From positions 6,584 to 70,583 of the forward strand of contig JAKPFT010000018.1 in NCBI GenBank assembly GCA_029551285.1: a DNA stretch of 64,000 bases, in the 5' to 3' direction. The DNA is from a bacterium. Its GTDB lineage: Bacteria > Ratteibacteria > UBA8468 > B48-G9 > DSTR01. Below, in pieces: positions 1-64,000 of the stretch (positions are counted from its first letter, which is position 1; every line of letters starts with the position of its first letter). The notes below the pieces were generated by a model. It had not been told where the DNA came from. It was given only the letters and a program-made list of their open reading frames with translations, and did no database searches. The position numbers were made by a program, and so were the translations under genes.

Positions 1-1781
1 TGGCGAAAACAGATTTTCTGCCAGTTTCTCGGGAGGAGATGCTATCCCTGGGCTGGCGGGGGATAGACATTCTTCTGGTCTCCGGCGATGCTTATGTGGA
101 CCATCCCTCTTTTGGGGTGGCGGTGATTGCCCGGGTGCTGGAGGCAGCAGGGTATCGGGTAGCCATCCTGCCGCAGCCAGACTGGCGTTCCCGGGAAGAA
201 TTTCTTCAGTTTGGCAGGCCGAGGCTTTTTGTCGGTATTACCGCGGGCAACCTTGATTCTATGCTGGCTCACTACACCGCCGCTCGTGTTCCCAGAAAGG
301 TGGATGAGTATTCCCCTGGTGGGCTACCTAAAAAAAGGCCTGACCGGGCCTGTCTCGTCTATGCTAACCGCATCCGGGAATGTTTCCCTGGCATCCCCAT
401 TGTGTTGGGCGGGATTGAAGCCTCATTAAGGCGGCTGGCTCACTACGATTACTGGTCAGATTCGGTGCGGCGCTCCATTCTTGTGGACAGCCGGGCAAAC
501 TGGATTGCCTACGGCATGGCAGAAAAGGCAGTCCTTGAAATTGCCCGGCGGCTGGCTGAAGGTGAATCTCCGGAGAGTATCAGGGAAGTACCGGGAACGG
601 TCTGGGTTAGCCCGACAGCGTCTGGCCTGCCGGCAGAAAGTGTTTTCCTTCCTTCTGAAGAGGAGGTAAGGGAAAATAAGAACTCTTTTGCAGAAGCCTT
701 TCGTCTATGGTACCAGCAGTTAGACCCCCGCCGGGCAAAGCCGGTGGTTCAGGGTTCAGCCAATCGCTACCTGGTTCAGATGCCTCCTCCTATGCCCTTG
801 AGTCCGGAAGAATTAGACAGGATTTACAGCCTGCCTTTCACCAGGAAGGCCCATCCCGTTTACCAGAGACAGGGTGGTGTGCCGGCGCTGACCACAGTAG
901 CCACTTCAATTACCGCCCATCGGGGTTGCCCTGGTGGTTGCGCCTTCTGTTCTCTGGCGCTCCACCAGGGAAGATTGGTTCAGAGCCGGTCAGCCGAATC
1001 GCTGTGTGCCGAAGCAGACTATCTCAGCCGGCAGAAAGATTTTCGCGGGACCATCAGTGATGTTGGCGGTCCCACGGCCAATGTCTACGGTGCCAGGTGT
1101 CTCCTGAAAGAAGGAGTTTGTTTCCGGGAAAGCTGTCTTTATCCGACCAGGTGCCGGTATCTTTTTCTGGATGGTGGCCGGCATCTCTCTGTCCTCAAGC
1201 AGGTGGCCTGCCGGCCAGGGGTCAAACACGTTTTTGTGGGTACCGGAATTCGGCATGACCTTGTTCTGATAGACAGGTGCCAGGATTATCTTATGGAACT
1301 CTGTCGTTACCATGTGAGCGGGCATCTCAAGGTGGCTCCAGAGCACATTGCCCGGCCGGTCCTGTCCTGCATGCGGAAAAGTTATCCCGAAACCTTTGAA
1401 GAGTTTCGGGAAAAATTTAAGAGAGCCGCGGCTACAGTTAACCGAGAACTCTATCTCACACCCTACTTCATGTCCGGCCATCCAGCCTGCCGGCTGGAGC
1501 ACATGCTGGAACTGGCGGAATATCTCCACCGGCTGGGATTTTTTGTGGAGCAGGTGCAGGACTTTATTCCTCTGCCGATGACCCTTTCGGCCTGTATTTT
1601 CTGGACAGGTTTTGACCCGCTCACCGGAGAGCCTGTCTATTGCTGCCGCGGCCAGGAAAAAAACCTTCAACGGGCATTGTTGCAGCCGGCTGACCCTAAG
1701 AACAGGAAAAAACTTGAGCCGCTGCTTCAGAAAACAGGAAAAATGTATCTTTTGAAACGGAAGGCCCGCCGTGTTTCCTGA
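1..1781 (+). CDS. YgiQ/UPF0313-family radical SAM protein (start just upstream of the window edge)
   Basis: GDAYVDHPSFG N-terminus, GGIEASLRR, radical SAM CxxxCxxC motif (GCPGGCAFC), DVGGPTAN, HVSGHLKVAPEH. The frame is open back to position 3 (AKTDFLPVSREEM), and positions 1-2 'TG' look like the end of the start codon. Confidence 0.9.
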   Translation, partial: AKTDFLPVSREEMLSLGWRGIDILLVSGDAYVDHPSFGVAVIARVLEAAGYRVAILPQPDWRSREEFLQFGRPRLFVGITAGNLDSMLAHYTAARVPRKVDEYSPGGLPKKRPDRACLVYANRIRECFPGIPIVLGGIEASLRRLAHYDYWSDSVRRSILVDSRANWIAYGMAEKAVLEIARRLAEGESPESIREVPGTVWVSPTASGLPAESVFLPSEEEVRENKNSFAEAFRLWYQQLDPRRAKPVVQGSANRYLVQMPPPMPLSPEELDRIYSLPFTRKAHPVYQRQGGVPALTTVATSITAHRGCPGGCAFCSLALHQGRLVQSRSAESLCAEADYLSRQKDFRGTISDVGGPTANVYGARCLLKEGVCFRESCLYPTRCRYLFLDGGRHLSVLKQVACRPGVKHVFVGTGIRHDLVLIDRCQDYLMELCRYHVSGHLKVAPEHIARPVLSCMRKSYPETFEEFREKFKRAAATVNRELYLTPYFMSGHPACRLEHMLELAEYLHRLGFFVEQVQDFIPLPMTLSACIFWTGFDPLTGEPVYCCRGQEKNLQRALLQPADPKNRKKLEPLLQKTGKMYLLKRKARRVS

Positions 1782-1834
1782 GAAAATTACATCAGGTGAC
1801 TTTTCGGTCCAGCACTGGCAGCCCGGGAAAATAG

Positions 1835-1864
1835 TTGACGGTGAAAGTCCTGCCGTGCTAAAAT
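1835..1864 (+). promoter_or_regulatory. sigma70-type promoter for the pilin-headed cluster
   Basis: TTGACG (1835-1840), 18-nt spacer, TG-n-TAAAAT (1859-1864), then a G-rich SD before ATG 1886. Confidence 0.6.
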
Positions 1865-1885
1865 ATTCAGCAAAAAGGGGGGGAT

Positions 1886-2671
1886 ATGCAGAGAAAGGGT
1901 TTTATCAGGTCTGCTTCTGGAAGGTCTGGCTTTACCCTGATTGAGCTTCTGGTAGTCGTGGCGATTATTGCGATTTTAGCGGCCATGCTTTTACCGGCTT
2001 TAAGTCTGGCCAGAGAGAAAGCCAGGATGTCTCTCTGCATGAGTAACCTGAGGCAGCTGGGGCTTGCCTTTGCCATGTACTGGCAGGATTATGACGATAA
2101 TTTCCCCTGGGTATGGCATCCGGAGAATTACAACAACGGCCCCTTCTGGTTCGGGGCCATCGCGGTTTATACCGGAGTGGTGAAACAGCCGGTGACCAGT
2201 TCCAGCTGGGTTCCTCCTTACAGCAGTCCTTTTTACTGCCCGACTTTTCTGCCGCTGGTGAAAAAGTATTATCCCGGGACAGGGTATGCTCCCAATGGCA
2301 ATGCCCGCTGGTTCATTGGTTACGGGATTTCCGTTTATGACAGGGGTGCCGGCGGTCACCCAGGAATCAGGCCACCCTGGAAATTGTCAAAGGTGACCAA
2401 GCCTTCGGAAACGATGTTATTGACAGAGGTGGCCGGCAGTAGCATCAGCGTCGTCTGCTGCGGGTATAACGATGCCAGAAATTTCCGAAGACACGGCCGC
2501 AACGCCACCTTGAGCAATGTCTATTACGGCGGACCAGGTTTACAGTTAGGTTGCAACATCTTATTTGTAGATGGCACGGTGCGCTACTTTCCGGACGGAG
2601 ACAGCCTGTGGAACCAGTGGCGGTACGGACCCAATACCAAGTATCCTTTCACCTTAGGTTATTACCGGTAG
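1886..2671 (+). CDS. Prepilin-type N-terminal cleavage/methylation domain protein (DUF1559/SBP_bac_10-like)
   Basis: G|[30 protein letters not shown]...C.SNLRQ N-terminus, FYCP, and C-terminal RH...NILFVDG. Confidence 0.9.
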
Positions 2672-2674
2672 TGG

Positions 2675-3433
2675 ATGAAAAAGTTCCTTCTCCACGGCGG
2701 ATTGTGTGTGATCTTGCTGGTGCTGGCTGGTTGTGACTGGAGTGACCAACAGGCTGACCGGAAAGCTGAAAAAAGTGATATTGAACTGACGGCAGAGTAT
2801 CTGGCAGATAAGTGGACGGTGGCGTACCTTCACCTTTATTGCGATTTGCCAGATTTTTATTTTGTGCCGCTGGAGGAAATGACTGAATTTGATTCCAGAA
2901 TAGTAAGAATCTGGGACAAAGGAGACCTTACCCGGGGTCGGTGTGAAAAGGAACTGAGAAGAAAACTGTCTGATAGAAAACTTGCTGAATACTGGCACGG
3001 TCCGTACATGGTCTGTCCCATTCCCGGAAGAACTTGCTGGATTGGCCGACACCCGGTCAAAGATGCCACCAGGGATATCTGGGGAAGAAGATACCGGATG
3101 TTCTATTACACTTTTCAGGATGTGTCCCGGCCGACGGAAACGGAAAAAAGGTTAATACCTTCCGGGGAAAAAGGCGTGATGATTCTGCTTTCCGGTGGTC
3201 CTGACGGCCGTCTGCAGTCCTGCGCCAGTGACAAAAGCGACCGAAAAAGCATGCTCACGACAGCCCCGGAAGTGGAGAGAGCCAACCACACCCATTTCCG
3301 GAATTTTGAACCGTTTCATCCCGGGATTGAAGAACCTGACCCTTTTGCCGTGCTGTCAGAAGGAAAACTGAAGGAGATGAAGGATAAAGCGCTGAAAGAC
3401 TACCAGGATTTTCTCAGGAAGGAGGGACGATGA
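2675..3433 (+). CDS. Putative lipoprotein with GspG/pseudopilin-like C-terminal motifs
   Basis: Signal peptide ending in the lipobox LAGC. Internal DIWGRRYR...ILLSGGPDG resembles the DPWG..Y...S.GPDG motif of T2SS GspG. Confidence 0.6.
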   Translation: MKKFLLHGGLCVILLVLAGCDWSDQQADRKAEKSDIELTAEYLADKWTVAYLHLYCDLPDFYFVPLEEMTEFDSRIVRIWDKGDLTRGRCEKELRRKLSDRKLAEYWHGPYMVCPIPGRTCWIGRHPVKDATRDIWGRRYRMFYYTFQDVSRPTETEKRLIPSGEKGVMILLSGGPDGRLQSCASDKSDRKSMLTTAPEVERANHTHFRNFEPFHPGIEEPDPFAVLSEGKLKEMKDKALKDYQDFLRKEGR

Positions 3434-5883
3434 AACTTGAGATAGCCTTAGCCGTGGTTTTGCTGAGTTGCTGGCTAACCCAGGCGCAGGTGGTGCTGGT
3501 GAAGGATGGCCAGCCGAAAAGTGCTATTGTTATTGCCACCAGGGCGAAGAAGGCGGCTTCCCTGGCGGCCCGGGAGCTGCAGTACCATCTCAAACTTATT
3601 ACTGGAGCAGAGGTGCCCATTGTCCGGGAAGGCGAAAAGGTGGTCGGAGTAAAAATTCTGGTGGGGGAAAGTGACGAGACAGAAAAACTAAAATTAGGGC
3701 AAGGGCTGAAAGGGCAGGAATATCTGATTAAGTTTCTCCCCGGCACAATTGTTCTTTTAGGGAAAGACCAGGACGATTACGGAGAAGTAAACTACGGCCA
3801 GGACAATCCTTCAGCGTGGAAAACCTGGCCTGGCTTGTTCCAGCCGCAGGGCACTTTATACGCTGTTTACGACTTTCTGGAAAGATGTTGCGGGGTGAGA
3901 TGGTTTAACCCCACCGACACCGGCACTTTTTATCCAGAAAGGAAAACCCTGACAGTGAAGGCTACTGACCTGAAAAGAGAACCCTTCTTCCTTTACCGGG
4001 AAATTTATCCGGGTATGGCTGTGCTGGACAGATATGACTGGAGCGTTTCCGGTCTCTGGAAGGGAAATTTCAATCCGGCTGACCCGGATTATCAGGAATG
4101 GGAAAAAACTGCCTATCAGTCACTCCAGGAAAAGTTTACCAGGCCCAATGAATATGTAGAAGCCCGGAGGGGCCGAATCAAACTTTTCCTTCACCGGATG
4201 AGACTGGGCGGAGAAAAAAGGGTAGCCAACCATTCCCTCTACCACTACTACAAAGAGTATCCGCCAGAAAAGTATCCGGAAATCTGGGCCAAGGGTTATG
4301 AAGGTGTCCCGACCCAGCTTTGCTACACCAGTGAAAAACTGATTGAACTGGTCAGTAAAGAGGCGGAAGAATATTTCAAACTGCCTGAAGAACAGAGAAG
4401 ATGGGGACCCAATGTTTTCGCGGTGGAACCGATGGACAACCGGGCCTTCTGCCGCTGTGAAAAATGTCAGGAACTGATTAAGAGAGGCAAGGTTTACGGT
4501 CACTATTCTTCCGGGGAGCACAGTGAATACCATTTTTATTTCGTCAATGAAATTGCCAGGAGGTTGCGGAAAACCAATCCTGACAAGATGGTTATTACCC
4601 TGGCTTACGCTTCCCACGCCAAGTATCCGGAGACGATAAAACTGGAACCGAACATTGAAGTGATGTTCTGTTTTGCCGCGAATAGAAGTCCCTTTTCCGA
4701 TGGTTACCAGCACGAACTGAACCTGCTGAAGGAATGGGCAGAAAAATCCAGACAGGAGAAGAGACCACTATCCCTCTGGCTTTATTACACCTTTCCCAAA
4801 GAATCAGCCGATAACGGCAACTACTACTGCTTCCCCGGGTTTTTTGCCCACGCCATTGACAGCCAGTTCAAACTCTTCCACCAGTACGGTATCCGAGGCG
4901 TTTTTCACTGCGGCTATGGTCAGGAGGTGGAGGCTTATGTCACCTACCGGTTGATGCTTGACCCGCAGGAAAAACTGGAGAAAATCCTGGATGATTACTT
5001 CTCCAGTCTTTACGGCCAGGCCGCCGGAGAAATGAAAGGTATCTATCAGTTGATTGAGCAGACATACACCGACCGGAAAAACCATCCGGAAGGAGTTTCC
5101 AATGCTGAGGCTGCGTACAGATACATGGGAACGAAAGAGAGGATGGAGAAAATTAGAGAGTTGATGGAGAAGGCTAAAAGCAAAGCCCGGACGGAGCGGG
5201 AGAAGAAAAACATCAAACTGTTTGACTGCGCCATCTTCAGATACATGGAAAAAGGCTATCAGGTTTACCAGTTAGCCTCTTCCCTGCCCATGCTGGAGAT
5301 AGGCGTTCCCGGAGTAGAAAAAGTCACGGATATAAAAACCATTGACTGGAGCAAAGGGAAGAAGATTGGACCATGGTATGAGCGGGGAACCAATACCGCC
5401 ACAGAACGGAAACTGGAAGGATTTGTTTTGCACGACGGTGAAAATCTCTACTTTAAACTGGTAGATTACTGTGAGGGAGAAAATCTGGTGTCTTCTTCCA
5501 TTATTTTCCCGGCTGATGACTGGGAGATTTTCCTGGCCAGGCAACGCGGTCTGCCTTACCGGCAGATTGCTTTCAGTCCCGCAGGCTTGATTGTGGTGCT
5601 CTCCAACGGTGAGATTAACTTCCGGCGCAATGTCACCATTGAGGAGCACGGAGTGAAGGTCTGGCCACAGGTGGAAAAAAATTGCTGGACCAGCGTGGTG
5701 AAGATACCGCTGAAGGATGTCTCCCTGGAAGGTTACAAGCCAGGAGAAAAACTTTATTTGAACATCGTCAGGGTTTCCTCAGGCAAGGTCAACAGGAAAA
5801 ATACCCTGGGGATAGAAACCCTGGTGCCTTTTTCCAGTGTGCACCAGCTGGAAAGGCTGGCAGAAGTGAGACTGGAAAATTGA
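3430..5883 (+). CDS. Secreted DUF4838-domain protein with C-terminal CBM9-like sugar-binding domain
   Basis: Signal peptide, GH20/GH67-like N-domain (AARELQYHLKLITGAEVPIV...GTLYAVYDFLE...GVRW), QLCYTS, EPMD...CRCEKC and LAY motifs typical of DUF4838. GGAGG SD, overlapping the upstream stop. Confidence 0.8.
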   Translation: MKLEIALAVVLLSCWLTQAQVVLVKDGQPKSAIVIATRAKKAASLAARELQYHLKLITGAEVPIVREGEKVVGVKILVGESDETEKLKLGQGLKGQEYLIKFLPGTIVLLGKDQDDYGEVNYGQDNPSAWKTWPGLFQPQGTLYAVYDFLERCCGVRWFNPTDTGTFYPERKTLTVKATDLKREPFFLYREIYPGMAVLDRYDWSVSGLWKGNFNPADPDYQEWEKTAYQSLQEKFTRPNEYVEARRGRIKLFLHRMRLGGEKRVANHSLYHYYKEYPPEKYPEIWAKGYEGVPTQLCYTSEKLIELVSKEAEEYFKLPEEQRRWGPNVFAVEPMDNRAFCRCEKCQELIKRGKVYGHYSSGEHSEYHFYFVNEIARRLRKTNPDKMVITLAYASHAKYPETIKLEPNIEVMFCFAANRSPFSDGYQHELNLLKEWAEKSRQEKRPLSLWLYYTFPKESADNGNYYCFPGFFAHAIDSQFKLFHQYGIRGVFHCGYGQEVEAYVTYRLMLDPQEKLEKILDDYFSSLYGQAAGEMKGIYQLIEQTYTDRKNHPEGVSNAEAAYRYMGTKERMEKIRELMEKAKSKARTEREKKNIKLFDCAIFRYMEKGYQVYQLASSLPMLEIGVPGVEKVTDIKTIDWSKGKKIGPWYERGTNTATERKLEGFVLHDGENLYFKLVDYCEGENLVSSSIIFPADDWEIFLARQRGLPYRQIAFSPAGLIVVLSNGEINFRRNVTIEEHGVKVWPQVEKNCWTSVVKIPLKDVSLEGYKPGEKLYLNIVRVSSGKVNRKNTLGIETLVPFSSVHQLERLAEVRLEN

Positions 5884-8800
5884 ACGTGAGGAAAAGAGCA
5901 GTTCTTGGCTTTCTGTTTTCCCTGGCCGGCCTGGCTGTTTCCGGCGGCTACCAGTCAGACCTTGTCTTCTGGAAACCGCTTCAGGCTTCTCCAGGGACCC
6001 TGGCGCTGCTGCACTTTGACTCAAAAAACGACGACCAGGCAGATTTCTTCCAGGATGCCTCAACTGACCAGGTGAAACTGGAAGTAGCCGGAAAGGCAAA
6101 GCAAGTCCCGGGTAAATTCGGTTCGGCTTTATCCCTCAGCGAAGGTTCCGTGAAAGTCTTTCTGGCCAGGCCCCTGGCATATGAGTTTTCCTGGATGAGT
6201 TCAGCGCCGCAGTTTTCCGGCGAGGCCTGGGTTTACCTGGAAAGATACCCGGAAAAAGAAGGCGTCATTTTCCAGCAGCCATTCCAGGCCAATCAGCGCA
6301 ATGGATGGTGTCTGAAGGTGACCCGGGACGGGGCAGTGGTGATGACCTGGAAGCGTCACGGGGGTCTTCAGAAGGAGATGCAGGTAACCACTCCGGCCGG
6401 CACGGTTAAACTGAAAACCTGGGTTCATCTGGCCGGCCTTTTCCGACACGGTCAGCATGCGGCCATCTATGTGAATGGCGAAGAGAAGGGCACGACCCTT
6501 TTTCTCAGCAAGTGGGGCCAGAATGAAGCCCCGGCTGTGGAAAAGCATCCTGGTTTTCTCTACCTGGGAAACAGTGAGCCGGGTGACAGTCTTTTCCCCG
6601 GCTACCTGGATGAGGTCAGGTTCTCCACAGACATAGTCTATCTTTTTCCCAGGCCAGCAAATTCCTGGTGCGACCCGGAAAAAGCCAGACCTCTGATTCT
6701 GGGTAAACCGTATACGCCGGACCGGGAAGAGATTACTCTTTATGTTGATGCGGAAACGCCGGAACTTATCTCCTTCTCCAGGAAAGAAGGACTGAAAGCC
6801 GTTTTCAATAAGAATCTCCCGGTGAGCCTTGGAAAGGGCGTCAGAGGCAACGGTTTTACCGGAGCGGTGGCGTTTCCCCAGGAAGGTATCCTGAACCGGA
6901 AGCAAGGAGCCTTAGAGTTCTGGTTTGCGCCGGTTAACTGGTCTAACGGTCAGTCCTTTCATCTGGGTATTTTTGGGGGACCTTTTAGCGTTTATGTTTT
7001 CAATACCGGCGTTGTCCACGCTCCCTGGGTGCCAGTTGTGGCCTATTTCAGGGACACCAGTCATTTTCCCTTTCACGGACTTTTTTCTCCGGAAAAGTGG
7101 GAACACCTGATAGTTTGCTGGCAGGACGACGAAGTGACCACCTATGTCAATGGTAAACTTTCAGCCAGCGGACAACTGACCGGTGGAACTTTTGAGCAAG
7201 TGGCTGGTCCCTGGCCCCTGAATTTCAACCAGTACGCCGCTTCCAACTGGTTTGACGAGATTTTTGTTTACAACCGGCCACTTTCTCCTGAGGAAGTGAG
7301 CAACTGCTACTGGCGCTACCGGGACCCTTCTCGCCTGAAACCGCTTCTTCCGGTGGAGGCAGACGTCAGTTACCTTCAGGGGGCAAAGATGCTTCTTTTC
7401 CGCGTGCTGCGGGGAAAGGAATCAGCCGACCACTACGCCGTGGAAGTAAGGAGGAAAACCGGTCAGGCAGTCTATTCGGGAAGGGTCAGGAACTTTTCCG
7501 GGGATGCCTGGGAGACAGAAGTTTTGCCTGAACTGACTGACGGAGACTATACCGCGACCATCAAGTTTTTCTCCGGAGAAAAAAAGGTTCTGGCCAGCCA
7601 GACAAAGGACTTCTTGGTGAAACATTTTCCCTGGGAAGGAAACAGTATCGGTAAGGAACCGATTATCATTCCTCCCTATCAGCCGCTGGTCATTCAGGGC
7701 CATAAGGTCAGCCCCTGGGGAAGAACCATTACCTTCAACAACAACGGTCTTCCGGAAAGCATCATCTCCCAGAATCAGGAAATCCTGGCCCGTCCGATTA
7801 ACCTGGTGGCTTACACAGGAGACAGGGAAATCTTCCTTCAGGGAGAAAATCTCAGGTTGAAGGACACACCGGGATTGCGGGTAACCAATATGCCGGAATA
7901 CCTGAAGCCGCCTCTGACCGGTGCAGTGCCCCCTCTGCAGCTGGCGAAAAGTTCCGGGTATCAGGCCGAAGTCTCTGCTCAGGGCAGACTGGGTGACCTT
8001 AAGGTAGAAGTTAGCGGCAGAGTGGATTATGACGGGTGGTACCAGTTTAAGGTGAAACTCCAGCCGGGGAAAGAACCGGTGGCCGTCAGGGCGCTGGAAC
8101 TGGTCATCCCTTTAGTTCCAGAGGCCGATACTCTTTACGCCCAGGTCCTTGACCGCTCCCTTGACCCCAGCGGATATGTTAATTCTTCAGGCGAGTTCGG
8201 CGGCATTCCCCGGAAAGAAGGCTGGAGCTGGAACAGCCTGATTTTGAAAAGGAAGCACCGGTGGAAAAGTTTTGTCCCGCAGGTTTTTGTGGGGACAGGC
8301 GAGTACGGTCTCTGGTGGCTGGCGGAAAGTGCGGACGGCTGGGTTTTGGCCGATGATGAGCCCTGCGTTACAGTCAAAAGGTATCCGGCAGAAGTAAGGC
8401 TGACGCTGAAGATTATCGCCGCACCCACCCTGATTTCCGGGGAACGGGTTTTTGAGGCGGCACTTTTGCCGGTTCCAGTGAAACCCATGGTGGCCAGGTG
8501 GCGAGAGATTGGCTGGATGCAGGGGAAAGCGAGCAAGAACTACTACAGCCACGACACCTGTGGCTACCGGTACTGGGGTGACAGTGTAGACTCTTTCGCC
8601 CTGCCTTCAGAGCAGGATTATCAAAAACTGGCATCTTTCCTGTGGGACCCCGTGAAGGTAAATCCTTATTACTCCTGGTATCCTAACCAGGGCATTAGGG
8701 ATGGTGTGCCTCATGTTCTTTACGGCAGTACCTGGATGACCGGGCTGGGCATGGAAGAATTCAAGTACTATGGCCGGGAATGGTTGGGAAAGGAAAACTG

Positions 8801-9755
8801 GAAGCCGGTGCCGGACCTGACCTTTGAGGGGGTACCAAATTATGGTAACAGTTGTCGCTGGACCACGCCGGAGCAATTGACAGCCTCCGGGGTAAACTTC
8901 AATTCTTCCTTTGGGGACTGCTTCATCTGGTACCACCAGCGTCTTCTGAAAAACTGTCCGGTAAATGGTACCTGGTGGGATAACTCTTCCATCGGCCTGA
9001 TTACCGAATATGTGCCGGGCCGGGGACAGGTGGAACTCTGGAATACCTTCCGTCGTCGGGAACTTACCCGGAGGCTGGCGGTTATGTCTTACTTAGCCGG
9101 CCGGCGGCCCTGGTGGTTGCAGAACATGCATGTGGATTTTTCCTGGTGCCAGGTGGGCTGGCATATTGAAAATGACTTCTACATCCAGGGAAAGTCAAAG
9201 GACCTGATTGACCAGTTAGGTATTGATAAGTTTCGCGCATTAACCCGGACCAAAGGCGGCCTTCTACCCCAGTTACATTCCAACATGCCGGAGCAGTTCA
9301 CTCCGGAAGAGAAAATCCAAGCAGCCAGGACAATTATCGGTCTGGCTCTTCTCCACGACATTGGCCAGCGAGGTTTGCCTGATTACAAGCCAGTATTCAA
9401 AGAACTTCTGGAAAAAACTGTGGGCCAGATGGAAAAGGAAATCGGGTTTTTCTCCGAGGAGGTCACTTTTGTTCCTTACTGGAGACAGAAGGTGGTATCC
9501 CTTCCGGAAAATGTTTACGCCTCTTTCTTTATCAACCGGGGAAAGGCGGTGGCTGTACTGGTCAACGCCGGAGACGGTGAAGTCTCTTTCTCCTCACTAC
9601 ACTTCAATCCGCAACCACTGGGACTAAACAGCGCTGGCCGGGTCAGCCACCTGGAGAGCGGCCATCCGTTAACTACCAGTCAGACTTCATCCGGTTTTTC
9701 TCTTCCTGACTTAAAGTTGCAGCGCCACCAGGTGCTGCTTCTTCTCCTTCAGTAG
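5880..9755 (+). CDS. Large secreted LamG-domain / DUF6067-like putative glycoside hydrolase
   Basis: Likely start TTG 5880 (or GTG 5886) overlapping the upstream TGA, followed by a signal peptide. Two LamG-like segments (GKFGSAL, WVHLAG, GYLDEVRFS; WEHLIVCW, DEIFVYNRPLS) precede a DUF6067-like region (DYDG, PVKPM, GTWWDN). Confidence 0.75.
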   Translation: MNVRKRAVLGFLFSLAGLAVSGGYQSDLVFWKPLQASPGTLALLHFDSKNDDQADFFQDASTDQVKLEVAGKAKQVPGKFGSALSLSEGSVKVFLARPLAYEFSWMSSAPQFSGEAWVYLERYPEKEGVIFQQPFQANQRNGWCLKVTRDGAVVMTWKRHGGLQKEMQVTTPAGTVKLKTWVHLAGLFRHGQHAAIYVNGEEKGTTLFLSKWGQNEAPAVEKHPGFLYLGNSEPGDSLFPGYLDEVRFSTDIVYLFPRPANSWCDPEKARPLILGKPYTPDREEITLYVDAETPELISFSRKEGLKAVFNKNLPVSLGKGVRGNGFTGAVAFPQEGILNRKQGALEFWFAPVNWSNGQSFHLGIFGGPFSVYVFNTGVVHAPWVPVVAYFRDTSHFPFHGLFSPEKWEHLIVCWQDDEVTTYVNGKLSASGQLTGGTFEQVAGPWPLNFNQYAASNWFDEIFVYNRPLSPEEVSNCYWRYRDPSRLKPLLPVEADVSYLQGAKMLLFRVLRGKESADHYAVEVRRKTGQAVYSGRVRNFSGDAWETEVLPELTDGDYTATIKFFSGEKKVLASQTKDFLVKHFPWEGNSIGKEPIIIPPYQPLVIQGHKVSPWGRTITFNNNGLPESIISQNQEILARPINLVAYTGDREIFLQGENLRLKDTPGLRVTNMPEYLKPPLTGAVPPLQLAKSSGYQAEVSAQGRLGDLKVEVSGRVDYDGWYQFKVKLQPGKEPVAVRALELVIPLVPEADTLYAQVLDRSLDPSGYVNSSGEFGGIPRKEGWSWNSLILKRKHRWKSFVPQVFVGTGEYGLWWLAESADGWVLADDEPCVTVKRYPAEVRLTLKIIAAPTLISGERVFEAALLPVPVKPMVARWREIGWMQGKASKNYYSHDTCGYRYWGDSVDSFALPSEQDYQKLASFLWDPVKVNPYYSWYPNQGIRDGVPHVLYGSTWMTGLGMEEFKYYGREWLGKENWKPVPDLTFEGVPNYGNSCRWTTPEQLTASGVNFNSSFGDCFIWYHQRLLKNCPVNGTWWDNSSIGLITEYVPGRGQVELWNTFRRRELTRRLAVMSYLAGRRPWWLQNMHVDFSWCQVGWHIENDFYIQGKSKDLIDQLGIDKFRALTRTKGGLLPQLHSNMPEQFTPEEKIQAARTIIGLALLHDIGQRGLPDYKPVFKELLEKTVGQMEKEIGFFSEEVTFVPYWRQKVVSLPENVYASFFINRGKAVAVLVNAGDGEVSFSSLHFNPQPLGLNSAGRVSHLESGHPLTTSQTSSGFSLPDLKLQRHQVLLLLLQ

Positions 9756-9759
9756 CTGG

Positions 9760-12700
9760 TTACTCTTTCCCCACAAAGAAATCAGAAAAGAAGGTTACCG
9801 GACTGCTACCCGTGGGACGGAAGTGGGCTGAGACGACATTATCCAGATGCGGTTTCTCTCCCTTATGGCCATTGCCTAAAAGAACGAACTGAGGGGCCCC
9901 AGCGTATCTGGCTCCTCTTTTGACTTCAGCGTCTAACTTCCACTCTTTTCCGTCAGAGGAACTGTAGAACCTGATGTTCTCTGGTGTCAGACCAATCTTG
10001 ACCCAGTTAGCCGTAAAAGGATACCAGCCAAAAACCGGCTCCGTGCTGATAGGTGAGCCATAACGAATACCCGTACTGGAGCCTGAATAGATAAACTTCC
10101 TGGCGTTAACACCAGGGGTTGCCTGGACATATTCGCCGTTGGGCCAGACCAGGAAAAGGCTACCGCCAGAAGTGTCCATACCACCGCTGGGAGACCGCAG
10201 AATCAAGCACTGGACCGAGATGTTGTCCTGGCTGAGTGGCCGCCGGATATGGCTGTAGCCGTAATGGGCTCCCTGGATGCAGAGCCGGCCGTCAATGAAA
10301 GAAACACTGGCATGGCCTTCGTGCAGGTCCTTCTCCCAGACTGGAGAAAGTTCTGGACCGGTAAAGGGCTCAGAAAATTCAGACAAAGGCTCCCTGGGTC
10401 TGAGAGCCGGAGCTGACAGGTCTGCCTTTCTGGGAAGATATGCCCCAGTTTTACCCGCCAGCACCAGACAGAGATTTCGCGGCGGCACCGTGACGGTAAA
10501 ACCTGTTTTAGTCGCGCCGGCCTTTAACGGTAATATCTCGGCTGTTTCCGGATTGAAACAGGTGAGTGTGGCGGGATTAAGTCCCATGGCCTTCCAGTCA
10601 GGTTCAAGGGTAACCGTCCGGGCGTTATGCTCAGTATTTCCTAAAACAAACAGAACGCCGTCCGGTTTCCGATAGTAACTGACCAGGACTTCCGGCGGGT
10701 TTCCCTTCAGGGTCTTACCTGACTCCCAGTAGCCGGTAAAGGTAGTCTCTTTTTCCCACGGCCGGAAAATGTTTCTGGCGCCGCGTAACCGGCAGACAAT
10801 CCGGCTATCACGGTGGCCGAACGAGCCTACATCCTGGTCGTTCAGGAAGACTAACATCATCATGTTTCTGGTATCTCTGGCGAATAATTCTGCTTCCCAC
10901 TGGGGAGAAGACATGCCAATCATGCCCGGCTGGCCGAACTGCCGGCCGGGGTTGTACGCCACGAAGCGGTCCACTGACCCGTAAAAACCAAGGTTATCCC
11001 TGTCTTTGAAAGGATTGTAATAACCGTGTTCGCAGGGTGCCCACAATCCGATAAAGTTGTAGGCCACCATGTAATGGGCATGAGCATGCTGGCTGTCCCG
11101 GAGGAAGTTGGGTCGGTTGTGGAGAAAGTTAACATAGGCAGCCCTTTTCCACCTTTCCCGGTAAACCCACAGTCCAGAAGAGAAAACCTTGCGACCATCT
11201 TCCCGGATGAAGCCTAAGTCTAACTCCTCGTCGAAAACCGGCTTGGGATAACCGGTATCGTCGTAAAATCCGGACAGGGGTGTGTATTTAAGCATTTCGT
11301 CGTAGGCGTAGGTGATAAAGTCTACATAACTGGGCACACACTTCACATAAGAGATAATGTAGAGGTCCTTGTTGTCCCCGTAAAACTTGTTCTGCCATTC
11401 CCATTCCCTGACCGCCTTGTTAGCATCCCAGGTGTAGCGGTCAATCCCCCATTCTCCGCGGAAAACCCGCGCCTCCGGTCTCCCTTTAGGTACGGTGCCC
11501 CAGTAATGATAACCAACGACGGCCTTATTGCCGTCAGCGATAACTTTTTCCAGTCTTTCCCGAGACTGCTTTCTTAACTCCGGGGTATCTCCAGGATGGA
11601 TGATGTGGGTTCCGCCACCGCCGCTGTTGCCGCTGCCGCCAACCTGGATGATGGTCAACGGTGCATCCTGGGGGTTTCCGCCGTCCTGAATACCGCGGTA
11701 GCCTTCAATCATGGGTTTGGTCGGACCTGCCTGAAAGGCAAATTCCAGTTCTCTGCTCTGTTTCAGGGTGTACTCTTTGTCCACCAGATTGAGATAGAGC
11801 ACTACCTGCTCACCTTCCCGGTAGGCTTCCACGGCCGGCGCCTCGTCGCGGATAAGCCAGCCCTTGTCACAGTCAGCCGCATAACAGAAAGAGGTATCAT
11901 AGTCAGCGACCCAGAAAAGAGTGGCAAAGGTTGGCGAACAGCACACGGCCCTGGTATCCCTAAAACTATCGTAGACTATGCCCTGTTTCTCCGGCAAAAG
12001 TGCGCCCTGAATGCAGACACCCTGGGTATCGCCGGCCGCAGAATAAAATTTGGTGTAGCGGCTATCCAGCGGAATTCTAACTCTCATTCTTTTCAGAGTG
12101 ACCTGGTCTTTTTCCGGACCGTATTTCACCCGGAAAAGGACAAAGCCGTCATATTCTGTAGTACTTTCAACCTCCACCTTCAGGTTGCCGCCGCTAACAG
12201 CCGCATAACCGGTCACCGCTGCCTCGCTGGTGCGGGTGAAGGAAAATGGGCTCGCTATCTTCCAGTTTATTTCCCCATCTGAAGTTTCTCCCTGAAGACT
12301 TACCGGCGCTTTCAGGTAATTCTTCCCCTGGGTGACGAAACTTTCTGGAAGACCGTTGGGCTGGAAGGTATAACGGCGTCCCCAGGGTTGAACACTGCGG
12401 TCGGTTATCTTCAGCGGAGTGTAAGGGGCAGGAACTTTCTCCCCGACACCTCTGGGATTGACCATCCAGTCAAAGATTCTCTTTTCAAACCAGTCCTCGT
12501 GTCGGGCAATCACCTGACCGCTTCTGCTGGCTACCGTAACCAGCACGGAATACTCTCCTTCCGGTAAGTTTTTGGTGCTCTGGCGCCAGACACCGTGGCA
12601 GTCGCTAAACTCTGTTAATTTGCCCTGGAGTACTGGTGTTTCCTTTTCTTTGCCTCTGGGCCAGACCTTGATTTCAGCGGAAATGCCGTCGCCCAAAAAG

Positions 12701-13830
12701 CCGGTTTTCTTTGCCCAGGCAGTATAGTCAACAATCACCGCCAGCCTTTCCCGGGAAGGCAGAAATCTGGGAAAAACATAAACCAGGGGTACTTCCCGGG
12801 CCGGCACAGGGATGAAACGGTCTACCGGGAAGTTTACCCGGCGTTCCATGGAAAAGAGTGGCTTTTGCTGATAGTCAGCTTCCAGCGTGACCAGGTTGAA
12901 CGGCAAAAGACGCTGGTTCTTACCCAGAAGAACTTCAACTACTTCCCCTGGTTTAACGGAAACTGACTGCGTCTGAGTTCCAACCACGACCGGATCAGCT
13001 CCTTTTGTTGCCTGTCCTTTAGCCGACAGAGAAAGAGAAACTTCCTGGGTTTTCTCCGTGGGGTTAGCCAGTTCCAGTTTCAGGTTTAACTGGGCATCAA
13101 TCAGATTTTGAGGGTTAACAATCCGGAAGGCTGGCGCCTGGCTGTCAAAAACGATGTCGCAGCCGACCCGGGCATCGTTAAGGCCACCGGAACCATTGAG
13201 AGCCGCCCAGTAATAGCCGGAGTAGGTTCTGTCTAAATTCATCCGCCACTTAGTGCCGTCGGCTGGAGGTACCGGTACCATGGAAGCAAAAGGAATTCTT
13301 ACCTCGCAGACCCAGCGGGTGCCGTCAACGCTGTTGGCAATTTCCGCGCCGCTTTCCCAGGAGTTATGATCCTCTGCGGAATTAGGGATGAACTTACAAT
13401 CCCACACGGTGCCGAGAGCGTTGATGGCAAAGTAGTACACCGGAAAGTCAAATCTTTCAATGTCCTTGCCGGAACCCGGGGCCAGCATGATTTCTACACA
13501 GTCATCGCCGATAATAGAAAGGTGGTCATGCATCACACAGGAAGCGACAATCGTATTGGTATTGGAGGCGATGGAGTCCATCGCCAGGTAAAGGTTTTCC
13601 TTATCCCGACAGACATAGAAAACAGGTTGTTCCATCCGCAGATTTCTGCTGCCAACCGTCTCCAGCAGGGTAAGAGCCGCCGCAAAATTCCACTCCCCTT
13701 CGCTTAGTTTGCCGTCAATCACCGGTGGTTTCTTACATGACGGAATGACGAAGAAGGGGTCGCTGGCTGAGAAAGCCACAGTCCCGCTAAGCATCAACCA
13801 CATTGCTGCAAGCAGCCATTGTCTCTTCAT
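9760..13830 (-). CDS. Large secreted CBM9-like + DUF6067-like putative glycoside hydrolase with C-terminal beta-sandwich domain
   Basis: Signal peptide, PVIDGKLSEGEW/DDCVEI/WVCEVRIPF (CBM9-like), EYDG, GPTKPM, GFYDD. 1356-aa ORF with GGAG SD. Confidence 0.75.
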   Translation of the reverse strand: MKRQWLLAAMWLMLSGTVAFSASDPFFVIPSCKKPPVIDGKLSEGEWNFAAALTLLETVGSRNLRMEQPVFYVCRDKENLYLAMDSIASNTNTIVASCVMHDHLSIIGDDCVEIMLAPGSGKDIERFDFPVYYFAINALGTVWDCKFIPNSAEDHNSWESGAEIANSVDGTRWVCEVRIPFASMVPVPPADGTKWRMNLDRTYSGYYWAALNGSGGLNDARVGCDIVFDSQAPAFRIVNPQNLIDAQLNLKLELANPTEKTQEVSLSLSAKGQATKGADPVVVGTQTQSVSVKPGEVVEVLLGKNQRLLPFNLVTLEADYQQKPLFSMERRVNFPVDRFIPVPAREVPLVYVFPRFLPSRERLAVIVDYTAWAKKTGFLGDGISAEIKVWPRGKEKETPVLQGKLTEFSDCHGVWRQSTKNLPEGEYSVLVTVASRSGQVIARHEDWFEKRIFDWMVNPRGVGEKVPAPYTPLKITDRSVQPWGRRYTFQPNGLPESFVTQGKNYLKAPVSLQGETSDGEINWKIASPFSFTRTSEAAVTGYAAVSGGNLKVEVESTTEYDGFVLFRVKYGPEKDQVTLKRMRVRIPLDSRYTKFYSAAGDTQGVCIQGALLPEKQGIVYDSFRDTRAVCCSPTFATLFWVADYDTSFCYAADCDKGWLIRDEAPAVEAYREGEQVVLYLNLVDKEYTLKQSRELEFAFQAGPTKPMIEGYRGIQDGGNPQDAPLTIIQVGGSGNSGGGGTHIIHPGDTPELRKQSRERLEKVIADGNKAVVGYHYWGTVPKGRPEARVFRGEWGIDRYTWDANKAVREWEWQNKFYGDNKDLYIISYVKCVPSYVDFITYAYDEMLKYTPLSGFYDDTGYPKPVFDEELDLGFIREDGRKVFSSGLWVYRERWKRAAYVNFLHNRPNFLRDSQHAHAHYMVAYNFIGLWAPCEHGYYNPFKDRDNLGFYGSVDRFVAYNPGRQFGQPGMIGMSSPQWEAELFARDTRNMMMLVFLNDQDVGSFGHRDSRIVCRLRGARNIFRPWEKETTFTGYWESGKTLKGNPPEVLVSYYRKPDGVLFVLGNTEHNARTVTLEPDWKAMGLNPATLTCFNPETAEILPLKAGATKTGFTVTVPPRNLCLVLAGKTGAYLPRKADLSAPALRPREPLSEFSEPFTGPELSPVWEKDLHEGHASVSFIDGRLCIQGAHYGYSHIRRPLSQDNISVQCLILRSPSGGMDTSGGSLFLVWPNGEYVQATPGVNARKFIYSGSSTGIRYGSPISTEPVFGWYPFTANWVKIGLTPENIRFYSSSDGKEWKLDAEVKRGARYAGAPQFVLLGNGHKGEKPHLDNVVSAHFRPTGSSPVTFFSDFFVGKE

Positions 13831-13845
13831 TTTTTTCTCCAGTTT

Positions 13846-16800
13846 TTAGTTTTCCCGGTAGACAAAAAATTCACTGACCAAAGCAGGATTAGCCGTTGAG
13901 TCCCAGCGCTCGTCGTTCTGGAAGACCTCACCGCTTCCCTCCATCCCCCGACCAATTACCAGCAAGGCCGGAGCCTTCTGGAAGGCTTCCGGTCGGTTCC
14001 CTTCCGCCTGCAGGTTCCAGGTGCGGCCGTCCAGTGAGGAGTAGTAACTAACCCTGTCCTGTTTCAGGGAAATTTTCAACCAGAAATCGTAAAGGTTGCT
14101 GTCGGTGACGGCCATGCTCCCCGGTCTTAGTTTTATTGTTTTCCGACCAAGGCCGCTAATTACCAGCTGGTCATTACCCCCGCTGAAACTGCAGTAGTTT
14201 CCCTTAGACCAGTAAAGTTTCAGACCAGGCTGCCAGGTAACATCGGCGCCGGTTGCTGGCACCTGAAACCGGGCCTGGACAGAAATATTTCTGTATTCTT
14301 CTCCCAGGGGTCTGGCCAGGTACTGGTACTTATAGTGTTTGCCTTCAAAAATCAGTTTGCCTTTTTCGGCTTTAAGTCCACCGGTTACCTGGGCCGGGGA
14401 ACAGAAAATCTGCCATCCGTTCTTGACCGGGTCAGTCTGGAAGTTATCGCTGAAAAGAACATCTCCAGCCGGGGCCAGTTGGCTGGTAAGTTCCTGGAGA
14501 GAACCAGGATTGTGGTCTACCCGCACCCGGCCAAAGTAGACCGGCACAGAATTGGGTCCCGGAGAAACATTCCGACCCTCTTCGGGCCAGGCCGATAGTG
14601 TTACCAGAACGATCTGGCCGGCCCAGGGTTGTAGGGAAACTTCCACAGGCTTCCACTCTTTAGTTCGGCTGAGCTTTTCCTGCCAGAGGAGCCGGCCGTT
14701 TACCTGCACCCCTACCCGAAGGTCAGGCAGATAGTCCGAACGTGACCTGTCAGCAGGTTCGTAAGCCAGGTCAAACTTCAACACCGGCTTTCCCTGGTTG
14801 TCCAGGGAGAGCCACTGCTCCGTATAACCCCGAAAACGGCCGGTACCGAGCGCCACGCAGGGATATTCTTTGTTACCGAGCTGGTAGTTCTTTCTTAAGA
14901 CAGTCCGGTTGTAGCACCAGTCGCGGTCAGGAATTCCGTTAGCGAGGGTTTGACCGGCCGCGGCAATAAAATCGCTGCGGATGCGGCCATCCTTCGGCTG
15001 AGGTTCTTTCCAGACCAGCACCAGCCCGCCAGGGACAGTGGTCTTTATCGTAACTTCCTGATTGGCTTCAGCGGCTTTGTGGATTTCTCCGGTACTGTCC
15101 ATAATTCTCAGGCATCCGTTGGGAAAAAGGAAGGTTAAGTTCGCCTGCTTTTCCCTGCCGTCGACTGTGCCCAGAGAAAGCACGCTCCAGCCAGGACTGT
15201 GGTGAAACTCAGTCAGCAGTACACCTTCGCTCAGGTTGGTGATTGTAAACGGTCCAGCCTGTTCCGTCTTTCCCGGGACTAAGTAGTAGGTTGATGCCGG
15301 ATTAAGGCCGATGGGCCGGCCGTTCCTTGAGGCAGGCCAGTCCTGAACATAGCCAGGCTCAGTCATCGGGCTGGCCGTTACGCCGGAAAGTCTTACCAGT
15401 CTTGGTCTAAAGGTTTTGCCGGTCACTTCCACATATCCATCACCATAAGGCAGTTTCCGGTACTGAAACCAGCGGCTGTTCTTACCCCGGTAATAGGCCA
15501 GAACATCTTTCTCCCATCGCTCCGGCAGGTCAGGAAAGAGTTCTTCTTCAGTAAACAACCGTGCTCTGGCCAGGGACCAATCATCCTTCAGGTTAACCTC
15601 CGGCAGAGCGCCCACCAGAGCGGCCTCGTCCGGTTCTATCCCTGCTTCTCTTGTCCAGGTATAACTGCCCCAGCAAGCAGTTCGAAGGGGATGGTTTAGT
15701 TTGCTCTTGATGGAAGGATAAGCCCGGGGTAGGGTAAAATGGCTGGCGCCTTCCCAGGTGTAAAAGGTGTAGGGCACTGTCCACTGGCTCTGACACTCAC
15801 TCATGATGGCCAGCTGCGGATGAGCCTGTCTCAACTCTTTCAACGCCGCAGCCTCACCATCGCGATAGAGAAAGCCATCCATAACCTTTTTCTCTTCAGG
15901 AAACATGTAGCCATGGTCAGCGCCAAGGATATCAAAGTAACAGCCGTCAGCCTTGTGGAAAGCGCAGTAATGGCCAAAGTTTCGCACCAGATAGTTTCGG
16001 ACGAGTTGACTGCCTGGATGGAGCACCCATAAACCTTCCATTTCGTCCATGGTTTTGTCTTTAGGCTGATAATATCCGGTGGCGACTGGCCGGAAATGGT
16101 CATAGAATTTTTCTGGAGGTCCGTCATAATCCGGGGTAAAAACGAAGCCTTCCGGTAGCCCCCAGTTTTTGTCCTTGATTTCCTGGTAGCGCCTGGCCAA
16201 TCCGGCTGGTGCATTAACTAATACCCACGGGTAATAGGCCATCCAGCGAAACCCGTATTTCTTGATGGCCGCGACCACCGGTCCTTTGGGCCAGCCTAAT
16301 CTGGTCATGTAGCGGTGGTCGCCAAAAGCCACAATGCCGTTGCCGTTCCAGTAGAAAAGCAAAAGTTTTTCCGGGTTAATTTTTTCGGCCAACTGCTGAT
16401 AGTAACGGTCGGCTTCCTCAGCCGGGGGTGAACCGTGAGCTCCGCCAGGTGCCCCCGTATGAACAGCGTGAATCTTTCTTACCCAGGGACAGTCGTTTTC
16501 CCAGAGGGGTTTAGCGCCGGTGGCTTTCTCAAAAGCCTTCCGGTAGTTTCGCACGGCTTCCAGCCAGGTGGGGTAAAGACCTATCCGCCAGACCACCGAT
16601 GATGTCTCCAGGTTATTCTTTTCTCTATAGTCTCTTTCCGTGGTCAAAAATAGCCCGTTCCTGTCCGGCTCATGACAGAGCGTCACATTGTTTCCGGCAA
16701 AAAACTCCTTTGACCAGAAGAAGAGACAACTTTTTTCACCTTCCACCACAGCCACCGGCGGCGCGTAAAGATTATTCGCCCAGCGCACGCTGGAATTGAC

Positions 16801-17328
16801 CACAGAGGGGTCCTCTTTGCTATACCTGGCGCCAGAGCCCAGAATGACCGAAACCGTTTTCAGGTTGGTGACCGGCAACCAGGCAGTGGCGGGCCGGGAG
16901 GCTATCTGCGTAACTCTGGTGACGGTTTTCACTAAAACTTCATCGCTGGCCGGGTCAACAGCCAAATGGTATTCTACCAGGTCCTCAGACTGGCCGTTAA
17001 CCAGCTGCTGGTAAGTCAAAATTCCCTGGTCTGGCCCGGTCTGCCGGAAAAGACAGCTGGACTCTGGCCCGGGTCTGAGCACCTTTTTTTTGCCTTCCAT
17101 CTTTTCCAGATGCTCCCAGGGATTTCCTTCAGAAAAGACCTCACCGGTAGTTCTATCCTTAAGGGAGACAATCACGCCCCCTTCAATTACCATCTCTAAC
17201 TTCTTAGTGGTCACTGTCAGCCGGGATCCTTCTCTACGAAAGGCAGGCTGAGAAAAGAGGCTTGCCGGAAGGAACGAGAGAAGAAAAAGGCTGCATTTTC
17301 CATAAAGCAGAAGATAGCGGGAACTCAA
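13846..17328 (-). CDS. Large secreted hypothetical protein, putative glycoside hydrolase (DGCYFD motif)
   Basis: 1160-aa ORF with AGGAGG SD and TTG start, signal peptide, ADGCYFDIL and IMSE motifs suggestive of a TIM-barrel GH. C-terminal domain is homologous to that of 9760..13830. Confidence 0.65.
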   Translation of the reverse strand: MSSRYLLLYGKCSLFLLSFLPASLFSQPAFRREGSRLTVTTKKLEMVIEGGVIVSLKDRTTGEVFSEGNPWEHLEKMEGKKKVLRPGPESSCLFRQTGPDQGILTYQQLVNGQSEDLVEYHLAVDPASDEVLVKTVTRVTQIASRPATAWLPVTNLKTVSVILGSGARYSKEDPSVVNSSVRWANNLYAPPVAVVEGEKSCLFFWSKEFFAGNNVTLCHEPDRNGLFLTTERDYREKNNLETSSVVWRIGLYPTWLEAVRNYRKAFEKATGAKPLWENDCPWVRKIHAVHTGAPGGAHGSPPAEEADRYYQQLAEKINPEKLLLFYWNGNGIVAFGDHRYMTRLGWPKGPVVAAIKKYGFRWMAYYPWVLVNAPAGLARRYQEIKDKNWGLPEGFVFTPDYDGPPEKFYDHFRPVATGYYQPKDKTMDEMEGLWVLHPGSQLVRNYLVRNFGHYCAFHKADGCYFDILGADHGYMFPEEKKVMDGFLYRDGEAAALKELRQAHPQLAIMSECQSQWTVPYTFYTWEGASHFTLPRAYPSIKSKLNHPLRTACWGSYTWTREAGIEPDEAALVGALPEVNLKDDWSLARARLFTEEELFPDLPERWEKDVLAYYRGKNSRWFQYRKLPYGDGYVEVTGKTFRPRLVRLSGVTASPMTEPGYVQDWPASRNGRPIGLNPASTYYLVPGKTEQAGPFTITNLSEGVLLTEFHHSPGWSVLSLGTVDGREKQANLTFLFPNGCLRIMDSTGEIHKAAEANQEVTIKTTVPGGLVLVWKEPQPKDGRIRSDFIAAAGQTLANGIPDRDWCYNRTVLRKNYQLGNKEYPCVALGTGRFRGYTEQWLSLDNQGKPVLKFDLAYEPADRSRSDYLPDLRVGVQVNGRLLWQEKLSRTKEWKPVEVSLQPWAGQIVLVTLSAWPEEGRNVSPGPNSVPVYFGRVRVDHNPGSLQELTSQLAPAGDVLFSDNFQTDPVKNGWQIFCSPAQVTGGLKAEKGKLIFEGKHYKYQYLARPLGEEYRNISVQARFQVPATGADVTWQPGLKLYWSKGNYCSFSGGNDQLVISGLGRKTIKLRPGSMAVTDSNLYDFWLKISLKQDRVSYYSSLDGRTWNLQAEGNRPEAFQKAPALLVIGRGMEGSGEVFQNDERWDSTANPALVSEFFVYREN

Positions 17329-17416
17329 GGGCCTCCTCTTTTGACTAAGATTTCAACATAAGACCCTTGGTGTGAACAAGGGACGATTGAAACAAGCAGA
17401 AAATCCTAAAACTTAA

Positions 17417-18121
17417 TCACTCGTAATACCAGGGATACTTACCGGAAACCGGCGCCGGCACATTCTCCTTTCTTACCCACTGGCAGTGACCGTCCAGAAA
17501 AAGGAAATTTACACCGTTGGAATGGCGGAACGACGGTCCGCCCATGTTGCCGCTGACCTCGTAGTTATAATAAATCCAGGGAGAAGACCAGTCATTAACC
17601 CCGGGAGTGTAATATTTGTCCATAATCAGATAAAGCGCATCCGGCTTTTTCACCCTGGCCATCTTCAGCCCCTGGTAGGTCCGGCCGGAAGATGGATAGT
17701 AGCCAACCTCAGTAGGGATTCTCATGTTGTAACCGTAGTGGCCATAGCAGCGGTCACTGCCGGTAGGTGGTCTGAGTTCACTGGGGCAGACAAAAATGTT
17801 ATGCTTCTTCAGTCCCCAGGAGAGTTGCCATGGCTTCGTCTTGATATATCCGCCCTCAACCAGGATGTCTGTCCAGTTGCGCATATTGCCTGGCCCGTAG
17901 TAGTAGCCGCGCGGCAAAACCAAATCATCCCAGTCGATGGCATACATCTGCACGATAGTGGCAAACTGTTTAAGATTGTTAAGACAGGAAGTCTGCCTGG
18001 CTTTTTCCCTGGCTTTGGAGAGAGCCGGAAGGAGCATCGCAGCCAGAATCGCAATAATCGCCACTACTACCAGAAGCTCAATCAGGGTAAAACCGGAAGA
18101 ACCACGAGAGACCTTTCTCAT
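17417..18121 (-). CDS. Prepilin-type N-terminal / H-X9-DG domain protein (DUF1559-like), copy A
   Basis: GGAGGTGG SD then [10 protein letters not shown]|[29 protein letters not shown] (exact H-X9-DG). The true start is 18121, not the ORF-track 18352. Confidence 0.9.
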
Positions 18122-18134
18122 CTTCCACCTCCAG
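17993..18134 (-). repeat. 142-bp direct repeat copy 1 (RBS plus constant 5' part of pilin-like gene)
   Basis: Identical to 18753-18894 except one base (18032 vs 18792). Spacing is 760 bp. Confidence 0.95.
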
Positions 18135-18176
18135 TGTGACCTCTGTAAATCACGATAAAACCACCCTGACTTCCTC

Positions 18177-18881
18177 CTACTTCCAGTAAATTCCCCAGGG
18201 CAAGAGAGTTCTCCAGATACCCTCCACATAGTCATTCTTCCGCGGCGGCACCTGGCTGCGGGTCCAGTATTCACAATGGCCGTCAGCAAACATGATGTTG
18301 AGACCTTCACTGTGGCGATACCCTGGTCCGCCGTTAGGGTCGTTTTCATCATTGTTGTACACCTTGTAAGGGGCGTTAATGCGGGTCAGGGAAACATCCA
18401 TAATCAGAAAAGTTCTATCTGGCTTCTTAATCCTGCTGGTTTTCAGTCCGCTGTAGGTTGCACCGGTGTCTTCGCGCCAGCCGATAGCCGAACCAAGATT
18501 GTCATTGTATCCGTAATGTCCGAAGTACGCTGTAGAACCGGTTGGCTTTTTTCTTTCAGAGGGGCACCAGAATACTTTTTCACCCTGGTAAGGTTCCTTT
18601 TTTACAAAACCGGCATCCTTAAGCAGCCTGACCCATGGCCGATGGTTGCCTGGTCCATAGACACGGTAGGCTGGTAGCAAATAGTCATCGTAATCCTGGG
18701 AATACATTACCGCGTAGAGCCCCAGTTGTTTCAGATTCCCCAGACAGACTGCCTGCCTGGCTTTTTCCCTGGCTTTGGAGAGAGCCGGAAGAAGCATCGC
18801 AGCCAGAATCGCAATAATCGCCACTACTACCAGAAGCTCAATCAGGGTAAAACCGGAAGAACCACGAGAGACCTTTCTCAT
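18177..18881 (-). CDS. Prepilin-type N-terminal / H-X9-DG domain protein (DUF1559-like), copy B
   Basis: Same SD and N-terminus as copy [21 protein letters not shown]. The true start is 18881. Confidence 0.9.
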
Positions 18882-18894
18882 CTTCCACCTCCAG
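18753..18894 (-). repeat. 142-bp direct repeat copy 2
   Basis: See 17993-18134. Confidence 0.95.
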
Positions 18895-18921
18895 CATGTA
18901 ATTTTCCATTTTCTACCAGCA

Positions 18922-18949
18922 ATTGTAACATACCTGAAAAATTTGTCAA
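18922..18949 (-). promoter_or_regulatory. sigma70-type promoter for the pilin-pair cluster
   Basis: Minus strand TTGACA, 16 nt, TG-T-TACAAT (extended -10), about 40 nt upstream of ATG 18881. Confidence 0.65.
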
Positions 18950-19066
18950 ATGAACGCCGGGGCTGTCTGAAATAATCTAAAGGCTGAGAGATTAGGAGAA
19001 AAGCAGAAATTCTGGAAGGGATGCCAGCTTCTGGAAAACAGCCCGAGGATAGTGGAAAAAGCAAAA

Positions 19067-20575
19067 CTACTTCTCAGGGATTTCTTCAGTCAGTTCTATG
19101 TCCAGGTAGCCGTGGCTGCTCGTGGTATTGACCAGTTTGACGGCCAGGGTATTTTCTCCGGGGTTCAGCAAAGAAACTGGCACTACCACGTAACGGTTCC
19201 AGTAATCCGCCCAGTGGAAAAGTCTTTCTTCATCCACTAACTGGCCATTAAGGTAAATTACAGCACACTTATCACTGGCTACTCTGAGCATCAAACGCTG
19301 GCCACTGGGTATGGCCTCAACATTGAAGGTCTTTCTCCAGTAGGAGGAGCCGGAAGTTTCCAGTTTTGTTCCGATAACTTCCCTGGCCGCCTTGTTTCTC
19401 CGGTAACCAAAAACAGCTGGCAGACTTCCCTGACGCCACTGTTTTGCCTGGTAGTTTGGCTCGTACCAGTTTTTGCCTGAGGCATCCGGTAGCGGGTCAG
19501 CCGCCTGCTCTATAAAGAACCAGTCCTGGCTGCCCTTTGGCAGAAGAAGCCTTTCTTTTTTCCAGATGATGGGTGTCCCCCCGGGATATTCTGACCATTC
19601 CGGACCAAACCACTTAGTCAGAAGTTCTTTTGACTCCGGCCAGTTTTTGGTTTCGGGTTTTTCCGTCGGTGCTTTTACCGACTTGCGCAGCCTTTCCGGA
19701 ATTTTAACCAAAATTTTTTGACTGTGAGGTACCGGTTCAAAACTAACCCCGGAAAGCGCCACAGCTTCTAACCGGTCAGGATAGACTGACCACAGGAGGA
19801 AAGAAAAGTCAGGTGTCTCTACCAGGCCTGGCGCTGTCACATAACTGATACCTTTCTCCTCGCCAGAGGTTAAAACGTGGATATGGCCGGAAAGCGCGAG
19901 AAAAACGTTGCCACACCGTTGCATCACCTGCCGGATTTGGGCCGCATTGGCCGGTGGCGCCCAAGTGGGAATGACCGGGCCGGAGTAAAGCGGCGCATGG
20001 GTGAGGACGATCACCGGCTGCTCCGGGTAGTCAGAAGCAACACTGGCCAGCCCTTCCAGACTCTTTCTGTCAGCCAGTTCCACCATGCCGCTGAAACGGC
20101 TGGTGTAGGTCTGGAAACCGGCAAAGATGAAACCGGCATAAGAGAACCAGAAGTCCGGGCCGCCATAACTGAAGGGCATCACCTGCTCCAGACCGAAGTC
20201 GTGGTTGCCCGGCACATTAAAAAACGGCGTTTTCATCTTTCCCAGGAGAGAAACTAACTCAGGCCAGGCTTCTCGGGCATGGCCGGGGTTTTCCAGGGCG
20301 TCTCCAGTAATCACCACCAGGTCTATCTGGTTTTTGTTGACCCAGTCTGCCAGGCGAAGAAGCACCTCTGGCATTCGGTCAAACTTTCTGGTGCTCCTGG
20401 TAGCCATCTCTTTCCAGGGAGTCTGCTGGAGATGGCCAGAATCTACAAAGTGGATGTCAGAAAGATGGACGAAGCGAAAAAGAGGTTTTTCTGCCGGAAG
20501 AACTTTCCCCGTGAGAAAAAAAAGAAACACCAGGGAAAAAATGAAAGCCAGGTTTGTTTTCCCTCTCACTGCCAA
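19067..20575 (-). CDS. Secreted calcineurin-like metallophosphoesterase with C-terminal galactose-binding-like domain
   Basis: HLSDIH, ITGD, PGNHD, THAP, SGHIH motifs. C-terminal YWRKTF...IYLNG...[10 protein letters not shown] is a GH2-type sugar-binding fold. Signal peptide present. Confidence 0.85.
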
Positions 20576-20676
20576 ATTCTTTCGTCCTTAGTTGTAGTTC
20601 AATTAAAAAAAGCCGGTCCGAACCAATATGTCCTTTCTATTTTTTTGTAATTCGTATACCACTTTTCCCTACCGTA

Positions 20677-20689
20677 TGTCAATTTGACA
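20677..20689. promoter_or_regulatory. Back-to-back -35 boxes (TGTCAA-T-TTGACA) of divergent promoters
   Basis: Perfect palindrome between divergent genes. The minus side has TG-G-TATACG at about 18 nt, while the plus-side -10 (TAGCAG) is poor. Confidence 0.45.
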
Positions 20690-20742
20690 GTTTTTCGCTG
20701 GCGCGTTAGCAGCAGGTCATCCTCTGGTGCGGAAAGGAGAAA

Positions 20743-21922
20743 ATGGCTGAGGAAACCCAACATTCTTTTGGTTATCTCTGACCAGCATAACCGGCACATT
20801 CCTGGCTGCTACCGGAACAATGTGGCGGCCACGCCCAACCTTGATGCCCTTGCGGAGAAAAGGGGTAGTCTTTGACAATGCCTGTTGCAGCTACCCGTTA
20901 TGTGTCCCTTCCCGAATGAGTTTCATGACCGGGAGATTGCCCCACCGTCTTTCTATCTGGGATAATTACGGTTTGCTCCCCTCAGCCATTCCTATCTTTG
21001 CTCATGCGCTGGAACACGGAGGATACGAAGCGGTGCTGTGCGGACGGATGCACTTTCTCGGCTATGACCAGCGCCACGGTTTCAAAAGCAGGATTTTTCC
21101 CGAGGTTTCTAACTATGCCGCCGGCTTGCTTTACGACACAGACGGTTGGCAACCTTCCGCGATTGAAAAAAGCGGGCCCGGCCGCAACCATTACCTCTTA
21201 TACGACCGCCTCTGTGTGCAGGCTGCGGAGAACTGGCTGAGAAAAAGGGTTGCCAGAAAAGAAGATAAGCCGTTCTGCCTGGTCGTAGGACTGACCGGGC
21301 CGCACTGTCCGTTTGTATGTCCGGAGAAACTTTTCTGGAAGTATTTCCGGCAGGTGGATGTCCCGGTGTATTCTGCGGATTATTTTCACAGGACCCATCC
21401 CTTTCTTCGCCGCTACCGCAAAATCTGTGGTATTGAGGATTTAAGCGAGGCGGAAATCAGACGGGCCCGGGCAGCCTACTACGGCATGGTGGAGTACGAT
21501 GACCGGCTGATTGGCCATCTCGTAGACAGAACCAGTTTTCTGAATCTACTCCTGGGGGAAAGAGACAAAAGAGAGGTTCGGGCTGAGCTTTGCGACCGGC
21601 AGTTAAGAGTTGGTCCAGCCATGATGCTCCGGGAAGGGGCTAAAAGTGCGTTTATTATCACGGCGAACAGCCTGAACTTTTCAATCTGAGAAAAGACCCT
21701 CACGAGGAACATAATCTGGCCGGCGAAGCGGCCTTTCAGAAGAGACTGTAAAGAATGCACCGGGCTATTCTGAAGGACTGGCATCCAGAAGAAGTCATCG
21801 TCAAAGAACGAGAGGCCAGTCGGCTTTACCGGTATGTCCTTTCACTTCCCGGCGATGTTAAATTGCTCCAGCGAGAATACTGGCGGAGACCGAAAAACTA
21901 CGGGTGGGTAAAGAAGGTGTAA
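20743..21922 (+). pseudogene. Choline-sulfatase-like sulfatase pseudogene
   Basis: SD and ATG 20743 are out of frame with KPNILLVISDQH. Second frameshift at the A4G4 run near 20860 before the CVPSR motif. The SDHG...VPLI core is missing near 21524. Third frameshift near 21643 into YYHGEQPELFNLRKDPHEEHNL. In-frame TAA at 21749. Confidence 0.85.
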
Positions 21923-21975
21923 GAATATCTCAGGTTTTGCGAAAAAACCCAGGGGGGACTATATCCCTGACTGGT

Positions 21976-22455
21976 TTATTTTCCGTCCTTTTCCGACCAG
22001 GCGCTGAAATCAGCCACTGTTTTTTTCACCAGTTCCCCGCTTTCCAGGTCCAGAATGAATTCTAAGGCTGTATCGTCGGTTATCCAGACACGGCCGAAGA
22101 ACCATTTCTCGTTTAACCAGAGGAAAAACGGCTCACACCTGCCGTGGTCTTTCAGGTGAAGTTTTATCGCTTTTGTGCCAGCCGGGCCAACCAGGAAAAG
22201 ACTGGAATAGTAAGGCGGTTCCTTCTCCCGGTTGTCCGGGAAATAAACATAGTAGGCCGTCTTCTTCTCCGAATACTTCTTCTCTTTTTCCACCGCGTAG
22301 ATGGCCACCTGACCAGTAAGAATCTGGACCTGAAGGTGTCTGGAGAAAATTTCTGCATCTTCCCGGTAGCGCACCAGAGATTTTGCTGGCGGACCGGCTG
22401 CGGCTGGGAGACAGCCTGTCAGGAAAAGAGCCAGAAACAGTTTCTTCGTTGTCAG
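21976..22455 (-). CDS. Hypothetical exported protein or lipoprotein (probable start CTG 22455; ORF track starts at TTG 22503)
   Basis: TTKKLFLALFLTGC signal/lipobox-like N-terminus, AAGGGGG SD five nt before CTG. Confidence 0.55.
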   Translation of the reverse strand: MTTKKLFLALFLTGCLPAAAGPPAKSLVRYREDAEIFSRHLQVQILTGQVAIYAVEKEKKYSEKKTAYYVYFPDNREKEPPYYSSLFLVGPAGTKAIKLHLKDHGRCEPFFLWLNEKWFFGRVWITDDTALEFILDLESGELVKKTVADFSAWSEKDGK

Positions 22456-22474
22456 TTTAGCCCCCTTTTGAAAA

Positions 22475-22503
22475 ACGATACCTGGGCGGACATCTTCTGT
22501 CAA
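22475..22503 (-). promoter_or_regulatory. sigma70-type promoter
   Basis: Minus strand TTGACA-17-TATCGT. Confidence 0.55.
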
Positions 22504-22512
22504 GGCCTGTCC

Positions 22513-22541
22513 TTGCAGATAAGACGGGGAAGGACTATACT
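22513..22541 (+). promoter_or_regulatory. sigma70-type promoter for the ABC exporter
   Basis: TTGCAG-17-TATACT upstream of ATG 22574. Confidence 0.55.
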
Positions 22542-22573
22542 TTTGACGGTCTATCCTTTGTCTGGAGCCAGAT

Positions 22574-24430
22574 ATGCCACCACCGATGGGTATGGGCGGC
22601 CACCTTTTCCGGGGATTGGGTGGACCGCATGAGGAACAATCAGGCGGAAGGTTGCACTGGAAGCGGCTGCTCGGTTACCTTGCCCCGCGCTGGCCGCTGG
22701 TGGTGGTAGCATTGTTTCTTTCTCTGAGTATTACCGGATTAAGCCTGGTCCCTCCCCGGTTGATCGGTCTGGTCATTGACAGGGCTATTGTCAGCAAGAA
22801 CCTTCAGAGCCTGATGTGGCTGACTTTCCTGCTGTTTTTAGCCTATGGGCTGGAACACGGCCTTACCGGAGTGAAAGGCTGGCTTTTAGGCAAGTTGGGA
22901 CAAACTGTTATCTTTGAACTGTGGCAGGATGTCTACCACAATCTGCTGCGGCTTTCCTTTGATTTCTACGACGCCAATCAGACCGGAAACATTATGTCCC
23001 GGGTCACCACTGATGTTGGAGCGGTGGAACGGGTGATTGTGGAAGGGGTGGACATGCTGGTGGTAGCTTCTCTGACGCTGTTAGGCGTCACCGGAATCCT
23101 CTTTTTCATAAACTGGAAACTGGCGCTGATTACTTTAATACCAATACCTCTTCTTCTTTTTGTAGCCTGGCTGGCGACAGAGCGCATGCATCGGGTCTAC
23201 CGGGACGTACGCCGGAAAATGGGCGAAGTCAGCGCCCTGCTGCAGGATAGCCTCTCCGGTATCAGAGAGATAAAAAGCTTTGCCCGGGAAGATTATGAAC
23301 TGGAACGCCTCTGTGTCAGAAGTATGGATTACCTTTCCAGTAACCTGGAAGCCATCAAACTCTGGTCTTTTTTTTCGCCGACCATCATGAGCCTTACTTC
23401 CCTGGGCAGTTTTTTGGTGCTGCTTTTCGGCGGCCGTATCGCCATCCTTAGCGGCACATTAACCCCCGGCCAGATTGTTTCCTTTCTTTTTTATGTAGGC
23501 CCGTTCTACCAGCCGATTCAGAGACTGAACTGGTTCAACCATATGCTCCAGCATGCCCGGGCTTCCAGTGAACGCATCTTTGAACTGATTGACGCTGTTC
23601 CCAGAGTTAAAGAAAGGGAAAAACCGGTCGTTCTGCCGCACCCTATCCGGGGAGAAGTGGTCTACCGCGAAGTTCACTTCTCCTACGAGAATGGCCGGGA
23701 GGTTCTCCACGGCATCTCACTGGAGGCCAGGCCTGGTGAAATTGTCGCTTTGGTGGGTCCCACAGGTGCCGGCAAAACTACCATCGTGAGACTCCTGCCT
23801 CGCTTTTACGACGTTGACTCCGGAAACATTCTCGTTGATGGGGTGGACATCAGAGAACTTTCCCTGAAACAGTTGCGCCAGAGCATCGGGATTGTGATGC
23901 AGGAACCTTTCCTTTTCAACGGAACGGTGCTGGAAAACATTGCTTACGGAAAACCTGGCGCAACCATGGAAGAAATTGTTGAAGCCGCGCGCCTGGCCAA
24001 CGCCCATCAGTTTATCAGTGCTTTTCCTGAGGGTTATGACCAGCAGATTGGAGAAAGAGGTATCAGGCTTTCTGTCGGGGAAAAACAGCGGATTGCCATT
24101 GCCCGGGCTTTGCTGAAAAACCCGCCAATTTTAATTTTAGATGAGGCTACTTCTTCGGTGGACAACCAGACGGAGAAACTTATCCAGGAAGCCATTGAGC
24201 ACCTTCTCCAGAGCCGCACCTCTTTTGTCATTGCCCACCGGCTTTCCACAGTACGGCATGCCCACAAGATTCTGGTGGTGGAACATGGCCAGATTGTGGA
24301 ATCAGGGAGACACGAAGAGCTGGTAGCTGCTGGCGGATTGTATGCCAGACTGTATCACAGTCAGTGGCGTCTGACCGAGAAAATCACCAAAGTAGCCCCA
24401 ACGGGATTCGAACCCGTGTCTGATGGCTGA
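22574..24430 (+). CDS. ABC exporter, fused permease/ATP-binding (MsbA/MdlB-like)
   Basis: N-terminal transmembrane domain, Walker A GPTGAGKT, signature LSVGEKQR, Walker B ILILDEATSSVD, IAHRLST. Confidence 0.93.
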   Translation: MPPPMGMGGHLFRGLGGPHEEQSGGRLHWKRLLGYLAPRWPLVVVALFLSLSITGLSLVPPRLIGLVIDRAIVSKNLQSLMWLTFLLFLAYGLEHGLTGVKGWLLGKLGQTVIFELWQDVYHNLLRLSFDFYDANQTGNIMSRVTTDVGAVERVIVEGVDMLVVASLTLLGVTGILFFINWKLALITLIPIPLLLFVAWLATERMHRVYRDVRRKMGEVSALLQDSLSGIREIKSFAREDYELERLCVRSMDYLSSNLEAIKLWSFFSPTIMSLTSLGSFLVLLFGGRIAILSGTLTPGQIVSFLFYVGPFYQPIQRLNWFNHMLQHARASSERIFELIDAVPRVKEREKPVVLPHPIRGEVVYREVHFSYENGREVLHGISLEARPGEIVALVGPTGAGKTTIVRLLPRFYDVDSGNILVDGVDIRELSLKQLRQSIGIVMQEPFLFNGTVLENIAYGKPGATMEEIVEAARLANAHQFISAFPEGYDQQIGERGIRLSVGEKQRIAIARALLKNPPILILDEATSSVDNQTEKLIQEAIEHLLQSRTSFVIAHRLSTVRHAHKILVVEHGQIVESGRHEELVAAGGLYARLYHSQWRLTEKITKVAPTGFEPVSDG

Positions 24431-24465
24431 GAACCACCTGTCCTGGGCCTCTAGACGATGGGGCC
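24393..24465 (-). tRNA. tRNA-Glu (anticodon CTC)
   Basis: Reverse complement GGCCCCATCGTCTAGAGGCCCAGGACAGGTGGTT-CTC-AGCCATCAGACACGGGTTCGAATCCCGTTGGGGCTA, with acceptor, D, anticodon and TPsiC arms. CCA is not encoded. Confidence 0.95.
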
Positions 24466-24516
24466 ACTGATTTGTTTCGCCTGTTTTCACACAAAAAGCC
24501 GTGTTCAGCCTGAATT

Positions 24517-24545
24517 ATGTTACTGTTTCCTGCCTTTACGGTCAA
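24517..24545 (-). promoter_or_regulatory. Probable tRNA-Glu promoter
   Basis: Minus strand TTGACC-17-TAACAT about 50 nt upstream of the tRNA. Confidence 0.5.
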
Positions 24546-24643
24546 GAAGTCTGCTGCAAAAGGTGCTGACAGCGGGTCTTTCTGGCCGGAGGAAAAGCCA
24601 GTCTACTCGGTTGAATGGTACAATTAGAGAAACGAGGCCAACA

Positions 24644-25699
24644 ATGTCCAGATATTACGAAACAATCGGCTGCCTTCACATCCACTTTCCTCTCTCCCGG
24701 GGCCGGCAGGCTTTAAGATACCTGGGCGAGGAAGCCAGGCAGGCCGGGGTTGATTTCCTTGTGACCAACAGCCACACACCCAGAAACAGCCACCGGAAGG
24801 CGAAGACAGAGTACCTCTTTCGCGAAACCGGTTATCGTGCCGGCACACTGGTTATTGTCGGAGAAGAACTGGACGACAACTTTCGCCACGATAGCCACTG
24901 CCTGGTGATTGGAGCCAGGGGCTGGGTAGGCCGGCAGTTACCTTTCCAGAAGACGCTGCAGAAGGTTAAGTCTGATGGCGGGTTGATTTTCATTGCCCAT
25001 CCTGACGGCCAGCACCGTCTTTTCTTGCGGCGGATTGACCACCGCTGGAAACGGACAGAAATAAGTGAATACCACGGGCTGGAGATCTGGTCGCTTCTTT
25101 TTGACTGGGCTGGCGCTACCTCTCTCTGGAATTTGCCCTTTCGGTACTTTCACTTTCCGAACAGGCTATCGGGTCCCTCTTCTGCCACGCTGAGGTTCTG
25201 GGAAGAAAAAGCCAGGGAAAGGCCTCTGGTGGGAGTAGCCGGACTGGATATCCATCCGTTGCTTTTTCCCGGCCTGGACCTGTGCCGGAAATTTCGTTAC
25301 CGGACAGTGTTCCGAATCCTCAGAAATCATCTTCTTCTGCGCCATCCCCTTTCCGGAGACGCAGAAAACGACCGAAAACTTATTCAGGAAACATTAGCCG
25401 CTGGCCGGCTTTTTGTGGCCAGGGATGGCCTGAAAGACAGCCGTGGATTTTTCTTTGGTTCTGAAGAGGGAAAAATAGTGATGGGCGAAAGAGCCTGTCC
25501 CGGCGTCAAAGTGGAGGTGGCTGTTCCTTTTTCCGGGTGGTTGCGGCTGTACCATCGGGGAAAACTCTTCATGGAAAAAGAGGGTAGTTGGCTGCGGACT
25601 TCGCTGGAGGAACCAGGTGTTTACCGGGTGGAGGTTTTTTACCAGGGCCAGCCCTGGATTTTTTCCAATCCCCTTTATGTTACCGGGGAGAAATGGTAG
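24644..25699 (+). CDS. PHP-domain (CehA/McbA-like) metallohydrolase
   Basis: GCLHIH, IAHP, GLDIH, and C-terminal PGVYRVEV...WIFSNPLYV. GAGG SD before ATG 24644, with TG-G-TACAAT upstream. Confidence 0.7.
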   Translation: MSRYYETIGCLHIHFPLSRGRQALRYLGEEARQAGVDFLVTNSHTPRNSHRKAKTEYLFRETGYRAGTLVIVGEELDDNFRHDSHCLVIGARGWVGRQLPFQKTLQKVKSDGGLIFIAHPDGQHRLFLRRIDHRWKRTEISEYHGLEIWSLLFDWAGATSLWNLPFRYFHFPNRLSGPSSATLRFWEEKARERPLVGVAGLDIHPLLFPGLDLCRKFRYRTVFRILRNHLLLRHPLSGDAENDRKLIQETLAAGRLFVARDGLKDSRGFFFGSEEGKIVMGERACPGVKVEVAVPFSGWLRLYHRGKLFMEKEGSWLRTSLEEPGVYRVEVFYQGQPWIFSNPLYVTGEKW

Positions 25700-25740
25700 A
25701 ATAAACAAGAGAGAAACCATGATTTGACGGAGGGAAACCT

Positions 25741-25902
25741 ATGCCGGTGAAAAAGTTTAAAGATGTGGTGTGCAGAAAATGGCTTCAGAGAGAGACGAAA
25801 AATGTGGTGGAAAAAGAGGGCCGCAAGTTTTTCTTCTGCAGCCCTGCCTGCAAGGAAAAGTTTGAAAAAGATAGTGAAAAATACCTGAAACTGGTCGGCT
25901 GA
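25741..25902 (+). CDS. Small YHS/TRASH-domain protein (53 aa, not in the ORF track)
   Basis: GGAGG SD. MPVKKFKDVVCRKWL...EGRKFFFCSPACKEKFEKDSEKY matches the D.VC...F.FCS..C...F...P..Y pattern. TGA overlaps the next ATG. Confidence 0.85.
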   Translation: MPVKKFKDVVCRKWLQRETKNVVEKEGRKFFFCSPACKEKFEKDSEKYLKLVG

Positions 25903-26717
25903 TGGTTCAGGAAGCTATCCCTGAGGTGGTCGCGCTGGATGTGGAAACCACCGGACTATATCCCCACCAGGGTGATCGCATCTGCGAGATAGCGCTCCTG
26001 AGGATTAAAAGCGGCCAGGTTGTGGAAAAATTTGTTACCCTGGTCAATCCGGAAAGAGAACTCTCTTTTGGGGCTTACCTGATTAACCATATCAGTCCGG
26101 AGATGCTGGCCAGCAGCCCGAAATTCCGTGAGATTGCGCCGCTGGTGCGCAACTTCCTTCAGAAGAGAACCCTGCTGATGCACAACGCGGCTTTTGACTT
26201 GTCATTCTTGAAAACCCAGATGAATAATTGCGGTCTGGTCTTTCCGGAAACTGAACTGGTGGATACCCTGGAGCTGGCCAGGCGCTTTTTTAATCATTCC
26301 AGCAACGCGCTCTACTCTCTGGCGGAAGAACTGAAAATCAACTTTGACCGAACCGCCAGACATCGGGCAGAACCTGATGCCTGGATGGCTTATCTCATCC
26401 TGAAACACTTCCTGAAGGATTTGAAACGGAGCGGTATTGGCTGGCCCGATATTGTCTCCAGCACTGCCAGGATTGACATTACTCTGAAAGTCCTGGAAAT
26501 ACTTCCGGGTAGACTGGCCGGGGCTCTGGGAAAGAGGAAAAGAGTGCCGATTCGCTATGTGGAAAAGGATGACCGGGTAGTAAACCGGGAGATTGAACCC
26601 GTTGAAGTTTTGAGTGAGCACGGTGTTCTCTACCTGCTGGCCTACTGCGTAGCCAGCCGCGAGGAAAGGAAGTTCCGTCTTGACCGGATTGTGGAGGTTA
26701 TGGAAAATATAGAATGA
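25902..26717 (+). CDS. DEDDh 3'-5' exonuclease (DnaQ-like) fused to a C-terminal WYL domain
   Basis: LDVETTG, HNAAFD, DTLELAR, HRAEPDA, and C-terminal RY...REIEP...YLLAYC...ERKFRLDRI. Confidence 0.88.
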   Translation: MVQEAIPEVVALDVETTGLYPHQGDRICEIALLRIKSGQVVEKFVTLVNPERELSFGAYLINHISPEMLASSPKFREIAPLVRNFLQKRTLLMHNAAFDLSFLKTQMNNCGLVFPETELVDTLELARRFFNHSSNALYSLAEELKINFDRTARHRAEPDAWMAYLILKHFLKDLKRSGIGWPDIVSSTARIDITLKVLEILPGRLAGALGKRKRVPIRYVEKDDRVVNREIEPVEVLSEHGVLYLLAYCVASREERKFRLDRIVEVMENIE

Positions 26718-26804
26718 AGTGTTAGAGAAATCGGTTTCTTGCGGTATCCTTTCCTCACGACGGCAAGCCGATAACTTTAAACATTCATTCGGGGAGGACA
26801 AAAG

Positions 26805-27107
26805 GTGAATGACAATCATTCCGGGGAGAAGTCGCCCAGCCTTATTAAGAGAATCTGGTTCTCTCTGCTGGCGCGATTCCGGACCGCTCCGGGAAAGGAA
26901 GTTGCCCGCGACCGGGGCAAGGTGAAGTGGTTTAACAGAAGCAAGGGATACGGCTTTATCGCCCGCCAGAACGGTCCCGATGTCTTTGTCCATTTTTCCG
27001 CGGTGGATGGAGATGGGGAGCGCAGCCTGCAGGAGGGACAACTGGTAGAATTTGAAGTGGTGAAGAGTGAGAAAGGCTTACAGGCAAGACGGGTAAGAAA
27101 AATTTAG
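26805..27107 (+). CDS. Cold-shock domain protein with N-terminal extension
   Basis: [10 protein letters not shown]1 KGYGFI, RNP2 VFVHF, KGLQA. GGAGG SD before the GTG start. Confidence 0.9.
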
Positions 27108-27157
27108 CCAGAAGGATTAGCGGCTTCCAGTGGTTAAGGATAGGTTTCGGATGGAAG

Positions 27158-28816
27158 ATGGATATCCCAAAAGTGCGGTTTCTGCTCGCAATTTTCTTAT
27201 TGTCGGTTACGCTGGTGCCAGCCGCCGAGACAGACTGGTTGAAACTGGCTGTCAAAGCCCACCAGGAGGCACTCTACAGTCTTTCCAACAGGCAGATTGA
27301 AAACTTTCTAAGGACCCATAACCAGGACCCCCGGCGTGATTTTGCCTATCTTCTTCGGGCCGTGAATTACCTCCAGCTGAAGAACTTCCCGGAGGCGGAA
27401 AGTTCTTTGTTGAAACTTCTGTCTGACTTTCCCCAATCGGTTTATGGCCGGGAGGCTTACCGCTATCTGATATTAGTTCGTCTGCAGCAGGGCAAAGTGG
27501 AACTGGCTTTTTCTGATTACACCACATTCGGGGAAAAATATGGCCAGGATGACAACCTCTCAGCCCAGGTGGGTCTGGCTTTGTTTTCGCGGGGCGTGGT
27601 GCTTTTCAATCAGGGGGAGAGAAAGGGCAGCCGGGAAATTTTTCAGAAATTTTTGAATGCCTTTCCCGGTCAGGAACAGGTCGCTTCAGCCTTTTATTAT
27701 CTGGGGTTGATGGAGTATCAGGAAAACCGCTTCCGGGAGGCCATCAACTATCTGCAGAAAGCCAGAACTGGAAAAATGAGTCAGACGGTGCTGGCAGACA
27801 TCTATCTGAAACTGGGCGACTGCTATCTCAACAGCCAGCAACCGGAGGAAGCGGCGCCATATTACCAGAAGGTACTGTCTGATTTTCCCGGTTTTCCCCA
27901 GCGTTCAGCAGTCTACTATAATCTGGCAGTGATTGCCCGCCGAAAAACTGACTATGACCAGGCGCGTTCCCTCTTACAGCAACTTCTAACCGAAAAGACC
28001 ACTCCGAAAATGGCAGCGATGGCTCTTCTGGAATTGGGCCGGCTGAGTCTGCTGGAGGAAAACTGGTCCCGGGCCCAGGGTTACTTTCAGGAAGTTATCG
28101 GGAAGTACCCGGAATCGGAATTTCTGCCTGAAGCTCTGCTGCAACTGGGTTTAATCAATTTCAATCAGAACAATCTGCAGGTCGCTGCTGATTACTTTCA
28201 GAAATGCCTGGAGCAGGCCCGGGAAGAGCCGATGAGAATTCAGGCCTTTTTTGGTCTGGGGTACACCTTTTACAAGTCTGACCGGTTAGCGGAAGCCAGA
28301 CAGCAGTGGAACCAGGTTCTGGAAAGAGCGCCTGGCAGCACTTTTGCTTCGGAAGCACTTTTTCTCCTCGGCAGGAAAGAATTTGATGCCGGAGATTATC
28401 TTTCCGCTTCCCGGGATTTCCAGACTCTACTTTCCCGATTTCCCGAAAGCAACCTGTCCCGGCTGGCGCTGCCGTTGCTAATAGAAAGCCTCGTCCAGCA
28501 GAAAAAACTGGACCAGGCCAGTGAACTGTGTCTGAAATATCTGCCAGCGGCGAAGGGCGATGACCTCAAAGTTCTTTTCGGAAAAGTCCTTTACCTCAAC
28601 AAAAACTGGGAAAGGGCCCGCCAGGTTCTTTCGGGAGTGAGTAAGGCGCAGCCTCTGTTAAAAGCAGAAGCGCTTTTTTATCTGGGACAGGTGGAACTGG
28701 CTCTGGGACGAAAGGCTGAAGCCGAACAGCATTTTCTGGAGGTTATTACCTACTACCCCGATATTGGACAGTGGAGCCGCCTGGCCAGGCAGGCGCTCGG
28801 CCAGAAAACAGAATGA
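27158..28816 (+). CDS. Exported tetratricopeptide-repeat protein
   Basis: Signal peptide and many A..Y.LG...Y...A...F..(l)...FP.S repeats of BamD/YbgF-like type. Confidence 0.85.
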   Translation: MDIPKVRFLLAIFLLSVTLVPAAETDWLKLAVKAHQEALYSLSNRQIENFLRTHNQDPRRDFAYLLRAVNYLQLKNFPEAESSLLKLLSDFPQSVYGREAYRYLILVRLQQGKVELAFSDYTTFGEKYGQDDNLSAQVGLALFSRGVVLFNQGERKGSREIFQKFLNAFPGQEQVASAFYYLGLMEYQENRFREAINYLQKARTGKMSQTVLADIYLKLGDCYLNSQQPEEAAPYYQKVLSDFPGFPQRSAVYYNLAVIARRKTDYDQARSLLQQLLTEKTTPKMAAMALLELGRLSLLEENWSRAQGYFQEVIGKYPESEFLPEALLQLGLINFNQNNLQVAADYFQKCLEQAREEPMRIQAFFGLGYTFYKSDRLAEARQQWNQVLERAPGSTFASEALFLLGRKEFDAGDYLSASRDFQTLLSRFPESNLSRLALPLLIESLVQQKKLDQASELCLKYLPAAKGDDLKVLFGKVLYLNKNWERARQVLSGVSKAQPLLKAEALFYLGQVELALGRKAEAEQHFLEVITYYPDIGQWSRLARQALGQKTE

Positions 28817-30318
28817 AAACGGCGCGAAATGGATGGTGGCTGATTTCAGCCGGCTGGATTCTGTTGACCGGTCCTTTTCTTGGCAGTGAAAACATTCAGT
28901 TACCGGAAGAGTACATTTACGGTCAGGACCTTTCCGTCTGGAAAAGTGAGATTATGTTTTTGCCCGCGCCAGAGGTGAAGATTGATTTTCCGCCCCTTCC
29001 CCTGCCGGAATGGTCAACGGAGGTCCCCCCTGTTCAGGAAGCCACCGCTCCAGAAACTGCCGCCAGCATAGCCAGGCCGTTAGAAACTTTCCCGGTGGAA
29101 CCGGAGAGGGAACGGTGGGTCAGAGTTACCGCGGGCCAAAACCAGACCCTGGGTTTGCTCTGGGTGCACCAGGATAAGACGAGCAGTTTTTCCTGGAGCC
29201 TTTCCGGAGGCGTGGAAAACAGCGCTGGCTGGCGAGCCCATCAGAACAAGAATATCTCCAATCTTTCCTGTCGTCTGGAGCCACTCAGCCGTTATGGTCC
29301 CTTTTTTCAGGTGGAGACACTCATCGGTCGCCAGCAGTTGCCTGGCCCTCTCTGGGCGCCGCTGACCGAAATTAGAAACACCTTCGGGTTCTCTGGCTGG
29401 TACCAGCAGCAACTGGAAGACCATCCTTTTTTGCTAAGCGCTCGGGAGCGTTACTACCAGATGGATGAACTCCAGGCTAATTATCTGAAATTAGCGGGAA
29501 AACTTACCCGACAGTCCTGGCAGTGGTCCAGTGAAGTGGAATGGCAGGAGATAAAAAAGGCCGGCAGCCAGACTGGTTTGCTGACAGAACTGGCGCTGGA
29601 GAAAGAAGCCTTCAGCCTGGGTCTGGGGCTTAAGGGAATCCAGGGGACCGGCCTGAGATTACTTCCCCGGGCCGAAGTTCATCTGAACAGGAACCTGAAA
29701 TTTTCCCTCACCAGTTATTACCAGATAGCCGATTTCTGGGGTGAGGCTGGAAAAAGCGACTACCTGGAAATAAAGCCGGAAAGGCTAAAACCTCAGGAGG
29801 GTTACCGGCTGGCCGCAGGCTATCTCTCAAGCAACTCCTGCGGGTGGTTCTCCTTTGACGCTGGGTATACCTGGTGGAACCATTTCTATACCTGGTCTGA
29901 CCAGGACGGAAATTTTCTTTACGAACCGGCTCTGATCAGGCATCTTTGGGCCACGGATTTGAATTTGAGGGCAGGTTTTAAGCTAACCCGGGATGCCGGC
30001 TTTTTCTTCCGGGCGAAGCAACTCTTCTTTGACAGGAAAATACAGTACTGGCCCGGGACAGAAATCGCCACCGGCCTGACCTGGGAACGTCTTCCTTTCA
30101 GCGGAAATCTGGGGATGATCTATTGTGGCCGGCGCCGGTTTCCGGGACAGACTCTTGGCGGATATACCAGTTGTTATGTTGATTTTTCCTGGCGCTTCAA
30201 ACCCGGGGTGCTCTTCGGGATAAGCGTGGAAAATCTCACCGGGGTTTGCTACCAGGAAGTGCCCGGTTATCCTGGCCGGGGCCGCTACTTCTCCAGCAGA
30301 ATTCAGGTAAATTTTTAG
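28813..30318 (+). CDS. Putative outer-membrane beta-barrel (TonB-receptor-like C-terminus)
   Basis: ATG 28813 overlaps the upstream stop, followed by a signal peptide and alternating amphipathic strands. C-terminus is VENLT...Y..VPGYPGRGR.F...IQVNF with a terminal Phe. Confidence 0.65.
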   Translation: MKTARNGWWLISAGWILLTGPFLGSENIQLPEEYIYGQDLSVWKSEIMFLPAPEVKIDFPPLPLPEWSTEVPPVQEATAPETAASIARPLETFPVEPERERWVRVTAGQNQTLGLLWVHQDKTSSFSWSLSGGVENSAGWRAHQNKNISNLSCRLEPLSRYGPFFQVETLIGRQQLPGPLWAPLTEIRNTFGFSGWYQQQLEDHPFLLSARERYYQMDELQANYLKLAGKLTRQSWQWSSEVEWQEIKKAGSQTGLLTELALEKEAFSLGLGLKGIQGTGLRLLPRAEVHLNRNLKFSLTSYYQIADFWGEAGKSDYLEIKPERLKPQEGYRLAAGYLSSNSCGWFSFDAGYTWWNHFYTWSDQDGNFLYEPALIRHLWATDLNLRAGFKLTRDAGFFFRAKQLFFDRKIQYWPGTEIATGLTWERLPFSGNLGMIYCGRRRFPGQTLGGYTSCYVDFSWRFKPGVLFGISVENLTGVCYQEVPGYPGRGRYFSSRIQVNF

Positions 30319-30333
30319 GGAGGAAAAAAGGCG

Positions 30334-31244
30334 GTGTCAAAAAAGGAATAAAAGAGGAATGAAAAGAAAGGGAACGAACTGGCTCACTGGAGAGTGCTTC
30401 GGCACCGACAAGGACTACGCCGAAATCGGTTGCTCGGCGAACTCGCTCGCACGGTGGCGAGCTCAAACACCGCCGAGTAAGGTATTGCGTCCCGGATGGA
30501 ATTGCCCGGTCCGCTTACCGAACGGTGCCGCTTTTCGTCTTGTCTTGTAACTGTGCCTTCGCCATTCGTTCGCCAGTTATTCCCTTCCTTTTTTGACACA
30601 GTCGGGGGCAATGGCGGAGAGACAAGGACAGGCAGAACCAAAGAAGGAATAAAAGAGGAATGAAAAGGAAGGGAACAAACTGGCTCACTCAGAGTGCTTC
30701 GGCACAGACAAGGACTACGCCGAAATCGGTTGCTCGGCGAACTCGCTCGCCCGGAGGCGAGCTCAGACACCGCCGAGTAAGGTATTGCGTCCCGGATGGA
30801 ATTGCCCGGTCCGCTTACCGAACGCATCCGCTTTTCGTCTTGTCTTGTATCTGTGCCTTCGCAATTGGTTCGCCAGCTGTCCCCTTCCTTTTCTGACACA
30901 GTGGGGGGAAGGAGAGATAAAGAATTGCAGAACCAAAAAAGGAACAAAAGAGGAATGAAAAGAAAGGGAACAAACTGGCTCACTCAAGGTGCTGCGGCAC
31001 AGACAAGGACTATGCCGAAATCGGTTGCTCGGCGAACTCGCTCGCCCGGGGGCAAGCTCATACACCGCCGAGTAAGGTATTGCGTCCCGGATGGACTTCT
31101 CCGGTCCGCTTACCGAACGCATCCGCTTTTCGTCTTGTCTTGTAACTGTGCCTTCGCCATTCGTTCGCCAGGTGTCCCTTCCTTTTTTGACACAGTGGGG
31201 GAAGGGGATAAGGAGTTGAAAAACCATTGACGGAAACAAGAAAA
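30334..31244 (+). repeat. Tandem array of three ~300-bp structured non-coding units (MITE/ncRNA-like)
   Basis: Units start at about 30343, 30644 and 30939 (period about 300 and 295). The perfect 15-bp inverted repeat GTGTCAAAAAAGGAA (30334-30348) matches TTCCTTTTTTGACAC at 30585-30599 and 31179-31193. Confidence 0.95.
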
Positions 31245-31298
31245 GAGAAAAAAACAACTTGATGTCTTTGACTGTTCCCGGTACTAAAAGGGAGGAAG

Positions 31299-31841
31299 AT
31301 GGAACGAGAAAAAGCCTTAATTCTGCTTCAGGAAAAGTTACCGAATAAGAACCTTTTCAAGCACTCGCTGGCGGTAGAAGTCTGTTTGAAAGCCCTGGCC
31401 AGCCGTCTTGGTCAGGACAGCCAGACCTGGGCTCTGGCCGGGCTGCTTCACGACATAGATTACGAAATAACTAAAGAGCAGCCAGGCCGGCATGGCCTTT
31501 TAGCCGGGGAGATTTTGCAGGGGCAGGTCCCGGAGGAAGTTATCCAGGCCATTGCCGCGCATGCTGGCCATAAAGAAAAAAGGACCCTTCTTGAAGAAGC
31601 CATCTGCGCGGTTGACCCTTTAACCGGGTTGATTGTCGCCTGTGCGCTCATCCGGCCAGAGAAGAAACTCAGTGTCATTGACACCGCTTTTGTGCTTAAC
31701 CGTTTTGGTGAGAAAAGATTTGCCGCTGGCGCTGACCGGGAAGCGATTAAGGGTTGTGAAAAATTGGGCCTGTCTCTGGAGAGTTTTATTACCCTGTGCC
31801 TGGAGGCAATGAAGAAGATTGCACCGCAGTTAGGTCTGTAA
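31299..31841 (+). CDS. HD/HDIG-domain metal-dependent phosphohydrolase
   Basis: KHSLAVE, GLLHDIDY, AIAAH, D.LTGLIVACALIRP, FAAGADR. GGAGG SD. Confidence 0.88.
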   Translation: MEREKALILLQEKLPNKNLFKHSLAVEVCLKALASRLGQDSQTWALAGLLHDIDYEITKEQPGRHGLLAGEILQGQVPEEVIQAIAAHAGHKEKRTLLEEAICAVDPLTGLIVACALIRPEKKLSVIDTAFVLNRFGEKRFAAGADREAIKGCEKLGLSLESFITLCLEAMKKIAPQLGL

Positions 31842-31844
31842 AAT

Positions 31845-32630
31845 TCAGAGACCGACCAGGGAAAGATTGTGCTGCTGGCAGAAGTCCACCACGCCAGTTT
31901 CGTTAATCAGGATGGTCCGGCCAGCCTCCACGGCTAAAACCCGGCCGCCAGAGGCAGCCATTATTTCTACAGTTTTAGGACCAATCGCGGGCAGGTCAAA
32001 CCGGACATCTTTTTGCGCTCCGGCCATCTTGACCACGACAAAATCCTGGCAGAACTGGCCGCTTCTTTTCAGCATTTCGTCAGTGCCTTCCAGCCCCTCA
32101 ATAGCCAGCACCGTCTGGTTTTTGACGGTTAAGGACTGACCGATGTTGAAACAAGCCAGCGCGGCCAGCACTTTTTTTCCGAAGCCAATGTCCGCCCATT
32201 CCTCCTCGGTTGGCTTCCGCTGAGTCAGGACACCGCTGGCCACAAGGTTATCCCGAAAAATTTCTATCACCGGCATAATCTTAACCCCTTCTTTTTCCAG
32301 CCAGTGGCTGATACCTTTCAACAACGTCTCATTCTGCCAGTTGGAGAAGTGCTGAAGGAAGGTTCCACCGGAAGAATCCTGCTTCAGACTGAAAACTGTC
32401 CTGTGAGGAAACCGGCCCACCAGGCCGATCTGGCCGACCTTTTCTTTCTTAATAATCTCTTTTAGCCGGTCAAGTCTGGCTAAATCAATCTGATAATGGC
32501 TGCTGGCCGGAAAGGGAACCGGTGACAGGGAAAGGAGAACAACTGGCGCCTGCTGGCTAAGCTTGGCCACAGCTTCCTGAGACATCTCATCATCCGAGAC
32601 AAAAAGCGCAATCTTCTTTTTTTCCGTCAT
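31845..32630 (-). CDS. lpxI: UDP-2,3-diacylglucosamine diphosphatase LpxI (DUF1009)
   Basis: IGQ, AIEGLEGTDEML, DVRFDLPAIG, LAVEAG motifs. Lies downstream of lpxA. Confidence 0.85.
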   Translation of the reverse strand: MTEKKKIALFVSDDEMSQEAVAKLSQQAPVVLLSLSPVPFPASSHYQIDLARLDRLKEIIKKEKVGQIGLVGRFPHRTVFSLKQDSSGGTFLQHFSNWQNETLLKGISHWLEKEGVKIMPVIEIFRDNLVASGVLTQRKPTEEEWADIGFGKKVLAALACFNIGQSLTVKNQTVLAIEGLEGTDEMLKRSGQFCQDFVVVKMAGAQKDVRFDLPAIGPKTVEIMAASGGRVLAVEAGRTILINETGVVDFCQQHNLSLVGL

Positions 32631-32725
32631 GGCTTCTATTGCCCGGTCAGGGTCACGTTCAAAACCGGTGCCTTCTCTTTGTCCGACTCCTTGATTCCGG
32701 TAAAGACTGAGAAGCTCATCTGGTG

Positions 32726-34141
32726 TCAGTCTGGATACAACCGCCCCCGAGTTCCATCCAGGTTTTTCTGTATTGTTTTTCTTTCCGCTTCCAGTTCTTC
32801 AAACCATTGGTCTGTCTCCCGGTCCATCCGTTCCACGATATCAGGATATTTTAAGGCCAGGTCATTTTCCTCCAGAGGGTCATCCTTCAGGTGGAAAAGC
32901 TGGGGCTGGTTTTCTTCCAGTTTGAATTCCGGAAAGGATTCCTGAAAGATATGGGTAAACTTTTCCGGATGATAAGTATATTCCCGGTCAATCTGACCCA
33001 GAGAAGGAGGAAACTCCATAGTTTCCGGAAGAGGGCCTCGTACCAGCTTCCAGTCTCCGTCTCTCATGGCGATATTGGAACTGCGCACCGGATAAAGCCG
33101 GTTCCATTGCCAGAAATATTTCCTTCTTTCGGCTTTGTTTCCCTGCAGCACTGGCCAGACGCTCTGACCATCAAGCTTCTTCAGTCCTGAGGGTATCTTT
33201 ACCCCGACCATTTCTAAGATTGTCGGCAGCCAGTCCACGAAGTGAACCATTTCGCTAATCAGACGACCTTCCGGTAAATAGCCTGGCCAGCGGATGACCA
33301 TTGGCACCCGGATACCGCCTTCGTAGACATTTCCCTTGCAGCCGCGAAACTGGTGGTTGTAGCGCGTGGTGGACATCTCACCGGAGCCGCCAAACTGGGG
33401 GCCATTGTCACTGGTGAAGAAAACCGCGGTTTTGTTTTCCAGGCCCAGTTGCCGCAGGTGTTCTAAGATTTGACCGACACCCTTGTCCAGGCGGCGCAGC
33501 ATAGCGTAAATGGTCGCCACGCCCTTATTCAGCCCGGGTTTGCCCAGAAAGACCTTCATCTCTTCCTCCGGCGCCTGAAGCGGAAAATGAGGAGCGTTGT
33601 AACATAGATGAAGGAAGAAGGGTTCCTTCTGGTGGCGGTGGATAAACTCAAGCGCTTCCTCAGTGAAGACATCGGTGAGGTAACGGCCGTCGCTGGCAAC
33701 CAGTTTTTCGTTGTAGAAAAGACGCCACTGGTAATAATCCTGCCAGCCACCGCGAAAGCCGACGAATTCGTCAAAGCCGCGGCTGGCCGGATGGTACTTT
33801 TTCTCAATTGCGCCCAGGTGCCACTTGCCCACCAGTCCGGTGGCGTAACCGGCCCTTTTCAGCAGGTCAGCTATGGTGACCTCATCAGGAGCCAGAGTGT
33901 CCAGACCGTGCATCGGAAAGGTGTCAATACAGCCGGTGCGGTGGGGATAGCGGCCGGTGAGGAGGCCGGCTCTGGCCGGGCTGCAGACCGGTGAGGCGGA
34001 GTAGTGCTGGGTGAGACACACGCCCTGCCGGTATAAGGTCTCCAGGGCCGGCGTCTGGGAAAGCCCCTGGTTGAAAAAACTGAAATCACCATAGCCCATG
34101 TCGTCGGCCAGAATGAAAAGGATGTTTGGTTTTTCTTTCAT
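32726..34141 (-). CDS. Arylsulfatase (formylglycine-dependent, Cys-type)
   Basis: PNILFILADDMG, CSPARAGLLTGR, GKWHLG, SDNG, YEGGIRVP. An upstream GTG at 34144 is also possible. Confidence 0.93.
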   Translation of the reverse strand: MKEKPNILFILADDMGYGDFSFFNQGLSQTPALETLYRQGVCLTQHYSASPVCSPARAGLLTGRYPHRTGCIDTFPMHGLDTLAPDEVTIADLLKRAGYATGLVGKWHLGAIEKKYHPASRGFDEFVGFRGGWQDYYQWRLFYNEKLVASDGRYLTDVFTEEALEFIHRHQKEPFFLHLCYNAPHFPLQAPEEEMKVFLGKPGLNKGVATIYAMLRRLDKGVGQILEHLRQLGLENKTAVFFTSDNGPQFGGSGEMSTTRYNHQFRGCKGNVYEGGIRVPMVIRWPGYLPEGRLISEMVHFVDWLPTILEMVGVKIPSGLKKLDGQSVWPVLQGNKAERRKYFWQWNRLYPVRSSNIAMRDGDWKLVRGPLPETMEFPPSLGQIDREYTYHPEKFTHIFQESFPEFKLEENQPQLFHLKDDPLEENDLALKYPDIVERMDRETDQWFEELEAERKTIQKNLDGTRGRLYPD

Positions 34142-35517
34142 CACCGGTCGGCCACAGGCAGTTTCGCGGCGGTAGCCCTTTTCATCTCGGTCAGCATTGC
34201 TTTCAACTGTTTTAATCTGGTCGGTTCTTTTTCCACAAGGTTATTCTTCTCGCCGATGTCTTCCTGAAGGTGGAAAAGTTTTAGGCGGTTGTCTTCGTAA
34301 TACTCAATCAGTTTGTACCCGTCAGCGATAAGCGAAGAGGTGGGTTGGCCTCCCTGGTTGCCGTAATGAGGAAAATGGAAGAAGATATTTTCCCGGTCAA
34401 TCTTTTCTTTACCCTGAAGCAGCGGGGCCAGACTGACACCATCCATGTGCTGTTGCGGCAGCAAGGGCAGACCGGCCATCTCTAAAATGGTGGGATAAAA
34501 ATCAGTGGAAACAACAGGCACCGAGCAGACTTGCCTGCCTTTCCTGTCGGTGACACCGGGCCAGCGAATAATCAGGTTCACCCGAATGCCACCCTCATCC
34601 ATCCAACCCTTGCCCTCACTTAATGGCAGATTGCAGGTGTGGGAACCCTCGGCGGTGGAAAGTCCCCCGTTGTCTGAGGTAAAGATGATGATGGTATGGT
34701 TAAGTTTTCCAGTTTCTTTCAAAGTCTGGAGCAACCGACCAATGTTTTCGTCCAGGTTTTCAATCATCCCGGCATAAACCGGATCAGACTGCACCAGGCG
34801 TCTCACCACGCGCAGGTGCTTCTTGTGGTCGCACGGGAAGTACTCACCTTCCTCAAAGGTTTTCACCCGGTCCAGCCCCAGCCGTTTCACTTTGTCCTGA
34901 TATTTGCGAACATACCTTTCCGGGGCCGCCGCTTGAGCGTGGACCGCGTAGTGGGACAGATACATGAAGAACGGTTCAGGTGATTCTTTAATTAGTTTAA
35001 TGGCTTCATCGGTCAGTCTATCGGTGAGGAATTCTCCTTCTGGACCATCCTCAAAACCGGGGATGCGATAGGGACTGAAATAACCATGTCTGGGAGCGCC
35101 CCATTCGCAGCCAGCCAGATTTCTGTTAAAACCCTGATACTGCGGCAGGTAGGGTCCGCCTCCCAGATGCCACTTGCCGACGTGGTAGGTCTTATAGCCA
35201 GCCTCCTGAAGCGCCCGGGGCAATGTTTTTTCCGTCAGGGGCAGATACTCTAAGTTGGCTGGAGGAAGAAGTTTGCCTCTTTCCCGGCCGCCGATGTAAT
35301 TGGTAATCCCTAACCGGGCGGGATATTTACCGGTCATGATACTGGCTCGGGTAGGGGAGCAGACCGGGCTGGCCGCATAGGCGCTGGTAAAGGTTACCCC
35401 TCCTTCCTGCAGACTATCAATAAAAGGGGTTTCGTAGAACTCACTACCGTAGCAGGCCAGGTCTCTCCAGCCTAAATCGTCTATCAGGAGGAACAGGATG
35501 TTCGGTCTTTTCTGCAT
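34141..35517 (-). CDS. Sulfatase (formylglycine-dependent, Cys-type)
   Basis: PNILFLLIDDLG, CSPTRASIMTG, GKWHLG, SDNGG, EGGIRV. ATG 35517 is preferred because ATG 35541 lies inside the promoter. Confidence 0.93.
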   Translation of the reverse strand: MQKRPNILFLLIDDLGWRDLACYGSEFYETPFIDSLQEGGVTFTSAYAASPVCSPTRASIMTGKYPARLGITNYIGGRERGKLLPPANLEYLPLTEKTLPRALQEAGYKTYHVGKWHLGGGPYLPQYQGFNRNLAGCEWGAPRHGYFSPYRIPGFEDGPEGEFLTDRLTDEAIKLIKESPEPFFMYLSHYAVHAQAAAPERYVRKYQDKVKRLGLDRVKTFEEGEYFPCDHKKHLRVVRRLVQSDPVYAGMIENLDENIGRLLQTLKETGKLNHTIIIFTSDNGGLSTAEGSHTCNLPLSEGKGWMDEGGIRVNLIIRWPGVTDRKGRQVCSVPVVSTDFYPTILEMAGLPLLPQQHMDGVSLAPLLQGKEKIDRENIFFHFPHYGNQGGQPTSSLIADGYKLIEYYEDNRLKLFHLQEDIGEKNNLVEKEPTRLKQLKAMLTEMKRATAAKLPVADR

Positions 35518-35526
35518 AATGCTGTG

Positions 35527-35555
35527 ATTATATGTTAGCATGCCAGCACCGTCAA
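35527..35555 (-). promoter_or_regulatory. Near-consensus sigma70 promoter for the sulfatase pair
   Basis: Minus strand TTGACG-17-TATAAT, 9 nt before ATG 35517. Confidence 0.8.
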
Positions 35556-35685
35556 TCCCGGAAGAGAAAAAGTGGTCATGCTTTTCCGGTTTTTCTCCTG
35601 GTAGTAGAAGTTAAAAAATAGACGGTGTCAGGCGAGGTGGACTGGTAGAAAACTTTGGCTGGCAGATACCTGTCAGGACCCCGGG

Positions 35686-36480
35686 TCAGAGATCAATTTC
35701 TCTGGCGCCTTCCCGGGCGATACCGCGCTGAGAGTTCCGGATAAAACGAAGCAGGTGGCTGATTTCCTCGCTGGGGAGAAGTTTTTCCAGTTCCCTGACG
35801 GCCTGAGAGACATTCAGGTTTGCCCGGAAGAGGATGCGGTAAGCCTGTTCTAAAAGGTCAATCTTTTCCTGGGGAAAGCTGCGCCGCTTCAAGCCAATTT
35901 TGTTGAGACCGCAGGGTACCGCCGGATGGCCGTCAGCCATGATGAAGGGAAGAATATCTTTGGTAATCTTGGAGCAGCCGCCGGTTATAGAGTGGGCGCC
36001 GATGTGGCAGAACTGATGGACGCCGGTGATTCCGCCAATAATGGCATAGTCTTCCACCACGACATGACCGGCCAGAGAGCCCAGGTTAGCGATGATGACG
36101 TGGTTGCCGATGGTACAGTTATGGGCAATGTGAACATTGGCCATAAAAAGATTGTTGTCGCCAACTGTGGTGCTTTCTCCTCTGGCTGTGCCTGGATTCA
36201 TGGTCACGAATTCCCGGATGGTGTTATTGTCGCCAATCTTCAGGTATGTTTCTTCCCCGCGGTACTTCAGGTCCTGGGGGATACTGCCGATGACCGCGCC
36301 GGTGAAGATGCGACAATTCTGACCGATGGTGGTATAGCCCATGATGTGCACGTGGGCCCCGACAGTGGTGCCCCGACCGATCTTCACCGGACCTTCAATG
36401 ATGGAAAAAGGTCCCACGGTAACATCATCTTCTAACTCAACCTCAGGGGAGACAAGAGCGGTAGGGTGTATGTGTCTCAT
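35686..36480 (-). CDS. lpxA: UDP-N-acetylglucosamine O-acyltransferase
   Basis: IHPTA, hexapeptide repeats, PQDLKY.GE, IREFVT, HIAHNC, VHQFC, GLN.IGL.RR. Confidence 0.96.
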   Translation of the reverse strand: MRHIHPTALVSPEVELEDDVTVGPFSIIEGPVKIGRGTTVGAHVHIMGYTTIGQNCRIFTGAVIGSIPQDLKYRGEETYLKIGDNNTIREFVTMNPGTARGESTTVGDNNLFMANVHIAHNCTIGNHVIIANLGSLAGHVVVEDYAIIGGITGVHQFCHIGAHSITGGCSKITKDILPFIMADGHPAVPCGLNKIGLKRRSFPQEKIDLLEQAYRILFRANLNVSQAVRELEKLLPSEEISHLLRFIRNSQRGIAREGAREIDL

Positions 36481-36514
36481 GATAGCAGAAATTCTTGAAG
36501 CGGTCCCTAAATCT

Positions 36515-37834
36515 TCAGGGTTCCATCAGGGTGAACATCAACAGGGCTTCCGCTGCCAGTCGGTCCTGGACATAGGCTCTGCCCTGGACCTGACCGGTCT
36601 TACTTCTCATCTTCAAAACCTGCACTTCCAGCCGCAGCTGGTCGCCCGGGGTCACGGCCCGGCGAAACTTCACCCGGTCAATACTCAGGAAGTAAGCCAG
36701 TTTCCCGCGGTTTTCCGTCTTGCTCAACATTAAAACCCCGCCTACCTGGGCCATGGCTTCCACAATCAACACACCGGGCATCACCGGTCGGCCTGGAAAA
36801 TGCCCCTGGAAGAACCATTCATTTATGCTGACATTCTTTATACCGACGGCCTTATCCGGCTGAAGTTCAACAATCCGGTCCACCAGAAGAAAGGGATAAC
36901 GGTGCGGAATGATACCGGTAATCTCATCAACATTCAAAGAATGCGCGTTGAGAGAAATCAGGGAAGAGGCTCCGATACCCACCGCCCGTTCGCGTTTCTG
37001 CAGTTCCCGCAGTTTGCGAATAAGCCGGGTATTTAAGGCGTGGCCGCTGCGAATGCCGATAATATGGGCGGCCAGTGGTGCCCCCAGAAGTGCCAGGTCG
37101 CCAACCAGGTCGGAGATCTTGTGCCTGACCGGTTCGTCTTCAAAACGGAAGGTGTTATTGATTACCCCCTGCCGTCCGATGACCAGGGTGTTGTTATAAT
37201 CAGAACCCTTGCCCAGGCCTAACGCCCTTAACTTTTCCACCTCCTCTTCCAGACAGAAGGTTCTGGCCGGAGCCAGCTCCCGGGTGTAAATCTCAGGGGC
37301 TACAGTAAAAGAAGCGTACTGGGAACGGAGGAAGGGATGATTGTAGTCCAGGGTATAAGAAACTTTAAGAGACTCAGCCGGTAAGGCGACGACATGAGAA
37401 CCGTTTTCCGAGATATAGATAGGTTCCTTCACCTTCAGAATCTCTCTCGTCTCCGGTAGTTCCTTTACTCCTGATTGCTGGATAATTTCCACGAAGGGAA
37501 GGGAACTGCCATCCATACCGGGACACTCTTCCCCTTCCACCTCCACCAGGACATTGTCGATTTCCAGAGCGTATAACGCTGAAAGAAGGTGTTCCACCGT
37601 ATGGATGGGATAATCGCCACTGCTGAGCGAAGTTCGTCGGGGATACTTCTCAATGTCCAGTTGCTGTTCTACCTCGGCCCGCACCGGTGTGGCTTCCGGT
37701 GCATCCTTCCGCAGGAAAAGAATGCCGGTACCGGCGCAGGCTGGCTTGATGGTTACCCTGGTTCTCTGTCCGGTGTGCAGACCGATACCTTCCAGCGTGG
37801 AGGGCTTTTCAATCGTTTTTTGTCTTCGGTTCAT
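36515..37834 (-). CDS. lpxC-fabZ: Bifunctional LpxC deacetylase / FabZ dehydratase
   Basis: LpxC motifs [31 protein letters not shown], followed by FabZ motifs [11 protein letters not shown] and FQGHFP...[12 protein letters not shown]. Confidence 0.95.
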
Positions 37835-38867
37835 TCTTCCTGGCCAGTTGTTCTTCCAGCTCAGCCACACGCTGTTCCAGTTTTTTGAGTCGTTCTAAAA
37901 TGGCTGGTTGCTTGCGGAGATAAGCCTGAAAACGCATATCCTCCCACTTCTCTCTGGCGGGAAAACCGGTTACGTGAGTGTCCGGAGGAATATCCTTGGT
38001 CACCCCGGCTTTACCGCCGATGATGACATTGTCGCCAATTGTCAGGTGGCCGATAATGCCGACCTGGCCGGCAATGATGACATTACGGCCGATGGTGGTA
38101 CTTCCTGAGATACCCACCTGGGCGACTACAATGGTGTTTTCTCCGATGGTGACGTTATGGGCTATCTGGACCAGATTATCAATTTTTACGCCCCGGCCAA
38201 TAAGGGTCTTGTCAAATCTGGCCCGGTCAATGGTTACATTGGAACCAATCTCTACATCATCACCGATTTCCACCGTGCCAATCTGGGGAATCTTATGGTG
38301 GACTCCTCTGACGGTGGCGTAGCCAAAACCATCATCTCCGATGACGGTCCCAGAATGGACAATGACCCGATGGCCGACCTTGATTCTCTCTCTCATCACC
38401 ACCTGAGGGTAGATAATGCAATCATTTCCCAGTTCTGTATAGTGGCCGATGTAAACACCGGCGCCGATGACACAGCGGTCACCGATCACCGCGTAGTCCT
38501 CAATCACCGCATAGGGTTGAATGGAAACATCCTTGCCCAGGCGAACGTGGGGCGCGATGATTGCGGTGGGATGAATTCCTGGCTGGAAGGTTATCGGTTC
38601 CGGCCCGACAAAACTGACAATCTGGGCGAAGGCCAGAGAAGGGTTTTCCACCTGGATGAGGGTGGCCGGAACAGAATTGCAGATATCCGGAGAAACAATT
38701 ACGGCCGAGGCTTTGGTACTCTGTAACAGAGACAGATACTTCCGGTTGGCAATAAAGGTCAAGTCTCCTTCTCGGGCTTCCTTGATCCCGGAAATTCCTT
38801 TGATTTCCAGGGTCTCGTTTCCGATCACCTTCCCGTTAACAATCTTAGCAATTTCCGCGACAGTCAT
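37809..38867 (-). CDS. lpxD: UDP-3-O-acyl-glucosamine N-acyltransferase
   Basis: [31 protein letters not shown], hexapeptide repeats. Confidence 0.96.
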
Positions 38868-38882
38868 GGTCAGTTCCCATCC

Positions 38883-39392
38883 TCATTTATTCAAAACTTT
38901 CAGAATCTCTTCACTTAAATCAGCGCCCTCTGGTCCGTAAACTACCACCCGGGCATCCAGGATTAAAGTGTAACCGTGTTTTTTGCCGTATTCCCGGGTC
39001 GCTTTGATGATTTCGTCCAGACACTCTTTTTCCAGTTCCTCCCGGCGCTGGTCCAACTTCTGGTTAACTTCTTTCCAGCGGCCGGAGAAATCCTGGAGCA
39101 TGTCGCGGAGACGTTCTTCCCTTTTCTGCTTTTCTTCGGCTTTTAAAATGTCCTTCTTCTTATCAAAATCCTCCTGCTCTTTTTTAATCTCATCCTGGAG
39201 TTTGTTAATCTCCTTCTGCTGCGCTTCCACTTCCTGCTTAAACTTCTTTTCGTTTTCCTTAGCGCGATTGTATCCCTGGAATATTTTTTGCAGGTCCACA
39301 TAGCCGGTCTTGGTCTCAGCCTGACTGAAGCCGACCCAGAGCCCCAGACACAAAGTTGCCACCACTCCCATCATCCATCTGTTTCCCCTCAT
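38883..39392 (-). CDS. skp: OmpH/Skp periplasmic chaperone
   Basis: Signal peptide, GYVDLQKI, long coiled coil, GYTLILD...DLSEEILK. Lies between bamA and lpxD. Confidence 0.88.
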   Translation of the reverse strand: MRGNRWMMGVVATLCLGLWVGFSQAETKTGYVDLQKIFQGYNRAKENEKKFKQEVEAQQKEINKLQDEIKKEQEDFDKKKDILKAEEKQKREERLRDMLQDFSGRWKEVNQKLDQRREELEKECLDEIIKATREYGKKHGYTLILDARVVVYGPEGADLSEEILKVLNK

Positions 39393-39428
39393 TCTTTTCC
39401 TCCTTGCGGCTCCGCGCCGGCTGGTGTC

Positions 39429-41681
39429 TCAAAAGCCAAAAGTCATTCCGATGTGGAGTCGGCCCCGGTCCTCTCCTGGTTTGCGGTCCAGGGCGACGCC
39501 ATAATCCAGTTGAATGGGTGTGCGGAAAAGGGGAATCACTACCCGTAGGCCAACTCCGGCTCCTTTCCGCAGGTCTCCAAAGGCCACCGCCTTTTCCCAG
39601 ACGTTGCCAACATCAAAGAAAGCCACCCCTTTGAGTATTTCCTGGTAGATAGGATATAACACCTCCAGGGTTTGCGCAAACAGGCTCTTTCCTCCCAGAG
39701 GGTCACCCGTGGTAGGGTCATGCGGGCCAAGCGACCTTTCTTTATAGCCGCGAACAGTGCCAATCCCTCCGCCAAAAAAGCGTTCAAAAATAGGGATGTC
39801 GGCAGTATCGCCCATCTCCCTGATGGTGCCAAGGTATGTCTTGCTGTGAAATATGACTTTCTTAAAAGGCAACGGGTAATAGAAGTGTTCTTCCAGAGTC
39901 AATTTCCAGAAATTGAGGTCTCCCTGAAAAGGGCCGCCAGCGTATTCCGCGGTCGTCGTTGAAGAAAAACCTTTTGTCGGGAAAAGTTTGCTGTCAAGAC
40001 GGAAGTATTCCAGAGAAGTGGTTAAACTATTTTTCTGATATTTTCCGGCCTGGTCAACAATGGAGGGAATGAGAATGTCGGAAAGGTTTACGCGCTCTGA
40101 CTTAATGATGAAACCAAGCGAAAAATTCTCCCAGCGCCGGCCCAATCTCAGGTCGCCACCCAGCCTTTTTTCATCATATTCGTCCCAGTCTCTGGTCCAG
40201 CGATACAAATCTGTGCCCACCCACACCGGCCGGTCACGAAAGTAGGGCTCGGTAAAACTCAGGTAAAAACCCTGGTTGGTTTCTCCTAACTGAACCCAGA
40301 GTTTTAAATCCTGGCCGCCGCCGGTAAACCTTGGGAAGTTGGTAAGGTCAAAGTTGGTCTGTTCCAGACTGACAAAACCGGTGAGTTTATCCACGCTGCT
40401 GAACCCACCGCCGAACAGCAGCATCCCTGTTTTTTCTTTTTCCTTGACCTCCACCACCAGATTGGCCTGGTCAGCACTGACGGTGAACTCCGGGAAAAGT
40501 TTGATATCCTCAAAGTAATTCAGGTCCCGCAGGCGGCCGAAGGTTTTCTCCACCTGTCGGCCAGAGAACAGGTCTCCGGGGGCTAAGGTGACTTCGCGGC
40601 GAATCACTTTGTCTTTGGTGCGGACATTGCCCCGGATAACGACCTCGTCCACGGTATAGGTATTGCCTGGTTCCACCTGGTAGGTAAGGTTAATCCTGTT
40701 GGCTTCGCTAGCCGGTTCGGGAAGCGCCTGCAGCCTGGCGCGGATATAGCCGCGGTCAGAGTAAAATTTCTGGAGTCTGTTCACATTTTCCTGGGCCTTG
40801 TTTTCGTCAAAGACCTCGCCTTCTTTCGCCAGCACCAGCAACGAACGAAGTTCCGTTTCCGGAACGAGCAAATCTCCGGAAAACTTGATTGTCCCCAGAT
40901 AGTATTGCTGTCCCTCTTCAATCCTGATGCGCAGAAGGAGTTTTTTTCTGCCCACCGGTTCCTGAGTGCCGCTCACTTTCGCCTCAAGGTAACCCTGGCT
41001 TTTGTAAAAACGTTCAATGGCGGAAAGGTCCGGCTCAAAAAGTTCTTCCTTGTAACGGCCCATTGAAAAAGGCAGCCGCCGGGCCTTCAACTTCATCAGT
41101 TTACGCAAGCGGGAAGCAGGAAAAGAGCGGTTGCCTTCAAAGACTACCGCCGTGATATTTCTTCTGTGTCCTTCGTCAATTTCCACAAAAACATCTATGC
41201 CGTCCTCCCGGGGTTCAATCCGGTGGCTAACTTCAGTGAGAAGGAGCCCTTTTTCCTGATAAAGTTTCCTCACTTCTTCCAGTCCAGCGAGAAGTTTGGT
41301 TTCATCCCAGAGAGTTCCCTTTTCCACCCCTAATTTTTTTCTGAGTGTGGAAGTCTTAACCGCGCGGTTGCCGGTGATGTAAATCTCTTTGATGATGGGA
41401 TTTTCCTTCACCTGGAAAACGACGTCCACACCGTCAGCCACTGGCTGAACATGGTAGGCTACCTCGGCAAAGTAGCCTGTTTCTGTTAAACGTTTGACGT
41501 CCTCCCGGAGGATTTCCTCGCTGTAGTCAGCACCGCTGCGGCTCTTGATGAGCAGCAGCAGTTTCTCTGTGCTGATGAAGTTATTTCCCTGAAAGGTAAC
41601 GTTTTTGACCCTGACAGGCTCGGCCGAGACCAGCGCCAGATTAAGAAGGAGTACAGGTAGCAGACTCAGGATTTTCTTCAC
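39429..41681 (-). CDS. bamA: Outer membrane protein assembly factor BamA
   Basis: POTRA repeats (F.GN, GN.RTKDKVIRRE), FTEPY, GGIGTVRGY, FFDVGNVW, terminal FGF. Confidence 0.95.
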   Translation of the reverse strand: MKKILSLLPVLLLNLALVSAEPVRVKNVTFQGNNFISTEKLLLLIKSRSGADYSEEILREDVKRLTETGYFAEVAYHVQPVADGVDVVFQVKENPIIKEIYITGNRAVKTSTLRKKLGVEKGTLWDETKLLAGLEEVRKLYQEKGLLLTEVSHRIEPREDGIDVFVEIDEGHRRNITAVVFEGNRSFPASRLRKLMKLKARRLPFSMGRYKEELFEPDLSAIERFYKSQGYLEAKVSGTQEPVGRKKLLLRIRIEEGQQYYLGTIKFSGDLLVPETELRSLLVLAKEGEVFDENKAQENVNRLQKFYSDRGYIRARLQALPEPASEANRINLTYQVEPGNTYTVDEVVIRGNVRTKDKVIRREVTLAPGDLFSGRQVEKTFGRLRDLNYFEDIKLFPEFTVSADQANLVVEVKEKEKTGMLLFGGGFSSVDKLTGFVSLEQTNFDLTNFPRFTGGGQDLKLWVQLGETNQGFYLSFTEPYFRDRPVWVGTDLYRWTRDWDEYDEKRLGGDLRLGRRWENFSLGFIIKSERVNLSDILIPSIVDQAGKYQKNSLTTSLEYFRLDSKLFPTKGFSSTTTAEYAGGPFQGDLNFWKLTLEEHFYYPLPFKKVIFHSKTYLGTIREMGDTADIPIFERFFGGGIGTVRGYKERSLGPHDPTTGDPLGGKSLFAQTLEVLYPIYQEILKGVAFFDVGNVWEKAVAFGDLRKGAGVGLRVVIPLFRTPIQLDYGVALDRKPGEDRGRLHIGMTFGF

Positions 41682-44124
41682 GCGTTTCCCCTTTTACCGC
41701 CGGGTGGAAAATCAGTCGGTCTCCTTTACACTCCACTTCAATAATGTCTCCCTCCTGGAAGCGTTCCCCCAGAATTTCCTCGGAGAGCGGATCTTCCAGG
41801 TACCGGGCGATGGTTCGTCTCAACGGTCTGGCGCCAAACTGAGGATTGGTGCCATTTTTCATCAGGAAAATTTTGGCTTCATCGCTGACCCTCAGAGATA
41901 TCTTCTGCTCCTGGAGACGTTCCGCCACCTTGCCGATTTCCAGGTCAACGATGGCCAGCAGGTCTTTTTCTGTCAGGGGATGGAAGACAATAATCTCATC
42001 CAGACGGTTGATAAACTCCGGTCGGAAGGTGCGCCGCACTTCCTCTATGATGTGTTGTTTCATCGTCTCATAGGAAGCCTCAGCCTCGGCGGACCGGAAA
42101 CCGATGGTGGCCTGGTTCCGGAAAACCTGGGTGCCGATATTGGAGGTCATAATGAGCAGGGCATTCTGAAAGCTGACGCTGCGACCGAAACTATCGGTGA
42201 GACGGCCTTCTTCCAGGACCTGAAGCAGCAGGTTAAAGACCTCCGGATGAGCTTTTTCAATCTCGTCCAGAAGAACCACGCAGTAAGGTCGGCGTCTTAC
42301 CCTTTCGGTAAGCTGTCCCCCTTCTTCATAGCCGACATAGCCGGGTGGCGCGCCAATCAACCGGCTCACCGCAAACTTCTCCATATATTCTGACATATCT
42401 ATCTGGATTAAAGCCTGTTCCTCGCCAAAAAGGAATTCCGCCAGCGCTCTGGCCAGCAAAGTTTTGCCCACGCCGGTCGGTCCCAGGAAAAGGAAACTGC
42501 CAATCGGCCTTTTCCGGTCTTTCAACCCGGCCCGGGACCGTCTGATGGCACGGCTGACCGCCGAGATGGCCTGTTTCTGTCCGATGACGACTTCACCGAT
42601 GGCTTCCTCCATCTTCAGCAGTTTCTCCTTTTCCTCCTTGCATAACTGAGCTACGGGTATGCCGGTCCACTGGGAAACCACCTGGGCGATATCAGCCGGG
42701 GTGATCACTTTCTGCTCTTCCGGAATAAGTTTTTCCCAGTTGGCCCGCAGATAATCCAGACGATTCTTTGTTTCCCGTTCCACATCCCTGAGTGCGGCTG
42801 CCTTTTCAAAATCCTGCCGGTTAATGGCCTCATCCTTCTTCCGGGTAATCTCTTCCACTTCTTTTTCCAGATTCTTTATCTCCTGAGGCGGCTGGCTCAG
42901 TTTGAGCCGGCGCTGGCTGGCGGCTTCGTCAATTAAATCAATGGCCTTGTCCGGAAGATGCCGACCGGAAATATAACGGTCACTCAGGGAAGCCGCTGCC
43001 TGCAGCGCTTCATCGGTAATCTTCAGGCGGTGATGCGTTTCATACTTTTCTCTCAATCCATTGAGGATGGCCACGGTTTCTTCCACCGAGGGCGGATTGA
43101 CCATCACCGGCTGGAAACGTCTTTCTAAGGCCCCGTCTTTTTCAATGTACTTGCGGTACTCATCCAGAGTCGTGGCGCCAATACACTGTATTTCCCCCCG
43201 GGAGAGGGCTGGTTTGAGAATATTGGAGGCATCAATCGCCCCTTCGGCTCCACCGGCACCCACCAGGGTGTGGAGTTCATCAATAAAGATAATTACGTTA
43301 GCCGAGGACTTTATTTCGTCCAGGACCGCTTTCACCCGTTGTTCAAACTCCCCGCGATATTTGGTGCCGGCCACCAGAGACGCCAGGTCAAGCATAATAA
43401 TTCTTTTATTTCTCAAAAGTTCCGGAGCCTGGCCGGAAGCAATACTCTGGGCAAATCCTTCCACAATGGCGGTCTTGCCCACACCGGCCTCTCCCAGAAG
43501 TACCGGATTGTTTTTCTTCCGGCGACAGAGTATCTGGGTGACCCGTTCAATCTCCCGGTGCCGGCCGATAACCGGGTCCAGTTTGTTCTCACGGGCTAAT
43601 CTGGTCAGGTCCCGACCGAAGGTGTCCAGGGCTGGAGTTCTGGTTCTGGTCTTTGACTGCCGGGAAACGGTGCTGGTTTCATCAGCCACCTCAAAAAGGA
43701 GCGCCTCCAGACTCTGTCTGACTTTTTGAAGAGTAATGCCCTGCCGGGCCAGGATTCTGGCTGCCAGCCCTTCTTCCTGAGCGATGAGGCCCAGCAGCAG
43801 ATGCTCTGTCCCGACATAGTTGTGGCCAAGAAACTGGGCTTCTCTGACAGCCAGTTCCAGCACCTTTTTGGTTTCAGTGCTGAGAGGAATTTCTCCAATC
43901 ATCATCAGCGGAATACCGACCCGCATGGACTTTTCAATCTCCAGGCGCAGACTTTCCGGGTCAATTCCCAGATGCTTCAGGATGGCCATGCCCATACCCT
44001 CGCCTTCATCAATCAAACCCAGCAGCAGATGTTCTGTTTCAATCTTATTGTTGCCGGCTTTAATGGCTTCCTTCCTGGCCAGGTCAAGAACAGTTTTCAC
44101 CCGTTTGGTAAATCGTTCAAACAT
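41641..44124 (-). CDS. clpC: ATP-dependent Clp protease ATP-binding subunit ClpC
   Basis: MFERFT N-domain, two AAA+ modules (GEAGVGKT, GPTGVGKT), UVR middle domain (QDFEKAAALRD), IGF ClpP-docking loop. Confidence 0.96.
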   Translation of the reverse strand: MFERFTKRVKTVLDLARKEAIKAGNNKIETEHLLLGLIDEGEGMGMAILKHLGIDPESLRLEIEKSMRVGIPLMMIGEIPLSTETKKVLELAVREAQFLGHNYVGTEHLLLGLIAQEEGLAARILARQGITLQKVRQSLEALLFEVADETSTVSRQSKTRTRTPALDTFGRDLTRLARENKLDPVIGRHREIERVTQILCRRKKNNPVLLGEAGVGKTAIVEGFAQSIASGQAPELLRNKRIIMLDLASLVAGTKYRGEFEQRVKAVLDEIKSSANVIIFIDELHTLVGAGGAEGAIDASNILKPALSRGEIQCIGATTLDEYRKYIEKDGALERRFQPVMVNPPSVEETVAILNGLREKYETHHRLKITDEALQAAASLSDRYISGRHLPDKAIDLIDEAASQRRLKLSQPPQEIKNLEKEVEEITRKKDEAINRQDFEKAAALRDVERETKNRLDYLRANWEKLIPEEQKVITPADIAQVVSQWTGIPVAQLCKEEKEKLLKMEEAIGEVVIGQKQAISAVSRAIRRSRAGLKDRKRPIGSFLFLGPTGVGKTLLARALAEFLFGEEQALIQIDMSEYMEKFAVSRLIGAPPGYVGYEEGGQLTERVRRRPYCVVLLDEIEKAHPEVFNLLLQVLEEGRLTDSFGRSVSFQNALLIMTSNIGTQVFRNQATIGFRSAEAEASYETMKQHIIEEVRRTFRPEFINRLDEIIVFHPLTEKDLLAIVDLEIGKVAERLQEQKISLRVSDEAKIFLMKNGTNPQFGARPLRRTIARYLEDPLSEEILGERFQEGDIIEVECKGDRLIFHPAVKGETREENPESATCTPS

Positions 44125-45175
44125 AAATTTCTCTCAACTCCTTCTGGAGTAATTTGGCCCTGAGTCGGTCCCGTTGAGCCGGGGAAAGACGGCTCCCGTA
44201 TTCCTGCTGCAGGTGGCCCGGGAGAATTTTTCTGATAATCTGGCCAAAACGCTTACCGTTTAAACCAATCATTTTCCACTCGGCGCCCAGTACCAGCCAG
44301 GAAAGAAAAGACAGTGCCGTTTCCGTGGAAAGTTGTCCCGCCACCTTGAACTTCTCCACCGTCTCCCTCAAACGCTTTCTCCACCGGTAACTCTCAGCCA
44401 TCTCCTGCCGTATTTTTCTTTCCTCTTCCACCACTAATTTTACCACAATTTCCATCTGATGAATAACTTCGGCTTCTGTTTTCCCTAAATTCTCCCCTGA
44501 GGACACCTGAAAAAAATGGCCGGCCGGTGGAGTGCCCTCACCGTACCAGCCGCGGATGACAATGCCGATATCCTTCAGCGCTGAAAAGAGAAGGTGATGT
44601 TTCCTGGTGAGGACCAGTCCAGGCAGATGAATCAACACCGATGCCCGGAAGCCACTACCCAGGTTGCTCGGACAGGCGGTGAGGTAACCAAGAACCGGGT
44701 GGAAGGCAATCTTCAGATGCTGGTCCAGCAGGTTATCCAGCCGGTCAATTTTCTTCCATAACGACTTGAGGGAAAGGCCCGGAGAAAAACCCTGGAGCCG
44801 AATGTGGTCTTCCTCATTGACCATCATGGAAATACGTAAATCTGGAAAGACAACCACGGCCCGGGGATAGTTTTCCTGGGCAAACTCCAGACTGATCAGG
44901 TGTTGTTCCACCAGAACTGCCCGGTCAATCTCGGAAAGGCCTTCTATCTCCAGTATGATGAATTCGTCCTGGCTGTTTTCGGTAAGAACCCGGGCTACCT
45001 GGTGGAGCAATTTCCAGGACTCTTCGGCCGTGGCCTGGTGAGGGAAAGGCAAACCCTGGAAGTTACGAGCCAGTCGAAGACGGGAACCAATAATAATGGA
45101 ATGGCTGATTCTGTCAAAAAGCCAGTCCGTAACAGGTGTCAACTTTTCCCAGGGTACGGTGTCCAGTACTTGCAT
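44117..45175 (-). CDS. mcsB: Protein-arginine kinase McsB
   Basis: SRLRLARN, NEEDHIR, GYLTACPSNLGSG.RASV.IHLPGL. Lies directly upstream of clpC. Confidence 0.9.
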   Translation of the reverse strand: MQVLDTVPWEKLTPVTDWLFDRISHSIIIGSRLRLARNFQGLPFPHQATAEESWKLLHQVARVLTENSQDEFIILEIEGLSEIDRAVLVEQHLISLEFAQENYPRAVVVFPDLRISMMVNEEDHIRLQGFSPGLSLKSLWKKIDRLDNLLDQHLKIAFHPVLGYLTACPSNLGSGFRASVLIHLPGLVLTRKHHLLFSALKDIGIVIRGWYGEGTPPAGHFFQVSSGENLGKTEAEVIHQMEIVVKLVVEEERKIRQEMAESYRWRKRLRETVEKFKVAGQLSTETALSFLSWLVLGAEWKMIGLNGKRFGQIIRKILPGHLQQEYGSRLSPAQRDRLRAKLLQKELREIYV

Positions 45176-45214
45176 GGTTGTTAACAGATAGCCCCGGTAA
45201 CACAGGCTCTTTTC

Positions 45215-45661
45215 TTAGGACGTTTTCCGAAGGGGAAAGGTTGCTTTAGCACTTTCGTCCAGCAACTTTTTTAACCTGGCCAGTCTTCTTCTATCTGCTG
45301 GAGAAAGACTGACCCGGGGCAGATTGTTTTCCATCTTTTTCTTAAGAGTTTCCGGAATCTTGCCCCGGTGTTGCCACCAGAACTGGCCCCGCGCTTTTTC
45401 CTGAGAGAGAAAAGGTGAAAAGTGCTGATAGCAGTCCGGGCAACCAAGGAAGCGATACCGCCGGATGTCCTGCCAGCGATATCCGCAGGCCGGACATACC
45501 CGGCCAGTTCGTTTCCGTTCCTTCCTGACCGGTGTCCGTGTTTCCTCCAGCGAAACCGCCGCGATACAGACCTCCGGGGCGGCCGGGTTTTTTTCCGTCA
45601 GGGTCACCACCAGTTTTGTCCAGCCTCCGGCAAGAAAAAAATCTGTCTTACTCGGTTTCAT
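45215..45661 (-). CDS. mcsA: Degenerate McsA-like protein
   Basis: CPACG...F.GCPDCY..F...H.GK.P central block and position upstream of mcsB. The N-terminal CxxC pairs and C-terminal UVR motif are missing. Confidence 0.65.
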   Translation of the reverse strand: MKPSKTDFFLAGGWTKLVVTLTEKNPAAPEVCIAAVSLEETRTPVRKERKRTGRVCPACGYRWQDIRRYRFLGCPDCYQHFSPFLSQEKARGQFWWQHRGKIPETLKKKMENNLPRVSLSPADRRRLARLKKLLDESAKATFPLRKTS

Positions 45662-46532
45662 ACACAGGAATACCTTCCCTTATCGCTTTTTCCTTGAAGG
45701 CCTGTCTGATTCTTCCCGTGGTCGGCCCGGGCCGGCCGGTGCCGATAGGACGGCCGTCCAGGGATGTTGCCGGGATAATCTCCGCCGCAGTTCCTGTAAG
45801 AAAGCATTCGTCGGCCACATAGATGTCGTGTCGGGTAAGGTTTTGTTCCCTGACTTCCAGTCCGAGACTCCGGCCCAGTTCCATTACTACCTTGCGGGTG
45901 ACCCCGGCCAGCACGCCGGCGTGCACAGGAGGCGTGGCCAGGACCTGGCCGTGGACCACGAAGATATTCTCCCCGGTGCACTCGCTCACATATCCGGCAT
46001 GATTGAGGATTAAACCTTCGTCGGCGCCGGCGTGATTGGCCTCTATCTTGGCCAGGATGTTATTAAGATAATTCAAAGACTTGATGGCCGGGTTGACCGA
46101 TTCGTGAAGGTTGCGTCTGGTCGCCACCGTCACTACTTTCAATCCTTTTTCGTAGTAACTTTCCGGATAAAGTTGAATTTTGCTGGCAATAATGAAGATG
46201 GTTGGCCGGGGACATTTTCTCGGGTCCAGGCCTAAATCGCCCACCCCCCGGGTGACCACAATCCGAATATAACTGTCTTTCAACTTGTTGGCTTTCACCG
46301 TTTCCATGACTGCCTGCCGCAGGGCCTGCCTGCTCAGCGGCACTTCCAGCATAATCCCGTGAGCCGACCAGTACAGCCGCTGCAGGTGTTCTTCCAGACA
46401 GAAAATACGGCCCTGGTAACTGCGCAACCCTTCAAAGACACCATCTCCGTACAGAAGGCCATGGTCAAAAACAGATATTTTAGCCTGTTCTTCTGGCACC
46501 AGTTTTCCGTTCAGATAGATCAGCAAACCCAT
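45648..46532 (-). CDS. ilvE: Branched-chain amino acid aminotransferase
   Basis: DHGLLYGDGVFEG, IKSLNYLNNI, EC.GENIF, L.GVTR, ADECFLTGTAAE. Confidence 0.95.
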   Translation of the reverse strand: MGLLIYLNGKLVPEEQAKISVFDHGLLYGDGVFEGLRSYQGRIFCLEEHLQRLYWSAHGIMLEVPLSRQALRQAVMETVKANKLKDSYIRIVVTRGVGDLGLDPRKCPRPTIFIIASKIQLYPESYYEKGLKVVTVATRRNLHESVNPAIKSLNYLNNILAKIEANHAGADEGLILNHAGYVSECTGENIFVVHGQVLATPPVHAGVLAGVTRKVVMELGRSLGLEVREQNLTRHDIYVADECFLTGTAAEIIPATSLDGRPIGTGRPGPTTGRIRQAFKEKAIREGIPVYETE

Positions 46533-46585
46533 TCTCTCCTCCTGTGCCCTGCCCGGGTCCTGTGACAGACTTTAATTTTTCAGTT

Positions 46586-46907
46586 TTTTCTTGTTTCTGT
46601 CAATGGTTTTGCAACTGCTTCTTTCCCTACCCTTCCCCTGTCTAAAAAAGGAAGGGGACAGCTGGCGAACGAATTGCGAAGGCACAGATACAAGACAAGA
46701 TGAAAAGCGGCAGCGTTCGGTAAGCGGACCGGAGAAGTTTATCCGGGACGCAATACCTTACTCGGCGGTGTCTCCAGCTCGCCACCTGGCGAGCGAGTTC
46801 GCCGAGCAACCGATTTCGGCGTAGTCCTTGTCTGTGCCGGAGCACTTTGAGTGAGCCAGTTCGTTCCCTTTCTTTTCATTCCTTAATTTCTTTTCTTTTT
46901 TTGACAC
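46586..46907 (-). repeat. Solo copy of the ~300-bp structured element (head + core + tail)
   Basis: Reverse complement matches the 30.3-31.2 kb units along their length, including the GTGTCAAAAAA head and the AGTTGCAAAACCATTGACAGAAACAAGAAAA tail. Confidence 0.95.
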
Positions 46908-46916
46908 TACCCCTGC

Positions 46917-47606
46917 CTACGTGATTTTTGTTTTTTCGGTGCGTTCAATCCGGCCATCTTTTAAGTATACGACCTTCGTGGCTATCTGTAAAAAGATTTC
47001 GTTGTGGGTGGCGATGACAAAAGTGGCTGTCTGCTGCTGGTTCAACCGGCCGATGAGGTCAAGCAGAGATGCTGCCGCCTGCCGGTCAATGGAGCCGGTG
47101 GGTTCGTCGGCGAAGACAACCTGGGGCTGGCAGATTAAACTCCGGCAGATGGCCACCCTTTGCATTTCTCCTCCGGAAAGCTGGGCCGGGTAAGCATTTT
47201 TCTTCCCCAGCAGGTCAAACCTGGCCAGAAGTTCCTCGGCCTGCCGGCGATAGCCGTTGAGCCCGCTGGCCTGCCTTTCTTTAATCCATAATGGCAGGAA
47301 GACATTTTCCCGGACCGTCAACTCCGGCAGGAGATGAAAAAACTGGAAGACAAAGCCAAAGTTCCGGTTGCGCAGACGAGCCGCCTCCGGGTCAGGCAGA
47401 TGGGTAATTTCCTGGCCGTTAAGGAAGACCCGACCAGAACTCGGCCGGTCTAAAATGGCCAGGAGATTTAAAAGGGTGGTTTTCCCTGACCCGGATGGAC
47501 CCAGCACCACCACGATGTCACCCTGCTGGATCTCCACGGTAACATCAGAAAGCGCAGTCACCGCTCCGTACTTTTTGGTTAAGCCTTCGCCTCTTAACAG
47601 AGCCAT
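46917..47606 (-). CDS. lolD: Lipoprotein-releasing system ATP-binding protein LolD
   Basis: GPSGSGKT, GFVFQFFHLLPEL, LSGGEMQR, ADEPTG. Lies downstream of lolC/E. Confidence 0.85.
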   Translation of the reverse strand: MALLRGEGLTKKYGAVTALSDVTVEIQQGDIVVVLGPSGSGKTTLLNLLAILDRPSSGRVFLNGQEITHLPDPEAARLRNRNFGFVFQFFHLLPELTVRENVFLPLWIKERQASGLNGYRRQAEELLARFDLLGKKNAYPAQLSGGEMQRVAICRSLICQPQVVFADEPTGSIDRQAAASLLDLIGRLNQQQTATFVIATHNEIFLQIATKVVYLKDGRIERTEKTKIT

Positions 47607-47616
47607 TTTTCTTCAC

Positions 47617-48801
47617 TCACTCATACTTCAACGCTTCCACGGGGTTGAGTCTGGCAGCCCGACGGGCCGGGTAAAAACTGGCCAGGCTAACAATAACCAG
47701 AACCGCCAGTGAAATAAAACCCACATCTTTCCATGCAATCTCAATGGGCAGCCGGGAAAGGTTGTAGACAAATTCAGGCAGCCGGATGAACTGGTAGCGG
47801 CGCAGCAGGTAACTGAGCAGTCCTCCCAGAAGCAAACCAGCAAGCAATCCTTCCACTCCCAGAAGTAATCCCTGGCAGAAGAAAATTTTTCCGATATCCC
47901 CGGCGGAAAGGCCAACCGCCCGCAGAATTCCGATTTCCCTGGTTTTGCGAAAGACCGTAATCATCAGGGTGGAAACGATGTTGAAGGAAGCCACCAGAAT
48001 AATAAGCACCAAAATTATCGCCATCGCCTTTTTTTCCAGGGCCAGGGCCGCGAAAAGGATTTTGTTTTTCTGAATCCAGGTGGTTACCGGATAACGGTCT
48101 TTCAGAAGCCGGCTGATTTTCTCAGCCAGTGCCTCTGAGGCGTAGATATTATCGCTGCGTATTCCCAGGCCGTGAACCACATCGCCCAGACCGAAAAGTT
48201 GTTGAACATTGGTCAGGGCTGTCAGACCCACGGAAACATCGTAACTGTAAACTCCGCATTCAATGATGCCGGTAACCTTAAAGGTTTGCTGCCTGGCCAG
48301 CAGACCGCCGATGACCGTGACCTGGTCTCCGACATCCACTTCCAGTTCCCGGGCCAGTTCGCTTCCTAAGACCAGACCCTGATGGAGACAGTCCAGCCCG
48401 CCTTTCCTGAAAAATTCAGCCAGATTGGTCACCTTCGGTTCAGCCAGCGGATCCACCCCCTTCAGAATACCACCAAGCAGATAGTGGGAGGAACGATAAA
48501 TCACCTGGGAAGAAAGGAAAGGGGCTATTCCCTGAACGCCGGCCAGCGGGGAAACCTGCTTCATCATCTGGCGGTAATCGTGAAGAAGGGGTCTTCCTTC
48601 AATGTAGATGGTGGGATTGGCCCCGACAATTTTTTTCTTCAGTTCGTTGGAAAAGCCATTCATAACCCCCAGAACTAACATCAGGGTGGTCACTCCCAGG
48701 GCAATGCCCGCCACGGAGAAAAGGCTGAGGAACCAGAGAAAATTTTCCTTAGCCCCCCGGCCAGCAAATTTCTGCGAGAGGAAGAAGATCAGGGAGAACA
48801 T
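47617..48801 (-). CDS. lolC: Lipoprotein-releasing ABC permease LolC/E
   Basis: GIALGV..L..VLGVMNGF, ASFNIVSTL, EIGILRAVG, YPARRAARLNPVEALKYE. Confidence 0.88.
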   Translation of the reverse strand: MFSLIFFLSQKFAGRGAKENFLWFLSLFSVAGIALGVTTLMLVLGVMNGFSNELKKKIVGANPTIYIEGRPLLHDYRQMMKQVSPLAGVQGIAPFLSSQVIYRSSHYLLGGILKGVDPLAEPKVTNLAEFFRKGGLDCLHQGLVLGSELARELEVDVGDQVTVIGGLLARQQTFKVTGIIECGVYSYDVSVGLTALTNVQQLFGLGDVVHGLGIRSDNIYASEALAEKISRLLKDRYPVTTWIQKNKILFAALALEKKAMAIILVLIILVASFNIVSTLMITVFRKTREIGILRAVGLSAGDIGKIFFCQGLLLGVEGLLAGLLLGGLLSYLLRRYQFIRLPEFVYNLSRLPIEIAWKDVGFISLAVLVIVSLASFYPARRAARLNPVEALKYE

Positions 48802-48839
48802 GATTAATAAGAAGTGGTGCCATGTTACTCTGTCGCAGA

Positions 48840-48868
48840 ATGATACTGCGGTGACCGATGGCTGTCAA
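48840..48868 (-). promoter_or_regulatory. sigma70 promoter at the head of the lol-clp-bam-lpx gene run
   Basis: Minus strand TTGACA-17-TATCAT. Confidence 0.75.
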
Positions 48869-48943
48869 ATGGAAGTCCCGGGTTAAACTTGTTGGGAAGT
48901 TTAACCCTGGCCAGGAGAATGCTGGTATACTATAATCCACCAG

Positions 48944-51073
48944 ATGCAGGAAAAGGAAATGATTGCCGGGAAAGAAGCAGTCAGTAATGTGTCCCTGCCC
49001 TTCCAGCCTGAGTGGATCTGGACAGAAGCCGGTGGCCGGAGAAACCAGTATGTGGCTTTCCGTCTGGTGGTTGAAGGGCTGTCGGGAGAAAAATTTTTAG
49101 AATCGGTGCCGGTCTGGGTCAGCGCTGGCAATCTTTATCGGCTTTATCTCAACGGCCATTACCTCGGTCGGGGACCGGTCCGGGAATGGTCCGGCTGTGC
49201 CGGCCTGGACCGTTATGAACTTGCGCCCTGGCTCCAGCCCGGTCGCAATGTCCTCAGCGCTCTGGTCCACTACTTCGGGGAAAATGTGGGTGGCTGGCCG
49301 CTATCACCGCCGGGTTTCCTTCTTGCAGGCTCCCTCGGAAAAAAGCCGCTTTCCACCGGGGTGGCTGCCTGGGAAGCTGTTCAAATAACAGCCTGGAACT
49401 CAGCCTCGCCCCGGGTAAATCTTTACAATGGTTTCACAGAAGAAGTAAATCTCAGACGCTGGGACAGGGCCATCTGGGAGACAGGCAGTGACAGGGCTGG
49501 ATGGCAAAAGGCTGTGGTCGTTGCCACGGCCAGGGGAGAAAGGCGTTTTCTCCAGCCAAGACAGATTCCGCCTCTGAAAGAAATATTGTTGTCGCCCCTG
49601 ACGCTTGTTAAGGCTGGCAAAAACTTCAGTCTTTACGCTGCTCCGCGCTTGGTCTCCGGCAGTCTGGAAATGGAACTAATGGCGGAGAAACCGGTAAAGT
49701 TAAAAGTGTGGTATAGCGACCGACTTTCCAGGGGGAAAATTGAACCCGGAGTTGAGCCAGAAAATTCCAATACTTCCTGTGACCGCTTAAAAGTCCCGGT
49801 CGGCCGGCACCGCTGGTACGGCGCTTTCCTCCTGCGGGGATTTCGTTATGTCCAGATTAACGGGAAAGACCTTCAGTCCCTGAAAATGGAGTTGCAGCCC
49901 CGGGAAATCCTCTATCCCTGTGTGAACCGGGCTGTTTTTGAGACAAGCGACGGCTGGCTGAACCGCTGCTGGGAAATGGCCCGGCTAACGTTGCGTCTGT
50001 GCCTGGCGGACACCTACCTGGATAATCCTTCCCGGGAAAGACAGCAGTACGGCGGAGATGGCTATCTTCAGTCACTTTACGCCTTTGACCTCTTCGGGGA
50101 CCTGGCGCTGTGGCGGCAGTTTCTCCGCCACTTTGCCCGGGGGCAGGGAAGTGACGGTAGCCATCAGTCAGGCGGTCCGTGGTGCTGGAACCAGATTATT
50201 CCAGCCTGGACGCTTCTCTGGATTGAATCGGTGGGTGAATACTGCCGGCATACCCGTGATTTCTCGGTGGCCAGCCAGTACCTCAGCGTGATAGAGAAAG
50301 CCCTGAAATGGTTTTCCGCTCTGGAAGAGGCCGATGGTTTATTGAGGGTGAAAGAACAGTTTGACTGGAAAGGCGGCAAGGTCGTCTGGAACTTCATAGA
50401 CTGGCAGAAGGAAAAAGGTCAGTTGACCGGAGAAGAGGCCCGATTGGCGCTGAACGGTTTCTACGCGATGGCTTTAGGTACCGCGGCCTGGCTTTTTCTG
50501 CTGACGGGAAAACACAGCCTTGCCTCAGCCTTAAAGCGGAAAAGAGCAGCGCTGATAAAGCGGCTAGGAAGTATTGAGAGGTTGCCGGAGCACGCGCTGG
50601 TGACAGCCACCCTGGCTGGTGCTGTCTCCGGGAAGATGGACCAACTGGCCAGGAAGATTTTCCAGCACCGCTCCAGAACCGATGTCATGTTTCTGTTTTT
50701 TACTCTGAAAAGTCTTCTTCAGGAAGACCAGGTGGAAGCGGCGCTGGTCCTGTTGCAGGACATTTTCTCTCCGATGATGAAAGAAGGACCCGGCACCTTC
50801 TGGGAGACCAGGCAGGTGTCAAAAGGTTCCACCCGGGCCCTCTGCCAGGCGATTGGCGCGGCTCCGGCTTACTGGTTGCCCAGACTGGTGACCGGCTTGA
50901 GGGAAGTGGATGCTGACCAGAGGCAATTGAGGTTTGGCCGGCCTTTGCCAGGCGTTGAGGAAGGCTACGTAGTTCTTCCCTGTGTTGATGGTGAGATTGA
51001 GCTGCGAAGCAGGAGAGGGAAGCTGGTCTTTTCCCGCTGTCCGTCCGGCTGGAAAACTGTTGTTTCCGCTTAA
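48944..51073 (+). CDS. Alpha-L-rhamnosidase-like glycoside hydrolase (GH78)
   Basis: Y.LYLNG..LGRGP N-domain, GFRYV, LDNPSRER...GD, FIDW, TFWE. TATAAT at 48931. An alternative start is ATG 48959, which has an SD. Confidence 0.8.
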   Translation: MQEKEMIAGKEAVSNVSLPFQPEWIWTEAGGRRNQYVAFRLVVEGLSGEKFLESVPVWVSAGNLYRLYLNGHYLGRGPVREWSGCAGLDRYELAPWLQPGRNVLSALVHYFGENVGGWPLSPPGFLLAGSLGKKPLSTGVAAWEAVQITAWNSASPRVNLYNGFTEEVNLRRWDRAIWETGSDRAGWQKAVVVATARGERRFLQPRQIPPLKEILLSPLTLVKAGKNFSLYAAPRLVSGSLEMELMAEKPVKLKVWYSDRLSRGKIEPGVEPENSNTSCDRLKVPVGRHRWYGAFLLRGFRYVQINGKDLQSLKMELQPREILYPCVNRAVFETSDGWLNRCWEMARLTLRLCLADTYLDNPSRERQQYGGDGYLQSLYAFDLFGDLALWRQFLRHFARGQGSDGSHQSGGPWCWNQIIPAWTLLWIESVGEYCRHTRDFSVASQYLSVIEKALKWFSALEEADGLLRVKEQFDWKGGKVVWNFIDWQKEKGQLTGEEARLALNGFYAMALGTAAWLFLLTGKHSLASALKRKRAALIKRLGSIERLPEHALVTATLAGAVSGKMDQLARKIFQHRSRTDVMFLFFTLKSLLQEDQVEAALVLLQDIFSPMMKEGPGTFWETRQVSKGSTRALCQAIGAAPAYWLPRLVTGLREVDADQRQLRFGRPLPGVEEGYVVLPCVDGEIELRSRRGKLVFSRCPSGWKTVVSA

Positions 51074-51087
51074 ACAGGGTCGTGAAA

Positions 51088-52086
51088 ATGAAAAAAGAAA
51101 AAGGGTTAGATGGCAAAGGACAACCATTTTCCTTCGGCTTTTGCGATAGCCTTCTGGCTGAAGTGGCTGGCGTCGGCCTGGACCGGCTGCACCGGGATTT
51201 AGCCGCAATTCTCAAAGCCCACGAGGCAATCAAACCGGTGGCAGAACGGTTGGGAGTGGAAGCCCCGCGGCTTCACCTGCCTGGTTTCGCTTACTGTCAT
51301 CTGGCGGCCCTTGGTGCGGAGATTGTCTTCCCGGAAAATTCTGAACCGAAGCCGCTGCCTCTTTTGAAGACGCCGGAGGAGATAGACCACCTGAAGGAAC
51401 CCCGTAACTACCTGGCTGCGCCGTTAATCCGGGAAAGACTGGACCTGGTTGCCCGGTTAAAGGAAAAAGACCCTCAGGCTTCTTCTTCCATCGGTCACCT
51501 TTTTGAAGGACCGCTGACTACGGCCATGCTCCTCCTGGGCGAGAAATTTCTTTACCTTTGCTATGATGACCCGGCCCGAGCTCATAAGTTACTGGACTTC
51601 TGTGTCAGCAGTGCCCTGAATTACACCAGGGCAATTGTTCAGACCCAGGGCGAGAAACTGGAGCCTGGTCCCAGAGGGATACCTGATGATTTTGCCGGTC
51701 TTCTTCCGCCGGCTCTTTTTCAGGAGTTTGTCCTTCCTTACTGGGAAAAGTTATACCGGGGACTGCAGGCGACCCAGCGCCACCTTCACAGCGAACTTCT
51801 TCGGGCAGAACACCTGGGTTATCTGAAGGAAGTTAACATTGGTTGTTTTGACCCCAGCGCTGACCAGTATCTGACTCCGGAGATTCTTAAAGAATACTGC
51901 CCCTGCCCTTTCACTTTAGGGATTCTTTCCTGGCATCTGCGGGACATGAGCGCGGACAAGTTAGAAGAGTTTTACCTGAAACTGGCCGGTTTTCAACCAG
52001 CGATGATTTCCTTTTATATGAGCCGGCTGCAGGAGGAAGAAAAAATCCGCCGTCTTTTGAAGGTAGCCCGGGAGTGGCAAGAGTAA
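51088..52086 (+). CDS. Uroporphyrinogen decarboxylase (URO-D/MtaA-like) family protein
   Basis: EGPLTTA.LL.GE, YDDP..AH.LL, DDFAGLL.P.LF.EFVLPY, HLHS motifs. Confidence 0.7.
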   Translation: MKKEKGLDGKGQPFSFGFCDSLLAEVAGVGLDRLHRDLAAILKAHEAIKPVAERLGVEAPRLHLPGFAYCHLAALGAEIVFPENSEPKPLPLLKTPEEIDHLKEPRNYLAAPLIRERLDLVARLKEKDPQASSSIGHLFEGPLTTAMLLLGEKFLYLCYDDPARAHKLLDFCVSSALNYTRAIVQTQGEKLEPGPRGIPDDFAGLLPPALFQEFVLPYWEKLYRGLQATQRHLHSELLRAEHLGYLKEVNIGCFDPSADQYLTPEILKEYCPCPFTLGILSWHLRDMSADKLEEFYLKLAGFQPAMISFYMSRLQEEEKIRRLLKVAREWQE

Positions 52087-52114
52087 GAAAAATACAGAAC
52101 CCAGGAGGGAACAG

Positions 52115-54916
52115 ATGGAGAAGACTCTTCGGCTGATAGTAGTTTTCTACCTGGTGGTGGCCTGCCCGTCTTTTTCTCAACCGGTGAGAAATATTCTCTG
52201 GGATGGCGGCCTGGAAACCGGTTATGGAAATGGCTACTGGGGCACAATCAGGGGCAACTACGGGCCCAATCGGCGGTCAGCCTGGTCCAATGGTCTGGTC
52301 AGACTCAAGCAGACGGTGGCCAGCCGTTGCTACTGGCTGCAGGAAGGAACCTACAGTCTCTGTGTCTGGGTGAAACGCGCCCCTGGTTTTGAAAAGGAAC
52401 CTCTGGAGATAGGTCTTCTTCTGACAAACCTGAACTATTACGGCGACAAAGAAAAAAATGAGTACCGGAAAAAATTTTCTGTGCCTGAGGGAGAAGGACT
52501 TCACCGGCTGGGATGGAGTTTCACCATCAAGGCGCCAGTGCGGCCGGTCTTCCATGTGGAGATTGCCCCCCTCACCGGGAAAGAAGGCGAAGGCCTGTTT
52601 CTTGATGCGGTGAGTCTTACGCCGGGAGATAAACTCCCGGAGAAGATGGTCCCGGCCGCTGATATAGAAGCAGGCTTTTTTGTTCCTGAAGAGACCGGTA
52701 TTTATAATGACGGAGAGGAAAGGGTTGTAGAGTTGCTCATTGCTAACCACGGTCCGGAGCGGAAAGCCAGGGTTCGCTGGGAAATTTATAATTACCTTGA
52801 GGAACCGGTCAGGTCAGGCGTGGTGGAGGAAGTTTTCCCCGCAGGGAAAACGGTCCGCCGGCGTCTGCCGGTACATGACCTGCCCTGGAACGGGTACCGT
52901 TTCGCCTGTGAAGTGGAAGGTCAGCCGGTGTTGGGTGATGGCCTGGCCGCTTTCTTGCCCGAAATCTCTCAGGATGCCTTTCCCCTCTATGGCGGGGATG
53001 CGGCCATCAATTCTGTTTCCTCTGACTTCACCGGCCGTTTCCTGCGCAAGTTAGGGATGAAGAACGGTACCACCCTTTCCTGCGGTGGTCAGATTGGCCG
53101 CTGGCTGCTGGTCAATCCGGAAGAAGGTAAATACATCTGGCACGATGAAGAGGTGGACACGGTGCGAAGGCAGGGCGTGGAAGTGATTGGTTTTCTCGGG
53201 CTAAAATACCCGCCGGCCTGGGTGCGACAGAAATACATGAAGGGCAACACCATCGTTGACGAAGCCGGTTTTACCAGTGCTTTCTGTACCTATGTGGAAG
53301 CCTTTGTCCGGCACTACCGGGAAAGGATTCCAGTGGTTCATTTTGAAGATGAAATCCATGGCGCCTATCCCATAGAGCAGGTTGCCCGGATTTACCGGGC
53401 CGCCATGGAGACGGTGAGAAAAGTGGCCCGGGAATGCGGAATCAGGGTTACTTCGGGAATCAATGCCACCAAACCTGAGTGGTGGGCAAAATTCATTGAC
53501 CTGGTTGGTCCGTCCTGCATTGATTTTGTCAGCCAGAATACCAATCTGCGGCCATCCTGGACCCTTCAGACCTTGACCATTATGCGGGAGAAGAACTGCT
53601 TTCCTGAATATTTTTACACCATCGGGGTAGGACAGAAAAGCGTTCTCAGGAAGACCTCCTTGATTCTGGACCGGGCCGCCAGCGGCACGCCGCCGGGTCT
53701 TTTTGCCTGGCAGTTGATGATGACGGCCTGGTTGAGCCGTCCCTACGGAACAGAGGAATTCAGGCACGGACCGCTGCTGCGTTTCGGTTACTATGACCTG
53801 CGGACCCTGGGCCAGGCCGTTTACATTCCGCAGGCCGGCAAAACCGGTCTGGAGTATGACAACTCGCCCACCCTTGGCCTGCAGGCGCTGGCCATGCAGA
53901 AATACTGGCTTTCCGGGAAACGGCCGGTTAGAGACTTCCAGAGTCCACTCAGTCTGAAAGGCTATCCCACAGCCACAGAACCACTCTTTGCCTACCCCTT
54001 CCGGGACGAGAAGTCAGCGGTGATTGTTCTGACCACTGCCGAGGCCGTGGACCTCAACTCCAGGGACTTTGATTGTCAGTGGCGACTTTCCGGGATTGAT
54101 TTCAGCCGCTACCGTGGAAAAGACATTTACGGACAACCGCTGGTGGTTGCACCTGACGGCTCACTTTCCGTCAAGCAGTTGCCGGTTATCTTCCCGGAGT
54201 GTCCGGCCGAGAAACTTTCTGAAACGTTGGCGGCTTTCCGTCAACTCAAGGGGGAAAGGGGCGTGGCCAGCCGGAGTCAGCAGCTTACTTATGGAAATTA
54301 TCTTGTCCGGATAAACCCGGATGAGCCAGGTTACCTGTGGATAAGCCGCAAGGAGAAAGACCGGGAAGTTCCACTCCTGGACCGCCTCACCGGTTATCCT
54401 GCCTTACCGAAACCTGAAGTGGAAATCAGTGAAACCAGAACCGCCGGTTCGGTTCTTCTGAAATTTGGCCAGTTAATCCAGTTAGGAGTACGGGTCTCAT
54501 CAGAGGGGGTGTCCCTTCAATGGAGCCACAGCAACAATCAAACCAGCCCGGTGCAGCAGTCAGTGCGTTTCCGGGTGACCTACGCTGGTGCCGGCCGGGA
54601 AATTGTTATTCAGGAGGGAGAAAGGATCATCGCCGGCAAACTGCGGGAAGACTACGGCGAACTGGTTCCCCTGCCAGCGCCGGCTCCGGCGGCTATTCCG
54701 GTTAACTCTTCCCGGGTCACGATAAAGGATTTTGCAACTTTTGACCTTTCCGGCGCTACCGGCCAGGGAATCTTCAGCCCGTCAACCGGCTTTCGCTGGA
54801 AGACCCAGGATGGTGAGGCTTTCCTGGAAGCCGTCTATACAATTAATCCTTATGCCGGCGGTGGTTCCAGAGGAGTGCAACGGATTCACCTGGAGATTAA
54901 AGTTGTTGCGCCGTAA
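52115..54916 (+). CDS. Secreted putative clan GH-A (GH39/GH42-like) glycoside hydrolase with CBM-like N-domain
   Basis: Signal peptide, NILWDGGLE CBM4/9-like start, W..V.PEEGKY.W..D, P.W, FV.HYR.RI...EDE. Confidence 0.6.
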   Translation: MEKTLRLIVVFYLVVACPSFSQPVRNILWDGGLETGYGNGYWGTIRGNYGPNRRSAWSNGLVRLKQTVASRCYWLQEGTYSLCVWVKRAPGFEKEPLEIGLLLTNLNYYGDKEKNEYRKKFSVPEGEGLHRLGWSFTIKAPVRPVFHVEIAPLTGKEGEGLFLDAVSLTPGDKLPEKMVPAADIEAGFFVPEETGIYNDGEERVVELLIANHGPERKARVRWEIYNYLEEPVRSGVVEEVFPAGKTVRRRLPVHDLPWNGYRFACEVEGQPVLGDGLAAFLPEISQDAFPLYGGDAAINSVSSDFTGRFLRKLGMKNGTTLSCGGQIGRWLLVNPEEGKYIWHDEEVDTVRRQGVEVIGFLGLKYPPAWVRQKYMKGNTIVDEAGFTSAFCTYVEAFVRHYRERIPVVHFEDEIHGAYPIEQVARIYRAAMETVRKVARECGIRVTSGINATKPEWWAKFIDLVGPSCIDFVSQNTNLRPSWTLQTLTIMREKNCFPEYFYTIGVGQKSVLRKTSLILDRAASGTPPGLFAWQLMMTAWLSRPYGTEEFRHGPLLRFGYYDLRTLGQAVYIPQAGKTGLEYDNSPTLGLQALAMQKYWLSGKRPVRDFQSPLSLKGYPTATEPLFAYPFRDEKSAVIVLTTAEAVDLNSRDFDCQWRLSGIDFSRYRGKDIYGQPLVVAPDGSLSVKQLPVIFPECPAEKLSETLAAFRQLKGERGVASRSQQLTYGNYLVRINPDEPGYLWISRKEKDREVPLLDRLTGYPALPKPEVEISETRTAGSVLLKFGQLIQLGVRVSSEGVSLQWSHSNNQTSPVQQSVRFRVTYAGAGREIVIQEGERIIAGKLREDYGELVPLPAPAPAAIPVNSSRVTIKDFATFDLSGATGQGIFSPSTGFRWKTQDGEAFLEAVYTINPYAGGGSRGVQRIHLEIKVVAP

Positions 54917-54994
54917 TCCCGGGGAAAAGGGAAAAAGTGCGCTGGCGCCGGCGCTGCCTGGGCGGGAGCGACTTCTGACAGTAGTCCACGATTT

Positions 54995-56554
54995 TCAGGG
55001 AGAGACTTTTTCCACGGAAAGGCCGCGCCTTTCCAGGAGGGAACCTTCCAGCCGAAACAGGTCCACCAGTGAAGTAAGGTAGTTCACCACAGCCTCAATC
55101 TCCGCAATCTGGCTGGAGAGAAGGTCTCGCTGGGTCTGGGCAACCAGAAGGGGCGTGGAACGGCCCACACGAAACTTTTCTGTTTCGGCCCGCAGTTTCT
55201 CTTCCTGCAGCACTCTGGTGGCTGCCACCGCCGTAATCTGCTGATAGGTGCGATTCACTTCCAGGTAAGCGGAGCGGACATCCAGGATGACCAGCTGAGA
55301 CAGGTTTTCCAGGGCTTCCTCAGCCTGCTGTCGGCTCAGCCTGGCGCGCTGGTACTGGGCCTTAGCCTGCCGGTTGCCCACCGGCCACTGAAAGGCCAGA
55401 CCGGCCGCAACCTCATAACCTTTTCCGGTAATGTCCTGAAGTGAGCCACCAAAAGAATTAGCATAGCCGGTTTTTCCCAGCGTCAGAAAAAAATCTAATT
55501 TAGGTAACAGACCATTTTTTGTTTTCACCAGTTCCACCTCGTTCCGCTGAAGGCTCAAACGCGCCTGCTGCAGTTCCGGACGAAGCCGCAGCGCCAGGGC
55601 ACAGTGGTTTTCAATGGCATCAAGTTTCACCTGCGGGACAGCCGGCAGGTCCTTAAGGATAACTTCACTTTCCCAGGAGCCATCTGGCGGATTCAACAAT
55701 CTTAACAGTTGTAACCGGATACTTTCCATTTTGCTGGTGGCGTTGATAAGCGCTTCCCGGCGCAGGGCCACTTCTGCCTGAGCCGCGGCCAGTTCAATCT
55801 CAGCCAGTTTGCCCACACTGATTTTTTCCTCAGTCTCCTTCAGTTGCTGCTCGGCTAACTTCAGGGAGTCCTGGTAGATTTCTATCTCTCTTCTGGCTAA
55901 AGCATACTGCCAGTAAGTTTTTTCAATCTCAGCCACGATGTTTTCCGCCAGTGCCTGCAACTCGTATTCAGAAGCAAAACTGTCCAGTCTGGCCTGCCGC
56001 AGTCTGGCCAGATTGGCTTCTACGTCAGCACCCTGCAGCAACGCCTGGGTCACCGTCAGTCCCAGTCTGGTGGTGTGCAGGTTGCTGTAAAGGCTGGACC
56101 AGTCTTTTGCGGTGCTTAACTCAGTCACGAAACTGGTTCCGCCAGGCAGAAGACGGCTGAAACCACCACTTAAGTTAACCTGGCTGCTGGTGGTTCCGGT
56201 TAAGGCGCCAGTGGTCCGGGAGGGTGTTTGAGCGTGCTGCCGGGAAAGAGAAAGACCGGCTTCAAGGGTCGGGTCAAACCTTGCCTTTTCCTCTTCTTCG
56301 TATGTTTTGCGAACAGCTGGAGTAAGTTTCTCCACCCGCAGCGCCTGGTTGTTCTGAAGCCCCAGAAGCACGGCCTCCCGCAGGCCGAGAGTGAGCGTTT
56401 TCGCCGCCAGGGCAGTCTCTGACCTGGTGGCGGAACTTAAGGAGGGGGCCGCCTCAGTTCCGATAAGTTTTGTCAGAAACAGGATGCTGACCAGCAGGAG
56501 AATTTCCTTCCCTGATTTCTGAGAAACCCACCCGGATAGTTTTCTTTCAGGCAT
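54995..56554 (-). CDS. TolC-family outer membrane efflux protein
   Basis: L.L.EAV..GLQNN, two OEP repeats, E.EKF.VG.ST...V..Q. Lies downstream of the RND permease. Confidence 0.9.
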   Translation of the reverse strand: MPERKLSGWVSQKSGKEILLLVSILFLTKLIGTEAAPSLSSATRSETALAAKTLTLGLREAVLLGLQNNQALRVEKLTPAVRKTYEEEEKARFDPTLEAGLSLSRQHAQTPSRTTGALTGTTSSQVNLSGGFSRLLPGGTSFVTELSTAKDWSSLYSNLHTTRLGLTVTQALLQGADVEANLARLRQARLDSFASEYELQALAENIVAEIEKTYWQYALARREIEIYQDSLKLAEQQLKETEEKISVGKLAEIELAAAQAEVALRREALINATSKMESIRLQLLRLLNPPDGSWESEVILKDLPAVPQVKLDAIENHCALALRLRPELQQARLSLQRNEVELVKTKNGLLPKLDFFLTLGKTGYANSFGGSLQDITGKGYEVAAGLAFQWPVGNRQAKAQYQRARLSRQQAEEALENLSQLVILDVRSAYLEVNRTYQQITAVAATRVLQEEKLRAETEKFRVGRSTPLLVAQTQRDLLSSQIAEIEAVVNYLTSLVDLFRLEGSLLERRGLSVEKVSP

Positions 56555-59500
56555 GGTTTTCCTCCTTCCCCTGATTGAGACGACTTTCAAAGAAATGATA
56601 GACGACCGGTACGAAAAGCAGGGTAATCAGCGTGGAACTGAGTAATCCTCCGATGACCGCACGGGCTAAAGGCGCCTGGAACTCACCGCCCTCACCAAGA
56701 CCCAGCGCCATAGGCACAAGTGCCAGTATTGTCGTCAGGGCCGTCATCAGAATGGGCCGAAGCCGGCGCCGGCCAGCTTCTTCAATGGCTTCTTTAAGCT
56801 GGAAGCGGTCACGATGACGCAGCAGGTTAATATGGTCCACCAGCACAATGGCGTTATTGACCACAATCCCGCCCAGCATGATACAGCCGATAATGGACTG
56901 CAGATTAAAGGTTGTCCCGCTCAGGAAAAGCAACCAGAGAACGCCGATGGCCGCTGGCGGGACAGAAAACATGACCACAAAAGGGTCCTGCAGGGACTCA
57001 TACAGGGAGACCATAACCATGTACACCAGTACCAGGGATAATACGAAAACCAGTACCAGTTCCTGAAATGCCTCCTGCTGCTGCTCATACTCGCCTCCAA
57101 AACCGATGGAGAAATCGGCCGGCAGGGTGAGCGAGGAGAGCCGCTCTTTAATATCCCTCAAAACGGAGCCGAGGTCGCGGTCACTGATATTGGCGGAAAC
57201 CGTGACCAGCCGCTCCTGGTCCTTTCTCTGAATGCTGACAGGACCACGGTGCGCCTGAGTCTTCACCACATTTTTCAGAAGCACCGCTTCTCCCCGGGAG
57301 TTGGTCACGGTCAGATTCAGAATCTCGCTTAAAGCCATCCGGTCAGCATCCTTAAACTGGACAAGTATCCGGTATTCCTTGCCGCCCTCGCGGTAGTAAC
57401 TGGCGATACTGCCTCCCAAAGTGGTTTCCAGCGTCTGAGCAATCTGGGAGACGGTGAGCTTCATATCCGCGGCCTTGCTCCGGTCAATCAGTATAAGTTC
57501 CTCCGGAGTGCTGGATTCCCGGCTGATCACGGCATCGGTCACGCCTTCCACATCCTCCACGATTTTTTTCACCTGGGCGGCCAGGCCATCGGCTGTTTCC
57601 AGGTCATAACCTCTGATTTCCACCTGGACTCTTTCGCCGCCGCCGCCAAAGCCGCGCATAAGCATCATGGTAAACATCCCTGTGCCGGCCCGGGTGCGGA
57701 TGGTCAGTCCGGGAATGCTGGACAACTTCCGGCGTAAGGCTGCGGCGACCTGGTCGCTGGAACGCTTTCGCTGACTCTTAGGCTTTAACGCAATCCGCAT
57801 CTGACCCCTGTGGCTTCCGGTGGAACCATAACCGAAGCCGCCGCCGATGGTGGCTACCATGCTTTTCCTCTCTTTGACTTCATCGTTGACCACAGTTTCC
57901 ATGGCCTGGAACTGTTCCTCCAGCACCGCCAGTTTCGTTCCCACCTCAGCCTCAGCCTCCACCCGAACTTCAGCTTCATCGCTCTGGGGCATCAGTTCCA
58001 CGCCAATGAGAGGCGCCAGCAGGAAACTGCCTGCCAGCAACAGAAGGACGCTGAGCACCACCCGGCGCCGATGCGAGAGTGCCCAGTGTAAAGATTGTTT
58101 ATAAGCCTTTTCCATCTGTTCAAACATTTTTCCAGTAATTATAATGAGTTTATGGCCGAGGGTCTCGTGGGACCAGGTGGAGAGGTCTAACGGGTGAAGA
58201 TACCTTGAAGCCAGCATGGGAACAACGGAAAGAGCGACGATTAGAGAACACAGCAAGGCAAAAGAAACGACTATGGCTAACTGTCGGAACAGCGCTCCGG
58301 CCATGCCCCGCAGGAAGACCAGCGGCAGAAAAACCACCACGGTGGTTAAGGTGCTGGCGATGACCGCTGCGGCTACCTCCTGACTGCCCTGAATTGCAGC
58401 CTGTTCCGAACTGAGACCGGACTCCCGCAGGCGGTAAATGTTCTCCAGCACGACAATGGAGTTGTCCACCAGCATCCCCACGCCCAGAGCCAGGCCACCG
58501 AGGGTCATCATATTCAGGGTGAAGCCAGAAAAATAGATCAGGGCAAAGGTAGTGATAATGGAGGTGGGAATGGAAATGGCGATGATGGCGGTACTGGCAA
58601 TATTCCGGAGGAAAAAGAGCAGAACCAGGATGGCAAAGCCGCCGCCGTAGAAAGCCGAGGAACCCACGGAAGCGATGGAACGTTTGATATAGTCTGCAGA
58701 ATCAACAATCGGCACCAGTTCTATCTGCGGCATCTCCCGATTGATTTTTTCCACTTCGGCCAGGACCAGCCGGGCCACTTCTACGGTGTTTTTGCCTGAT
58801 TGTTTGGTCACGGCCAGGTAAACTCCCGGCCGGCCATTGACCCGGACAATCCGGGTGACCTTCTGAGCCCGGTCCTCCACGCTGGCGATCTCCTTCAGCC
58901 TGACCGGGACGCCACCAATAACGGCCACCACTGTTTCCCGAATCTGCTCCAGGCTGGTATATTCTCCTGGCGTGCGAATGATGACATCGTAATGGCCGCG
59001 TTCTACACTGCCGGCTGGCTGGGTGACATTGCTGGCTTTGATGGCGTTGAGAATTTGCTCCAGCGGTATTCCCAGGGCTTTGATGCGGCTGGCGTACAGA
59101 CTGACGCGAATTTCTCTTTCCAGACCTCCCCGGATGTCCAGGGAAGCCACACCCGGAATTCTTTCCAGACGGTACTTTATCTGGTCATCAATGACCTTCC
59201 GCAATTGGATAGGGTCTAACACGCTGGAGGCGCCCATGATGAGAATGGGCATGCTGGAAGGGTCAAACTTCATCAATCTGGGCCGGTCCATATCTTCCGG
59301 CAGACGGGAAATAATTCTGTCCACCCGGTCCCGGACGTCGTTGGCGGCCACATCAAGGTCTGTTCCCCAGGAGAAAGATACCCGGACCTGGCTTCGGCCT
59401 TCAGAAGATTCAGAAGAGATTTCTTCCACACCGGGGACAGCGCTCACGGCTTCTTCAATGGGTCGGGTGACCAGTTCTTCCATTTCTTCCGGACTGGCAT

Positions 59501-59657
59501 TCTCGTAGGTGGAAGAAAGGACCAGGGTAGGGTAGCTGATATCCGGCATGAGGTCTATCGGCAGTCTTCTTAAGGCAATACCGCCGATGATGAGGGCGCT
59601 CAGCATCGCCATCATGGTCAGCTTTGGCCGCCGCACGCAGAAAGCAGAAAGGTTCAC
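56547..59657 (-). CDS. RND efflux permease (AcrB/SwrC-like)
   Basis: LP.DLMPDI..P, GMLVDNSIVVLENI, GIVVNNAIVLVD, RLRPILMT, PLARAVIGGL. Confidence 0.95.
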   Translation of the reverse strand: MNLSAFCVRRPKLTMMAMLSALIIGGIALRRLPIDLMPDISYPTLVLSSTYENASPEEMEELVTRPIEEAVSAVPGVEEISSESSEGRSQVRVSFSWGTDLDVAANDVRDRVDRIISRLPEDMDRPRLMKFDPSSMPILIMGASSVLDPIQLRKVIDDQIKYRLERIPGVASLDIRGGLEREIRVSLYASRIKALGIPLEQILNAIKASNVTQPAGSVERGHYDVIIRTPGEYTSLEQIRETVVAVIGGVPVRLKEIASVEDRAQKVTRIVRVNGRPGVYLAVTKQSGKNTVEVARLVLAEVEKINREMPQIELVPIVDSADYIKRSIASVGSSAFYGGGFAILVLLFFLRNIASTAIIAISIPTSIITTFALIYFSGFTLNMMTLGGLALGVGMLVDNSIVVLENIYRLRESGLSSEQAAIQGSQEVAAAVIASTLTTVVVFLPLVFLRGMAGALFRQLAIVVSFALLCSLIVALSVVPMLASRYLHPLDLSTWSHETLGHKLIIITGKMFEQMEKAYKQSLHWALSHRRRVVLSVLLLLAGSFLLAPLIGVELMPQSDEAEVRVEAEAEVGTKLAVLEEQFQAMETVVNDEVKERKSMVATIGGGFGYGSTGSHRGQMRIALKPKSQRKRSSDQVAAALRRKLSSIPGLTIRTRAGTGMFTMMLMRGFGGGGERVQVEIRGYDLETADGLAAQVKKIVEDVEGVTDAVISRESSTPEELILIDRSKAADMKLTVSQIAQTLETTLGGSIASYYREGGKEYRILVQFKDADRMALSEILNLTVTNSRGEAVLLKNVVKTQAHRGPVSIQRKDQERLVTVSANISDRDLGSVLRDIKERLSSLTLPADFSIGFGGEYEQQQEAFQELVLVFVLSLVLVYMVMVSLYESLQDPFVVMFSVPPAAIGVLWLLFLSGTTFNLQSIIGCIMLGGIVVNNAIVLVDHINLLRHRDRFQLKEAIEEAGRRRLRPILMTALTTILALVPMALGLGEGGEFQAPLARAVIGGLLSSTLITLLFVPVVYHFFESRLNQGKEENHA

Positions 59658-60889
59658 GGACGTCCTCCAGCGACCTGGCGGCGGGAACTTTTGCCATGGC
59701 CAGTGGTGGCCGCACCGGAAGACTCCTTTTCCGGTAAAGTGACCGGTGAGCCATCGCTCAACAGGTGATGCCCCAGAGTTACCACATAGCCAGCCAGGGC
59801 GGGCCTGGTAATCTCCACTTCTTCTTCAGTGATAATGCCTGTTTCCACCGGGACAAAACGAACCTTTTTCTCCTTTTCCTCCAGGAGAAAAACTCCCGGC
59901 TGCTCGCCCCGTTTAGTCAGGGCGGAAAAGGGCACTACCGTGGCTTGCTCATGGCGGGCCAGTTCTATCTCTGCCCGGACAAAGCCGCCTGGTTTGAGCA
60001 GATGTCCTGGATTGGCCGCGGTCACTTCCACCTGGGCCGCCCGCGCTTCTTCCTTGAGGGCCGGCGCAATCCTGACTATCCGGCCAACAAATTTTCTGTC
60101 GGCACAACTGTCAGTGGTGAAGGTCACCGTTTGACCCCGGTGTAGCCGGTAGTAGTCTTCCTCGGCTACGTGGAGAACTACCTTCACAGTATCTATATCC
60201 AGAATGGAGATGATGCCGTCATTAGCGCGCAGCATGGAGCCGACGTCAACGAAACGCTCGCCCACCACTCTAATTTTGCTGCCACCTTCCCAGGTGGCCT
60301 GAATTCTGGTGAAGGAGAGTCTTACCTCGGCCGCCTTCAGCGCCGCCCTTTTCTGTTCTACCTGGGCTAGGGCCACCTTATACCTGGCTTCCCGGGCTTT
60401 ATAGTTGGCCTCAACCTCATCTAATTCTGCCTGGGAGGCAATTTTCTTTTCCCGGAGAAGCCTGGTTCTTTCCAGGTCGCGTTTGGCCATCTCCAGACTG
60501 CTTTCACAGTCAAGAACATTGGCTTTAGCCACTTCTAATTCCGCCCGGGCGGCTTCCACCTCCTCCTGGTATTCCTGGCTGTCAAGGAGAGCCACCAGCT
60601 GGCCCTGGATGACCGTGTCTGCCACATCCACCAGCAGTTTCTCCAGTCTACCGGCAACTCTGGGCGCTACCACAAACCGGGATTGCGGCAAAATGGAACC
60701 GGTAAACCGGGCTGTTTCCGAAATGGTTTTCTTTGCTACCGGGGCCACCCTGACGGCGACCGGACCCCGGGCTGGCTTACCGGCCGGCCCCCTGAGTGCT
60801 CTGGCGAGTTTTTGATAAACCTGTTTACCGAAAAGAGCCAGAACAAGCAGCACCAGTACCAGAAGAAACAACTTCCTGGCCTTTTTCAT
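59654..60889 (-). CDS. RND periplasmic adaptor (membrane fusion protein)
   Basis: N-terminal anchor, V.PRVAGR lipoyl half, coiled-coil hairpin, LKPG.F, VP.SA, V.TG. Confidence 0.92.
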   Translation of the reverse strand: MKKARKLFLLVLVLLVLALFGKQVYQKLARALRGPAGKPARGPVAVRVAPVAKKTISETARFTGSILPQSRFVVAPRVAGRLEKLLVDVADTVIQGQLVALLDSQEYQEEVEAARAELEVAKANVLDCESSLEMAKRDLERTRLLREKKIASQAELDEVEANYKAREARYKVALAQVEQKRAALKAAEVRLSFTRIQATWEGGSKIRVVGERFVDVGSMLRANDGIISILDIDTVKVVLHVAEEDYYRLHRGQTVTFTTDSCADRKFVGRIVRIAPALKEEARAAQVEVTAANPGHLLKPGGFVRAEIELARHEQATVVPFSALTKRGEQPGVFLLEEKEKKVRFVPVETGIITEEEVEITRPALAGYVVTLGHHLLSDGSPVTLPEKESSGAATTGHGKSSRRQVAGGRP

Positions 60890-60990
60890 TTTTCTTTCCT
60901 CCGGGTAAAAATCTGTCTCAGTTTCCTTTGACGGACAGAGCAGGCCAATCGTTTATCACAGACCTCTGCTGAACAGAAATTCTAACGGAT

Positions 60991-61018
60991 ATTTTAATCG
61001 CCTATTTGAACCTGTCAA
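60991..61018 (-). promoter_or_regulatory. sigma70 promoter for the RND operon
   Basis: Minus strand TTGACA-16-TAAAAT. Confidence 0.6.
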
Positions 61019-61053
61019 GGAAAAAATTATCTGACTGAAAAGAATGGAACTAA

Positions 61054-61082
61054 TTGCTTGCTCAGGTGAGTTATGTTATCCT
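61054..61082 (+). promoter_or_regulatory. sigma70 promoter for the 61118-cysK operon
   Basis: TTGCTT-17-(TG-T)TATCCT. Confidence 0.5.
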
Positions 61083-61117
61083 TATAACCACGGCGACCCT
61101 GATGGAAAGGAGAAGCG

Positions 61118-61471
61118 ATGATTTACAAGCATGAGGAGTATATTGAAGAGAATGCTGCGGACAGCAAGTTTCCCATCAAGCAGATTGAACAGTTAACCTC
61201 TCTTGACGGGAAGGTGAAGAAGTTTATCGGTCGGGTTAGCCTGGCGCTTCAGACACCCATGGGAATGACGACTATTCCGGTGACCTTTGAGATTGAGGCC
61301 GCTACCATTCAGGAAGCCTTTGCTAAATTTTCCGAGCGGGCTGAAGCCGAAATTGAAAGTGCCAAACGAGACCTTCATGCGGAGCTGCAGGAGTTGCGGC
61401 GGCAGAATGCCAGCCGGATTATTCCCGCCACGGGAATCCCCACCGATATTAACAAGATTAAACTGCCCTGA
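61118..61471 (+). CDS. Conserved hypothetical cytoplasmic protein
   Basis: AAGGAG SD, 117 aa, F.G...L.TPMG..IP.TFEIEA.TI.EAF..F...A and a C-terminal RIIP motif. Confidence 0.75.
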   Translation: MIYKHEEYIEENAADSKFPIKQIEQLTSLDGKVKKFIGRVSLALQTPMGMTTIPVTFEIEAATIQEAFAKFSERAEAEIESAKRDLHAELQELRRQNASRIIPATGIPTDINKIKLP

Positions 61472-61498
61472 AGTGGAAAAACCCTGAGAGAGGTTTTC

Positions 61499-62386
61499 GT
61501 GGAAGTGAAAAGTGTGCTGGAACTGATTGGTCAGACAGCGCTGGTGCGTCTGGGCAAAGAACGAATTTTTGCCAAGGCTGAGTTTCTCAATCCTGGCGGC
61601 AGCATCAAGGATAGGGTAGCCCTGGCTATGATTGAAGGCGCCGAGCGCCGGGGCCGGCTAAAACCGGACTCCATTATCGTGGAACCAACTTCTGGCAATA
61701 CCGGTATCGCTGTGGCTCTGGTTGGCCGTCTTAAGGGTTACCGGGTGCGGATTGTTATGCCGGAAGGAATGAGTGAGGAAAGGAAAAAAATTATCAGAGC
61801 GTTAGGGGCAGAACTTATCCTGACGCCGGACCGTACCGGGATTGCCGGAGCGGTGGAAAAGGTGAGGGAACTGGCGGCGCAGGACCCAAGAATTTATGTC
61901 CCCCAGCAGTTTGAAAATCCGGACAATCCCAGGTGTCATTATGAACAAACGGCGGTGGAACTGTGGCGACAGATGGACGGCGAGATTTGCGCCTTTGTAG
62001 CCGGTGTGGGTAGCGGCGGGACACTTCAGGGCGTGGGCAAGTTTCTGAAAGACAAAAAACCGAAAATACTGGTGGCAGCAGTAGAACCAAAGGGTGTCTC
62101 GGCTCTTTTAGGCCATGAGCCGGGGCTTCATCGTATTCAGGGAATTGGCGATGGTTTTATTCCGGCCATCCTGGACGTTTCTCTGGTGGACCGGGTGATA
62201 GAAGTCAGTGATGAAGACGCCATTGAAACCACCCGCTGGCTCAGCCGGCAGCACGGTCTGCTGGTAGGCACTTCCTCAGGAGCCAATGTCTGGGCAGCCA
62301 GGCAGTTAGCGGCAGAATTAGACGGCAATATCGCCACCGTGCTTCCTGACCGGGCTGAACGCTATTTCAGCACGGCTCTGCTTTAA
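61499..62386 (+). CDS. cysK: Cysteine synthase A (O-acetylserine sulfhydrylase)
   Basis: NPGGSIKDR (PLP lysine), EPTSGNTG, QQFENP.N, GVGSGGT, HRIQGIG, G.SSGAN, PD.AERY.ST. Confidence 0.93.
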   Translation: MEVKSVLELIGQTALVRLGKERIFAKAEFLNPGGSIKDRVALAMIEGAERRGRLKPDSIIVEPTSGNTGIAVALVGRLKGYRVRIVMPEGMSEERKKIIRALGAELILTPDRTGIAGAVEKVRELAAQDPRIYVPQQFENPDNPRCHYEQTAVELWRQMDGEICAFVAGVGSGGTLQGVGKFLKDKKPKILVAAVEPKGVSALLGHEPGLHRIQGIGDGFIPAILDVSLVDRVIEVSDEDAIETTRWLSRQHGLLVGTSSGANVWAARQLAAELDGNIATVLPDRAERYFSTALL

Positions 62387-62405
62387 GAAAAATTTCAGGT
62401 GAGAA

Positions 62406-64000
62406 ATGAAAGCCGCTCAGTTTTTCCTTTTTTTTCTCGGGCTGGTTTTATTTCCTTTCAGTCAGGCCCGGGGTTACCAGCGGACCATTGAAGCCGAAGA
62501 CTGCAGTCTGGAACCAGGCGGTTTCCGCATCCACCAGAACATAGGCAGTTATTCGGGTGAAGGGTATATGATTATTCTCTGGAAAGCCGGTCAGAGCCAT
62601 GGCCGGCTCCAGAAAAAACTGGAATGTTCTCTTCCCCCGGGTCGGTACCGGCTTTCTCTGTTGACCTTTGCGGAAGGAGCGGAGAACGCCAATCAGGTAC
62701 GGTTGGCCCTTAACGGTGCGGCCACTACTCTTTCCTGGCCTGACAGGACAGTGGCGGCTGGACAGCGGCACTGGCTTTCCGGTGAGGTGGTGACGCAACA
62801 GCCCGGAGACCTTTTTTCTCTTGAGGTTTTGAAAGCCCACGAGCGGTTAATCCTTGATACTTTCAGGATAGAATCAGTCCTGCCGTCTGAGGGTAAAGTG
62901 GCGCCTCCTGGAAACTTAGTGGAAAACAGCAGTTTTGAGGGCCTGACGGCCGACTGGTTCACCCCCTATCAGTGTGGTTACGCTCTCCTGCCGGGCTACA
63001 TTGATTTAACACAGGCCTACCATGGCCAGAGCAGCCTGCGTCTGCCCGGACCGATGAGTGTGCTTTCCCGGCCCTATCAGGTTGAGGCCGGCCAGGTGTA
63101 TTCTCTTTCTCTGTGGGCGAAAACAGTCCAGGCCACGGAGGTTTCTCTGGCCCTCACCGGAGAAATGGGCTGGAAAAGTTTTCTTCACAGGAAGTTTACT
63201 CTTAGTCCCGAACAGGGCTGGCAGCGGCTGGTCCTTACCGGCGAAGTGCCGGCCAGGCTCGCAGAGCTCATGATTAAGATAGAAGTTAGCGGACCTGTCT
63301 GGCTTGACGCGGTGCAGCTGGAACGAGGTCAGCCCACGGCTTATCAACCGAAGAATCCAGTGAGTCTCGGTTTTCTCTGGCCAGAAGTGGGCCGGGTCTT
63401 TCTTCAGGGGAAAAATGTCACCTGGCAGGTCCTTTTTTCCGGCCAGGGTGAGACGACAGTGGTTTTTGCTTACTCTGTCTATGACATAAACGACCGGCTG
63501 GTTCAGAGGAAAGAAGAAAGGATTGCGCTAAGACAGGGTTTTGCCCGGAAGACGATAGAACTGCCAGGAGATAAAAGTGGCATCTACCGGGTCCGATGCA
63601 CCAGCCCGGAGAAGAAGGAATTAACTTACGCGGTCGTGCCTGAATACGCAGAGCCGGATTCGGTGCTGGGGGCCTACATTACCTTGAAGGAGGAACCACT
63701 GGCCATTCTTTCCCGGATGGGCATCCGCTGGAATAATACCTTAAGTTGTGGTGGCATCCTGGGCACCTGGAGTCTGGTGGAACCGGAGAAGGGTAAGTTT
63801 GTCTGGGCGGACGAGGCTGTGGCACTGGCCGAAAAATACGGGTTCAAAATTCTGGCCAATCTCCACGCCTATTTCCCCCGCTGGGTCCTTTCCCGGGAAC
63901 CGCCGGAGGAACCGTTCCTGAAGACCGGCAACCAGTATTTCAGACTATCAGACTGGGAAAATTTCGTGCAGAAAACCGTGGAGCATTATCGGGACAGGAT
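62406..64000 (+). CDS. Secreted putative clan GH-A glycoside hydrolase with CBM-like domains (3'-truncated by the window edge, absent from the ORF track)
   Basis: Manual translation is open from ATG 62406 to the window end: signal peptide, IEAED, NLVENSSFE, WLDAVQLE, TLSCGG...WSLVEPEKGKFVW, WENFVQKTVEHYRDR. Confidence 0.8.
   Translation, partial: MKAAQFFLFFLGLVLFPFSQARGYQRTIEAEDCSLEPGGFRIHQNIGSYSGEGYMIILWKAGQSHGRLQKKLECSLPPGRYRLSLLTFAEGAENANQVRLALNGAATTLSWPDRTVAAGQRHWLSGEVVTQQPGDLFSLEVLKAHERLILDTFRIESVLPSEGKVAPPGNLVENSSFEGLTADWFTPYQCGYALLPGYIDLTQAYHGQSSLRLPGPMSVLSRPYQVEAGQVYSLSLWAKTVQATEVSLALTGEMGWKSFLHRKFTLSPEQGWQRLVLTGEVPARLAELMIKIEVSGPVWLDAVQLERGQPTAYQPKNPVSLGFLWPEVGRVFLQGKNVTWQVLFSGQGETTVVFAYSVYDINDRLVQRKEERIALRQGFARKTIELPGDKSGIYRVRCTSPEKKELTYAVVPEYAEPDSVLGAYITLKEEPLAILSRMGIRWNNTLSCGGILGTWSLVEPEKGKFVWADEAVALAEKYGFKILANLHAYFPRWVLSREPPEEPFLKTGNQYFRLSDWENFVQKTVEHYRDR

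Follow-up and report, generated by a model that had tools for sequence, protein, structure and literature searches.

To our knowledge, few prokaryotic DDE transposons aim at an expression signal. The documented parallel of aimed DDE insertion concerns promoters, not ribosome-binding sites: TnGBS, ISLre2, and ISKra4 insert in a set orientation 15-17 bp upstream of sigma-A promoters, and that report ascribes the orientation to unlike inverted repeats and describes gene avoidance (Guerillot et al. 2014, PMC3942029).

For the IS6 family of insertion sequences (ISs), Varani et al. 2021 (PMC7986276) give an 8-bp target-site duplication (TSD) and mention two miniature derivatives (MITEs). Harmer & Hall 2019 (PMC6807381) place ISHco2, ISHahy6, and ISTet2 in IS6/IS26 clade VIII; these elements measure 1713-1761 bp, have an 8-bp TSD, and encode transposases with a zinc finger and a further 100-aa N-terminal extension. 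Their passages on the long clade VIII ISs state that no experimental data exist for these elements, and mention no target preference. A MITE that can sit inside an operon has been described in Geobacter uraniireducens: Chunjie, 178-235 bp, with terminal inverted repeats (TIRs) and duplications (PMC10969869).

The locus reported here lies in a window, the whole 64,000-nucleotide stretch of bacterial DNA that was analysed. It consists of three head-to-tail copies of a non-autonomous transposable element, a MITE. Like TnGBS, ISLre2, and ISKra4, this is a DDE element that sits in one orientation at a fixed distance from an expression signal and has unlike ends. Those elements have the −35 box as landmark and a Mutator-like transposase, whereas here the proposed landmark is a ribosome-binding site 13-14 bp away and the transposase is IS6-like. 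Like clade VIII elements, the parent IS is about 1.78 kb long, with an 8-bp duplication and a DDE transposase with a Cys-rich N-terminal extension; its intact relatives have about 485 aa, compared with the 453-454 aa given in PMC6807381. Chunjie is likewise a MITE of a few hundred base pairs with TIRs, duplications, and a possible operon site, but the passage on it in PMC10969869 neither reports it in tandem nor gives a rule of distance or orientation to gene starts.

Anatomy of the window array

The whole element occupies 30330..31278 on the + strand and has one left end and one right end, as defined by the sequence itself, by Tandem Repeats Finder, and by alignment to the ends of a full-length IS in a related genome. 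An earlier reading of the window made without database searches (the sequence-only reading) had seen three highly similar units of about 300 bp in a gap of about 980 bp. The gap, between 28771..30318(+) and 31299..31841(+), is indeed 980 bp and is filled by the array; Tandem Repeats Finder returns a single array at 30338-31226 with period 295, 3.0 copies, 89% matches, and a score of 1412. The extent given at the time, 30334-31244, did fall on the element, but its true bounds are 30330 and 31278.

Three units of 310, 295, and 291 bp lie head-to-tail, followed by a 53-bp tail, and differ from one another by about 10%. Each consists of about 45 nt of IS left end, a 160-nt core, an inverted left-end arm, and a purine-rich stretch homologous to the IS right-end region. 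Unit 1 (30330..30639, +) runs from its left-end arm through core and inverted arm to the purine-rich linker, with a right-end-like finish ...GGCAGAACC. Unit 2 (30640..30934, +) begins AAAGAAGG, which is the left end minus its first 9 bases, and abuts the ...GAACC of unit 1; unit 3 (30935..31225, +) is delimited by sequence and Tandem Repeats Finder. The structured cores, located by cmsearch with model R1 and marked by covariation, lie on the + strand at 30400..30559 in unit 1 (183.9 bits, L024:1262-1421), 30700..30859 in unit 2 (193 bits, L024:1562-1721), and 30995..31154 in unit 3 (186.8 bits, L024:1857-2016).

The left TIR (30330..30346, +) was placed by the consensus of 43 heads, by alignment to the IS left end, and by pattern count; it is degenerate, with GGCG in place of the family GGTA before GTGTCAAAAAAGG. 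The tail (31226..31278, +) is homologous to the final ~55 nt of the parent element, as seen in 43 array tails and the alignment to the IS right end. It closes with the right terminal repeat (31266-31278, +), CTTTGACTGTTCC, for which the family consensus is CTTTGACAGAACC.

Several details of the sequence-only reading need amendment. The 15-nt head, described as a perfect inverse of the 3' ends of the cores, is an exact inverse for units 1 and 3, but unit 2 has one mismatch. Neither head nor tail is unique to this array as had been supposed: with up to 2 mismatches allowed, the genome has 85 occurrences of the head motif, compared with 4 for the reversed control, and the tail is common to other loci of the family. 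Nor do the linkers resemble spacers; alignment shows them to be homologous to one another and to the right-end region of the parent IS. A CRISPR array was considered and rejected, in agreement with the earlier view, on the period of 295 and on linkers that are mutually homologous, unlike short repeats with unrelated spacers.

Protein coding was likewise ruled out. Open frames across the array are not conserved between subfamilies, and what distinguishes one subfamily from another is loop indels and compensatory changes, for which reason the units are taken to be non-coding.

Upstream, a 515-aa ORF without a Pfam family (28771..30318, +) has its stop codon 11 nt ahead of the element. Downstream, a 20-nt host flank (31279..31298, +) leads from the right end to a start codon and contains a GGGAGG ribosome-binding site at 31290-31295, with the Shine-Dalgarno motif at position 13. 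The gene that follows (31299..31841, +; 180 aa, co-oriented with the array) encodes an HD-domain protein (PF01966, 37.9 bits). A second copy of the element, noticed earlier as a single unit near 46.6 kb, was confirmed at 46556..46911 on the − strand; its left end lies just past the stop of the ORF at 46917..47606(-), and 23 nt separate its right end from the start of the ORF at 45648..46532(-).

An abundant family in one genome

The genome that holds the window (G000) comprises 2.72 Mb in 99 contigs, is 93% complete, and is broken at repeats. Comparisons were made with two genomes of the same genus (G001 and G002) and with an order-level set of 52 genomes. Searching G000 by blastn with one unit gave 187 HSPs in 131 places. 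The window subfamily, family A, accounts for 102 loci, 157 HSPs, and 39,364 bp. As a repeat, then, it is an ordinary but abundant MITE that makes up 1.45% of the genome. The same-genus genomes contain no family A by blastn.

A count of copies and of units per array had been suggested as a check; of 43 complete arrays internal to contigs, 32 are single units and 7 are double, while arrays of three and of four units number 2 each. Twelve end-like motifs lie outside arrays and look like chance occurrences, and one of these is a minimal end-to-end remnant (C43:62730).

The repeat is a main cause of assembly breaks in G000, accounting for about a third, since 65 of the 198 contig ends lie inside a repeat match. 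When these MAGs are annotated, the element explains long 'intergenic' gaps as well as contig breaks. Read depth summed over the repeat is at least a hundred-fold that of the flanks, a figure that sums all copies and possibly other organisms. The three DNA runs consist of short contigs, none of those listed spanning the array, and depth says nothing about unit number.

Ends and parent element

Over 43 arrays, (R)GGTAGTGTCAAAAAAGG... is common to the family A heads and ...CTTTGACAGAACC closes the tails. Throughout the family, reverse-complementing the right end ...TTTGACAGAACC gives a match to the left end GGTAGTGTCAAAAAAGG, and because of this match the ends are read as TIRs.

A full-length IS of about 1.78 kb with the same two ends is present in G001 (G001:C33, L120:1108-2887), and was the only one found in the order-level search. 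The head and tail of the window array align to its left and right ends, including the purine-rich 'linker' stretch. On the opposite strand this IS encodes a 104-aa ORF that overlaps a 402-aa open frame. The latter matches PF13610 (DDE_Tnp_IS240) at 31.6 bits, with a cut-off of 27; rve_3 is a weak match. Its best NCBIfam model is IS6 (NF033587; positions 8-201/202), with 48.2 bits, far below the curated cut-off of 125. Homologs number 2176 at E <= 1e-5, and most of the 120 matches listed have 482-486 aa; since the homologs listed are mostly of this length, the G001 copy looks frameshifted. One homolog among the matches listed, 57% identical, bears the NCBI name 'IS6 family transposase ISHco2'. 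Transposase fragments 54-78% identical occur in G003, G020, and G037.

On the strength of ends that match an IS whose transposase carries PF13610 and has IS6 as its best model, the array is filed under IS6-like elements, as one of their MITEs; with the IS6 model below cut-off, its assignment to the family proper is tentative. The resemblance to IS1182/IS5-type termini put forward from the bare sequence did not hold up against this parent transposase. IS1 parentage was also considered, because of the end motif and the duplication length, and was dropped: PF03400 occurs in 0 of the 52 genomes of the order.

A copy enclosing a transposase, which had been proposed as informative, was thus found as the full-length IS in G001, but none was found in G000. 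Nor was any transposase of the IS6-like kind found in G000, a genome 93% complete and broken at repeats. A weak PF13610 match at G000:C23 lies inside a 343-aa ORF with no array end beside it; we take this ORF to resemble an IS481/IS3-type integrase.

Evidence for transposition

Target duplication was assessed from the two 9-nt flanks, one outside each end of the element. In 7 of 33 arrays these flanks agree in register at 6 or more positions, compared with 1.4% of mismatched pairs, and no excess was seen out of register. Perfect duplications flank one copy in G000 (C80:11826) and a 502-bp relative in G024 (L108); an 8-bp reading, with ends GG...CC, fits both. These comparisons support a target duplication of 8-9 bp for family A. 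At the window array itself, where both terminal repeats are degenerate, no target duplication is recognisable.

Sites empty of the element, which the sequence-only reading had suggested seeking in relatives, were found in G001 and G002 for the 46.6-kb copy. The two genes that flank it, with 405 nt between them here, are separated by 46 nt in G001 and by 26 nt in G002. The reconstructed spacer aligns with the G002 spacer, and the duplicated bases include the upstream stop codon. Moreover, the G002 ortholog of the HD-domain gene has a 22-nt spacer ahead of it, without the element. Together, the TIRs, the TSD signal, the empty sites, the ~100 loci, and the full-length IS in a sister genome bear out the early suggestion of a modular, non-autonomous, MITE-like element.

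Position relative to genes

The usual site of the element is a short spacer between two co-directional genes. In 42 of 43 complete arrays the next ORF is co-oriented, has its own ribosome-binding site, and encodes 60 aa or more; in 25 of them a same-strand open frame stops no more than 25 nt ahead of the head. The upstream stop codon may lie anywhere from -1 to >100 nt away, and the genes downstream of arrays are mutually unrelated.

Distance to the downstream start codon is tightly set. Right ends were found for 68 of the 77 G000 arrays whose 3' side lies inside a contig, and 55 of these 68 lie 20-25 nt before a start codon in sense orientation: the commonest distance is 22 nt (23 ends), then 23 nt (17), followed by 21 and 24 nt (5 each), 20 nt (3), and 25 nt (2). 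The first GGAGG-like motif begins at position 14 in 22, 13 in 10, 12 in 6, and 15 in 6. Of the 13 ends outside the main peak, several are internal end look-alikes picked up by the pattern. One G000 copy (C80:25346) has GGGAGG at position 13 with no ORF behind it.

The spacing recurs beyond this genome. Ends of the family A type, enclosing quite different interiors, occur in G007, G010, and G024, which belong to two other families of the order; G007 has 52 right ends compared with 0 in the control, and one G024 element with the same ends carries a DUF559-like ORF. Among 20 right ends in G007 and G010, 17 have the start codon at 22 nt (10 ends), 23 nt (5), or 24 nt (2), and the remaining three have it at 20, 16, and 9 nt. 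The right end of the full-length IS in G001 is 23 nt before a start codon.

Scanning metagenome contigs with a transposase alignment identified 80 loci with full-length relatives, 50-69% identical. Thirty-eight were usable, having a recognisable end 123-137 nt upstream of the transposase gene and enough flank; 39 had no recognisable end motif, and in 3 the end was too near the edge of the locus. In 26 of the 38, the first RBS-like pentamer begins after exactly 13 nt; in 31, a start codon lies 23-26 nt off, always on the strand opposite the transposase. The main peak leaves out seven of the 38 ends.

Simple patterns, rather than a gene finder, served to call start codons and ribosome-binding sites. 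As a pattern across these sites, the transposase-proximal (right) end lies 13-14 nt upstream of GGAGG and 22-25 nt before the start codon, in one orientation. Because the same spacing is found in G000, in G007 and G010, at the G001 IS, and in the metagenome copies, the rule belongs to the transposase clade and is not particular to G000. A literature search of limited scope returned no description of such a rule for IS6-like elements; as far as checked, aimed transposition of this kind would be new.

The sequence-only reading was silent on what is the most unusual feature of the locus, namely the fixed distance and orientation to the downstream gene start.

A structured core with two vehicles

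Weaker blastn matches in G000 cover unit positions 74-228 only, and define two further groups, families B and C. Family B consists of single copies of ~330 bp, bounded by a different TIR and by ~9-bp direct repeats; in family C the closing stem is of a third kind. What families A, B, and C have in common is the core of ~160 nt. Their closing stems differ in sequence, yet are paired in each, and an internal hairpin of the core occurs in five compensated versions.

RNAalifold predicts 22 pairs in the core, and in 8 of these both partners have changed. A covariance model built from it has matches in 14 of the 52 genomes of the order, G000 included; each of the order's three families is represented, and a single genome holds as many as 20 scored copies. 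Over 48 matches, 94.4% of cells are paired, compared with 81.8% in shuffles, a level reached by 0 of 500 shuffles; 14 of the 22 pairs have changed on both sides, and slid controls pair at 35-51%. G-U pairs are seen on the sense strand. Coming from related sequences in an alignment that was itself fitted to the model, these figures are support rather than proof that pairing is kept by compensatory change. Unit 1 as a whole has a predicted fold of -104.6 kcal/mol (z -3.57), and 0 of 200 shuffles were as stable.

A separate contig scan returned 11 stretches from bacterial MAGs and one from an archaeal MAG; the archaeal stretch had no match to the core model and for that reason is probably a chance match.

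Rfam returned no match at gathering score over the whole window except one tRNA; across 30200-31400, with E up to 10, the best match scored 19.1 bits against a gathering score of 80. No family thus reaches threshold at the array. The alternative first floated for it, a multicopy structured RNA, survives in part: the compensatory pairing of the 160-nt core favours structure, and the proposal as a whole is only partly supported.

The family B terminal repeat is present in 27 of the 52 genomes. In G038 it bounds a 2.4-kb element that encodes a DUF6788 protein and a 510-aa DDE_Tnp_1 protein, the latter IS4-like and below cut-off. Judged by this shared terminal repeat, family B is a MITE of an unrelated, IS4-like IS that carries the same core as putative cargo. 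Neither full-length IS (G001, G038) contains the core. Family B elements do not sit at ribosome-binding sites; they occupy longer intergenic regions, upstream of promoters. Together with the G029-type copies they have no orientation bias towards genes (11 vs 10, on crude ORF calls).

How arrays form

BOX elements of Streptococcus pneumoniae are likewise modular head-(unit)n-tail repeats, intergenic and present in many copies, with modules of about 45-60 bp. By that description the array differs, in that its modules are IS ends plus a 160-nt cargo and its parent is a known kind of IS.

Within arrays, each unit finishes in a right-end-like ...GCAGAACC, which directly abuts AAAAAAGG, position 10 of the left end, with no duplication between. 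Units of the same array are 91.5% identical, compared with 89.2% between different arrays, and of 52 units 2 have their closest relative within their own array, where chance would give 0.8. Recent local duplication was rejected as the origin of the arrays, because units within an array are hardly more alike than units of different arrays. No position-specific subfamilies of first, middle, or last units were found.

Arrays would instead grow when an incoming right end is joined at position 10 of a left end already in place. At 14-15 nt inside the unit-unit junction, near the spacing rule, there is a purine-rich AGAGGAATG, and this suggests that new copies may be drawn to insert beside resident left ends. 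Partial left-end remnants were also seen; some array heads fit nested insertion with a duplication, and most do not.

Proposed aimed insertion and its alternatives

The whole is best explained, and quite probably so, as a MITE array with an IS6-like parent whose right end lies at a set distance upstream of GGAGG. It is likely that GGAGG in the target DNA serves as a landmark, recognised either by the transposase or by a factor that it binds. The two unlike ends would then fix the orientation of insertion; the element would thereby gain a safe site and break no gene, and selection would remove copies that land beside GGAGG inside genes. Aimed insertion is favoured because the peak is 1-2 nt wide, is set from the gene-start side, and goes with a one-sided orientation, and because selection alone predicts a broad spread with copies in longer intergenic regions.

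Random insertion followed by purifying selection alone would also leave survivors that break no gene, keep the ribosome-binding site free, and end at least ~20 nt from the start codon. All the sites analysed are survivors of selection, none a fresh insertion, and the spacers concerned are short (22-46 nt at the empty sites), with few tolerated positions. A lower bound of about 20-22 nt also fits the ribosome footprint. GGAGG precedes nearly every gene in G000, so selection for ribosome access could contribute to the spacing. As a full account, however, selection by itself seems unlikely: the narrow peak is set from the gene-start side, whereas the upstream stop lies anywhere from just overlapping to beyond 100 nt; the same spacing recurs in three families of the order and in metagenomic copies whose transposases are only 50-69% identical; orientation is one-sided in 42 of 43 arrays; family A is scarce in longer intergenic regions, and family B, in the same genome, lies upstream of promoters; and one copy has its GGAGG but no gene. 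A place just before the ribosome-binding site might otherwise reflect function, if the units were domesticated host RNA leaders with a cis-regulatory or stabilising role. The compensatory pairing of the core, its carriage by two unrelated vehicles, the stable fold, and the G-U pairs on the sense strand speak for this possibility, which we nonetheless find doubtful, given that the same ends hold the same distance from gene starts with different cargo in G007 and with a DUF559-like ORF in G024, that the full-length IS lacks the core, that same-genus genomes lack the element at orthologous sites, that the downstream genes are mutually unrelated, and that family B and G029-type copies of the core are oriented without bias. 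It is very improbable that the array is a collapsed or chimeric repeat made by the assembler. Short reads cannot resolve the repeat in which 65 of 198 contig ends fall, and the true n may differ; yet the units are ~10% apart (the sequence-only reading, too, had held differences between copies against an artefact), 11 internal loci flanked by unique sequence carry arrays of 2-4 units, and related genomes, independently assembled, hold related tandem copies.

Aimed insertion upstream of GGAGG may extend further. It is somewhat probable that the whole IS6-like clade, with its MITEs, uses GGAGG as a landmark at 13-14 bp and colonises operon spacers in this way, with the N-terminal domains as the motif reader; that the extra N-terminal domains of the transposase, which distinguish it from IS26, play this part is a guess. 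If the clade-wide reading is true, it would account for ~100 loci in one genome, some of them tandem arrays, without gene breakage.

If true, insertion aimed at ribosome-binding sites would be a new safe-site strategy, and would explain how a selfish element spreads inside the operons of a compact genome. It would also open the long IS6-like transposases to experiment, and might supply a natural protein for inserting DNA at a fixed spacing from GGAGG.

Possible consequences for the host

Lying in the sense direction, after one gene's stop codon and ahead of the ribosome-binding site that follows, the element should be co-transcribed with its operon; its units would thus form part of operon mRNA. 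The 5' arm is 74% purine and 11% C, and the sense strand would be expected to fold into a stable rod.

A consensus scan for promoter-like sites across 29800-31800 returned none on the + strand and one outward site on the − strand, at the left end, where 0.8 would be expected by chance. A promoter in the tail was rejected: the scan has no + strand site, and the −10 positions of the flank are occupied by GGAGG.

Finally, the HD-domain gene has a different upstream neighbour in G002, which suggests that recombination between arrays may have reshuffled gene order.

Array surroundings and related short elements

Synteny with a second genome of the same order (G002:C165:6935; window 31285 onward) is broken at the array. 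In G002 a 318-aa gene is followed by a 22-nt spacer and then by the HD-domain gene found downstream of the array; in the window the array is preceded by a different upstream gene, a 515-aa ORF. Three open frames across the array are long, reaching 144-199 aa (30384..30983, minus; 30763..31257, minus; 30796..31230, plus). These are by-products of the repeats, and could give rise to false gene calls. The sole Rfam match in the window is a tRNA gene at 24393-24465 (minus strand).

Family A, the MITE subfamily that forms the array, has relatives of several sizes that share its ends or arms. Two 502-bp elements with family A ends, 99.8% identical to each other, are present in G024 (L108:1500-2001 and L112:1500-2001). 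Each carries a small passenger ORF, which we take to be DUF559-like; at one of the two, the duplication is perfect and a start codon lies 26 nt downstream. A mini family A element in G032 (L032) is reduced to its two arms plus a tetraloop hairpin, with a start codon 28 nt downstream. Smaller still is a remnant of about 35 nt on the minus strand of the genome holding the window (G000:C43:62730), in which apparent left and right ends are fused with almost nothing between them, immediately 5' of a ribosome-binding site and ATG. G032 also contains a distant family C-like unit in tandem (L036).

Family B and its flanks

Family B MITEs (G000 loci L047-L058, outside the window; for example, G000:C14:98300-98800) have the structured core in common with family A, together with a terminal repeat unlike that of family A. 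They are about 330 bp long, with a duplication of about 9 bp. The corresponding full-length IS, of 2.4 kb (G038 L103:5-2406), encodes a 510-aa DDE_Tnp_1 protein and a DUF6788 protein.

At about half of 21 ends of family B or G029-type elements, a TTGACA-like hexamer lies 16-22 nt outside the searched motif, often with a TATAAT-like box downstream (loci L033, L037, L048, L053, L055, L057, L077, and L088). The family B IS, unrelated to that of family A, may target promoters, like the TnGBS and ISLre2 elements, which aim at promoters (Guerillot et al. 2014, PMC3942029).

Leaders of full-length transposase genes

Among the metagenome loci with full-length transposase relatives (L150-L229), an inverted repeat, CTTGCCTCC ... 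GGAGGCAAG, is conserved in the roughly 120 nt before the transposase start. The transposase's own ribosome-binding site would pair through this repeat with an upstream anti-SD stretch, and the predicted pairing could act as a translational lock against read-through transcripts. On two of the metagenome contigs (L152 and L158), the IS end lies not beside a gene start, but 9 nt from the end of an inverted element of the same kind.
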